From: Isurus oxyrinchus
Lineage: Eukaryota
Assembly: GCA_026770705.1 (NCBI GenBank)
Contig: JANJGN010000027.1
Coordinates: forward strand, 28,086,001 to 28,150,000
Direction of reading: 5' to 3'
Length of the DNA stretch: 64,000 nucleotides
Positions 1-64,000 of this stretch are shown piece by piece (within the stretch, counting starts at the first letter, position 1; every line of letters starts with the position of its first letter). The notes beneath the pieces were generated by a model. That model worked only from the letters and a program-made list of their open reading frames with translations. It did not search any database and had not been told where the DNA came from. Position numbers and translations under genes: made by a program.

Positions 1-94
1 GATGGAAATACATTTAAAAATAATGGAAATAGGTGGGAAAAGAAAAATCTATATAAATTATTGGAAAAAAACAAAAAGGAGGGGGAAAATACAA

Positions 95-335
95 AAATAC
101 CTTCAACACCTCTTTGTCCTTTTGTCTGTGACATCTTTTGGTTATCTCCACTTATCACTGGCCCTCTATCCAGCTCTTCTTGCGCTCACACCACCCCCCC
201 CCCCCCCCACCGCTTAAAGCAGCTTACATTTCTCCCCTTTTCTATTTTTCCTTAGTTCTGTTGAAAAGTCATGTGTACTCGAAACGTTAACTGTGCTCCT
301 CTCCACAGATGCTGCGAGACCTGCTGAATTTTTCG
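95..335 (+). mobile_element. Penelope-type terminal-repeat fragment, same family
   Basis: agttCTGTTGAaaagtc...ctcGAAACGTTaact...ctccacagatgctgcgagacctgctga is shared with the copies at 35.1, 41.4 and 59.5 kb. Confidence 0.7.
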
Positions 336-1984
336 AAGGCCTCGTTAGAGTTAAGAGAGCCAAGACTGCTTAACACAACATTGAGACTTAGGATTTACTG
401 ACTTCCAATACATGATTAAAATTGCAGACCATGTAGATGTAATAACAGAAAGGTGAAGTATATGATTCTATACGCAAACCTGTTGCTGGCTGTTGCTGAC
501 ATTTAAACCGCATCTGTATAAGGAGTTTGCCACCATAAAATTCTGAATGTTAATAAAGCAGCAGTACTGTCAGAAGTGATGCCCATCATTGAGTAGGCAC
601 TGCCTCAACCTCCAAAGTAAATACCAGTGAAGCATTCTGAGATAAAGGCTGCCAAAAACCATCCACAGTGATAGGTTAAGTGAGCAAAGCACTCCCAACT
701 GAAAGAAATGATCAAAAACATGAACTTTAACGCACACATGTAGCTGTTTCAGTCAATCCAGATGCCGTGAAACTTACACTGCAACGGAGCAAGGAACTGA
801 AGCTAGACATTAAATTTAGGAAGTTTCCAATATAAAGGGTTTTAAGAATAATTCAGTAGATTGGCCGAAAGCTGTAATTTCACAACAGTGCCTTGCCACT
901 ACTTCAACACAAGTTATATGGGAACGTTGTTACTATTTCTGTGAAACCACTTCAGGATATAGCTGCTTTTGCTATGAGACAAACATGAGAATAAAAATTC
1001 CTCTAGTGATACAGCTCAGATGCACAGATATCTGATGTGCACTGCACCATGTAATGTTGAAGTGATAATTCAAGACCGCAATTTTCCACCCAGCAAGATC
1101 AGTTATTCAAGCGATGCTGTGTGGAGTGTGGCGTTCCCCCATAGAAAATGATGACAGTGATTTAAAATTAAATCACTGATTCAGCTTTTTTGGCCCACTC
1201 GTATGCACATATTAGCTTGCTACAAAGTAGCATTGGTCTGACTGCCTTCTCAAAGAGGGAACGATGCATGAGGATATACTAATGATCCCATTATAGAAAA
1301 GTCAAGCATATCCAGTGTTTTATTTATACTCTTGGAAAGGAGTACGGAAAAAATAGCCGTTCACAAAGGTTAAATGGCAGAGGGGTGAGGTTTCAAAACA
1401 GTACCGAAGAGGCAAACCAAACACAAGAGATCTGGATAGGTTTGATAGATGAGCTTACTGCAGAAACTGGCAGTTAATGCAAAATAATGAAGGAAGGGAA
1501 ATATAAGCACAAGATAAACTAAACACCTTTAGATAATAGGTAATAGCAAAGGTGAAGGATCAAGGGATACTGATGGATACTGAAACCAACAGCAGTATGA
1601 AAAGGATGTACGGTCCAAGGGATACAGCACAAATCCCAGGTGGTGATGAGTGTGCACAATATACTGATAGTCTCACACTTGGAGCAGCTAAAGGAATAGA
1701 TACATTTGAGATTGCCACATACTGCAGAATCAAGGAACAGAGGTTCAATCACAGAAACAGAAAGTTCACACAGTTTAACTAATCAGAAGATGGTGAATGT
1801 GTCAAACTGTCAAGGGTTGCAGTGGAGAAAACAGGGGAAAAAAGAAATATCATGCATTTATATAATGGATGCAATGGCCCCAAGATGCCTAACAGCACTT
1901 TACAGGCAAAGAAGTACTTCTGAAGGGTTGTTACTGTTTTAATGTAGAAAAACTCAAAAGCCAATTTATGTCCAGCATGGCCCA

Positions 1985-2275
1985 CCAACAGCAATGGGAT
2001 AGTGGTGTGATAATCTTTTTGATAATGGTCAAAGGATAAATATTGGCCAGCACTTCAGGAGAACTCTCCTGAACTACTTCAAATCATGACATGGGATCTT
2101 TTGCATCCACCCGACAGGGCAGACAGGGCTTCAGTTTAACATCTCATCTGAAAGACAGCGTCAGACAGTGAAGTACTTCTTCAGTACTGCACTGTGCCAG
2201 CCTGTGCGCTCAAATGGGCTTAAGCCACCACCTTCTAGCTCAGAGGTGAATATGTAAGCATTGAGCCCAAGGCTT
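1985..2275 (-). mobile_element. Deu-domain SINE
   Basis: Reverse complement of the 19.2-kb element (atgggatcttttgcatccacc...cagtttaacatctcatctgaaagacagc). Confidence 0.75.
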
Positions 2276-5200
2276 GGCACCTTGAAGAAAAACTTACAGG
2301 AGAAGCCAATAGAAATTTAAGACAATGAACTTTTGAAGATTTTTTTAGGATCAGCCAGATGGATTAGAGAGTCTTTTGTATCCTGTTTTCCTATAACCCT
2401 GCGTTGGACATTTCTCAGGGTTTCCATTTTAGATACCGGGGGGCTGATTTCAAAACATCAACAATTTGAAGATGACTGCATTTAAAAATGACAGTAATTA
2501 TAACTTGATCCCCAAAAGACAAGAGGATAACCACAGCTCCAGTGTGGGAGAAATGAATAAATCAGTCTACAGTACTCAGGGAAAACGCATACACATTATA
2601 CCAGAGTGCTCGAAACCTTCCATCATGTGTCACAATGTCCTGTAACTGTGTAGTCACCTTCCCCCCCACCATCACCCCCTGTGCACACCTCACTACAAAC
2701 ACAGAGAAAGGAAATGGTGGTGAGAATGGAGAAGTTGTTGCCTATCTCACAAATGACACGACCCAGTCCTCAGTTTTGCACAATCTGCTCCCTTCCTCGT
2801 CTGCCACAAAACCAAACAACTCTATGCTGCACTTACTAAGTTAACACTTTGAACTGTATGTGTGGATAACTTAATGCTGGCCTCTGTTTATACATCCCAG
2901 ATGTATCAATGAGGGTTACTCTTCGGTCAAGTAAAATTAAGGGCTTCATTCATTGCAGGAGACGTACTTCCATATCAGAAAGCTCTCAGCTATGTTTATA
3001 CAACTATGGCTGTATTATTCACATGATAGATCTATGCAACAGTGACTGAACTGTCCACAAGAACAGTTTTGATATTATAACTGTTTTATGTTTACTGTAT
3101 GTAATAATGCAAACACTAACCATACACACTGATCACCAATCACTACATTAACTAACAGGAACAAACACAGCCACAATGTCATCTATCAACAGGCAACTAG
3201 ATGGCACTTTCACAGAGCACATAGGAACAGACCCCAGTTGGCTGAGATACATGATGGCTGCAGGTGCATAAAGTGGAGTACAATCACCGGCATGAGTGAG
3301 GAACCTTTGATGGAAGTATTTTTAAAAATGTTTAGTCAGTGCTTAAAGAACTGCAACAGGCCTTATTGAATCAAATGCTACAAAACAGAGGGGAGGGGAA
3401 ATAAAGGATACAAAAACTGAGTCATAAAAATACTTCAGAGTTACAAGTTGGCGAGCTGTGCAATTCACCAAAGCTGCCAAGTAACTCACCCCTGCCTAAC
3501 TGGTGAGTAGAACTTTCCAGCACTTGTGTGTATGTTATATTATATACAAATCATATTAGTATATATCTTCCATGTTCAACAGACAAGCATTTACTTTAGA
3601 AAGTAAACCAAGTTAATTAAGTATAACATAAGCAAAAAACATTTCCACTGTGAATCATTACCATTCATTCATTGTGAGTGACAGAAACCATCTTTGAAAT
3701 ATAATTTTATTGAAGTAAATTCAACATTTGCCTTGAGTGTTTCTAGCAGAGCTGCTGACTTGCAAAAAAGCAAAAATTTATACAACTGAATGCTTTTCAT
3801 ACATTGTCATGTTTTCTATAAACGTTGCAATACAAGGAACAAACTACATGCAGCAGTGTCTACAGCTCAATCTGCATATACAAGGTCAACCCATCTAACC
3901 TGACTGCATCAGTGACATGGAATGCTGAAGTGCGCATATTTCCTATTCAACTAGAAAAAAAAGCTTTTCAAGTTCAATCAGCTATAAATGTTGCTTTGTT
4001 TTTATTTTCCAATGAACTTCCTGGAACCCATTATAAAGCTGTCAAGTATGTATATTTAGCAATGGTAACACAGCCCTGCCACTGCGCCAACAATCATGCC
4101 ATCTACAACAAACAGAAAAACAATCCTGAAGCAGATCTCAAAAAACATTGTTTTCTTCTCACAGCCCAACCCCCAGCTGTCAGTATGCATAAGGCACAAG
4201 ACTTCAGTGTCAACAATATTGTAATTTTAACACACCCAAGCACTCCAAGCATATCCATCCTCATTAGCTTCCTTCAAAATTGCATCTGTCAGTGCTTTTA
4301 GCTCTTTGTTGCAGTGATCAAGTTATTGTTGCACCACTTTGTGATACATCTTTAAAATTAGAATTTACAGTGAGAACTTCCATAATAAAGTCTGTGGAGG
4401 TATTGCTGAAAAATGTCCTAATGAGTGCAAGACGAAAAGCTTCAACAGCACGTCTCTTTTTTCAGCAATGCTCAAGTTCTGTTTATCACATGACAATCTG
4501 TGGGAGTCATGTAAAATGTGACAGAAAGGTCTATTACAAAGAGAGCATTTTGTATGCCTCCTATTTTAGGGAGACAGTACTAAGCATCAGCTATAATTTT
4601 GGGGAATGTGCTCCTTTCTAAGTGTGCCAAACTAAGTGCTACTACATGCACAGATCCATCACAAGAAAATTATACCCTTTCTCTTCCAACTCCTCTCAGG
4701 AATGCATGAACCCATCCTGTCGTCAAGTTCCATGGGCACCTTCTGTCACCTGAACCAAAATGCCGTTCTTCATAACTGAGCCATAAGAATGATTCTTGAC
4801 AGAGCATCATTCTACCACAAGGGTTAGGCAGCCAAGCTCAGTGATTGCCTTCATCTGATACACACAATGTACACTCTGCTGAAATCAACCACCTCAGCAC
4901 AGGCCTTGGATCAAACCAAGGATCTTACTAAATTCTATGGTTCAGTACCACATTGCCAATTTATTTGGTGCTTGGATATTTGATTTACCATGCTTACGAA
5001 ACGTAAGTTATCTTGAAGCTCAGAGAAAATCTGAGCATTTCTGAGCACATGATTTTTAAATAAATTCAAATGATTTATGAAAAAAGATTTTTGTATTCTA
5101 AAAATATGTATTAAAAATATAGTATATGGTGCATGTAGTTATGTGTGCAGAAAATTGTCTCTTCATCTCTAGACCAAAATCATAATGGAATTTCCTCCTC

Positions 5201-8200
5201 CACTGTAGAACTTCATGACTCAGGTCTCATTAAAGAATTATTTGGGTTGGGGGAGCAAACATGCTGACTATTGCAGCCTACAATGATTTTGATTCTGGCT
5301 ATGTTCAACAGAGGTCGCAACATTTCCCAGCGGGGAGGCATTGGGGAAAGCTGAAAGAGAAGGCATACCTGGGCAGCACTAGAGCTTCCTGGTGAGGAGC
5401 TAAAGGGGGCAATGACAGTGACCTGGGAACAGAATACACATCTGTCCCCTTGGCTTCAGAAGCATCAGATAAATGAACATGGGAGATCAACTTCAAGGAA
5501 ATTTCTACCCCATCAATTTCTAATCTAGAATACATCTCACATGCCCTTCCTTAGAATGTGGCTAAAACAGCAAGATCACATCTGACTAAATGAAAAATTA
5601 ACTGGACCTGCAGTGCATGTCAAATCACTACTGCCTCATTCACAACAATTATCTTGTTCTGAATGTCACCAGCAATACACCAAATAGCTGTGCAAATGTC
5701 CTGATGTCCGGGAAGGGTTTCATTTTTTTTTAAGCACAATGATCAAAACACTTTCAAAGTGACATGGCATCAGACTGAAATTCTCCTTGTATGATGTAAT
5801 CCTTTGCATATTTACATATGACCTATGCCCGAGTCATAGAGTACCAGGGCACTATGCCAACATACACCATAAAGGTGTTGCAAACAAAGCAGCAGAAATT
5901 GAAATGAGAGTAGTTTTAGATGATGGGTCTTTGGGTATCACCACAAACCAATGGATCCAATCCATCCCCATTCACAAACAGAAACAGTAATCTCACAAGC
6001 GAGAGACTACATCTAATGAACTTCAGAGGAGATCTAATCAGCCTTAGCCTCCTGCAGGAGAGACAGAACTGTGATAACCAACACTTGGAGCATATTATCC
6101 TTACTGGATTATAACCAAAACCACCAGCAAGATTGTTTTCTGTATTGGAAATTTAAGGCCACTAAAATATAACAATGTTAAAATGGACTGCAAAATTAAT
6201 TTTAAATCTCACCTAGGCTTCAAGCCTTTAAGACTTAAGTCACAATCATAGACAGCATTGATGTTTCTGGAGGTGTGGAGAATAATATTCTAAAAGAACC
6301 TTTCATCAAGAACTGTAGAGAATTGTTTTGTTTGAAATGTACTTGTACAAAGCTTGGCTTCAAAGTTAGGAGCTACAAAGTTGTTCCATAAGCAAGTACT
6401 CGTACGTTGTAGGACTTGGCAGGCGGAATGTTTATTTGATTTTATATAACTTAGCATCTGCTAAATGGTGCAATGGCTAACTCTAGCAATATATGCATGG
6501 TCTACTTAACAATGCACTCTTCAAAAAAAAGTCTGTTCAACAATGCAGTGGTCTTCTGAGTGTTTGAGATTGCAACAAGAAAAGGGAAGGATGCATAAAT
6601 GCAGACCATCCCTTATAGATGGTATTGGAAGGGAGGGTCCTCAGGATAACACCAATATGCTCAACATGATACAACCCTCAGAATTCTTCCTGGTGATGAA
6701 TTTTGCTTACTTCAAATGCTTTGTGCAAGGTGTGAGATGAAGAATACAAATAAAGTTGTATTACAGTGAAATACTGAAGACAACCTTATCATGAATGATT
6801 TAAATTTCAGAAATCTGCCTAACAGAAGTTACTGATCACCTTTCCACAGTAGTCCATCTGTTCCTCTACTTAGTATTTGAAGAAAAAACAAAGCAAGTTA
6901 AAATCAAACACAACTTAACCTGTTAGTTGAGAATCTAAGGCTCAACTACTTAAATTATTAGGCCAGATCACATGCTCCTTTGAGGGGAACTTTCTTGACT
7001 TTGAACACATATTATCAAGGGGAAGTGTGCATTAGTCTCACCTACATGGCTGAGTTCTCTAGTATATGAATTTTTAAAAATGCTTTTGCAAGGGGGAAGG
7101 CAGAACGAGAAGAAATTGTACTGAAAAATTTAGATTCTTCAGGTGGTATTTTCTGAATTTCATGAGTGCAGATCGGATTCATGATGCCAGGAAGCAAATT
7201 TGGTGCTGTTTTGTTGGAATGCTTTTGCCTGTAAAATGTTGAAATCTGTAGCATGCATGTGACCCAGAAAATTTATTGTTTAATTCCTTCTACTCTTACC
7301 ATATTCAGGGGTAAGAATGCTGGGAAAAGATTGTCTAGCTAAGACTGCATTAACTCATCTATACAGTACATCCCAAAGCCAGATTTTCCCGTAGTTATAA
7401 ATGTGTACAGTATAGAACAAATTGAATTATCGCTGCATGGAACAAATTGATTTGAATAACTATGATAATGGAATCTTTCGGATGAAAATTGCTTGCTGCA
7501 TGATTTTGAGAAGCAAAAAGTGTGCACACCAGAAACAACCAAAGACATCTGGTCCAGTCATTGGCAGCAGAGCTGCGGTTTCCACGGTCACTTTGCCAGT
7601 AAGCAAATGGATTTACACAGCATGACAAAGTCAAGTTCCCCTACACCCTGACTGAACTAGGGGGCTGTACTTGAATGGACAACAGTTTGCACCAGTGGGT
7701 TGGGATGGGTAATTTCTACCACTGAACAAAGGGCAGACATTTCAAATTGCTACAAATTAGCATTTAGCACAACTATGAAATGAATTTTTTAGAACGAAAA
7801 CAGAATTTGTAACTCATTTTGTCATTCAACGCAGTCAAGAATGATCCATTTGAAGTGACACAAATTGTGAGTTTTTCTTGCGCATAAAGGAATAAAAGAT
7901 TGGCTATGTGGAGCTCCTTAAAATACACTGCAATGTATATAGAGTTGCACATAAACAAGACATGTGTGGATTACAGTAGACTTTACAGGGCTCTAAAGTG
8001 TCTGTGTTAAATGCAACAATCATAATCACCTGGTTTGTCAAGTAGTGCCCTGATTTGGTCAGAAGTCTCTAGGCAGAACCATTGCTGTGTTTGCACCTCC
8101 ATTCATTTAATCATTCAATCTCCAGCATTTTAAATGAAAACAGAGTTTCTTCTTTCAATTCTATTTACAACCCTGACTGAAGGCTAATAGTGAGAGCTCT

Positions 8201-9121
8201 CTAACTTTGAAGGAGAAATTAAGGAAGGCTGTTAAGGAAGAATTGCTGCACCACAATGGTTGTTACAATGATGAAAATGCATTTCAAACAGACACTGGCA
8301 AAAAAATGCCCCAAAACAAAGCATAATTCATGTAGATAATGAGACAAGTGCCCAGAATCAGACATCAGAAACTTCATGAGAGGAGACAAAGCAACATCTG
8401 TCAGTTTGGTCTCAGAGCACTTATTTCAACATTAATTTTTCTTCACTCTATCTATTTTCTCCCTTTAAGTTTCACTGATGATAGCATTTACAATTCTCTG
8501 CAATGAGAAATCTGTCTGAAAAAGAATGTCACCCAGTGATTTCCTCCTCCAGTGAGCAATCACTTACATCTTTGCCCTACAGCTCTCCCAAATGCTGCTT
8601 TGTGAAAAACACGTCAATGTTCCTGTGAATGTGCAGTATAAATAAAGTCCATTTTGAGGCTTAACATAATCTAAAAAGACGACATGTTTGTGACAAAGCA
8701 TTATGTTCACCAGATGAGAGCCACACTTCCTACTACTAGACTCCAGTCACTAAAAAGGCTCCATTTGTTTATGGAGCTGAAGGTACCACATCAAAAGGGA
8801 AATTATAGAATAGGGAGTTGAACATATCCAAATAAAAATCAAAGAGAAATTGCACTCATTTTCACTTTTTAAAAAGTGTTTCAGTAAAGCCTATGCAGGA
8901 GAAAATCTTTGATGCAAAGTAGAATCGATATTGATGAAGAATCCTCAATGGATGACTTGTTACATTGCGTGTGCGCAACATATGGCAGAGATACATGCTC
9001 TGCATAAACAGCATCTTTACAAATACTGCTCTAGCAAAATCACTCAACAGCAATAAAGCAGAACCACAAAACTAGACACCTTGGGACCAAAGGCAGCTGT
9101 AATCCAAATGCACTATCCGTA

Positions 9122-9208
9122 GTCTGTTTCTTTTTGCCTGGCCTGCTGAGTATTTCCAGCATTTCCCATTTTTATTTCAGATTTCCAGCATCCGCGGTAC
9201 TTTGTTGT
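9122..9208 (+). mobile_element. Truncated copy of the same family
   Basis: cctgctgagtatttccagcattt...ttttatttcagatttccagcatccgcgg matches the family 3' end. Confidence 0.7.
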
Positions 9209-12200
9209 ATCCATAATCTAAATGACAGTGTATATATGAAATGATGAAAATCAAAACATCAACACACACTAATTTATTTCTCATAATTTTCCACAGTTTC
9301 CCAATGAAAAAAAGCACTAAAACTGATGCATTAATATGACATTACCACAAAAGTTACGATGGAAAAACCAAGACAGAATCCAAACTGTTGCACAATATTA
9401 TCAAACAAATAGAAACTGGAGAAAAACCAATGCAGGGGAGAAGCAAACATCTGAATACAAAAGAAAAAAATAGTAACTACTAAAAGATGAAATCAGAGCA
9501 TTTATGAGAGTATGAGTGGACGTGTGTGAATGTATATACTGGCTTGAATTCATACAAATGGCAATATTTAAAAAGTAATCTGTTTTAATTATAAAAACAT
9601 TCTTCAAAATGTTCTGCTTCTAAAATACATGTAGATGTTTGTATCACAGACATATTTAAAATTTGACTGATGAGCTGTGACCAAGTGTCAAATAAACTCA
9701 AACCTGTGGGATCAAACATTTCCCATAAACCAACATAGAACTGACAACTGTGAAACAAAATTGGCTGATGAAGTTAAACGATGATATAATACTAGCAAAA
9801 TGGATGCAAATAGCTGAATAAAGACCAACATACCAAGGACCATGCTAAATTGTCTGCACAATGGCTCATGTGGCAGATCATTTCATTCCAAAAATGCAGA
9901 TACAGGAAATTTGGCTTTAAATGTGAAGCTGTGACGGGATTTAATCACGAAAACTTGATTTTTCATATGCTATGGCAATTAGAACAGATCAGAATCGCTG
10001 AACATAAATTTGAATGTTTCGAAACAACAAGATGACAATAAATCAGTATGTTTTAATGATCACTGGCAGAGTTGTTGTGGTTAGGTGGCTTTGCAAAAGC
10101 TGATTGAAACCAATCTTACATTGCCCTACCACTCTCAAGAAAGGTTTCCTCCAGCTTCCAGCTGCTTACCACTTGAATTCTCCCACCCACTTTGGCCTTG
10201 GCCTCCAGTGCTGTTCCAATGAAACCCAACGCAACTCAAGGAATAGCACCGCACAAGACAAATTTTACATGCATGCATCCAAAGCACAAAATGTGCCCAC
10301 AGAATTGCACATTATTTGTTCACTTCAACTACTCTTTGTGGTAGCATTATCCACATTCTCATAAATCTGAGTAAAGAAGTTCCTCCTAATGCATTAGTGA
10401 CTAGCTTATATTTATGCCCCCAAAATTTTGATCTCCTGACAAGCGGAAACAACTTCTCTACACTAGCCTATCAAACCCTTTGATAATCTTAATGATCTTT
10501 CTCAAATCAGCCCTCAGCCTTCTCTTTTCTAGACCAAATGTGTTCAATTTTTCCTCAGCAAAGTATTTGGAATTTGTGGCCTTTTAAACATTTCTGAAGC
10601 ATGTTTGGCAGAAATGTCTACAAACTGAAGAAAAAAATATCTCTTGGTATAACTAAATGAATGGCACTGATGCATCCTGGAAAACTAGGTGCATTGCACA
10701 TGTACAACCTACACAATCCAAATTCAGCTCACAGCAGCACAGCTCAGAGTTAAAATATCAACTCCAAGCCCAGGCTTTTGGGATAGGCTAAGAACTTCAA
10801 GTGAAAACTTTAATGAAGGCATTCGGAGACACAAAAGACAATTCAAGGTGCAAGTTTAATCATATCCCATGGTGCAGACCTCTAAAGTGATTTGTTCAAC
10901 ACATCTGTTTTTTACTCAACTGAATTCTAACCTGTCTGAGCAGCAGATAAGATTGACAGCATACAAATAATGCAGTTGACAGGAGCAAATTATTGATCAC
11001 AGAGTTACAGAAATTACTAAGAAAGCTTGTAATGACCAGACTGCGTGCATCTTGGCCAATCTTCTAACTTAACTGACAGTTTAACTCAGTGTGGAGCACT
11101 AGTTTACAGTGACAGAATAAGTCAAATGCTATTTTTAACATGGGTTCCCAAAATTTTAAAAATTGGTATTTTGGGGACTGCATCCTACAGTTCCATCAAG
11201 TTACTGTCAACCAGTGGTCCTAATTTTAACTAAGTAAATTCAGTTTTTATAACATGGAATTCCACAAATCCATCCAGCATTGAGAAAATTGTGAATCACA
11301 GCCTTGCTTAACTTTTTTTTAAAATACATTCAGCAATCTGTGATTTGGGATTTTGGCAAACAATCGTCTACATTCTATTATTCTTTTAACTTCAGTCAGT
11401 TCTCACTTTTACCCCCTCATATATAACATAAGCAATGCATATAGAATTTTAATTAAAAGGTATTAAAAAAGGCTAACAGTATCACAGATGCACTTATGCA
11501 GGTATAACGTGTGCAGTACAAAGCATTAAAATTATTGCACATCAAAAGAAACAATGGGGTTGAAAATATTGACATTGTACAGATGTTCAAGGCTAGCTTG
11601 GAATTTTTTTTAAAGCATTGTTGAGATGTTGAAATATTTCACTTTTTTCAAATGATCCAAACTGAATACTAACTGTCAAAAGTGACAAACTGCACATTAC
11701 TAATGAAAACCAAAAGGCTCTTCGTTTTTCAGAAAGTCTAGATTAAATTTACTCTGAAGTCCATAAAAATGCATCTGGCCCAGAAAATGTCAGCATTTAT
11801 ATAGTCAAACAATCAGATCAGCCATGATCCAATCGAATGGCGGAGCAGGCTAGAAGGGCCAAATGGCCTACTCCTGCTCCTAATTTGCATGCTCATATGT
11901 AACGCAACCTGACTATCTGGTAATGGAATAATTATTCTAGTCGATATCCAAAGGCACCATGTAGTCAAATAATGACATAGTCATAGGAGGAATAAATAAC
12001 ACTTCAGTGCTTTCACACACTGCTCCATTTTGTTGCCTAGCCATAAACAAGGCAAAGTCAGCTGTTAGTCCCAGTAGTTGAACTTAGACTTCTGGTTCAG
12101 AATCACTTAAGGTTATGGACAGCTTGTTGGTTTAAAAAAAACTTCATAGCAAGAAGATTAATGGCACTAAATATGTACATGTACGGAAAGTCTGATACAA

Positions 12201-12279
12201 GATTCTTTTAAAAATTATGAATCTACTCAAATTCCTGTGGTCTCCTCGCTCTGGACCATAATTACATTCCTCAATCTCA

Positions 12280-12620
12280 AGACCTTGATTTTAAATTCTC
12301 ATCCTTGTTTTTAAATCTGTCCATGGCTCCAGCCCATCCTATCTCTTTAGCTCCTCCAATCTGAGATCTCTGCATGTTCCCAATTTTCATTGCTCCACCA
12401 TTGGTCCTTTCAACTGTCTAGGCCTGAGCTTTGGAATTTCCTTCCTAAAGCTCTCTGCATCTCCCTCCTCCTTTAAGAAGCCCCTACCTACCTTTTTGAC
12501 CAAGCTTTGGGACATCTGCCCTAGCAGCTCCTTATGTGTCTCAGTGACAAATTTTGCTCGATAATCGCCCCCAAGAGGTGCCTTACATTAAAGGCACTGT
12601 ATAAATGCAAGTAATTGTTC
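12280..12620 (+). mobile_element. L2 LINE 3' end
   Basis: FKILILVFKSVHG-like remnant and tail ttacattaaaggcactgtataaatgcaag. Related tails lie at about 13525-13710 (-), 24150-24370 (-) and 36130-36340 (+). Confidence 0.7.
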
Positions 12621-15600
12621 CCTTTGAGAATTTTGTATTCTCACTCTGCTTTCAAACTCGCCTGCCACTGCCCTAATGGTTGCCCACCACCACCTCCAGT
12701 TGACCATCAATTATAACAGAACCATCTTCATTTCTGTTCAACTGATTATGCCTAAATTGGGTATTATCTTTTGAAAGCTAGAAAAGAACATCAAAAAATG
12801 TCAATAGTGCAACTGTGTCCGACAATGCCAAACAATATACATTGGTGGCAAACTGTATCATACTACGGATTTCAAACTAATATGAAGATTTGAGGATTCA
12901 AATTGCCGTATAAATAAGGCATCTGAAGGACAAGTGCTTCAACCAACCTAACCACTCGTTACTCCCCATTACAAGGCAGCCTCCCCAACATAAGTAATTA
13001 AAAGCTCCAAGTTTAAATTAAAAGTAAATGGTTGGTAATTAAAGTCAGGAAACAACAGGCATACACCAAATATTACTCAATGGAATTCAATGGCCATCAT
13101 AATGAGAACTGCCTCTGAAGTTCATGAGCTTTTTTGTAAATGTCTTACACAACGTTTCTGTCACCAAGTTACAGACCTAAGTGATTAATTACCTCCTGCT
13201 GGGACACTTAAATTATTCAACACATATAACTGAACCATGCTTTTAAAAAAACAACAGTTGCATCCTTCCTCACGCCATGCCTAAGCCGAGCTGTCAGTTC
13301 TCATTTAAAACGCCGTTAACTGCTCAGATTTACAGCCTGAAGTACAATTTCTTGGCAGCAGGCTGTGAGAATCTAGTTATAGCTGGATTAATTATGCTAA
13401 TTTTAAAGAATTTTTATGTTCGTCATCATTATGAGGCGTGCACTGATTTTGAAAATAACTAGCTGCTGGAAAATAATCAAATTCTTCACTTTGCTTGTGC
13501 AGCAAATATTAATCTAATGCATAACAACAGCTTGCATTTACATAACATCCTAAAATAATAAAACACCCAAGGAACTTCACAAGTAATCAGACAAAAAAAA
13601 ACAACACGCCAAAGGAGATATTATGACTGACGACCAAAAGCTTTCCAAAGAGATAGGTTTTAAGGAGGGTCTTAAACAAGGAGAGAAGTGGAGAGATTCA
13701 GGGAAGCCATTAAACTTAGCAATAAAATTATTCCACAATACTTTTAACTTCTAAAGTCAGAAATTTCTATTTGATTGACTTCTAGAATTTGCCAAAACTT
13801 CAGCACTGATTCCCTGTTTCTCAGCTTGAAGTCAAGCCAGGCAGAAGTGCTGTTTATTTATGCTCAACAAATATCAATCGTGAAAATTTTGTTAAATTTA
13901 AGAAATCAACAAAACCAATGATATGATCATTGCAAGTTATTAGAATCAGTTATATAAAACAAACTCCAGTGAATTTGAGAGCTGCATAGGATGCGTCTCT
14001 CGTCATTTCCATTCCCTGTGAAAAGTATGTGACCCAGGTTGGCGGCTCCCCTAACAACATACTGAAAATCAAAGAAATGATCAAAACCAACTTCATGGTT
14101 CTGAATACCGAGTTGACTAAATCAGTAAGGAATATTTATTATTAAATAATATGTGCTATTGTTTACTTTAGAATAGCTTCTCGGTTAACTCACTTCATTC
14201 AGTGAATCAAAGTGACCACTGGTAGTAGCCAGAGTATTTACATTCAGGATGCAAACTGATGAGTTTTCTAAAGGTTCTATTACTGCTAATGGAAATGTAT
14301 TTCCATTTTGACATTCGAAAAAAATGTACACAGTTCTACTTCCCAGGGAGGTAGTTCCTTCATAAGCTGGGTCATTATTTTAGGAAATAAAGCATCAGTC
14401 AATGCCCTGGAAAGCTCCACATGGTTTTAAATCTTATATGGCAATACTGAGAAAGAAAGCGTAAATATAGGCTCCTATCCAAAGCAAATAAAACAGCCTG
14501 TCATTGCTAACCTGGCTGCTGACTTCATTCCCGATAGTGTCACATTATGTATGCCCTTGAACATTCTTTTACAAATATGGAGTTTGGTTGTGCAGACATA
14601 CTTAAAATGATGACAAGCAAGATTGTCACAATTATTGTGTTTAAAATTACTAACTAAAACCAAAAAAACTGACCGAGAGAACTATTAACTCCATTTTTCT
14701 TAACAGGGAAACGTGCCTATAAATTTAATTCAAACCAGTGGTGGAGGGAGAAAGGGGAGCCTGTTGCAGCTGTCACTCAAAATTCAACCTGCCACTGAGC
14801 CTTGTGGTTGTCTGGGATTCACTAAATGCTTGTATTTGTATGAATAAAAATGAGGGGATTTAGCAGCTCTGTTCTCCCACAAAGCTATCAAACAGTGACC
14901 TTTACAGCAAGAAAATGATTTTTTTTAAAAAGCACATATCACAAGCTAAGGCGGTGTCTGCCTATTGTTCTAAAGTATCATTAAGAGAAAGAAACAGATT
15001 GAAATTACAGCAGAAAAATCTGCTCGATAACTGAAGTATACATTTCTGTAAGAAACAATTTTGGCAGCTACTCTGCAAATCTCTGGAAAAGCAAAACACA
15101 CTAAAGAAACCTATGCCATTGGGGAATGAACCAGTTAGCTTCCATCTTCAGCGATTTCTCCCCACCTCCCCCAAACAAGACAATCACAAGTATTTCCTCA
15201 ATTGCACACAGACTTGCCAATTCCCTCACTGCATTGTCTTTGTTAAAAAAAATATAGTCCCAGAAGTGCAGGAAATTATTTTCAGAATATAGACAGCACT
15301 TCCTTTCCCAGAACAATCCATCTCTCGACTCGACAGACTGTCTACTATATTTACCCAACCGAATTTGCAGATGATATACTTCCAGCTGTACAATACACAC
15401 ATGTTCCTGTCAATCACTTGTTAAAAAAGATATAGAGAACTGTGTACTAAGGAAATGAACTGGTGACTAAAATTCATCGCAAGGCATTTCTTCAAAATTA
15501 TTTAACTGTAACAATCTGAATAGTACAAGTAAATGCACTCAGTCTCTGCAGTAATTGCATTTTTAAACATTTATAAAAATGATAAACCCGAATGACCAAA

Positions 15601-18600
15601 TAAAAAGTTTCAACCAACTGAAAAAGAATGACTGCTGATAAGGGTGATACTCATTGTTCACATCGGCAGCAATTATGATGTCGAATGTGCCCAGTAAAGT
15701 GGCAAAGAGCTTTTATACTTAGCTGTTTGATATTTTAAAGTTCACAACCAAGGTTACCAAAAACTGCACCTCCAATTTGTAGTATTTTTCACATCTGACC
15801 ATGTTACTTTGCTGTGTAGTTAAGAATGGCTGATGGGTTCAATTCTCGAGTGACAGCCCCTGCCAACAGTGAAGCAGACAAAAATCACAGGGCCAGATGA
15901 AGAAGCCACCGCAGTGTTAACTCAAAGTCTGATGTACTTTCATTTTTGCTTTCTTCTCTTTCCTCTCTTCAGATTCTTTTGCTGCCTCGTATTGCACAGC
16001 TCTCTAGTGTCCCATTTTTGGCATTATCTCACAGCTTGTGACATTTCATATAAAAGTTTTCAATTTCCTCTTGTAGACATCATTAAACCTGAGCCAAGAT
16101 TAGCCAGTTAAATACATAGGCACAAATTCTATTTTTTACATTGGGCATTTAAGTTCAACTTTATTGTCTTGGGGTTAATTCAAATTTTAAAGCTTCAAAT
16201 TTGATCGGAGGGCAACACAACTTAAAAATTTACTGGGTCAAAAATGAACAACGACGGTTTCCTTGCCTTCCCCAAATATAAAGAAAACATAACTTAGCTT
16301 AACTTGTAGACAGTGGTAGTCATCAGAATCTTTATGTAAAAAAAATGTCTGCTGCCAAAGTTTAATATGCTTGTGAGTACAATGCAAATGGCATAAGTTA
16401 AAACCGACAGGCATTCAATGGTCTAATTAATTAGAACTCAGTGAATTCACAGTCACTGATCCTTGGGAGAATCTTCGGTTTACTAGTTTTGATTGAGCTG
16501 TTGAGAAATGCATTGGAAAACAATTATAATCTAGTCTGACAGATTTTAGCATCAGTTGTCATTTTTTAACTGAAAATTTTAATCCAAGTCCTCAAAAATC
16601 TTATACGCAACATCACAAACTCATTTTGGTGTCAGAATGCCTCATCATTCTAAGCAGCTATTTGCTGAAGCTGTTTTAATAAGTTAAATGAAGACATTAT
16701 GGCCCTGAAAGTACACCACACGACAGTGGCATATCAACACATCAGATTTAATGGTGTGCACATGGGTCCTCTGTGGAGACAAAGGCACGTGTGTGAGAGA
16801 AACTGCAGTTTAAAAAGTAGATAATGACTTGAACCAATTCAAGTCTGTCAAGCACTTGTGTTTTGTTTTCCATCAGCAACCGCATGGTCTGCTTTTAAGA
16901 GGGAATACTGATTGCAGCAATGTGTACACAAATTTTTATTGATCCCTGCCTTTAACAGGGAAAACAAATTAAAAACAAAGCAGCACAGATATTCTGTTCA
17001 CAGCAACAACTCTTCAGTGTCAGAAACAAACATTATGCCCAAGAAATGATGGGCGCCAAGCAAGTGATGGCAATCGATTTAGAAACATAAGACAAAAGGG
17101 AATCAGTGTGGAGTTATGCACATGTGGCAATTCTTCAGAATAACCAAGCACTAACAGGAGTTTGGTGTTGAATAAAACTCCATTGTAGGATTCTTGCCAT
17201 GCCGCAGCCACAAGTGCTTGTCCATCTAACGTTTTTCATGTGGAGCCAGCTGTGCTGTATACAAAGCTATTGACAGAAGGCAGAAAGCAATCACTTGCAT
17301 TCTACCACTGATCATACTGTTTTTATTAATTAGCAGCATAACAATCTCCACTCTGCACCAGCAAGAGGTGGAATTTTAATTCTGCAATTTGATACCATCA
17401 TTAACAAACGAAAACCCAAATTGCATCAAATTAAGTCATGTATGCTTCCGAATATGATTCTTTCAGTTGGTTTAAATAACCCTATAATCTTTTTTACCCC
17501 TCTGCGTTCATTCACTGAGCCATGACTAAACTTTTATTTCTATTAATACAATCTTTTTCCTTTCATTGATGGGAACAGTTAAATTGGGGGGGGGGGGGGG
17601 GGGGGCAGAAGATAAAAAAAAAGGGCTTCTAATAAAAAGTACTCCCGCATTTCATTGGATAGACTTATCAATTTTTTTTTAAATATTCTGCCTGCTGGCG
17701 GGAACCTGAGGTTAGACTTCTTCCCTCTGTCCTCACTAAGCAACTCCACATTATCATTAACTAGGAGTCTCCAAATGCCCTCAAGCAGCTCATTTGGAAG
17801 CAACCAGAACCATCATTTAGGCTGGTGAAAAAGCTACTCACCCAGGGAACCTGTGAAATTGGCAGAAGCTGCAAAGGTCCCAGGCAACAGAACTTCCCTC
17901 TTACCACCAATGTCCCATGGCTCCAGATTAGTTCTCAGGCCAGTTCAGAGTCAGATTCCTAACAAGGATGGTAGAGCCCAGTCTCTCATGCATGTCAACT
18001 GACAAGAAACATTAATCCAATTAAAAACTTCAAACCATATTTCTCTAAGCCTACTTTTGTCATGTGAAATCTGTCATAGAAAATACTGTACCCTGAATAG
18101 GCTACAGTTGGTGTAGATAGCCAGAATGCTGCAGCAGTGGATTAAGGAATGAAGATCAATGCGGATAGGGGCACAGTACGAAGGTTCTAGAAATCCAAGT
18201 GTAAGAGGGAGCATTTTAATGAACAGGAAATAGTTAGATTTGGGTAAATCTCTGGGCAGTATAATGAGTGAAGGTGGCAGATCTGCCAAGGGAATAAGAG
18301 TTAGGATTCAATGGCAAAAGTTGCATTCATTAGAAAGAAGAGGATACGGAGTACACAATTGGAGAACTGAACAGAACAGAACTGAAGAAAAGACTAGTGA
18401 AGAGCTGATATGAGGTTTGGTTCTGTATAGTATTGAAATATTGATGAGATAAAAGAAATCAGGCTTCTAGAGAATTTTGAGATGGAGGATGGAGGTTTTG
18501 AGATGCTTTGAGGAAACGGATAAGGAAACTACTGAGGCAATGTTGGAGATTATACAAGAAAAACAGTTTAATTGTTGTGTTCAGAAAAAGGCAAATTAAT

Positions 18601-19194
18601 TTGTTTAGGCATGTGTTTAGAAATGGGTTGCACATGGAAGGCGATGTTACAAGGACAGAAGGAAGGAAAAAGACCAAAAGGGAGAAAAATTAAGATATTT
18701 CCAGGCTACATGAAAAATAGGAAATCATAGTGAGAACTGAGCCACAACCTGCCTTTGGTCAATCACTTATGGTAGTGACTTTATCCACTATAACCTGAAG
18801 CAGTGTCATTAAAAAGTGCATGTACCTATGTCTACTAGTATCTGTTTCCTGATCCTCTTGAATACAACATGTCGTATATCCAGACTTGTTCTGAAGCGCT
18901 CTCTTTATCATAACACATGGCAGTCTACTGGCTCAATGGTACTACTCTCCCTGTTAATTGTATAATAATTGAGTATTTAATTATATTCAAGCAGTGGGAA
19001 TTAATTGGGGATTCATTTGCTCTCCTATATATAGGGGCAGTTACAAGAGGTACATATTGGAGCAGACTGAAACTGTTGTGTCCTCGAGTTCAGGGGTGTT
19101 TGTTTATAGCATGTACCTCTGCAAATAAAAGCTCAGGAAGTCTGTAAGGATTTGGCTCCAGTTCTATACTTCATGGTCTGGCGATCTAGATCAG

Positions 19195-19570
19195 AACATC
19201 ACCTGAGTCAGAAGGTTGTCTGTTCAAGCCTCAATCCACAAACAAAACATAAATCCCAGGCTGACACTTCAGTGTGGTACTGAGGAGTGCTGCATTTTCT
19301 GAGGTGCTTTATTTCAAACGGTATGTTAAACTGAGGCCCCATCTACCCTCTCAGGTGGACACAAAAGATCCGATGTTAGCATTCAAAGAGGAGTCTTCCT
19401 CATGTCCTGGTCAGTTTACATCCATCAACCTATATCACTAAAAGAAATTGCCTAGTCATTATCTCATTTCTTTACATTTCAACACTTCAAAAATATTTCA
19501 TTTGTTGTAAAATGCTTTGGAATTGCCCTGAGGTCACAAAAGGCACGATATGAATGCAGTTTTCCCTTTC
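19195..19570 (+). mobile_element. Deu-domain SINE (SacSINE1-like) with L2-type tail, near full length
   Basis: tRNA-like head (gttcaagcc B box), central gttaaactgaggcccc...ctctcaggtggac..aaaagatcc, and tail tgtaaaatgctttgg...aaaggcacgatatgaatgcag. Confidence 0.78.
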
Positions 19571-20362
19571 TCTTGTAATCCAGTTGAAGATTTTCTAGTT
19601 GCTCACTATCGAGGGCCTTAACCATAAAAGATCATTCTGGAAAATCCACAAATCAGTTAGCAAAGGTGGAGAAAATCTTGAGTGCAAACAGAGTAAATAT
19701 TAAGGGCTGTAAAATAAATTTGTGAATAAAGAGTATCCACTGCAATGTCCTGCTGCTACATAGTGGCCTGGGCAACTTCCTCGGTACAAAGAGAAGGCAT
19801 GTCTTTGACAGCAGAATGCAGGAAAATGGACTGATGTTGCAAAAGTCTTATCCAATTCGATTCTATGCATTTGGTTACAGCCATTCACATTTAGAGGAAG
19901 TCCCAACTGCTGCCTAGTTTGCCACTCAACATCAGCTATTAGAGCCAAGTAATCTCCTTCAGCAGGACTTTTGAGGTTGCAGCTGAAGAACCCCATAGAA
20001 CAATACTAGAATCCTCGTTATATGTTAGAGATTTGGATGAGAGTAGCCACTAAGTTTGAAAATGATACTGAAATTACTGAGCAAGTAATGTGAACAATGC
20101 AACCAGATTCAAAATGATTAGTATAAGAAACCAAAAAAGGCAGTATATGATGAATGATCAGGTGGTACAGTATATTAAACCAGGCTTTTGGGTTCTAGTG
20201 CGTAATTCAATGAAATCTGTGTATTGCTGAGCCATTTTGACCAGTACCAATTTGGCTAATCTCACCTCATGCAACACTTGGGAAGCCTCATTTCACCTCA
20301 GTATGACCTGGGAAGGGGTAATCAATTTGAATTCCAAATCCCAATCACTGGCCGAAGGATCC

Positions 20363-23300
20363 GGGCAGAATCGTCCCAGATTTGCGCTGTGTGGTAGCGG
20401 ACAGGAAAAAGGGCATTTTACCCAGCGGCTACAACGGTGGCTTTTCACGCTGTATTGCCCCGTTCCCGGCCTCATTAATAATGCATTCATGGGGTACACG
20501 CCAACTCGCTAGCAGGCAGGCTCAGATTTTCCTGCCACACATGACCTCAGCGCTTCTTCACTCTGGGCACCATATTTAAAGTGTGCCAGAGCACATGCCT
20601 ACTTCACATCTTCAGCAGGACTGCTCCAGACAATAGATGGTCCTGAAAGCACAGAAGACAGCAGCCCCCAAATTTAGTGACGCCTCTATGGGGCGCCTGC
20701 TGGCTGCAGGGGAAGGCCACCGCAATGTCCTCTACCCTCATTCTGGCCACAGGAGGTCCACCAGAGTCACTAATCCAACCTGGGAGGCGTGGCAGTGAAG
20801 GTCAGCACCACCGGAGCACAGGGGAGGTCAGCCATCCAGTGCAAGATGATGATGAATGCTCTCATCCGTTCCACCAGGGTAAGTCAACCACCTTATCACT
20901 CTCAACTCACACTCATAAACCCATCTCACGCCCACAGAGATCTCTCACCTCAAGGGACAACACCACTAATTCTCACACACACCCTCACAACTCCATCAGG
21001 CTCATATCCTCTCGAGCTCACATCCTCATTTTTCTATGGTTCCACTCACCACACAAACATTCCACACAGTGCCATGTGTCCTACTCACACTCTCTCCATC
21101 TGATTTCATGCAGGAGAAGCTGGCTCACAACAGCAGTGAGAGTTCCAAGGCCAGGGGTGGAGTGGCCAACATTAGGAACTTTGAGGAACTTGCACTGGCT
21201 GGTGAGGACATAGTCCGTGCCTACAATGACAGTGAAGTCAGAGGCAAACACTCAGTGAAGATGCTGCGCCATGTCATCCCTCTCTCAACACAACTGTGGG
21301 TGCTCTCTTTCCTGTTTTTGACTCTGCTGCTATGCATGAATCATCTCCACGTTGGCTCACAGGGAGCTCTGCCAAGCGACCAACATCCTCAGCCAGCCAG
21401 CCTCTCAGCTCCATCCAGATCCTCACCTCCAGCCAAGAGTACACCTCCTCTATTGAAGTGCTGGAAATAAGCAGCCTGGAAGAGCCATCACGGTGCTTAG
21501 ACACACCTTCCACCAGCACAGAGACACACAGCTCGGTGGGACCTCGATCTAGAGCAGACGTTGGGTCCACAATCTGGTGATCACCGCATGGACAAGGGTC
21601 TGCAGCAGAAAGACATTCAGCCAAGCTCTGCAGCACTTGGAGGACTGCTGGAGAAGGAGCATCCGTGAAGTCAGAGTCAGATGACGAGCCTCTGGATTCG
21701 GCCTTCCAACTTACCGTGGACAATCAGCAGAAGACGGGGAAAATCAAGCAGAGCTGTTGGAAGCCCTCAACTGAGTGGCACGCGAGTCAGAGGAGTGTGT
21801 CCACCTGCTCTCTGATGAAGTGGTGTCTACATGTGCACGCATGGAGGTCTCCATGGAAAGGATGGCAGGCGCCATGCAGACCATGGTCCAGCACAATATG
21901 GGGATGTGCACAGACCTACACTCTACCACAGTGGCCATGGGTGAGCCCCTGCAGAGGCAATATGAGAGGGGAATGGGGCACTTCGACATCTCTCCAGGTG
22001 TTCCTTCCTCTCAAGGAGTCAGGCCCGGGCCCCTGGGCACCCAAAGGGGGGAGGAGCAGCGGCAGCTGGGCACCCCGGATCATCTCTTAGGAATCTCAGA
22101 GGCTGTCCACTCCGTCAAACTCCCCTTTGCCTGTGACCCACTCAACCTCATCCTCTGTCACTGCAAAGGGAGCAGCTGGCCCACAGGAGGACAACCTGAG
22201 CCCTCAAGGCCTCAGTTGTCCAGAGCACCCACGCCGAAGTCATCAGAGGTAACAGGGCCAACCATTGCACAGACTGTCTCCATCCCTCCTGCGGACGTCA
22301 AGGCAATACCAAGAAAAAATTGTAGGTCTAGAAAAGATAAGAATTTCTGATCACTTTATAATCTGAAAATATATTCACTTTCGCTGAGTAACGAGCAATG
22401 GTGTCTTTCAGCTTCATTTTAAGGCTTCACAAGTCCTCCTTCTGCATCCCCAGCCACCAGATCAGCTGCATGCAGCTGGGGCACGAGTGATTCTGGGGGG
22501 AGAAATGTTTATGCGCCAGGGCCTTTCAGAGCCTTGTGCAAGCATTTTCCCACACACGCGGAGCCTTTCTTCATCACACTCGATCTCAATGTCCCAAGCA
22601 ACTTCAATGCTGCCTGCTAGGGTTCTCTTTCAGTTGTCCATCTGAGCTGACCTGCATCTCCGCCCACCCACTGATCACACTCTCATGAAGCACCTGCGCC
22701 CGACCAACACGAGGCTCCTCTTACTTTCAATTTGAAAAACATGCTCATAGTAAGGTTTCTTCTCAACTCCCCTATCCTTTCCCCTCCCTCAGTCACCCAT
22801 GTCCTTTCCCCCATCACTGTTGACCACCACCCCGGCATCACATTCCACCTCCCCACCATCACCTACCAACCAGAACCCTCTTCTTTCCAGGAATTTCAGG
22901 TGAATATGCATGCTCCCTACCTTCTTAAGTATGCCACTCCATCCACATTGACCTCCCAACCTCCTCCTTCCCACCCTTAGGTTCCATGTCTGCCTCCGAA
23001 TCCTGAAGAAACGCCCTCATCGCCCTTTCTACTGCTACCACTGCACCCTCACCCTCCCACCCTTCCAGTTCGCTCTGCCCACTCTCATGCTCACCAGTCC
23101 CTGCTACCACATCAGTTCGATTCCCAGGAGGCAGTCATTGACTCCACAGACCCCTCCCTTGCATGCTCATCTGGACATCACCCCCCACCCTTACTCCCTC
23201 CTCCTCCCGAAGTCATTCACCCCCCTCCAAATTCCTTCCTCCCCGCAATGTCCTACACTTACACCTTCCTCCACCCACCTTACACCTAACGCCCCAATTG

Positions 23301-24132
23301 CCGCTTTCCCCCTCGGTCACACCCTCCTTCCCCCTTCCTCCATCCCCCCTCCCAACCTCATGCCCGTCACACCTTTGTGACCCCCCCAAACCTCAACCTC
23401 AGCACCTGCATTCCCCTCCTTCCAATCTCAACCACCCAACACCTTCTTTTCCCCCTCCAACCAACCTGCCCCCCCCAACGCCTTTGTTCCCCCCAGCCCC
23501 CCAACCTCAGCCCTGCCCAGTACACCTTCCTCTCCCAGCCAAACCTGGACCTTCCTCTCCCACTCACAACTGGATCTTCCTCCCTCCCACTGCCCCCCTG
23601 AATGATTAGCTGTAGCAGCCCACGGCCAAGGCCGTGATGTCCCGAAGCAGACCCCAGATATCAACGGAGACCACCTACCTTCCGTGAGCTATTTCGTGAT
23701 GGAGCCACGTCCATCAGGATCCACCCAGCATTCGATACACGTGTCCCTCCAGGGTCTGCCAGCTGTAGCACTCCAGCATCTTCTGCTAGTCTGATGTCCA
23801 ATATGAGCAAGACCCTAACGGCAAGTCCTGAATTCGGTACATCACTCTTGTCAAGACATGTTCTGTGCCAGCATCTTTTCCTGCCGACATTTGCAGTAAA
23901 TTTGACATGGCGTGGGTTTGATTCCAGCAAGCAGGCAAGATGATGAGATGCAACTGCATCGAAATTAGGTTCCTGATGTTGGATGGCAAGAAAGGCAGTC
24001 CGCCAATGACGGGCAGAGCAGATGATTGCAAATTGGTGCGACTGCATAAAACCAATTTTTTGGCCTTCTCACCATATTGTCCACTCACGCCTGCCATGAG
24101 GCCCGCGCCAATAGGGACAGAAAATTCCAGCA
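20363..24132. mobile_element. Decayed PIF/Harbinger-type DNA transposon (probably non-autonomous)
   Basis: GC-rich block inside an AT-rich intron; loose terminal inverted similarity (GGGCAGAATCGTCCC vs reverse complement GCTGGAATTTTCTGTCCC); carries a spliced Myb/SANT-like gene. No DDE transposase was recognised and no TSD is evident. Confidence 0.7.
20637..22350 (+). pseudogene. Harbinger-associated Myb/SANT-like DNA-binding protein gene, disrupted
   Basis: MVLKAQKTAAPKFSDASMGRLLAAGEGHRNVLYPHSGHRRSTRVTNPTWEA, a frameshift near 20789, then AVKVSTTGAQGRSAIQCKMMMNALIRSTR|gtaagt (20879). Acceptor at 21113 leads to EKLAHN...GG, followed by S/T-rich and helical segments and a basic tail with stop at 22350. 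Confidence 0.72.
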
Positions 24133-24803
24133 TTATGCTAAGAAGTATGAATGAGAACAACCTTTAAGAAAGTAAAATGTCCCAAGGCGCGTCATGGGTG
24201 GTATTACAATAGGTAATACCAAGTGGTAAGGAATGTCTTAAGGAAATAGAGACAGACAGTAAGACAGAGGATTAGGGAGGAGAATTCCAAGGCTTAAAAC
24301 CCAGACAATTGAACGCCCATTGCCAAATAATGAAATTAGGAAAATCATGAACAAGTAACAGGCCAGAATTGAAGACTGGGTCTTCTTGGCCAACACTCAA
24401 GAAAGCAGTGAGTTTGCCTGCCACTTGGAGAAAGCGGTCTCTATGCTATCATAGGGGTCAACCAAAGATCTATCTCATTCTGAATGAACCTGATCTCTCA
24501 AATGGGTTATCACCAACTTATCTAGTTCCAGGTTTATTCCAGAATCACTTGTCACCAGTGGAGGTAAACTCAGTAAAAATGGGAATAACACAGGGAAAGG
24601 TTACATAATACTTTGAAAAGGTAGAGCAAAAACGGATGTTAATAGCAAAAAAATACCCTTGTACCTGAACATCACCTGAAGCCATTACAGAAGGATGAAA
24701 ATTGGAAAAATAAAACCAAGCCTTTGCCAACAGGAAAAAGGCACAAACAATATCCTGTGACCAGCATGTTTGGCACACACACGTTCCTCCCTGGTATTTG
24801 GTA

Positions 24804-25190
24804 GTTATGTAAATCATGGCATATAAGTCGACTCAGCATACAAGATGGTCCCATTTTTCCAGCCCCAAAAATCATGTTTTTGCATATACTTGGCATATAA
24901 GTCAAACCGTTTTTCAGCCACATCAGGCTAAACTTGCATTAGTAGTCACAAATGCATGTTTTACCTACCAGTACTTATAACTGGGTGTAAGGAATCAAGC
25001 AGGCAATACAGGCTGTGTTGCAAAGCTGCGTGAAAATTTAAGGCACACCAGAAGCAGATGCCATTTCAAAATGGTGGCCACCCACACCCAAGCTGGCATT
25101 TCACTTTTATACTTGGTATATAAGTGGACCCCCATTTTTGGAGGGATTTTGAGGCTTCAAAGATCAACTTCTACGCCAACATCTACAGTG
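24804..25190. mobile_element. pogo/Tigger-like (Tc1-mariner superfamily) MITE, decayed
   Basis: Left end gtaaatcatggcatataagtcgac and right end gatcaacttctacgccaacatctacagt are loosely inverted; the ggcatataagtc motif recurs internally at about 24893 and 25115. Confidence 0.55.
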
Positions 25191-26082
25191 TTTTATATTG
25201 TGCTCAGCAGTAACACCATTCAAAGAACCAAACCTCCTGAACCGTCAAAATTATTTTAAAATATTAAAATGAATCCAACAAGTATTGTCTAAGCAACATA
25301 GATCTATTTTTTAAACCTAGGTTTGTTTATCCAGCATAAACATTATAAAAGTCTATTTTTATATGTGTGCTATGCTACAGTAAGCATCTCCTCTGTGATT
25401 TGCAGCACTGAAGCACAGCACTGTGCAGGTGGGTTAGGGATTACAGGCAGCACTTTGCACAGAGATACCAGCAGGCAACACACAGGAGCAAACTGTGCAC
25501 CACTGGAACACTGCTTAACATTTACACTGCCTCGCTCACTTCATTACAATTTTTGGTTAAATAATGAACAGACCATGTTATCACTTCCTGAGGGAATCTG
25601 AAAATTATAAATAAACTCTGAAACCCATAAAATGGGAAACAGAGATAATATTGACAAACCTAAAGAACACCACTTCACAATGGTTATTTCCACCACACCT
25701 GATCAAATATTTCAGTTCTGAATCTCAGCACGGAAAGGAAAAAAGGCAATTCGAACCAAGTTGAAATTTATTACAATGCAGCTCACAGGATTAGAAGAAT
25801 TTACCGAATATATTCTATTAACCTTAAAAAAGACTAACCTTCAAGAGAATATTAACTTCACTAACTTGCTATTTGAAAGGCACATTACAAATCATGACAT
25901 TTATTTCTTTCTTTAAAGAAAACTCTTACGTAAATTTTAATTTCTGCAACCACATTGTGTACAGAATTTTAAAATCATAAAAGAATATGCGATAACTCAA
26001 AATGTAAAGTTTGATTAAGGTGACCTTTCAAATGTTTGATGCACAATTTGCTCAGTTTAATTATCTGTGAACTTGTAGGTAC

Positions 26083-26149
26083 CTGATATGTTGTTCAACA
26101 CTTCCTTAAGATGGTTGAAACTATTTAGAAGTAGATCTTGCTCTTCATC
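26083..26149 (-). CDS. GBF1: GBF1 coding exon 3 (67 nt)
   Basis: ttttatttcag|GATGAAGAGCAA...ATATCAG|gtacct translates to DEEQDLLLNSFNHLKEVLNNIS plus 1 nt, continuing exon 2 in frame (human DEERDPLLHSFGHLKEVLNSIT). No further GBF1 exon was recognised in 1-26082, so the rest of the gene probably lies left of the window. Confidence 0.95.
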
Positions 26150-28062
26150 CTGAAATAAAAACATAAAGTATGAAAATATAGATTATAAGCAATTATGCTG
26201 ATTTAAGTAATATTTGCTGCCCAGCAGACTCAAAGATCAAAGGGAGGAATGTGCATTTTAGAACTTGAAGTGCCTAGCTATGTCCAGCAGATTGCTTCAT
26301 ACTCTTCCAAATTCCTTTGTGGGCAATGCACAGTTATAAGGGTGTTTGATTGCTACCTAATCAACTAATGAGTTTTCAAACTGGGAAGACTGACTATGAA
26401 CCAAACACAACATGTTGCGAGATTGAAAACCACACAAACTGCCCTGATACCAACAGATTTTAAACTTGCTGCCACAAAGAAATTAAGTCTATAATCATGT
26501 TTAATTTAGAGCAAGACTTTCTGACCCTATTGTCTGGCAATCAATACAAACACGGCCATTGATGCTTCATAATCAGACGCCTCTCTAAAAACATGCATTG
26601 GGAATTCGGAAAAACCAAGTAGCACTTCTGAGTGATCTACCTCAGTCAGAATTGAACTTTCTCTGCAAGCTCACTCAAAATAACCATTTTAGAATTGGCC
26701 ACATTAATTTTGTGGTATTTACTTCAGTTTTGGGGGTAGATCCATAGATTTATCTAACTACAAATGCAACCAAAGCATTTAACCATCGACATTCTGACAC
26801 AATATCACTAACTGCACTGCCTCAATTTTTTTAGCTCCATTAGAAGAGAAGCAGGAACAGGCCTCAGAATCCTTTTCACGGCCCAATGTCACTTTGTCAT
26901 GCTGTGACCAGTTTACCCACTAACACAAGTTCAATCCTTGTACTCAGAAATCGCACACCAAAATTTTGATATCATGAGCAGTGGTTATAAACCCTGAACA
27001 CTAGTTTTTACCATTATTACAACCATCAACACAAGTGTGTTGAAGGTTCCAGGCATATGCAAGAAGCTTCACACAAATCTAACTTGCGGCTTGTGTGTGA
27101 ATGACAGTGGTGACAGTGCTCCAAGCTTCTGCAGAACTGACTGTGCACACAATTTTAGTTCATCAAGCATAAGAACCTAAATCATCGTGGTCTATACTGC
27201 AAGGTAATTGCAACCACTGTGCTCTAACTCTTATTATCTCAATTAATAATTGTTAATCTGAGATTGATCATTTTTTCTTAGCTAAGGGTATTAAGGGAAA
27301 TGGTGCCAAGGCAGATGGAAGGAGTTGGGAAACAGATCAGTCGTAATCTCAATGAATGGTAAGAAGGGCACAAGAAGCTAAATGGCTGATTCCTGTTCCT
27401 ATTTTCCAATGTATTCAACCCCTTTTATACACAGATGTAGGTTTATCTTTTAAATCGTCAAAACTGCTTTCAAACCAAGGTCCTCAATGTGAAAGGTGAG
27501 TGAGCTCTGAACCACATCAACAATCCATCCAAAAAGCACTATTAATATTTTAACGACAGATTTTTCTCTGGGGTTAACACCCTGGCTTTTGAAGACTGAT
27601 TTAACCTAATTGCACATTCACTAATAAAAAGGTTCACTTGCACATTTTTAAAGGTAGAAAATCTACACTGAACAGTAAATACTCTAAAAATGTAGAAACT
27701 GACAGTTGGGACCAATATACTATTGGGCCAGAGAAAGAAAGGATCAGAGAGACATTCACAAAGAGAGTGTTCTTTTTAAATTTGTTGAAACCACTCTCAT
27801 TACCCAATGACTACAACTTCCACATTACAATCATGTCATCAGGGAAGATATGCTATTTGAACAATAACTGAATGTACCTCCCATAATAAACAATAGTAGA
27901 TCCAACAATGCCAAATTGGTCTACAAATGATACAGACACTGCATGGGTGTTTGCGGCCACATGACATACAAGTGACTTGTCAAAAAACATTCAGCACCCA
28001 CCTGATGCTACAATTAAGTAACAGCACGCAGCAGATACATCACAGTAAAAACTATGACATAC

Positions 28063-28104
28063 CTGATACGGCCGTGTTGTTTTGCTGTCCCCCAGTAATG
28101 CAGT
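28063..28104 (-). CDS. GBF1: Candidate 42-nt alternative GBF1 cassette exon (TALLGDSKTTRPYQ)
   Basis: ttttactgctttgttttccgtttcctttgttgccgcag|ACTGCATTA...TATCAG|gtatgt; length is a multiple of 3, there is no stop, and it lies in a phase-0 intron. Confidence 0.5.
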
Positions 28105-29246
28105 CTGCGGCAACAAAGGAAACGGAAAACAAAGCAGTAAAAAACAGATTGAAGAAGCCAAGAGCTAGTAAGGTCAGCTGAGAAAAGGTAGCACCTCTGA
28201 CTCGTTTCATAACGTGGCCACATCCAAAGAACTTGTGAGAGACTCACTCAGCTCATGCTCACCTTCAAATTGGAAAGCAAATCAGAATTCCAATTGTTAG
28301 AAACTACCACCAATAACTCTAAATTTCCAAATCATTTATGTAACCTAGCATTACGTGTTAGAAGTTCAAGTTTTTTTTCAAAAACTGTCTAAAAAGTCCC
28401 ATGTTCAATCCCCACTGTAGGTCAAGTTAGCTGATACCACCCAGAGCAGCAATCCAAGTGGCCTCAATGCCTAGGCCAGGAAAGGGAAGAATACAAAAAT
28501 AAGATCTGCCAGGTTTCTGGTTCCTGACTGGTATTTAATAGTCTTTGCTGGGAAGTATTCTTGTGCAGAAATCAGGTAAGAATTCGATTGGGATTCTCAG
28601 GATTGGGAATCATCTGACTGTAGAAGAAATGCTTTAAAAAGGTATTGAAACAAGCAATTAAAAAGATGTTACTATCAGTAAAACAACTTGAAAAGTGAGT
28701 TGCACATTGCAGTTACATCACTGTCTAGCAGCTATTTACTGTAAGATCCAACATCAAGCAAAAGAAATTCGAGAAAGTTATGATAATCCTGTGCAAAATA
28801 ATTGAAATGCCACCAAATGCAAAATATAAAATTGGCAGCGTCTAGAAATATTTCAGTGTTAATTGTGCTGAAAGGATTTACATTGGTGATTAAAAGGCGT
28901 GTTCAAGAAGAACCCCTTCATAAATAAAAGGTGAGTTCCTGTTTTCCCATTTATTGATTTTTTTTAATAAACAGGCTTACCAGCAAACAAGCTTAAAGGG
29001 CACTGCTGGGTCACCTAACTTATCAGTAAATACTTCAGTTACATTTTTGCACTATTAAATTTCTGATGGCTCTTCAAATTGGTTCACAGCAGTTCCCCCA
29101 AAAGATTGTTGCCCCTTACTTGTTCTGTTATCTGCACCTGCAGTGTGGCAATGATTAAACAAGCAATTAGCAATTACCCTACTTGAAGTAATATGCACAC
29201 TGAATTTAATCTAGTCTCACACTATGCCACAACTCTCACTCTGGAC

Positions 29247-29415
29247 CAATACAAAAGCATACTCCTGATGTTGGAAATCTGAAATTAAAAACAGAAAATG
29301 GTGGAAGTTTAGTATATCATCTGATGAAAGGTCAGCAACCCGAAATGTTAGTTCTGTTTCCCTCTCCACAGATGTTGTCTGGCCTGCTGAGTAACTCCAG
29401 CATTTTCTGTTTTTA
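29247..29415. mobile_element. Partly palindromic copy of the same family
   Basis: Inverted arms (aaaacagaaaatg ... cattttctgtttt), CTGATGA at 29321-29327, and near-duplicated flanks TCTCACT[C/T]TGGAC (29234-29246 and 29416-29428). Confidence 0.72.
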
Positions 29416-31790
29416 TCTCACTTTGGACTGTTGAATATTAAACAAAGGTCATATTTTACAGATTAAAAGAACCAACAATAATTTAAAATTCCATTGAAAC
29501 ATTAAGTAACTGTGAAACTGTACTAAGAGGAAATTCCCAAGAAACTTTAATATATTAATTATACTTTGTAATAAACATCATGGGATGTAGCAGCAAGTTT
29601 CTAAACGGTCTGGTCTGACAGTTGCCTTTTCATTTCAGTTTCTGTAAGAGTGTATCTCAATGTAGCTTCACCCTTCAAGGAAGCCAATGTGAGTTTGTAT
29701 TTGAATCGGTTACCAAAATTTCTGGAAAAATTCTCAAACTTCTCCAAATATTATCTTTAATCCAACAGATGTAGGAACTCTCCAACATTCTTTGACTTAG
29801 CCTGGGACAGACAATGACACATAATTCCTAGCAAGCATAAGGACTTGTGAATAAGTTCTCAAGGAGATGAACACAACTATAGCGAATGATTACTGTTGTT
29901 ATCAACAACATAAAAATATGATTTTTTATCTCCAAAGGCTCACTCAGGTATATTTTCCAGACAAGGACCTTTAACAAGAAATTCACAGGACAAAACTGTA
30001 GCTGTACCACCAAACAAGGACCACCTGTTCCTGACATTCATGTAGCCATTTACACTTTAAATCTGTGAAGCAAAGTGATCCACTTTTTAATAATAAAAAT
30101 TCCTAAATCATGACAGCCTCACTAGTTTGCATTTCTTTGCATTCACTTTTGTAATTAACAGTCCTGTGAAATGCATCATGACTTCTCCCTACACCCCTCT
30201 TTAGCCAGCCTCAAGGAAATCAGCATAATTCATCTGGTACAGTTAGCATCCTAATAATGCTGGCCCTTCAGCGTGAAAGCACCTGGCCTCCTCTTGGCAC
30301 CTTCCGATGCCAGTATTGTCATTGTTTGTCCCCACGTGATGAACTAGAAGTGAAAAGCCTCATCTCACCACTACACAGCAATCCAACATAGAAGTGAAGA
30401 TATCTGTCAGTCAGAAAAGTAGAATTTTCCAAACGTGCCCTGCAAAAGAATTATTGCACAACCTGAAGGCATTTATGAAGTTTTATTAGAAAATGAGTGA
30501 AGCATTTTAGCTACTGAAATGATAACTATATACAAGTGTCTAACGACAATGATTTTCCACACTCACCCCAGCAAACTGCCTGACACAAAAATTACTTGGG
30601 ACATGATTAACTGCACCATAATTGACCACAGTACCCTGGGCTAGAAATGACGAAAAGAACAATTCTTATTTAGCAGCTTTTGCTGAAACGTGTGACTATC
30701 AGATGAAGACAGCCTTAAATGCCGCTATGATGCCGCATATGATGTAATAGCTGCCAACACACAGGGCCTGGGCTCAAATATAACTTCTGGTTTGTTCAGT
30801 GACATGGCCAAAGACAGCCAGAAACTGTTCAACTACCCAACAAAGGAGTTGGTATCTTCAAGAAAGAATGGAGGGCGGTGGGGTATAAGAGAATGGATCA
30901 CCCAAACGAAGTTTCTCTTTTTCAGGTGGCAAATAAACAAGTTGCTGCTCACCACTGGAAAAAATTCTCTAATTACTTTCTTTGTTGCTCCTCAGCCCAC
31001 ATTCACAGCGTAAGATCAGTAAGGAAACAAGGAAAAATAACTTAAATTGTCATGCAGATTTGAACTCTCAAACAGGACATGTGAATTTAAATGGATGGCT
31101 AGTTTTTGGTTCTGGCATAAAAACTTCTAGAAGGTTAGCAGAACACAGGCTCAACCGCCCATAAGGTCTTCAGCTGCTCCTGTTTCTTACATTGTTCCTA
31201 ACACCGACCATAAGAGGTCACAATGCTAAACATTCCTTGGTAACAACTAGAGGTTCACTATATGCCACTGAATAACAAAATAACTCACTGAACATGAGCG
31301 GTCAACCTGGGCCCAATATGGAAATTTCTGTCCACAGTGACCCTATGAATTGAAGACACAAGAAGCCTCCTGGCATTTTCCCTCATTCCACTCAGCCCAC
31401 TGAAATGGCAGCAGCTGAACCTTTCAGTTCATTGCGACATTAAACAAAGTGGCACAGTCTGAAAAAATAGTATCCAGAAAGGCTAAATCATGAAGTGTCT
31501 ACAATTTAGTTTTCATTCTCCATCTAAGGCCAGTGGCTGAGTAACATATCAACAACATATCTGTAATACTCAATACATGGTTCAAGCACTGCACAAGCAA
31601 AGAGACATTGTATAAACGCACAACCAACACTAAGACACTAACTAGCAGACAAGTGCAGCCTTGCTACCACAATCATATTCAAGGATCATCCACAACAAAT
31701 TTGGCAATCATACAGAATATATGATGTAGTGTACTACATTAATGTGAACCACAGGACAGCAGAAAGAAAAGGTTCCTCAGAAAAACTTAC

Positions 31791-31886
31791 CAATGGAGTA
31801 TGAGTGGTCCATCTTGAATTTCGCTTTATAGCACCAACGACACTATTTATTTCACCTTGCACAATATAAATGCCTTTATCTACCAT
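31791..31886 (-). CDS. GBF1: GBF1 first coding exon (exon 2; whole exon 31791-31896 including 10 nt of 5'UTR)
   Basis: Reverse complement reads tttcccctttgcag|atccttcact ATG...CCATTG|gtaagt and translates to MVDKGIYIVQGEINSVVGAIKRNSRWTTHTPL, matching the GBF1 N-terminus (human MVDKNIYI...AIKRNARWSTHTPL). Splice sites are canonical; the following intron is phase 0. Confidence 0.96.
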
Positions 31887-33539
31887 AGTGAAGGATCTGC
31901 AAAGGGGAAACAAATGGTTATATAAAATTGGAAAGAATTGCCTAGTGAGGATTTCATTCTGTACAAATTCATATACAAATTATTTTAAATGTTGGAAACA
32001 TAAGCTCACACTCAGTCACAGCCACATTATTGAAGGTGAATAAAACAAAGGATTTGCTTTCTCTGCCAGGTGTAAAATGGAATAATCTTTACATGGTGCT
32101 TCAAACTTGATCAACATCCTTACATTCAGTAATATAAATACAACGCGAGTTCCTTTGCAATCTTGCATTGGGAAGTGCTGGGTCTGGAAGTGAGCAGATT
32201 AGGAAGGTTTCAGGTTAATCTCCATTTTCTGCTACGATAGCTGATCATGAACATGCTAGCAGTAATTTGTGTAGGCATTCCACGGCTGATCACAGGAGCA
32301 AGAATTGCCAGTGTTAATAATTATCCAATGGCCCCAAAGGGAAAGGACGTATTTGGCATCACTGCAAAACAGTTTCACTCTAACGAAGCAACAATTGCAG
32401 CTAACTGCAGCAAAACTAACTTAAGGTCAAGATTTAGGGTCAGGAGGGACCACCTTAAAAAGAGTGCAACCATACCTGGGTAAAACATTCAAAGTTAAAA
32501 TATCAGGTCAGTGCAGTGTAGCTGGAGTATTATCCATTCTACAGAATTAGTTCCTTTGCTTTGTTGCTTTTGCATTTAATTATGCTTAAAAATGTATTTT
32601 AAAATATTCATGCCTCAAAGTTTCTCCAATTTTAAGTCAAACCAATAAATAGCACACCAAATTTACTGAAAACGAAATACTTGAAAAGATATTTAAAGAC
32701 ATTTAAACCTCTTTGGAAAATCCTATAGGTTTCCAAAAGTGCTTGCACTAATACCATCTGTCTATAACAACAGATATTCTTGAAAGATTAATACATAGGG
32801 TTTTGTTTTCCATAACAATAAATTCCAAGGCCTCAGGCCAGCTTAATCCTCTTTAAATAATCAATGGAAATTGGTACACCTTGATTGCGTCAATTATGAT
32901 TATTTATAGATGCCAAACTTGAACAAAGAGTACACAAAGTAAGGATTGCTGACTAACAAATTGCAAATGGCTCCAAAATTACTGAATTAACAGCTACATC
33001 TATCACCAACTCCACACAATTTCCCAAAACTGGAGTCAGTTGTAATGTCACCAATTCAGGACAGCACAATTTGCAACGTTCCTAAGGTTTCAGCAATCCA
33101 ACCTACCTGCAACACTGCTAGGATAATCGCTCCCACAAACTGACTATTACCTTTGACCTAATTATTACTTAAGTATACTGATGGAAATTTAATAGAGGCC
33201 ACTGTGGGTTCAAAGTTAGATAAACAAAAAATGCAAAACTCCTCCACAAATCTAGTTTCTTCAGGTGAGATATCATTCACCAGAAGGGAGTTGACTTCAG
33301 CTGTTAACATTCGCTTCCTGCCTAGCATTACTATTGCAGCAAAGTCAAGGTCTGTGTATAAGTTTCCACCAACTTTATCTTCATCACCAGCAACATATCA
33401 CTTCACTCCAAGAATCAAATATAGACTTTGTGCCCATAAAATTATGGATTTACAACGTTCAGGCTCTTTGTAGGCCATATGAGAAATGAGAAGCCAATGG
33501 GCCACCAATTTCCTTGCTGTGACAAATCTGATTCAGAAC

Positions 33540-33890
33540 AGTACTGAACGAGTGCTGCATTTACAGAGGTGCCACCATTTGGATAAGATATTGAACAAAA
33601 GTATCACCTTACCTATTTAATTGGACATAAAAGCCCAAATGGCACGATTGTGGCACTATCCAAAGAGCAGGTGTGATTTTGCAGTATCCTGCACAACAGC
33701 TTATCTCTTATACATCCCAAATGAATTAGCTGATCACATACATTTATGGAACCTTGCTATGGACAAGCTGGCTGCAAAATCTGCTTAAATAACAACAGTG
33801 ATGAAACATGAAATGTAATGAATTGACCATGAAGCACTTCTGAAATCTTGAGAGAGACCGACATATATAAATGCAAGTTGCTTCTTCCAG
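33540..33890 (+). mobile_element. Deu-domain SINE, decayed
   Basis: gtactgaacgagtgctgca...ggacataaaagcccaaatggcac...tatataaatgcaag. Confidence 0.65.
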
Positions 33891-34134
33891 AGATTTGATA
33901 GTTAACACATCAAGCTTAAGAGAAAAAAAAGATAGCTTCAATAATTGCATTTCAGTGGAGAGAATTTATGTTTCCTTGAAGAAATTACAACAACAATGTT
34001 GAGATTTGTTTGATCTGCTAGTGGAGGAGCCTTGTTCATTTATAGATGACACACCTGAGGTGCTTTTGTGCATTTTTCTACATCAAAGGTACTATGGAAA
34101 TGAAAGCTGTTATCGCATGCTTTCCACAGGTTTT

Positions 34135-35575
34135 AAGAACCAAAGGAATAGGAACAGGGGTAGGCTGTTCAGCCCTTCAAACCTACTCCACCATTGAAAT
34201 GATCACAGATGATTTTCTACCTCAATTTCACCTTCCCAAGCTATCCTCATATCCCATAATCCCAGAATTGTCCAAAATTGTCTTGAATATATTCAACTCA
34301 GCATTCACAGCCCTCTACTGTAGAGATTTCAAAAGATCCACAACCCTTTAAGTGAAGAAATTTCTCATCCGGTTTCACCATCGCCCTAGAAAATTGCAGT
34401 AACGCTACTTTATTATTAAACTTTAATCTGTTTGTAATAAATGTTAACATACCATTTGTTTTCCTGATTTCTGCTGTACCTGCATATTTAATTTATTTGA
34501 TTCATGTATAAGGGTATCCAGGTCCCTCTGAATACCAACAGTGACATCCTCAAAAAACTAATAGATTTGTAAAACACTATTTCCATTTCATAAATCTGCG
34601 TTGACTCTGCCTAATAATGTCATGATTCTCTAAGTGCTCTGTTGCAACATCACTAATAGTAGATTCCAGAATTCTTCCGCCTATTGTCAGGCTAACTGAC
34701 TAATATAGAGTAAACTACCTTCTTTCTTAAATGACAGGGTTATGTTTGCTACTTTCTTAACAATGGGCATTGTTCTAGAATCTAGAGAATTCTGAAAACC
34801 AATGCACCCGCTAACTCTGTAGCTGCCTCCTTTAGAACCCTAGGATGCAGGCCATCAGGTCCAGGGGATTTGTCAATGATCAACATCGTTGATTTCTCCA
34901 GCACTATCTCCATAGTGATAATACCCCTCAGCTCCTCATTTCTACTGAACCTTTGGTTCCCCACTATTTCTGGAATGTTTCATACATCTTCGACCATGAT
35001 GACAGATACAAAGTATTGGTTTCCTCTCTCTATCTCTCCGCCCCCCCACACACACACCTTAAACCAGCTTATATTTCAACTCTTTCTTGGACTCGAAATC
35101 AAGTTCTGTCGAAGGGTCATGAGGACTCGAAACGTCAACTCTTTTCTTCTCCGCCGATGCTGCCAGACCTGCTGAGTTTTTCCAGGTAATTCTGTTTTTG
35201 TTTTGGATTTCCAGCATCCGCAGTTTTTTTGTTTTAACAAAGTATTGGTTTAATGCCTCTGCCATTTCTTTATTCTGCATTATAATTTCTCCGGTCTCTT
35301 CCACTAATGGACCCACATTTACTTTCATTAATCTCTTCCTTTTTACATACAAGCAGAAATTTAACTTTTAAAACCTGTTCTTGCATCTCTCGCTAGTTTA
35401 CTCTCCTCTTCTATTTGCTCTCTATCAATTTCTTAGTCAGCCTTTGTTGCATTCCAAAATCCTCCCAATTCTCAGGCTTAATACTCTTTTTGGCAACATC
35501 ATACACTTCTTCCTCTAATCTTGCACTATTTTTAACTTTCTTTTTAGCCACAGCTGGACCACTTTTCCCATGGAG
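34135..35575 (-). mobile_element. CR1-clade LINE fragment (internally deleted), interrupted by a younger insertion
   Basis: Minus-strand peptides NVGPLVEETGEIIMQNKEMAEALNQYF and DKSPGPDGLHPRVLKE are typical CR1 ORF2; CR1 3' tail at about 34140-34200. Confidence 0.85.
35023..35236 (+). mobile_element. Short Penelope-type terminal-repeat insertion with hammerhead-like core
   Basis: Perfect 15-bp flanking duplication ACAAAGTATTGGTTT (35008-35022 and 35237-35251); core agtt-CTGTCGA-agggtcatgaggactc-GAAACGTC-aact. Confidence 0.75.
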
Positions 35576-37214
35576 TTTAAGTTTTTAGTCTACTAAACAA
35601 TGTGATAGGTTTGTTGGAAGTATGCTATTGAAACATGTAACAATATCAGTACAGTTAGCCACTGCACAATATCTATGCCTTGAACTCTCATGTCAATATC
35701 ACCTTGATTACACTTTCACCTACCTCACCCTTCTACTGGCATTTGGCTACCAAAGTAACAAACAAAAGAACATTTGTAAATAAATGACATATATGAACAA
35801 TAAACATTTGTGTGTGTTTGAGCCAGTAAAACAACCTCAAGATTCTACTAACCTCAAGTCACTTCAGCTATTTTCTATTTTGATCCCATATGAATTATTA
35901 GGTTGAACTGCCTTAGCGTTAATTTCAAGACAATTAGAAAAATATGCAGATCCCTATTTTGCTTTGACTTTTTGTTTAGTACTTCTGAAAGCTGTTTAGA
36001 AATGTTGAGAGATGAAATCTTTGGTGTTAAACCTGGATATAGGAAACAAGGCATCCCATAATATACATTCTCTCAATATAAAAACACTCTGCTAACTGTT
36101 TACTTTGAGTAAACATCTTGACTGAGATTTCAAGTTTTTGAGGATCTGCTGTTCCGGAGCTATTACCTCTCAATCCTCCTTTAAGGCACTCGGTAAAATC
36201 TGCCTCAATAAACAAGCCTTTAGTCGTCTGCCCTAATATCTCATGTGGTTCAGTGTTAAATTTTGGTTTGATAATGTTCCTGGGAAGCATCTTGAGATGG
36301 TCCACTACTTTAAAGGTACTATATAAATACAGATAATTGTTTCCTCTGGCAGCACAGGTTACAGGTGCAGTCCAGTGTGTTCCTGATTAGCTCTCTTGAC
36401 CTCACTTGGACCTGGTGGTTTGGTCAGGCCTGCAGCTGCCCACCTAGTGAGAAACCTCCTTTAGGTTTCAAGTGTGCACAGCCTTTCAGCAAAGGAATGG
36501 CAAGGGTCAAGGTAACCAACATAACAAATGAACTCTGCAGTAAGTAGGCTTCTATCAGGTTAAAAAGTAACACTGTGAGTTGCAATAGGCCTGTTCTAAT
36601 TTGATAAAGTGGTCCAGGTGGCTGAAAGCATGAATTCCAATGGAGGGGTGAAGCAAGGGAAAGATGGGCGGGGGGGGGGGGGGGGGGGGGTGGAAAACAA
36701 GACATAGGAACGGACAGTTTAGGAGAGTTGTAAGACTGATTACCAATCCTTTGGCCAGTGGAAACAGGACAACTCCATTAAGAATCTTCCTGATGTTGAA
36801 CGCCTCTATTCAATCGCCCCTTAACCATTTCTACTCTTAGGAGAACCACCCCAGCTTCTCCACATAGCAGAAGTACCTGGATACCATTCCAGCAAATGCC
36901 CTCTGCACCTTCGCCAATGCCCTGTCATCCTTCCTGAAGGGTCGAGCCCAGAAGTGGATACAATACTCTAACTGGGGGGGTGGCAACTCAGGAGTTTATA
37001 AAGGCCTTTGGTGGTTGTCAGGCCCCCGCCAATAGGCAGTCCCCACTTTAGGTAGGTAGGGGGGGGGGGGGGGGGGGGTGATTAGCCGCAGAGTCAGAGC
37101 TCTCAATCCTGGCATTATAAAGAGGAGAGGCTGAGGGAAGTTGTGGAGTGAGTGGATGGGTGGGTGTGCAGGGGCCTTGGGAGTGAGGACACAGGGAGAG
37201 AGAGAGAAACTTAC

Positions 37215-37450
37215 CCCCTGGGGGGAACTTCCAACACATCCAAGATGGCGGCCTGGTTACCGCAGCCTGTGGAGAGAGATGGGGAGACTGGGGGAAAAAA
37301 ACCCAGGCGATACCCTCGGCCGATCACCTTGGATCATTAACAACCCGAGCAGCAGACAGCCCCGAGCTACATCACAGTCCCCAGCCCCCGAGTGAGAAGC
37401 GAAGCTTTTCCGCCTGCCGGAGACGCTGCAAAGCGGCGGCTCCCTGGGAA
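37215..37450 (-). other. GBF1: GBF1 non-coding exon 1 (5' boundary approximate)
   Basis: Minus-strand donor GGG|GTAAGT (GT at 37214-37213) at the edge of a CpG-rich island upstream of exon 2, with a YY1 motif CAAGATGGCGGC at 37241-37252. The TSS cannot be located exactly. Confidence 0.7.
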
Positions 37451-37940
37451 CCGGCACGGCCTGAGTGACGTGGTGCGCAGGGGTCCAATCTAACCTGCTG
37501 CCGGCTCCTGGATGATGGACGGGAGACAACAGCCAATCGAAAGCCGCGTAGTCGAAGAGCGACGAGGACGTTATCCAATAGACGCAGTCGGAGTGGGGGG
37601 AACTTCGACCTATCAAGTTCGATTGACCCAACAGAGCGTGTCTTCGCAAAGGCTGCTGGATCAAGGTGCTTTGCTTCTATTTCCTCAAACATGCTCAGTG
37701 TTGGGAGCAAAAGCCTGCTCCTGGGCTATTGGCTGTTTGACAACTGATTGCAACCTGCCTGGCCTTTCGCAGCTTAGCTTATGCACCCTACAGCAGCAGA
37801 CCTCTTTTTGCAATGGAATTTTTCAGCATGTGTGGTTTATTTTTGATCGTGTGCCCTGGCTGTGAACCCTTGAGCACAATCTACAGTGAACCCTGAACTC
37901 TGTGCAATATATGTTGGCACTCCACGAAATGACGTGGCAC
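37240..37940 (-). promoter_or_regulatory. CpG-island promoter of GBF1
   Basis: High CpG and GC content; CCAAT boxes at 37485, 37533 and 37575; TGACGTGG at 37466-37473 and 37930-37937; YY1 site. Confidence 0.8.
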
Positions 37941-40900
37941 CAGCGCTGGAAAATGTTGTGCTCGTGTCATTGTTCTTATGCACTTGTAGATGTTTTAACT
38001 AATGACTGAAACAGTAGACGCAGGAACAATGGTGAAATAGAGCAAGCTGGAAGATCGAAGAGTTGCAAACACTGCTCATCTCGCTAACAAAATAAAACGA
38101 ATCTGCCATGTGCAATAGGGTGTGACAGACATGATGACAGTCATTTCTCACTAACCAAAATTTCATTATGACAAGACCTTCTCCGGCGGCGCAATACCTT
38201 CCTGGGACAGATTCGGACTTGCAAAGTTTGTGATAGGTATTTGAGGAAATCAGGTGGGAATAGGTGAGGCCAATATGGATGTTGAAATTTTACAGATTTT
38301 GATTCATAGTCTACATTAATTCCAATGAATTTAAACCCGATAAGCAAAGAGCGCCTTAATAAACAGTACAGACTTTAAAATGTAGACTTTGCCCCAGTCC
38401 TTCGTATCTTTATTGTGAGTGTGCAGCAAACAATTTTAACGGACCTACCGGCTCTCCCAGAGAGATCTGTTTCAACTGAGGTGGAAACTTCATTCGACAC
38501 CTGCGTCTGAATTTATGAAATTGACAGTGTTAAATTTATATCTTAAATAGGCAGCTTCCTAAAATCACTCCGTGTGTCTGAATTTCCGGCAGATAAATAA
38601 ACAGATGTTAGTCAAACGTTTCATAATCCGGCAAAAAGTAGATGCTACAGTCCAGAAAAATGGCCTTTTTTCCCCTGATGTGAATTTGTTAATTGTCAGC
38701 CTTTAATGGATTGGTGTACATGCAGGGATCCAATCCCTGAATGAATCAGAGGGGTTGGGACTTATTGTGTACTCGAGTGGGCTGGACCTTTCAGCTCACA
38801 CACAGTGGTCGCGTCGTTTCGTGGCTGCCGATGATATTGGCATAAAATCAATCCTTCCAGCAAATGGGATCGCATAGCTTGGGTTTCGCCGAGGCTCTTC
38901 GTGCAACTGCAAGGACCTGGCCGCGTGTTTTCGAAGGAACTCTTAATCCTGACAGGTACAGGAACCACTAATCTTCGGTAAACTTACCCTATCCCCGGAT
39001 TTATTCATTTAAAGAGGGATTTGTTGTAAGTGATTGCTGGTATCGACTTGTTCCCATTGATAAATGTTTGAGCGTCTGTGTGCTTTTTTTTGAGTTGCCG
39101 CTTGCCTTTTGGCGTCCGAGATGTCATATTGTGTGTTGTATGTCCTCAATTGCTAATGTACGTGTTTGTATAGAATATGTATATAACTGAATGGGTTGTT
39201 GCTAAAACTGAAAATCCCCCGAATTGAGTCTATACACAGAGTTCAGCTTTACTCCGCATTATATGTATTTTAGGCGGCGCTTTGAACCTGTGTGCACTGT
39301 TTAAGAATGCTTGAATTCGGTGTTTGTTGGGGTTGTATCCGAACTTTCCTGAAGTCTGAATCTGTTAGCAGTGATCCAAGAGCGCGAGACTGCCTTCCTT
39401 TCAAGCCAGAATGACCTATTCCTTCATGTCCAGGGCTCGGTATCGAAGGCGTGTTAACAGCAGGATATTTTAAGAATGATTAATGAGCCACGGTTTACAG
39501 CCGTTTCTCCATTTAGACTGAAAGCGAATGTTATTTCTCTTGGCTAATGTGTGTAAAAAATGAAAATATTTCGAAACGGATTGCTTTACTTTCGCTGAAT
39601 GCTAAATTCTTGGTTTTTTTTATTAAACACTGTCATCGATCAATTTTGCGTTTCAAGTCAATATCTTTTAGGGGGAAAAAATTGCAGGAAGGAAACGATT
39701 TTACGAACTTCGTACAATTATTTGACCACATAAGCCTGTTTCAGGCTTGAAACAGAACTGTCACTTTCAACTATTACCTTCAGTGAAGGCAATGGGGAAC
39801 TTGTGAGCCGTTTCCAGACACAGGATCTGAATGAAATAAAACGTGTCAGGAAAGTTCCCAGCCTCGATAATATTTGGCTATAAAGGCGAGATGAGGCCAA
39901 TGTATGAGAACACATCATAAATAGATGTCACAATAGGTGTTACGAGTCCGATAAGATGGCCATATATTTGAGATGGTAATACCCAATGATTTATGTGAAG
40001 GCACAAGTAAGGTTTATTTCTCTCTCCCCACCACCCCCCCCCCCCCCCACCCCGCCACAGCACCACACCCCCACCACCACCACCCACCCCCCCCCCCCCC
40101 CCCCAACTCCACTCTCCCTCCCCCCACCACCATCCCCCGGGCAAGAATATAACAATTGTTTGCGCAGAAGTAACTTTCGGAATTATGTCACCGTTTTGCT
40201 GAGCGGACAGCCGTGAATCCAGCAACGTACATTCTTCCATTCAGCAACGCATCAAGAGCCGTCAGACCCACAATTTGACAAGGGTTTGAACGATGTTCAG
40301 ATTGTTGCTTTTCTGACATTAGCTGGGTGAAATTATTATTTTTTTAACTCAGCTCTGAGATGAAGAGGAAACACATTGAAAAAGAACCGCGCCTACTTTT
40401 TCAACCATTTTTAAAATGTGAAGAGATTTAGAAATCAAATCGCGTTCAAATAGTTTTTTTTTAAAAATCGTATAGCTTTTTACAGAACTTTTTTTTGTAT
40501 TCTTTCTGGAAATAATTAATGGGTTTGCCTGTTACTACCGAGCACTCGGGGCATAATTGAACACTCCAAGTGTTAGGGGCAGGTCATTTGAAATCGGTTT
40601 GGTTTCTGACGCTTATTTTCAGATCTAATCCAGGTAGAGGCCGAGAAAGAACATCCTCAGATAATGTATATGTGCACATTCTGCTGCCCGTGTATGGCTG
40701 GCCTGTGAACAAAAGGAATCTTTCACAATTGTGCCGAGTGGGTTCGGGTGGAAAATTGATGGCTAGCAGGTGCGCCCTAGCCACGGGAGACTCTGTATAA
40801 GACCCACAAACTTTCAGTTCACTGAAGAGACAAGGACCAAGTTGGAGAAAGTTACTGGAGACAAACCCGGGCATTTGGAGTTCAGTAAGACAGGGGCAAA

Positions 40901-41346
40901 CACCTCTATCAATCCCAATTTTAAACAAACAGTGGAATGACCGTGCAGGCACGGTAACTGCGAGCCTTTCAAGAAAATATAACGAGTTTTTCAGTTAATA
41001 GTGAGGCTCCTTTTACGGGAAATGACTGGTAAGTGTCACGGCATTGTCTGCATGCACGCGTTATTAAATTCGAAACAGATTGAGGCGAGTTTAAATAACA
41101 GCGAAATAACTGCAGAATTAATAGCTACAACTATGGCAAGTGTCGCTTTATTTTCTCAGAAGGAGCTGTTAAGAATTGCATTTCGAAGTAAATAAATATC
41201 TGTACAAACGAACCCGACTGAACATCAAACTCAAAATAATAACAAGTTCTCCACCGGGCATGTTTGGCCTGGTGAGAATATGCCGAGGGAGTCTAAACGA
41301 ATTCCATCGTCCATATTCATTAGCGAGATCATAAAAGTGTGATATA

Positions 41347-41511
41347 AAAACAGAAAGTGCTGGAAATGCTCAGCAATTCTGAAGAAGTCTTGCTGGACTC
41401 GAAACGTTATCTCTGAATCTCTCTCTCTACAGATGCTGCCAGACCTGCTGAATTTTTCCAGCACTTTCTGTATTTTTTGTTTCAGACTTCCAGCAGTATT
41501 TTGCTTTTATT
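41347..41511. mobile_element. Palindromic copy of the same family
   Basis: Arms cagaaagtgctggaaa and tttccagcactttctg; CTGAAGA at 41379-41385 and GAAACGTT at 41401; 16-bp flank duplication with 2 mismatches (41331-41346 and 41512-41527). Confidence 0.72.
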
Positions 41512-42639
41512 ATAAAATTGTGAAATATTCCCGAAAGTATTTTCATACGATCCACCCCTTATTTTAAATATAAATAAATGCATGCCTCTGATTCAAAAAT
41601 GTCCACGAAACAGCGGCATGTCACAAGAGTATGTAAAGCCGGGAGTTAGTCTTTTGAGTGAAATAAGCCAAACGATTGAAATTGCCTAGGTACTTAACGG
41701 TTCTCCATCAAATAAACTTTAGGAAATATACATATTTAAAAAGAGAACTGGCGCATGCAAATTGAGCCGAGTGACCGCTTATGCTATTCATCCTGCAAAT
41801 CCCACGGAAATTACACTGAACACTGGAAGGGTTTAACAAGAGAAATAAGAGTGGGCTTCTGCGAATTTCTGATATTGATTTTAACTATGAAATACACTTG
41901 GGCCTACTTCCCTTTCCAAAGGTCTTATATTGGGATCATCACAATAGGATCCGTCCTGAGGCTGGATAGCCGCATAGCCAGAGTGAGGATGATTAGATTT
42001 AAATAACATTCCGAACACATCATCTGGCCTCGGAGTTTTCTTTAGCCGCAACGAGGCGCAGATATTGTGTTCACTGGCAAGGCTTGTTGTTAGCTTTGGT
42101 GCCTGTGTACATTTGGGGCTCGCCGTGCAATGTGACCAAATACCAGTCCCTGGTCAGCAAACCCTCTCTGGGCCGCTTTACTGGCAAAAAAAAAATGTAA
42201 ATGCAAAGTAGAAAACAAGGAAAGGGACGAACGATAAACTGGAAGGTCTCACATAATGTCCAGCGCACATCTTGCGTTATGACTAACCGATTAATCAGCT
42301 AAAGACTTTGACTATCGGCATTCTCCAAGTGACATGCAAGGACACACAACCAAAAAAAAAAATCTGCTTGTTGCTGTTCCCGTTCGAACCCTGAAATGTC
42401 CCCACTATTGTCTCACACACCCTGGAGCCTCTGGCGCAAGGATTTGTCCCCTTTTTCCGCAATGCATTGAATTAACTCTCGCAACGGCTAGGAACACGAA
42501 TAAGCTCAGTCTCGGCTCAATATTGAATATTAATGCGTTCAAACAGATTGGATAATAAATGTGACTTGGAATTAAATGAAGTTGTTGCTGCTCTGCAGGT
42601 CCCCCCCCCCCCCACCCCCACCTCAACCTGAGGCAAGGC

Positions 42640-42990
42640 AGCTCTGCAGAAAAGAAACGCGCCTGACAGACGCAATCAGATGCAAATGGGAGCAGAAGAG
42701 CTGAAATTATCATCTACAAACATTCCGTCAAAATTCCATCTGCTCCGTCTCCCTCTATATCTATATGTATATATAGGGACAGCCCGGGAGGCGCCGCATC
42801 TTAATAAGTTATGGGACGGCAAATTGACACACATCTTAATCAAATCTTAATCCAAGAAATTAATTCACGGCGCGTTTATGATTTTTTTTCTCTCTCTTCC
42901 CCCTCCGTGGAAGGTGTTGTCAGATTGTATAAAACCACAGCTATGTCTCTGGCCACAGATGGGAGCATCTGACTCCATGGATTGGCGGAT
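42640..42990 (+). promoter_or_regulatory. Candidate PITX3 promoter or proximal enhancer
   Basis: TATAAAA 42928-42934, TAATCC 42848-42853 within three ATCTTAAT repeats, octamer ATGCAAAT 42680-42687, TGACAG 42664-42669, and several CAGATG/CATCTG E-boxes; about 1.8 kb upstream of the first coding exon. Confidence 0.5.
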
Positions 42991-43329
42991 AAGCTATTTG
43001 ACTTATTTTTTAACAAGTGACATTTTAAACATATACTAAACCTAGGTTATGGGCAACAAACATGTTCAGTTATTGTTTTATCCGAAGCCAAGGCAGTCTG
43101 ACCCTAACAAATATGGTGGCCTAGAATCTCAGTACAATGGCCTTTTGATTGTATTTATTTAAAATGATATTAAAGTCTTGACACGAGGTTCAAAGACAGC
43201 ATTGTATTGATTTTCAATTCGCAGAAAATTTCGTTTGAGACAGAGCAAACGCCTTAAAAAGAGGGAAAGCTGAATAATCCTAACACTGGAAACGCCCTAG
43301 AAGAATATCCTCGTCACTAAAGATCGGTA

Positions 43330-43472
43330 CAAGGCAGCAATCCCATGAAACATGTATATTTCCCTGGATTACAACAGTGACTATACTTCAAAAAGACTTA
43401 AATGGCAGTAAAGCGTTTAGGGATGTCCCAAGGATGTGACAGACGCTATATAAATGGATATATCTCTTTCTT
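43330..43472 (+). mobile_element. SINE 3' portion
   Basis: attacaacagtgactatacttcaaaa...gtaaagcgtttagggatgtcc...cgctatataaat. Confidence 0.65.
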
Positions 43473-44750
43473 GTTCAATGGGCCTGATATTGCAACTGAG
43501 AAAAAGCAACATTTTGATCCTGTTAGGTCTAGTAATTAATGTAAAACACTTTTTTGGGGGGATACATTTGCCGCGAAAGTAACTCTGGTTAAATTGTCAG
43601 GGGCCGCATTGTCATATGCTTTCAAGCAAGGGCGACGTACAAAATTAAACTAAACGTTCAATTAATAGAAATGTGAGTGATAAAAGCTGTCAAGTTATAC
43701 GTCATTGCAAGGCTTGAGACAGCCTGGAGACTCTGATGGACGTTACCGTCTGAATTTCTATCTTTAAAAATACAATATTTATATCGCATTTTATTACAAA
43801 TCTTAGCAACATCGTGCAACAAATTATTTTACGGAATACAGTGGCTATGGTTTAAGCAAACTATAGGCACGTGCCCTTGGAAACCAATCTCACCATGACA
43901 AAAGAAATAAGGTTTTGCATTTTTGGCGCTGGTCTACTAGTTATTCAGCTCCGATTTATCAGATTTAACTCAGCATTTAATTGTAAATTTAACACGTACA
44001 CATCACTGTCCTTGAAATAGATGCCATTACAAATAAACAGAAGCTGGGAATTTGCTCAGACTTTAATTCAATCGTTGAATTGTCAAGAGTGTGGTGCAGC
44101 ACGTAGCCCAGTGACACACACATCGTAACTAACCCTATTTTACGAAAAAATGTGTCCTGTCGCCTGATACTTGGGACCAAAGGAAGGATGATAATAATAA
44201 CTTAATGGAACAAGGTATTCCAATAAAAACGCCACAATGTGTATTTTACCAAGCTTGAAATTTTTAAAAGCATCAAAGCTGGTTGAAATTGACCAGGAGG
44301 AAAACTGATTGATGGTCGCCTCCTTAATTAGCATCAGATGGAAGTTATCCAGCTGAAGTTGTCTTCTGTCTGTCAATTCTCCGCTGAGAATTACCGCAAG
44401 TTTTTAACGAACAAGAAAAAAAAATCAGTGAAAACTAAGAGGCATTTGGTTAACTTTCAAACGAAATATCCTCACATATATTCTAACAGTCCCCTTTCCG
44501 AGTTTCAGCTGTAAACTCCAACCAGATCTAGATCACAGCTTCATAACCAATGCTGGTAACTAGAACTGAATTACAGTTTCTGAAATGGATTGATTCACAG
44601 CACAGTCAACCTGGGAAATCTAAACTGTGAACTGTCCATTGCAAAAGCTCGGTGCCCGCGCATAGCACATTGCTGAAAAGGAGGTATCTCTGGCTAGTGC
44701 GGCATTGCTGATGTGAATTGATCTCCTGTTTTGCAGGACAGGCTCATCGG

Positions 44751-44877
44751 ATGGAATACAACCTGTCGGGCGGGGTTCTGACCGACTCGGACGCTCCTGA
44801 TCACAGCCCTATGACTCTCTCAGACTCCGGGACCCCACAACGAGAAGCAATCTGCAAAACGCACCATGAAAGCAGCG
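44751..44877 (+). CDS. PITX3: PITX3 first coding exon (exon starts about 44737)
   Basis: ctgttttgcag|gacaggctcatcgg ATG; translates to MEYNLSGGVLTDSDAPDHSPMTLSDSGTPQREAICKTHHESS, then G|gtgagt. The LSDSGTP motif is characteristic of the Pitx3 N-terminus, and phase 1 fits the next exon. Confidence 0.92.
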
Positions 44878-45082
44878 GTGAGTTGATAACAGATCTGACT
44901 GCAGCTAATCAGAGGCAGGGGCAGAACTGACAGAGGCTTATTAAAGAGGCTGAAACCTAAAAGCTGCCCCCTTTCCCCTAAAAGGGGGGCAAATAACAAA
45001 AACCCGGAAGGATGACATTCAGTAGGAAAATAGGCCCAAGAATTCAGGCAGCTTCAGTGATTGAGTGTCCCAGTGTTAAACC

Positions 45083-45100
45083 GCGCGACCTCTAGTGGCT
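45083..45100 (-). promoter_or_regulatory. CTCF-like motif
   Basis: Reverse complement AGCCACTAGAGGTCGCGC closely matches the CTCF core CCACYAGRGGGCGC. Confidence 0.55.
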
Positions 45101-45179
45101 GCTGAGGTTAGTGAAGGGCCGCGAGGAAATAACAATCGGGGGTTCATTGTGTCCAGCTAAACAATGTCAATTGTAAAGA

Positions 45180-45330
45180 GAGAAAGATTTGTATTTATAT
45201 AGCGCTTTTCGCGACCGCTGGATGTCTCAAAACTCTTTACAGCCAATGGAGTACTTTGAGCTGTTGTAACGCAGGAAGCCCGCACTCAATTTGCGCGCAG
45301 CAAACTCCCACAAACAGCAATGTGATGAAG
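45180..45330 (-). mobile_element. SINE 3' portion
   Basis: gtatttatatagcgcttttc...ctttacagccaat...gcaaactcccacaaacagcaatgtgat. Confidence 0.7.
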
Positions 45331-45550
45331 ACCATTGTATCTCCAACATTTTTCTCTCTGGCCCCTGCTTATGCAAAGTTTAAAAAGCAATAATAAGAAG
45401 AAGATAATCGATATATGTTGCAAGTGAGCTTTCACCCCAGTGAAGGAAAGAACCGAAGAAAGCCGGCTTGAGCTGTGGCAAGGGGAGGAATCCTGTTGGG
45501 TTTGATACTCTTTCGAGCACAAACCCATTTCCATCTGTTTCAGATGAAGT

Positions 45551-45632
45551 TACATTGTTTCATAGTTTGCCATTGTGAGATTTGAACTCTCAATCTTGGG
45601 GTTACAAACCCAGTACCATAACCACTTGGCTA
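45551..45632 (-). mobile_element. tRNA-derived short element (SINE head)
   Basis: Reverse complement has A box TAGCCAAGTGG and B box GTTCAAATC; no convincing acceptor stem. Confidence 0.6.
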
Positions 45633-48600
45633 GCGGGCGGGCGCATGTCACCGTGTTAATGCAACACTGATGTGTCTGGGGTTTTTCCCGGTACGTTGCA
45701 CCGCTGTCTGGGCGCGCCATTATGTCTGGCTGGGTCAACTTCAACCCGCAATCAGCTTTGGGACTCTAGACGAAGAATAGGGAACAGAACCTTGTGTATT
45801 TGTTTCCAGGCAGTTGCACAAGAGGGATGAAAATTCCAGCAAAGTAGCGTCCAGTCACCTGCACTGAAACGGGTGTTAACCTGTTTTGTTTTTTGTGTGT
45901 GTGAATCACATATTGCGAAATGTTGTGAATCCAATTATCCCTTGCCGCTCAATGACAGTAGTTCGATTTAAAGTGATGCCCACCAGTCTCGCCTGCTCTC
46001 CAGTCGTGTGGGTTTGTTCTGTCGCAATGGGGGTGGGGGGGGGGGGGGCGGAGGAGGGTTAGTCGTGCAAAGGGCTCGGCTTTTCTGTGGTGGGCGCGAG
46101 TTGTTCGGGGGTGACTAAAGGCTGCAGAAAGTTAGAAGTTAGTGTTTGTTGAAATGTTAAAGTCAGCTGATAAAAATGTTGGATATATTCTTGCTGTAAT
46201 TACAGTACAGTCAGATGGATGATGAACATCCCTACTGTAAAAACGCGTATCATATGATATATCCTGCAATCCAACCTGGTTGTATTCAACCCGGCAAAGA
46301 AAATAAATATTGTCCACCAGGAATTGATTTGGAATCAAGACATTATATGTAAAGTGGAATAAATTTCGGTGTAAATCAGAGGAATTTCCCTTAAGAATTC
46401 CCAGAATCACCAGATTAATTGTGGCTCAATAGTGTGCTACACATTGTTCTAAGTCTGTTTCACGGATCTCTCCGGGGTAATTCCAGTCCCACAAAGCCAA
46501 CCTTATTCTGCTTCACATGCGGGGACAGTTCAGTTGAAATAATATTTTCGTTCTGGAGCGTGTTAACGCCGACAATTCACAGCAGATTTTGACCCCGATC
46601 AGGAGCCTTAATAAAAGTACCTGTGTGGTGGCGGTTTGATTTGACTGTGTGACAAGACTCATTAAAACGGAAGGTAATATCAAAGTGTAAGCATTTCCCG
46701 AAAAGCACGTTATACATCCGCATTTGCATCGAAGCCTTAAAATATTTTGAAATAATTCACCCTCTGACAAACAGACATTCCTATTCAAGCCAGATGACGG
46801 CATCGAGCCATTAATCAGGACCCTGCTCCTCTCCTCCTGTTTGGTAACCTCAACACAAACTGCGATGGAAAAATACATTCTTCCCTGTCCCGAAATAAAG
46901 ATAAATGTTCCTTCTTGGGGAGTCATTGGCTAAGAGTTTGGGAGAGATGTGGGTGTAAAATACACCACCCAGCAAGCCTTTCAAACTTGCATCGCATCTC
47001 ATACACTTACAGCTAGTAGCCACTCACTAAAGGTCAAAGTCTGCAGTATTTTAAAAATAAAAATCCTCTTTTAAATTCTCAATATGTACTGTAGGCTGCC
47101 TGCAAGGTCGAAATAGGCGTCGTTTTGGGTGATATGGCCTCCCGAGTTTTAATAAGGATTAGTAGAAATCGCCGACACGGTATAACACACATTTCTCGAA
47201 AGGTCTAATCAGGACAGGTCATTTCCGGATTGCAAATACAGACAGCACCATATTTTCAACATCCTTTTTATTTTCCCAGCGCCGGGACGTGAGGTGAGGA
47301 GAAAGGGGCAGATCCTGTAGTTCCCGGCTTTAGAAGTGGGATTTTTAATTGAATTGAAACGAGTTGATTAAAAAGGGATTGACGGCGCCGCGATCTGGCA
47401 CGCAATGAGCTCTCTGTTTAAAAACCATCAAAATATTTACTTTCCAAAAGCTAATCTTTCACTGACAGATCAGTCACATCTTTATTTGGTGGAAGTCTGG
47501 ACACAAAAAAAAAGAGCGATGGAAAGAAAGGGATAAAGGCTGGGAGGGTTAAAAAGAGAGCGAGATGCACTGCAAGCAGAGAGGGTCTCTCACAATCTTC
47601 ACTTGAAATCACATTTCCAGCGGCCTTTGTGACTTGTGTTGAAATCTGGCTCGCTTCAGGCTGATCGGTTTTACTCTTGGCAGGGATTTAAATACTGACC
47701 CAATTGCGATATTTGCGGATCAATTTAGGCGCGATAGCAAAATGATACACGCATTGGACTGTTTGCGTGTTTTGGAGGAATTTGGCTAAGGATTTTTTTT
47801 CTATTTGTAAATCACTTGAGCATTGTTTGATGTTATGCTTCGGTACAAGAAAGATGGCGCGAAACGAGAGTGAATATGTATACGATAGCTTGATTATCAT
47901 AGACTCATGTCCGATTCGAGATGAGGGATCATATTTTGGATAGAATTATGTCAGTAAATACAGTTGTTTACCAGCTACCGGCACACCCGAAAAGTGAGGG
48001 TCGTTTTACAATTCAACTCTTAAGCTCTGGACAATATGATCCTAAATTTGGCCTAAATTTAAATCTAATTTAATTGTGGATATAGACAAACATGTAATTC
48101 TAAAGCGAGTTGGATTCTTTGTTTAAAACGAGAGAACGAAGGCATTGCACAAACACGCTATATCTGAAAAAATCTGGAACAAATAAATTAAAACTAAACC
48201 ACCTGACGGCTAGAAAATAAATACATGTTTACCTTAATTTGTTTTTAATGAACTGACACCAGGCAGGACTCCAACAAGTGCAGTGGAACTCCATTGGACT
48301 TTAATTAATAGGTTACATGCTCTCAATTTGAAATCCGAGTGAATATGAACGAGCTCTCTTCCCACACATTCAGACAAACCTGCATCCAGCAAGGAAAGGG
48401 AGGGAGAGTGAGTAGAGCCTGGGCTCAAATGTTGGGGCTCTCTTCTTCAAATATAATTCGGTTAGATGCTTTCAGGACATAATGAAATAAATATTAATCC
48501 CCTCTCTCTTTTACGATGCGATTGGATTAAAGAGATTAAAATGCATGCGCATACTGTGATTATGAAAATCCAACTCGAATAAAGCATTCTCTCTGCTGGG

Positions 48601-51600
48601 AGTTATTTCCAATAACGCCAGTTTTGCAATGGGCACCCCTGAGGCATTGAGACATTCCATTTAAAAAAAAAATTCTATGCTTAAATTCGTGATTAAAAAC
48701 TTATTAAATGCTGCTTAGTACCGTGACTCTGCCTCATTCTGAAATGAACAGATAGCACCAACAACACACAGTCATTAGCTTTTAACAGGTCCGTCAATAC
48801 TGCAGTTTCTCTGTAATAATCTCTATTATCTATAGATTAGAAATTCTATCCCGAACGGCCACGGGTTGTGTTGATAATTTTACCTAACCATTCAATCACA
48901 TTTTTATTTTAAGCACAAAATAAGGGGGCGAGGTCGTCTCTCTGAAGCAAGATTAGAACGGGAGAGTGCTTTAGCAATAACACAGTGCCCAGAATGTAAG
49001 TTCTACCAAACAATTTAAGGAGTCGATTATTTGTTTGATCAGTGCTGCGCACGTTTGACCCTCCACACCACGTTTTCCGCATGATTGAAAAAAAAGCTTT
49101 TATGCGGGCACCTTTGGGAGATCGGTATGTGAATACTTTAAATCGAGTTAAAATAACCTTCAGTTTATGAACAAATGCCAGGAGCCCTCCCCAGAGTGAG
49201 TTTACAGTCGGAGAGACAGTAGCAAATATTGAACGAGAAGATATTGTGACTGCTTTTGTAAATAGTCGCTATCTGGGGAAACTGGCATTTAGGAATATCT
49301 CGCAAGCTTTCCCTCTAGCCACACGAACATCAAATATTATGACCGTACACCATGAATATTAACTTGCCCGCTGTTGAAAAAACTTCGACCAATTTCCGTT
49401 GAAGATGCTCGGAGAATTCAACATGTGGGTCCAGTATTTTCACCCAAGGAGTAGCCCGTTAATTTTAGAATAAAGACGATGCCATAATTGAAATGCTTGT
49501 ATTTTAATAGCAGAGAGCTCAAAAAAAAACAGACAGATACCAACCCAGCATCTTGTTCAGAGTTACTGAAATCTAGATGAAAAAGTTGACCTTCACACGT
49601 TTAAATGCAGGAATCGCTGTCGTTCTCACCTGGAAAATGTTTACGCGGCACCAGCAGGACTTTCACATCATAAATTATTTTAAGCTAACATCCATTGGGA
49701 GATTTAGCACTTTTTTGCTGATACGGCGTGATCACAAAATCCACCTGCATAATAAAGCTTAATTTTTAACTAAACAAGAGAAAAAAAATGCACCACTGGT
49801 CAGAGGCGAGAACCATCTCTGCCAAACGTGACCGGTTATCTGCGATTGTTGACATTCCTCACAAAAACTCCCTTTTCCCCCTGCCCCATTTTCTCCATCT
49901 TTAAATGACCTTTAATCTCCGGACCCAAAGCGTCCGAAACTGCACAGAATCCAATAGTGACCCCGGAGAAGCAAAGCGTCTGACCACAGCTGTTGGGCAT
50001 TCTCAGGAAGGCCTGTTTCCTTGGTGTTTTTCCTGATATATAATGGAACTCCTGCCCGCATTATTAGTTATCGATTTTAAATACGGGTGGGGTGATTTAT
50101 AATAAGGTTCGGAGCTAAAAATAAAACGACTTGGGTTGCTTTAGTGTCTGGTGTCCCATGCATTACTTTGAACCGCACGAATCAGTGATGCAGAGAAAAA
50201 GACTAAATATGAGGGGAGGGGCGTGGGGGGGGGGGGGGGGGTGGCGAGGAGGGGGGATATTTTCAACCTAAATTTCCGCAAGAAACTCCCCCAGGATTTT
50301 TGTTTGCTTGTTTTCATGTCAACATTTCACACGTTTGATCCTCGGCACATAAACCACAATGGCCCCGTCCCTGAGTTTCGGTAAAAAGAGATGTGAATTT
50401 AATCGGGTTTGATATGAATGAATATCGTATCCGCCCGTTCACTTAAAGCTACCGGTTCTAGTTGCCAGTTTCAGGCGGATTTCATGGATTAGTAGGAAGG
50501 AGTAAAAGGAATAGAATCAACCCTTACAATTGTATAAGTATCACATTCCATAATGCTGTATATTGTAATGAAGGTGTATACAGTAAAGAGATACTTCCAC
50601 TAAAAACGAGAGCCACCAGGTTTGGGTTGAACAGAAAGTCTAAAAGGCAAAGCCCAGTGTTGTAAGACCCTATTTGTGTATTTAACTCACAAATACTTCT
50701 TGAAATCTAATACGGCTTGGCAATATTTGGTTTCGTCCCCTCTTTCTGCAGCTAATCCCTCCCAGTTTTAAAACAACCATCATTGGGTGTACTGCTTTAT
50801 TCTAAGTTGTCTGCGCTATTGTCTGACGTGATGATTTTTTTTCCCTCTCCCTCTGAGGATGCTCAGGGTTTCTGACAGCCACACTCTGCGTCAGTTTGCA
50901 GCCTGCATCACCGGCGGGCCCGCCTTGACGTTACTGGCCTCACAGCAAGGAGGGGTCCGAAGGTTCATCTATTGCTCATTTATAACTGCCCCAAAAGCTA
51001 AGCCTTTAACAAACAAGAGTCAAAGGAAAGGCGGCGACCAGGGGGTCCTCATACCTGGCCTTGTCAGCCTGTCTGAGCTAGGGATTTACTTGCAACTAAA
51101 TTGATGCCCTCTGTGGGGTCCCGGGATTGGGAGAGGCTTACTGACTTGGGAAGCGATAGGGCACAAGGCGTGTTTTATAAGGCAAATTGAACGTCCGCCT
51201 GTTTTTGCTAAGAGATAAGGCTAGATTGGAGATTTATTTGCCTGGTGTTTTGGTTTGCAATGTCATCCAATGTCCAAACATTAAGAGTCCCGAAAGGACA
51301 ATACGCCGATCAACTGAGGAATCTGCTCGACACCCCGAACACCCAATGTACAGGTAGGAAAGAAACAAGGTTTCTGGGTAGAAAACCAATTATCCAATCC
51401 GTCCAGGAACGCTGGATTCAAGCAGATTGTTTATAAAGTCAGGTCGTATTTACCTCTCTCCATCTCTCAGTGATGAATTGTTGTGCGGGGTGCGGGGTGA
51501 TGGGGGAGCTGAGGGGGACTAGAGGTTGAAAGGTAATTAGCATAGTTTGTCCTTCGTTAATCTCCTTTAATTCCGGCATTCCAAACAGGGTCACTGGGAT

Positions 51601-51971
51601 GTAAAAACAACAATTACACAATATTCTTGATCTAGTTATGACGTGTCGAGGAAAAGGTTAATACAAAGATCAGATCTGCATCAACAGAAATTATTTTTTT
51701 TTGCTTCTAAGCTGCTTCTCTCGCTGGCGTCTTTTCGGCCCATCGATTGAAATTCCTTGTGACTAACCCGCATTTAGAATCCGCCCCGGTGGATCATGAA
51801 TCATTTTCTGAATCGCGAATAGCGATTTGGAAACCTCATAAGCCCCATCAAATGGGTAAAAATCACATGGGTAAAAATCCACAAACACCCGTTTCTTTAG
51901 TAACCTGAGACGCTAAGTGGCGATAGAACTTTTCTGCTGTCAGTTAGGACGCGGATAACTCCGTTTATTGA

Positions 51972-52340
<369 letters not shown>

Positions 52341-53840
52341 TGAGCTTTGGGCGCGGAATTAAAGTTGATAATAGTTCCTATGCGAAAGTCTGGCATCTGC
52401 CCAAAAGGTCAAGTTAGCCCCTTACATGGCCAGAAAAATGGATTCTCGAATAATCCAGAGAAATTGTGAAAGGTGAAGGGTTCGCCAAGTCCTTAAGACA
52501 AACACAATCAGGCACACCTGATCCCGAATTGTCCAAAGAACCAAATCATTTCCCATTCATTTCCGATGCTGCGGATCAATGTGCGGATGCAGCCGGCTAA
52601 CTGGATTTCAGCAGTCGGATCGAAGCACACTCTCTACGTTGCTCTCCCTATCATTCATTGTTTTATTACCCTGGACGCTGAATATAGTCACTTCAACACA
52701 CTCAATCCCCCCACTACATTCCATGTCATGCTCTTTTTTTTTTGATTTAGAGCCTGTTGGACACTAAGTAATTAAAATCATTGACGGATAATATTACACG
52801 CCGGGCATTTGATATTTATGATCACTCTATAAATCTAGATCCGAGCATGACAGCCATTGGCCATGTAATTCAGCGGAGCCCAGAGTGCTAAAGTAATGTA
52901 GGAAATGCAGAGGAAGAGTAAACAGCATGAGAATCGTGTAAGATCTCAAGGAAATTCGTTTTTTTTTAGATCATTTAGCAACCAATTCCAAAGCTGTCTG
53001 TTGTCGCAATCATTTGGACATGCTGCAAGTGAATAACGGCGGACATCTGTTATTAACCCTGCGTTATAAATGAGAGAACAGAATTAGTCTGAAGCTTATA
53101 ATATTTTGGCGTGTTCTCTAAAGTAATTACGTTCAATCTAGAAATTAGGCCCTCATGAATACCTAGCAACTATTCCGATTTGTTTTATCTCTTGGAGCAA
53201 GATACATGTACACGTTTGTTGAAGTTACAGGGGTCAGAAATGAGTTGACATGAACCATTCTATCGTCACGACAATCGAGTTTCAGGGAGCAATGAACATT
53301 GGAACTTGAAGATAACTTTTTTTGAACGTTGTTACGATCTGGAATGGGCTGCCTGAAGCAGATGGGGCGGTGGAAGCAGATTCAATCATAACTTTCAAAG
53401 GGAATTGGATAAATATTTGAAAAGGTGGGTGGGGGTGGGGGTGGGGATGTTAGGCCTATGGGGAAAGGGCAGGCGGGTGGAGACCCTTGTCAAGGAGCAG
53501 ACACAGGTGTGATGAGCTCCTGTGATTTTATAATTTATACACTGTGATTTACATTTAGATTCAATTTTACTCCGAAACAGTCTCTTTTCCGTTCATTTGT
53601 GACAGCATCACATACAATTATTACCAAAGGATTCTCATTACGCGTACAGGTTAGACCACGTGAACCTGAAGTAGTTGGACTTGTCTCGGGTAAAATTTGA
53701 TTGGGAATTTAACATTTGTATTTCGAGTGAAATAACACCTGAACGTAAAGGAGTCTGTTTAACCGATCACTTGTTTCATAAACACACGTTAAACACACGC
53801 GCGCCAGCCTACAAATAATAGTGTTTCCTTTCTGATCTAG

Positions 53841-54404
<564 letters not shown>

Positions 54405-55232
54405 GCCTGATGGTTATTTTTAAAAGCAAAACCGGTTTAACCCTAAAGATATGACCTTTGACCCATCAATGTACACCACCGGCCCCTTGACAGTGCTGGT
54501 TAAAATGATACCTGTTCAATTGAGAGGACACATTTCCATTTCACATGGACGGGTTTTAGAAAGCTTTCATAAAAGAGTGTTATACTCGTAACTATTGCAG
54601 ATAAATATTTGTTAATCAAGTTGACATACAATTCAAAATATGCATGACCGTTACAATCAGCCTCCTCGGTTGTAATGCGGAATCTGCTGTATATAATGAA
54701 CTTTTTTTTTGTTTTCCTTTTGTATGTGAAATAATTATCTATAAAGTAGTGTTTTTAAGAGTTAAAGAAAGCATGTCCTCTAACAGCATACCTATGATCA
54801 CTTGACTTGCGCCTTGGTTAGTAGATTAGGAATGTAAAGACTGACTGCTGTGAATTATTCACTGTTGTATACCCTTACACAGTGTCCCTCATTTATCCCT
54901 GTATGATCCATCAAAATGTCTCATTTTTTCCCTTTTAACAATAGACCTTTTATGATAGTTTTTCTTTCAGCGCAACAGCAGGCGTTAACCAAAAGTCCAC
55001 ACCCCATCAATACATCCCCACTTGTGATCTTAGATTTGCTGCAGATTAATATACTCATTCTCTGTGGGGTCTTTCCTTAATTTGTCGAGTTCTTAGTATT
55101 TGTAACGGTTTGGCTCCTGGCTTGACGCTGACAGCTATGGCATTTCTCATTCTAATCTATTGTGCGCAACATTCTCCAAGAAGGCCAAAGTTTACAGACA
55201 AGACAGCTTGATTTGCACTCTGGCTAATGCTT

Positions 55233-55238
55233 AATAAA
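55233..55238 (+). terminator. Candidate PITX3 polyadenylation signal
   Basis: First AATAAA noticed after the stop codon, followed by GT-rich sequence (tgtctgtgt); a second AATAAA lies near 55369. Confidence 0.45.
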
Positions 55239-56504
55239 CAGATTCTACAATGTCTGTGTACGCTATCTTATTCTCGAGAGCCCGTGCCACGCCGAGGGAG
55301 TGTAGATCTGGCTTCCTTTTTGTTTTCGAAATGTCCAAATAGGTATTTGGAAATTAATAAGTTGAGTTAATAAACGATACGAATTTTCCCGGTCGCTGTG
55401 CGTAGCGACATCGTAAAGAAACTTAAAAAGCCTGACGGCGCACAAGGACGCCTTTCGGCCCATCTTGCCCGTGTTAATGTAACATTTTCCACCATGGAGG
55501 GATTATTAGTCCCAGAAGAAGACATAAAAGACACTGACATAAAACCCTTGCATCTAAATTTCATTCCTGCGACAGTCCTTTAGGATCATTTGTAAAATGT
55601 TATCGAGATCCGTTCTGCTAACTTTTGGAGTTTTGCAAGGTATTGGGCAATGTTAAGGGTTTAATTCTCTGAAAATCTCTCCCTGTTGTCTGCATTGAAG
55701 TAAAAGGACGCCGAATATTACTACATGTCTAAATATTTCCGACAAACCCACGCCAGCTTGTGTCAATTGCAAACTGCAAATTCTGTGCAAGGCAGTATCA
55801 TTATGTGTTGTGCTGATTTCCACCTGTCCACAGCAAGTTTGATAGGTTCAGGGAGTTGTGTCGGGAATTACATTAAGGATCAGGTGTCTTGTTTTAAAGA
55901 TTAGGTGTGAGCATAGTACATTACATAGGATTGCAAGGTGAACATTCCCAAGTATGAATAATGTACTTATAACAAGCACCTTAGCACTTCGTCGTGTCAT
56001 TGAAATGGGCTCCGTTAAAACATTTATGTTCAGAAAAATAAAGATGAAAAAAAGACTAAAGACTGAACCTGACTCTCTAAACATGGAAGTACATGTGTTG
56101 AATTTGACGGAAGCGTCATTTTCTGAACGTAATTGCTACTGAAATAATTTGTTAGTTTGGACATGTATCTAAAGTATGAATTTTCGATATTTGGCTGAAT
56201 TCGTGCATGAAGTGGTATTCATTTTAGTTAATTTTATAATTCATAAATATTTCCTCTCATGAGAGATCAAACATAAACTTCCTCCGAACGTCAACACTAT
56301 TATTGTTGATGACCGCACTGTAATTGGTCTGAATCCTGGGAACACTGTGCAAAATCAGTTCTGCTTCTTCTTCACATCGAAACTAGGCCAAAATAGAACA
56401 GCATCTCAAACATAAACTGAAAGAATCTAGAAATGAAGCGGTACAGCCCCGAGTGATAAAGAAAGCTTGACCTCAAGCTGAAAAATTCCGCTGTTGCGGA
56501 AAAT

Positions 56505-56830
56505 AAACACTGGTATTTATAAAGCGCCTTGTCGCATCCTCAAAAAAGACATTCCTAAATATGTCCCCTAACATTTCGAATGGAATGCATTGGGAGGAAG
56601 CCCCATTGGGCTTTCTGTGAATAACAGGATCCCACTGACACCAATGAGATGAGTAATCGTTTGATCAGTTACTGGTGCTGTGAGTCGGGGGACACGAAGA
56701 AAACTCTCTCTGAATAGTGCCTCCGGATCATTAATATTCACCTGGTCCACTGAAAGACGGCACTTCCGACAATGCAGCACTTCCCCCGGTGCTGCAGTGG
56801 AGCGTTAGCCTGGACTATATCTTTAGGCCT
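56505..56830 (-). mobile_element. Deu-domain SINE, decayed
   Basis: gtatttataaagcgcct...gaaagacggcacttccgacaatgcagcacttccc...agcctgga. Confidence 0.65.
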
Positions 56831-57675
56831 TGCTCTCTGACACACCTTCTGCCTTGAGACTTGTTTGCAAGTCACTGGAAATTTCGCCCCGCAGTTCATG
56901 ACCCCATGGGAACCTTTCATTAAATTCCCGCCATATAATTACTGAAAAGCAGGGATTATCATTTATTCTCTCAGCTCCAAGGTATGCTTTTACCGTGTCA
57001 TGTTATCTTCATTTTCTCCCCATATCTACGACAATTCAGAACTCCTCGAATCATTTGGAACCGATAATAATCTGTGAAGTTGCCTGAGGTTTTGTTAGGT
57101 CTCAGCGTTTTGATGACTTGGGTAAAAATTACATTTTTTTTTCACAGAGAAGCCCTAATTGAACATGACACCAAAATCCTTATTTACTCAAAGCCTCCAG
57201 GCTTGATTGGGTGTTTAGTGTTGCACTGAAAGGTCACAATGCCCCAGTTGTACTGTCAGTACCAGTATACCAGCACCACCTATGAGAAGGTTGGCAGTTG
57301 TGTACTGTAGTAACGCTTTTGCATCGTTCAGAATGGACATAAGCAGAGTGGATAAGCGCTCGGTTCACTGGCTCCGACTCCCGCTGACATTCGGATCATT
57401 GGAAATGTGAAACTGAAGCGCCGGAGTTCCTTTTAAAACTTAAGTTTTTAACTATACATAATCGCCTTGAATTAGTTTAAACCCGGTTGCAGTTGTTCTG
57501 TTGCTGAATCCACAGCATCGGCGGATCGAAACCTCTTATTTCAGGTGCTTATGTTTTTGCCCAGCGAGAAGCTGGTGTGCGATGCAGTTACATGCCCATC
57601 TTGCGCCATTGAGATTATATAGTACAGATCCAGGGTGTGCAGCAAAGGGTAAGATGTGTGTGCTGCTGGTCAGTA

Positions 57676-57868
57676 ATAAAAACAGAAAATGTTGGGAACA
57701 CTCAGCAGGTTAGGCAGCATCTGTGGAGCGCGAAACTGAAGTAAATCTTTCAGGTCGTTTCGTCCGAAGCCGTATGTCTATTTCTCTCTCCGCAGATGCT
57801 GGCGGACCGGCTGAGTTTCCAGCATTTTCTGTTTTTATTTCAGAGTTCCAGCACCCGCAGGATTTTGC
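57676..57868. mobile_element. Palindromic copy of the same family
   Basis: Long inverted arms taaaaacagaaaatg...cagcatctgtggag and ctccgcagatgctg...cattttctgttttta. Confidence 0.72.
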
Positions 57869-58329
57869 CTTGTGCACATCACTATTAGGGGTGTAGTTTA
57901 GCAGTTTTTACTAGAACAGGATTACTGATGATGATGGAGGTCGGAGCAAGGGAGGAACTCCAGCGCGGGCCCCTACATTAGAAACTTGAAAGTGGTCCAA
58001 CAGACTGCGGAGAAGGTTCTGGCGAAGTCTACACATCCAAAAGATTAACTTGTCTTTTCCCTTTATTGAGAGCTGATGCAATTTGCAACATTTTTTAGTT
58101 TCTGGTCCAGTCGACTTATTATTTTTAAAGATTTTAGAAGTTACGCATGTTAAAGATGGGCACTTACACGGGTGGTAACAATTATTGTGAAGCTAAAGTA
58201 GCTGTGATTGCACTAGCGTCATAACAATTTTCAACTGTCGTTGGACTATCGCCTTCAATCTCCTCTCAGTCGCTTCAGTCTGGCTGCAAATCCTTGGGTT
58301 AACAGAACGCCCGGGCAACATGTTCAATA

Positions 58330-58890
58330 ATGGAATTATAAACCGCAGCATGAGGCTATTCGGCCCACCGTGCCTGTACCGGCTCTTTGAAAGAGCTATC
58401 CAATAAGTCTCAGTCTCCTGCTCTTTCCCCGTGATCCTGCAACCTCCCCCGTCAAACACCTCCCCCCCCGCCCCCCCCCCCCCCCCCCCCCCGCCCCTTA
58501 AGTATTTATCCAATTCCCTTTCGAAAGTTATTCTGGAATCTGCTGCCGCCGCCCTTACAGGGAGCGCTTTCAAGAGCACAACTCCCTGTGTAAAATAAGT
58601 TTCCTCCTACCGGAATTGGTTCTTTTCCAATTCCTTAAATCTGTGTCCTCCGGTTATGGATCTTTCAGCCACTGGAAACAGTTTCACCATACTTACCATA
58701 TTAGAGTCCTTGATGATTTTGAGCCTTTTATATTAAACCTCCTCTTAAAATTCACTGTTTCAGGTAGAACAACACCAGTTCCCCAGTCGCTCCACATACG
58801 GAAGTCATCTCTGGTGCCATTCCAGTCAATCTCCTCTGTATCCTCCCCAAGACTCTTACATCCTTCCTAAATTGTGGTGATCAGGACTGG
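58330..58890 (-). mobile_element. CR1 LINE 3' region
   Basis: Minus-strand peptide AAADSRITFERELDKYL and CR1 tail. Similar CR1 3' fragments lie at about 10340-10560 (-), 11815-11890 (+), 27255-27405 (+), 36770-36980 (-), 53260-53530 (+) and 60390-60780 (-). Confidence 0.75.
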
Positions 58891-59324
58891 AGAGTTTTAA
58901 AAAAATTCTTTCATGGGATAATGGGTTTCGCTGGCAAGACCAGCATTTATTGCCCATCCCGAATTGCCCTTGAGAAGATGGCGATGAATACTCTAGCTGA
59001 GGCCTAACCAGTCTTTTGCTTTTGTGTCCCATGCCTCTGCATATCTGTTTCGAGGTGGCTGTATTTAAAATATCCCTGGATCAGTTGACAAAGAATGTAA
59101 ATGGGAACCAGTAGGTTCCAGGTTCTATTCATCTCAGTCAGGCCTGCAGAAAGGATAATACAATTGTCCTCAGGACCCTTGGGGAGAGGTGGGGAAATGA
59201 AAACAGGGTTCTCCTCCTTGCAATTAATTAGAGCCCCTTGCTGGTAAGAGGACATGTGGAAAACAGGCGAGAGAGAGAGAGAAATAAGTCTTGCAAACAG
59301 CCTGGACATATCAAAACACTTAAC

Positions 59325-59855
59325 GAATGAAATAGCTTTTAAGTAAAGTCACTGTTGTAATGCAGGAAACTCAGTAGCCAATTAGTGCACAGCAAGCTCC
59401 CACAAACAGCAATGTGATAACGACCAAGTAATGTTTTAGTGATAAAAGCAAAAAACTGAGGATGTTGGAACTCCAAAACAAAAACAAAGATAATTGGAAA
59501 AACTCAGCAGGTCTGGCAGCGGCCATACGGACTCGAAACGTTAACTATATTCCTCTCCGCAGATGCTGCCAGACCTGCTGATTTCCAGGTATTTTTGTTT
59601 TTGTAATGTTTTTAGTGATGTGGGTTGAGGGATGAATAATGGCCAGGACATCAGGGAGAACTCCCCTTCTCTTTTCCAAAATAGTGCCATGGGATTTTTT
59701 TAACGTACACCCAACGAGACTCCATCTCATTCAAAAGACAGCACCATCTCCACACTGCACTGTCAGCTTGGAGTTTTACATTCAAGCCTTGGACATGAGA
59801 GCCTAGAATCTTGTGACTCAGAGGCAAGAGTGTTACCTGTTGAGCTATAGCTGAC
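59325..59855 (-). mobile_element. Deu-domain SINE split by the insertion at 59444-59602
   Basis: SINE sequence continues on both sides of the insertion (cacaaacagcaatgtgat... and ...ggttgagggat..tggccaggaca...atagtgccatgggat). Confidence 0.75.
59444..59602. mobile_element. Palindromic copy of the same family nested in a SINE
   Basis: Flanked by GTAATGTTTT(T)AGTGAT (59428-59443 and 59603-59619); retains ggactcGAAACGTTaact but lacks the CTGANGA half. Confidence 0.75.
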
Positions 59856-62048
59856 AGAGAGCAGGAATGGGTTTGGTTATAATGCCTCTGGAAGATGACG
59901 AATCTATCAATCACTCTCTAAACTCCTTTGTGGAGAATGTCAATTCAGCGAGACATTGGTTGGAGTCCATCATGAGCCAACATCTTGAAGAGGGAGAGAT
60001 AATGGCCAAAAAAAACAAGATGCCAACACGCCTTGTCTACTTACATTTTGTGTCTGAACGTAACTCCAGAAATGGTCTAAATAAGTTGGTGCTGGTGTCA
60101 GTGGCACAGCCCGGAATACGGGCTGTAGTTTTTTTTTAATGGTTACAAATGGCCCAGGCAAATGTTAGCAGCACAGGACATGTTAGGGCTGGGTTCTTTT
60201 CACCATACTTCACCCCCGCCCCTCTAAACTCGCTTAGTAACTTTGGGCAGAGCTCACTTTGTATAAACACGCCAAGCCCGCTAATTTTGATCAACCTTGA
60301 ACGAAAATTCATACCTAAACGTAACCTAGATAACACGTTTCGGGGCTCAACAAGACACTAAGGTACTAAAACAGTGACAGCAACAGTACGTAGCATCATG
60401 AACCTTCTGTATAATGCCATGCTGCCCACCAGGAAACATTGGGACCAGAGAGGCGATTCATCCCTTTCAGCCTGCGACCTAATTCCATACTTTATTCCGC
60501 CTTTATTATCAGATGTAAAATTAACAATTGCTCTGGCATCAAATGCCATTTGTTGAAGGGAGTTTCAACCTCGTTCACGCTTTGTGTATATAAGGTTTTT
60601 TTTCTAATCTAATTCCTGAAAGGCCGAGCTCAATTTTTTAGACTAGTTCTAGGCTTCACAGCCAGAAGAAATAGTTTCTCTCTATCTACCCGATCTACTC
60701 CCCTTAATATTTAGAAAACTTTGGTCAAATCCCGCTTTAATATTCTGACATTCTATTGAAAACAAACCTACTTTGTGTCAAAGTAACATATCTTGCTCTT
60801 TGAAAGCTTATGGCATTTATGTAAATACAGCAGGAAGTAGAATTCTAAGGGAAGAATACGTTGCAAACTATATAGTTGGCATGATTTCTACTGACTTTAC
60901 TATCCGGTATTTCTTGGTAAACTGAAATAAACTCTGAAATTAATGATGGTGTAAATTAATCTCCAATTAATGTTATTTTGAAAACCCCCTCTCTCTGTAA
61001 ATACTGATTTTAAATAAACTGATATGAATAATATGACTCGGTAAGAACGTGAGCTGAAATTACTTAAGAGTCCGATAGCATTGATCAAAATCAGTGATAG
61101 ATATTGGGGAGATATTTCCTCTGTGTGTCATGTACAATGAGATTTTAATTCTATTTATGAAGAATGAGTTTACTACTCAGCAGACAGGAAATCTGCCTCC
61201 ATTATTGTTGAGCCATTGCAATGCATTAGGCGAAGAGGTAATTTCAGGTCCCAATGCATGCTGTGTTAAATAAGTGCGGGGCAAATAAAACATTAGGGAG
61301 TGCACTTTTCCGATTAAGTAGTTTGGCAAAAAGAACCTGCCATAGGACAGAACACAATGCAACGGGCAAACGGAGCAGACGGAATTCACTGAGGAAATCG
61401 GGGATTCGCACCACGCACCGTTTTAAACGGAATGCAATCATTTCGAAGGATTGTGATCAAGCTCAGACGAGGCGCAGCTAATGCGGAGATTTACCAGCCA
61501 GTGGAAATAGAATTATTGGATTCGATTGTGCAATTGGAAAAAAAAATTAAACCTGCACTGATGTGTGTGAAACATTTAAAACAATCCTGTTTGAGGGTGC
61601 ACTGTTTGGGAGGGGTGACTACAGGGATTGAGATTCATTGCAAATCAGCACAGAATCTAAGATTTAAATCGCAACATTTATTTGTAATGGGGAAAGTGTC
61701 GGTTTGTTTACAATATTTGGTTTGTGAGTTGAATACCTAAACCAAAAGGGAGACCAGTGTTTAGGAGAGTGGAGTGGTGAGTGAAATGGACTGTGGATCC
61801 CAATCTGTCCGACCTATCAATGAATTAATTTTCCATTAAAAAGCATTCTTCTCATCTTATTTCCTTGTAAAGCTGGAGAGGGAGTGGGGGTCTCCTCGCA
61901 AGTCGCCAATTTTAACACCTCTTTAAGCCCCGCTGCTAGACAAATAAATTATTGCTCATTTCAACCGGTTTACAGTGTTTGACTAACTTGACTTTCCTCT
62001 CTAATCCCTCACTATCCGACCCAATTTGTTCCTCCTTGTCCTATATTC

Positions 62049-62668
62049 TGTGTGTGTGCGTGTCTGTCTGTGTGTATCTCTCTGTGTGTATGTGTGTGTA
62101 TGTATTTCTGTGTGTCTGTCCGTGTGTATCTCTGTGTGTATGTCTGTGTGTATGTCTCTCTGTGTGTCTGTCTCTGTGTGTATCTGTGTGTGTATGTCTC
62201 TGTGTGTCTGTCTGTATCTCTTTGTGTGTATGTCTGTGTGTGTATGTCTCTCTGTGTGTCTGTCTGTGTGTATCTCTCTGTGTGTATGTCTGTGTGTGTA
62301 TGTCTCTCTGTGTGTCTGTCTCTGTGTGTATCTCTCTGTGTGTATGTCTGTGTGTGTATGTCTCTCTGTGTGTCTGCCTGTTTGTATCTCTGTGTGTGTA
62401 TGTCTGTGTGTGTGTGTATGTCTCTTTGTGACTGTCTATCCGTGTGTGTGCGTGTCTGTCTGTGTGTATCTCTCTGTGTGTCTGTCTGTGTGTATGTCTC
62501 TCTGTGTGTCTGTCTGTGTGTATATGTCTGTGTGTATGTCTCTCTGTGTGTCTGTGTGTATCTGTGTGTGTATGTCTGTGTGTATGTATGTCTCTTTGTG
62601 ACTGTGTGTGCGTGTCTGTCTGTGTGTATCTCTGTGTGTATGTCTCTGTATCTGTGTTTGTGTGTATC
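62049..62668. repeat. Compound TG-rich micro/minisatellite
   Basis: Reiterated units such as tgtgtgtatgtctctc and tgtgtgtctgtc; this explains the cluster of low-complexity ORFs there. Confidence 0.95.
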
Positions 62669-64000
62669 TGCCGCCCATTTTTGAAGAATAACAGGAGAGC
62701 AGCCCATCGCATTTTATGCGAATTGTTTTGGCCTGTAACTTGCTAATGGCCCAATAAATCTGACCATACACCGACTCTGCCCCATACTTCCGCAGACACC
62801 CCGGCAACGCGTTTCTCCTCATTCAGCAGCTCAGTATTTACAGACTGTATTCGATTTACAGTCAGTTTTACCATCATCAACAGCAGGGTGAGAAAATAAA
62901 TGCTGATTTGTGGACTAAAGCCCAGCGTCGCCAGAGAAGGGTATTGTACATGGATATCCAGCCGCTTTCATTGTCGAACAGCCGGCCTTCCGCAGGCAGT
63001 TTTAGGCGCGGAACTGTCCGAAATAAGCAGCAAGTGAACAGCGGCTGAATAAAGCCGACACCAGAGTAATCCACGAGTCTAGAGCAAGCGATTCAAATCG
63101 GAGAATGTGAACGGAAAGAGGAGGCAGGGTGTGATCGTTCTGATAAAATGCAAAGTAGCAAAACCGAAACCAACAGGTGAGTGGGTGACCAGAGACGGGC
63201 TGGAGCCCAGATTCCTGATAGCAGACAGATCTAATGCCATTCCATAGTCAAACACCAGCAGAGAAATGGAAAGTTGTCATACCATAGTGTTTTTTTTTTG
63301 CATGGTCAGAGGCTGTTATGTTTACAACGGTCTGCTCTCAGATGCAATGGTGACTGCCCTCCTGAGGGTAACTCGTTGTGAAAGGGCTTAGGCTGGTTGG
63401 AGATGAGTGTGTGAACAAGTTGCAGTTGACTCAGTGTGTAGGGACAGACCGTAAGAATCTAGCGAGTACCGTCAGTATGATTAGCAGGACATGTCAGATT
63501 CATGAACGAATGTTTGTGTTCTATTGAAAAGAGACGACTAAAGGCCAGTTTCTAAACTATATATATATAGTTGTTGAAACAATTAACAAAATGCGAATTT
63601 TATTCGATTAACCACTGAAATATTGACTCTTTCTCATTCTTGTTGAAAAAAATTTGATCAAACTTTGAACTCCAGTCAGTTCTCAATTTATCTTAAACGT
63701 TGCATTTTGCAAAATTATCTGTTGCTGAATGGCGGGTCAGTATAAGTGTGGAGAATGATTTGATCCAGAGATTTGTTGTTAGCTATTGTCATGTTCCACC
63801 GTGTTTGTGTTGTCTATCTGTATTTACATTCTATCCATTATAATCCTACTACAGCCCTTTCGCCTGCTAGAGTTACTGTACTCCTGGGATTTCCGCTCTT
63901 TTTTTTTCTGACCACATCGGTTATTTTTATACAAGATATGTTTGGCACTTAAGGTACAAATATTTTGAACTCCACACGGACATTCTTGTGTAACAAAAGG

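Follow-up and report, generated by a model that had tools for sequence, protein, structure and literature searches.

A 42-nt in-frame cassette exon in intron 2 of Isurus oxyrinchus GBF1, shared with other sharks and rays, that would lengthen a predicted DCB surface loop

The minus strand of the window (the whole 64,000-nt stretch analysed here, from a 5.0 Gb genome) carries the 5′ end of GBF1, and its intron 2 contains a 42-nt cassette that is almost certainly a real exon (Table 1). We consider it moderately probable that this is a conserved, regulated cassette exon of shark and ray GBF1, functional at protein level. Under such a model the cassette would likely be skipped by default, with inclusion confined to some particular tissue or stage, for which neural or retinal tissue would be our best guess. 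Inclusion would lengthen the predicted DCB surface loop between helices 1 and 2 by 14 residues, and the longer loop would likely adjust how GBF1 is recruited to the Golgi or binds small GTPases, not how it folds or dimerises. The exon had been proposed by a sequence-only reading of the window, whose coordinates (28104-28063), 42-nt length, phase 0, stop-free frame and L32/D33 insertion site all proved correct in the sequence, and whose predicted junctions, 31791>28104 and 28063>26149, match the exon boundaries.

The host gene is a large ARF-GEF of the GBF/Gea type: its N-terminal DCB fold matches that of Gea2, and a Sec7 domain is encoded about 140 kb downstream in exons that share the contig and strand of the 5′ end. 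The peptide of exons 2 and 3 is identical to a GBF1 record labelled as basking shark, and 37 further GBF1 exons were mapped across 20 sequence stretches of this genome. The coding part of exon 2 comprises 96 nt (32 codons) and intron 2, 5641 nt long, is therefore phase 0. On the same strand at about 37050-37330, a GC-rich region has a frame (MCWKFPPG) resembling the N-terminal extension of one batoid GBF1 model; it probably represents GBF1 exon 1 and carries an upstream ATG. A PITX-type homeobox gene, by synteny probably PITX3, has its exons on the plus strand (about 51970-54400), head-to-head with GBF1. Intron 2 also harbors, at 29260-29420, a repeat fragment, probably a SINE/LINE piece, over which the contigs of each of the four presumed RNA runs reach very high depth.

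Table 1. Coordinates in the window of the GBF1 cassette exon, its splice signals and the flanking exons.
Feature	Position	Strand	Description
GBF1 exon 2	31791..31896	-	First coding exon here; ATG at 31886; donor TTG/GTAAGT, phase 0
Predicted distant branch-point region	28165..28177	-	CTGAC at -73, CTTAC at -68; motif scan only
Cassette 3′ splice-site region	28105..28164	-	58-nt AG-free U-rich tract, acceptor GCAG
Cassette exon	28063..28104	-	42 nt, phase 0, stop-free, frame-preserving; encodes TALLGDSKTTRPYQ between L32 and D33
Cassette 5′ splice site CAG/GTATGT	28057..28062	-	From sequence; top 3 of 382 GTs in intron 2
Possible second donor CAG/GTGGGT	27996..28001	-	61 nt past cassette donor
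GBF1 exon 3	26083..26149	-	Begins DEEQDLLL (DEEQDLLLNSFNHLKEVLNNIS...); encodes DCB helix 2

The U-rich tract before the cassette ends in TTGCCGCAG, and the last AG upstream of the AG-free zone is found at -62. Scored with matrices of approximate splice-site frequencies, which serve for ranking only, 2 of the 355 AGs of intron 2 equal or exceed the cassette acceptor and 3 of its 382 GTs equal or exceed the cassette donor (the cassette's own site included in both counts), and the two together form the top in-frame, stop-free AG/GT pair of the intron. The 26 kb of intron 3 that fall in the window returned three pairs, none of them in frame. The cassette sequence is single copy, with one match in a search of this genome. 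A weaker 69-nt in-frame, stop-free AG-GT candidate of intron 2 (30567-30635, minus strand) passes the same score cut-off; an orthologous insert for it was found in no scored vertebrate GBF1 protein. Splicing from the second donor listed in Table 1 would extend the exon to 103 nt, shift the frame and bring in a stop codon near the start of exon 3, possibly giving a poison variant.

Transcript contigs of this organism, in which only bridging joints were taken as evidence, show exon 2 spliced straight to exon 3 with the whole GT-AG intron removed in three of the four presumed RNA runs, from two studies (joint depths 62, 61.4 and 18.3). Since a skipping isoform exists, the exon is alternative. No junction of cassette inclusion was present in the contigs of the four runs, which come from unlabelled tissues and drop rare forms; the cassette region had no contig cover in any of the four and the fourth run had no GBF1 cover at all. 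A search for junction reads had been suggested along with the exon, and its outcome is thus divided: the skipping joint was seen, but the two predicted inclusion junctions were unseen in the four runs.

Comparative evidence comes from GBF1 protein sets made of the best 120 of 276 and the best 120 of 1445 matches, with at most 15 members per cluster. A 14-aa insert at the same GBF1 junction is present in 9 of the 80 scorable cartilaginous-fish proteins among the matches listed (87 were examined; seven were unscorable for a missing N-terminus, read-through fragments or motif mismatch). These carriers belong to four of 21 chondrichthyan RefSeq accession series, considering the members listed and with many series seen in part, and 10-13 of their 14 residues are identical to the window insert. 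Each of the four series also has insert-free GBF1 models. Seven of the proteins, from two series, belong to the Scyliorhinus cluster (XP_038638745/46/48/49 and XP_072347504/05/06) with the insert TALLGESKTTRPYQ, 13/14 identical to the window, and the other two are batoid-clade models, XP_051897278 (11/14) and XP_078284711 (10/14). A quick maximum-likelihood tree places the Scyliorhinus-cluster carriers in galeomorph sharks and the latter two in batoids, both clades with SH-aLRT 100. Because carriers fall in both clades, one gain before the shark/batoid split is the simplest reading, and we infer an origin in the elasmobranch (possibly chondrichthyan) stem. The insert was absent among the members listed of the two closest, basking-shark-like RefSeq series (X1/X3/X5 and X3-X6) and from the chimaera GBF1 protein models examined; patchy annotation or losses would most simply account for the non-carrier chondrichthyan series. 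A protein search centred on the insert returned seven candidates, none at E<=0.1, with the score split by the gap.

Outside cartilaginous fish the site is empty in every protein model that could be scored: 0 of 371 bony-vertebrate GBF1 proteins among the matches listed have any insert there, an absence from protein models and not from genomes. This set (404 proteins examined, 33 unscorable for the same three reasons) spans teleosts, gar, coelacanth, lungfish, frogs, crocodilians, birds, monotremes, marsupials and placentals, human isoform 2 included. The segment around the insertion point has a fixed length in 441 of 451 scorable vertebrate proteins among the matches listed, and none of the 53 N-terminally complete homologues examined from a 50%-identity representative search (1747 matches) has a similar insert. 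The expectation that the cassette would be conserved in other chondrichthyans and missing from the mammalian protein is therefore borne out (9/80 versus 0/371). Its description as a hidden exon has to be given up, for automatic annotation in RefSeq already includes it in another four elasmobranch series. In the literature searched, PMC6724607, PMC12152634 and PMC11837677 included, we found no description of this GBF1 cassette; supplements and VastDB-type tables may list it.

Between catshark and the two batoids the insert is 12/14 and 11/14 identical (79-86%), compared with 66-73% in the linkers of GBF1 and 93-96% in the DCB domain. An identity above that of the linkers is suggestive of constraint, although for 14 residues the difference is not significant (binomial of about 0.16 at p=0.7, calculated by hand). 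Length, frame and both ends of the insert are preserved between sharks and batoids, and the substitutions are mostly conservative (A/V, L/F, D/E).

Modelled by AlphaFold, the catshark DCB takes the same helical fold whether the insert is present or absent (pTM 0.88 and 0.89; pLDDT 91.7 and 92.9), and the DCB model matches yeast Gea2 8EZJ (TM 0.80, rmsd 2.2). Helix 1 of the model stops at 24-27; the insert occupies a low-confidence loop at 28-43 (pLDDT 53-70) plus the start of helix 2, which its last residues join. Across 53 diverse GBF/Gea homologues the helix 1-helix 2 loop measures 15-22 residues in 49 and 29-41 in the remaining four or five; varying from 15 to 41 in length, it is an insert-tolerant surface loop. 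One Chiloscyllium-cluster GBF1 model carries a 50-aa insert at residue 99, another DCB exon junction, possibly an annotation artefact.

By alignment, Gea2 P71, F72 and L79 match the sixth, seventh and 14th residues past the insertion point. At 26149-26130 in exon 3 the motif is DLLL in galeomorph sharks and DPLL in other vertebrates (38 versus 422 proteins), and the proline replaced by leucine is the one that aligns to P71 in the Arl1 interface of Gea2. In mammals, ARL1 works through BIG1/2 and is not known to act through GBF1. The Gea2 study reports that P71, F72 and L79 contact Arl1, that the P71A and L79A mutants retained Arl1 binding, and that the dimer core is formed by L128, L167, F171, V209 and V223, with helix-1 residues and R80 making peripheral contacts (PMC10908827). 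An effect on the dimer interface was considered as the primary role and rejected, the Gea2 dimer core being far from the insert; the connection with DCB dimerisation drawn when the exon was proposed finds no backing, given that both the Gea2 comparison and AlphaFold put the insert outside that core. Golgi targeting of human GBF1 requires its residues 1-37 (PMC10512945, citing Viktorova 2019), and the insertion point at 32/33 falls inside them. The ARMH3-binding region, GBF1 364-395 (PMC13427656), is away from the insert loop. Because the insert adjoins residues that match the Arl1 face of yeast Gea2, sits within the Golgi-targeting 37 residues and is far from the dimer core, inclusion may affect membrane recruitment or contact with a small GTPase and leave dimerisation alone. 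Counting against such a role, the Arl1 site has been demonstrated in yeast Gea2 only, the single Gea2 mutants kept their Arl1 binding, and galeomorph sharks have already lost the conserved proline.

Which factor might control inclusion is a question of local signals. Upstream of the acceptor, UGC occurs at -8 and -32 and UCU/CUC from -60 to -44. The UGC near the acceptor reported in the sequence-only reading is thus there, but it is common at the 37 other GBF1 acceptors of this genome, being found within -35..-4 at 11 and within -20..-4 at six; AG-free zones of at least 58 nt precede five of them, and two combine UGC with such a zone. Five CpGs in 141 nt around the cassette are matched by 2.7% of 225 background windows; the claim of CpG retention in the flanks is nonetheless a weaker one, as this 141-nt interval was picked post hoc and two of its five CpGs are inside the exon. 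A looser length limit for microexons is 51 nt. In a preprint whose microexons measure 6-27 nt and whose constitutive controls were 42-nt exons, 79% and 74% of the regulated microexons carry a UGC located between the branch point and the AG (bioRxiv 10.1101/2024.09.17.613571).

These signals bear on a narrower form of our favored explanation, in which inclusion in neurons or retina would depend on SRRM3/4 (nSR100) acting via the acceptor UGC, and which we regard as possible though doubtful. UGC at both positions, UCU/CUC, the 58-nt AG-free tract, the predicted distant branch point and the strong donor are compatible with that architecture, and default skipping in the transcript contigs would agree with it. 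Against these stand the motif background, which leaves a likelihood ratio of only about 2.5, and a length of 42 nt, beyond the 6-27 nt of that microexon set and equal to its constitutive controls (bioRxiv 10.1101/2024.09.17.613571). The microexon signature that had been claimed therefore stands as an architecture and not as a diagnosis. Since the exon exceeds the SRRM3/4 length of at most 27 nt and the jawed-vertebrate conservation typical, if not obligatory, of that class is missing from the 371 bony-vertebrate protein models among the matches listed, the cassette should not be classed with the SRRM3/4 microexons. Control by MBNL, which would make it an exon of muscle or heart, is very unlikely. 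PMC11837677 gives YGCY as the MBNL motif, and three copies lie in the 100 nt downstream at +30, +37 and +67, but 13.6% of 317 background windows of 100 nt hold as many; the YGCY motifs previously put forward as a signal are thus not enriched, and no RBFOX GCAUG occurs within 200 nt downstream of the cassette.

Function at protein level has its own competitor, a conserved intronic element or an exon leaking at low level everywhere, with a functionless peptide annotated only where RNA-seq is deep. The patchy annotation (4/21 series, among the members listed), skipping in all three informative runs, a peptide conservation not significantly above that of the linkers and the tolerance of the loop to inserts would all be expected of it. 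Length, frame and both ends retained from sharks to batoids, mostly conservative changes and splice sites among the strongest in intron 2 argue the other way, and we find this account rather unlikely. That the cassette is a chance pseudo-exon peculiar to this genome is hardly credible: no inclusion was seen in this organism and the 30635-30567 candidate passes the same cut-off, but transcript models from another four elasmobranch series carry an orthologous peptide, an orthology that refutes the pseudo-exon unless those models are themselves without RNA support. We return, then, to a regulated exon of sharks and rays. Patchy annotation and splice architecture are the reasons to call it tissue-regulated, and both its tissue restriction and any effect on partner binding are our deductions.

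The closest counterparts of the cassette are the RefSeq elasmobranch GBF1 models, with the same insert, the same junction and skipping isoforms as well, although they are automatic models only. Neural, retinal and islet microexons of the SRRM3/4 program resemble it in being frame-preserving and default-skipped, with an acceptor UGC, a long AG-free tract and a strong donor in a trafficking gene; those described in the preprint cited above are 6-27 nt long and traced across jawed vertebrates, whereas the GBF1 cassette has 42 nt and is seen only in elasmobranchs. Other short optional pieces of the same gene are likewise small and in frame: this genome also has the 36-nt optional exon AYxIxWKNKRVQ after the DCB and a 4-aa VSQD extension. 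Those pieces are located in linkers and shared with bony vertebrates, while the cassette is inside the DCB and seen only in elasmobranchs. The 36-nt exon (AYTILWKNKRVQ, minus strand, about 1.9 kb from the upper end of contig positions 27986001-27996000) is common to teleost and frog isoforms and has a UGC about 20 nt upstream of its acceptor. A functional model is offered by the diglycine/triglycine microexon of cytohesin-1, another ARF-GEF, in which 3 nt in the PH domain alter membrane targeting, as characterised biochemically in work covered by PMC6724607; the GBF1 cassette differs in adding 42 nt to the DCB. Taken together, it likely behaves as a lineage-restricted, tissue-regulated in-frame cassette in a gene for membrane trafficking.

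The finding would surprise few specialists, since this is one lineage-restricted alternative exon among thousands and has already been annotated automatically. The regulation and roles of ARF GEF splice isoforms are described as largely unknown in a field review (PMC6724607), and GBF1 cannot be targeted to the Golgi without its extreme N-terminus, by a mechanism that PMC10512945 calls unclear. We can speculate on a bolder version, quite unlikely in our estimation, in which a neuron- or photoreceptor-specific exon would put a Ser/Thr-rich, basic 14-residue loop over the GTPase-binding face of the DCB and so switch the recruitment of GBF1 to the Golgi. If that were true, nature would have supplied an insertion probe for the N-terminal segment on which targeting depends in mammals. 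An insert kept by sharks and rays in an otherwise length-fixed segment is a ready variant for testing that surface.
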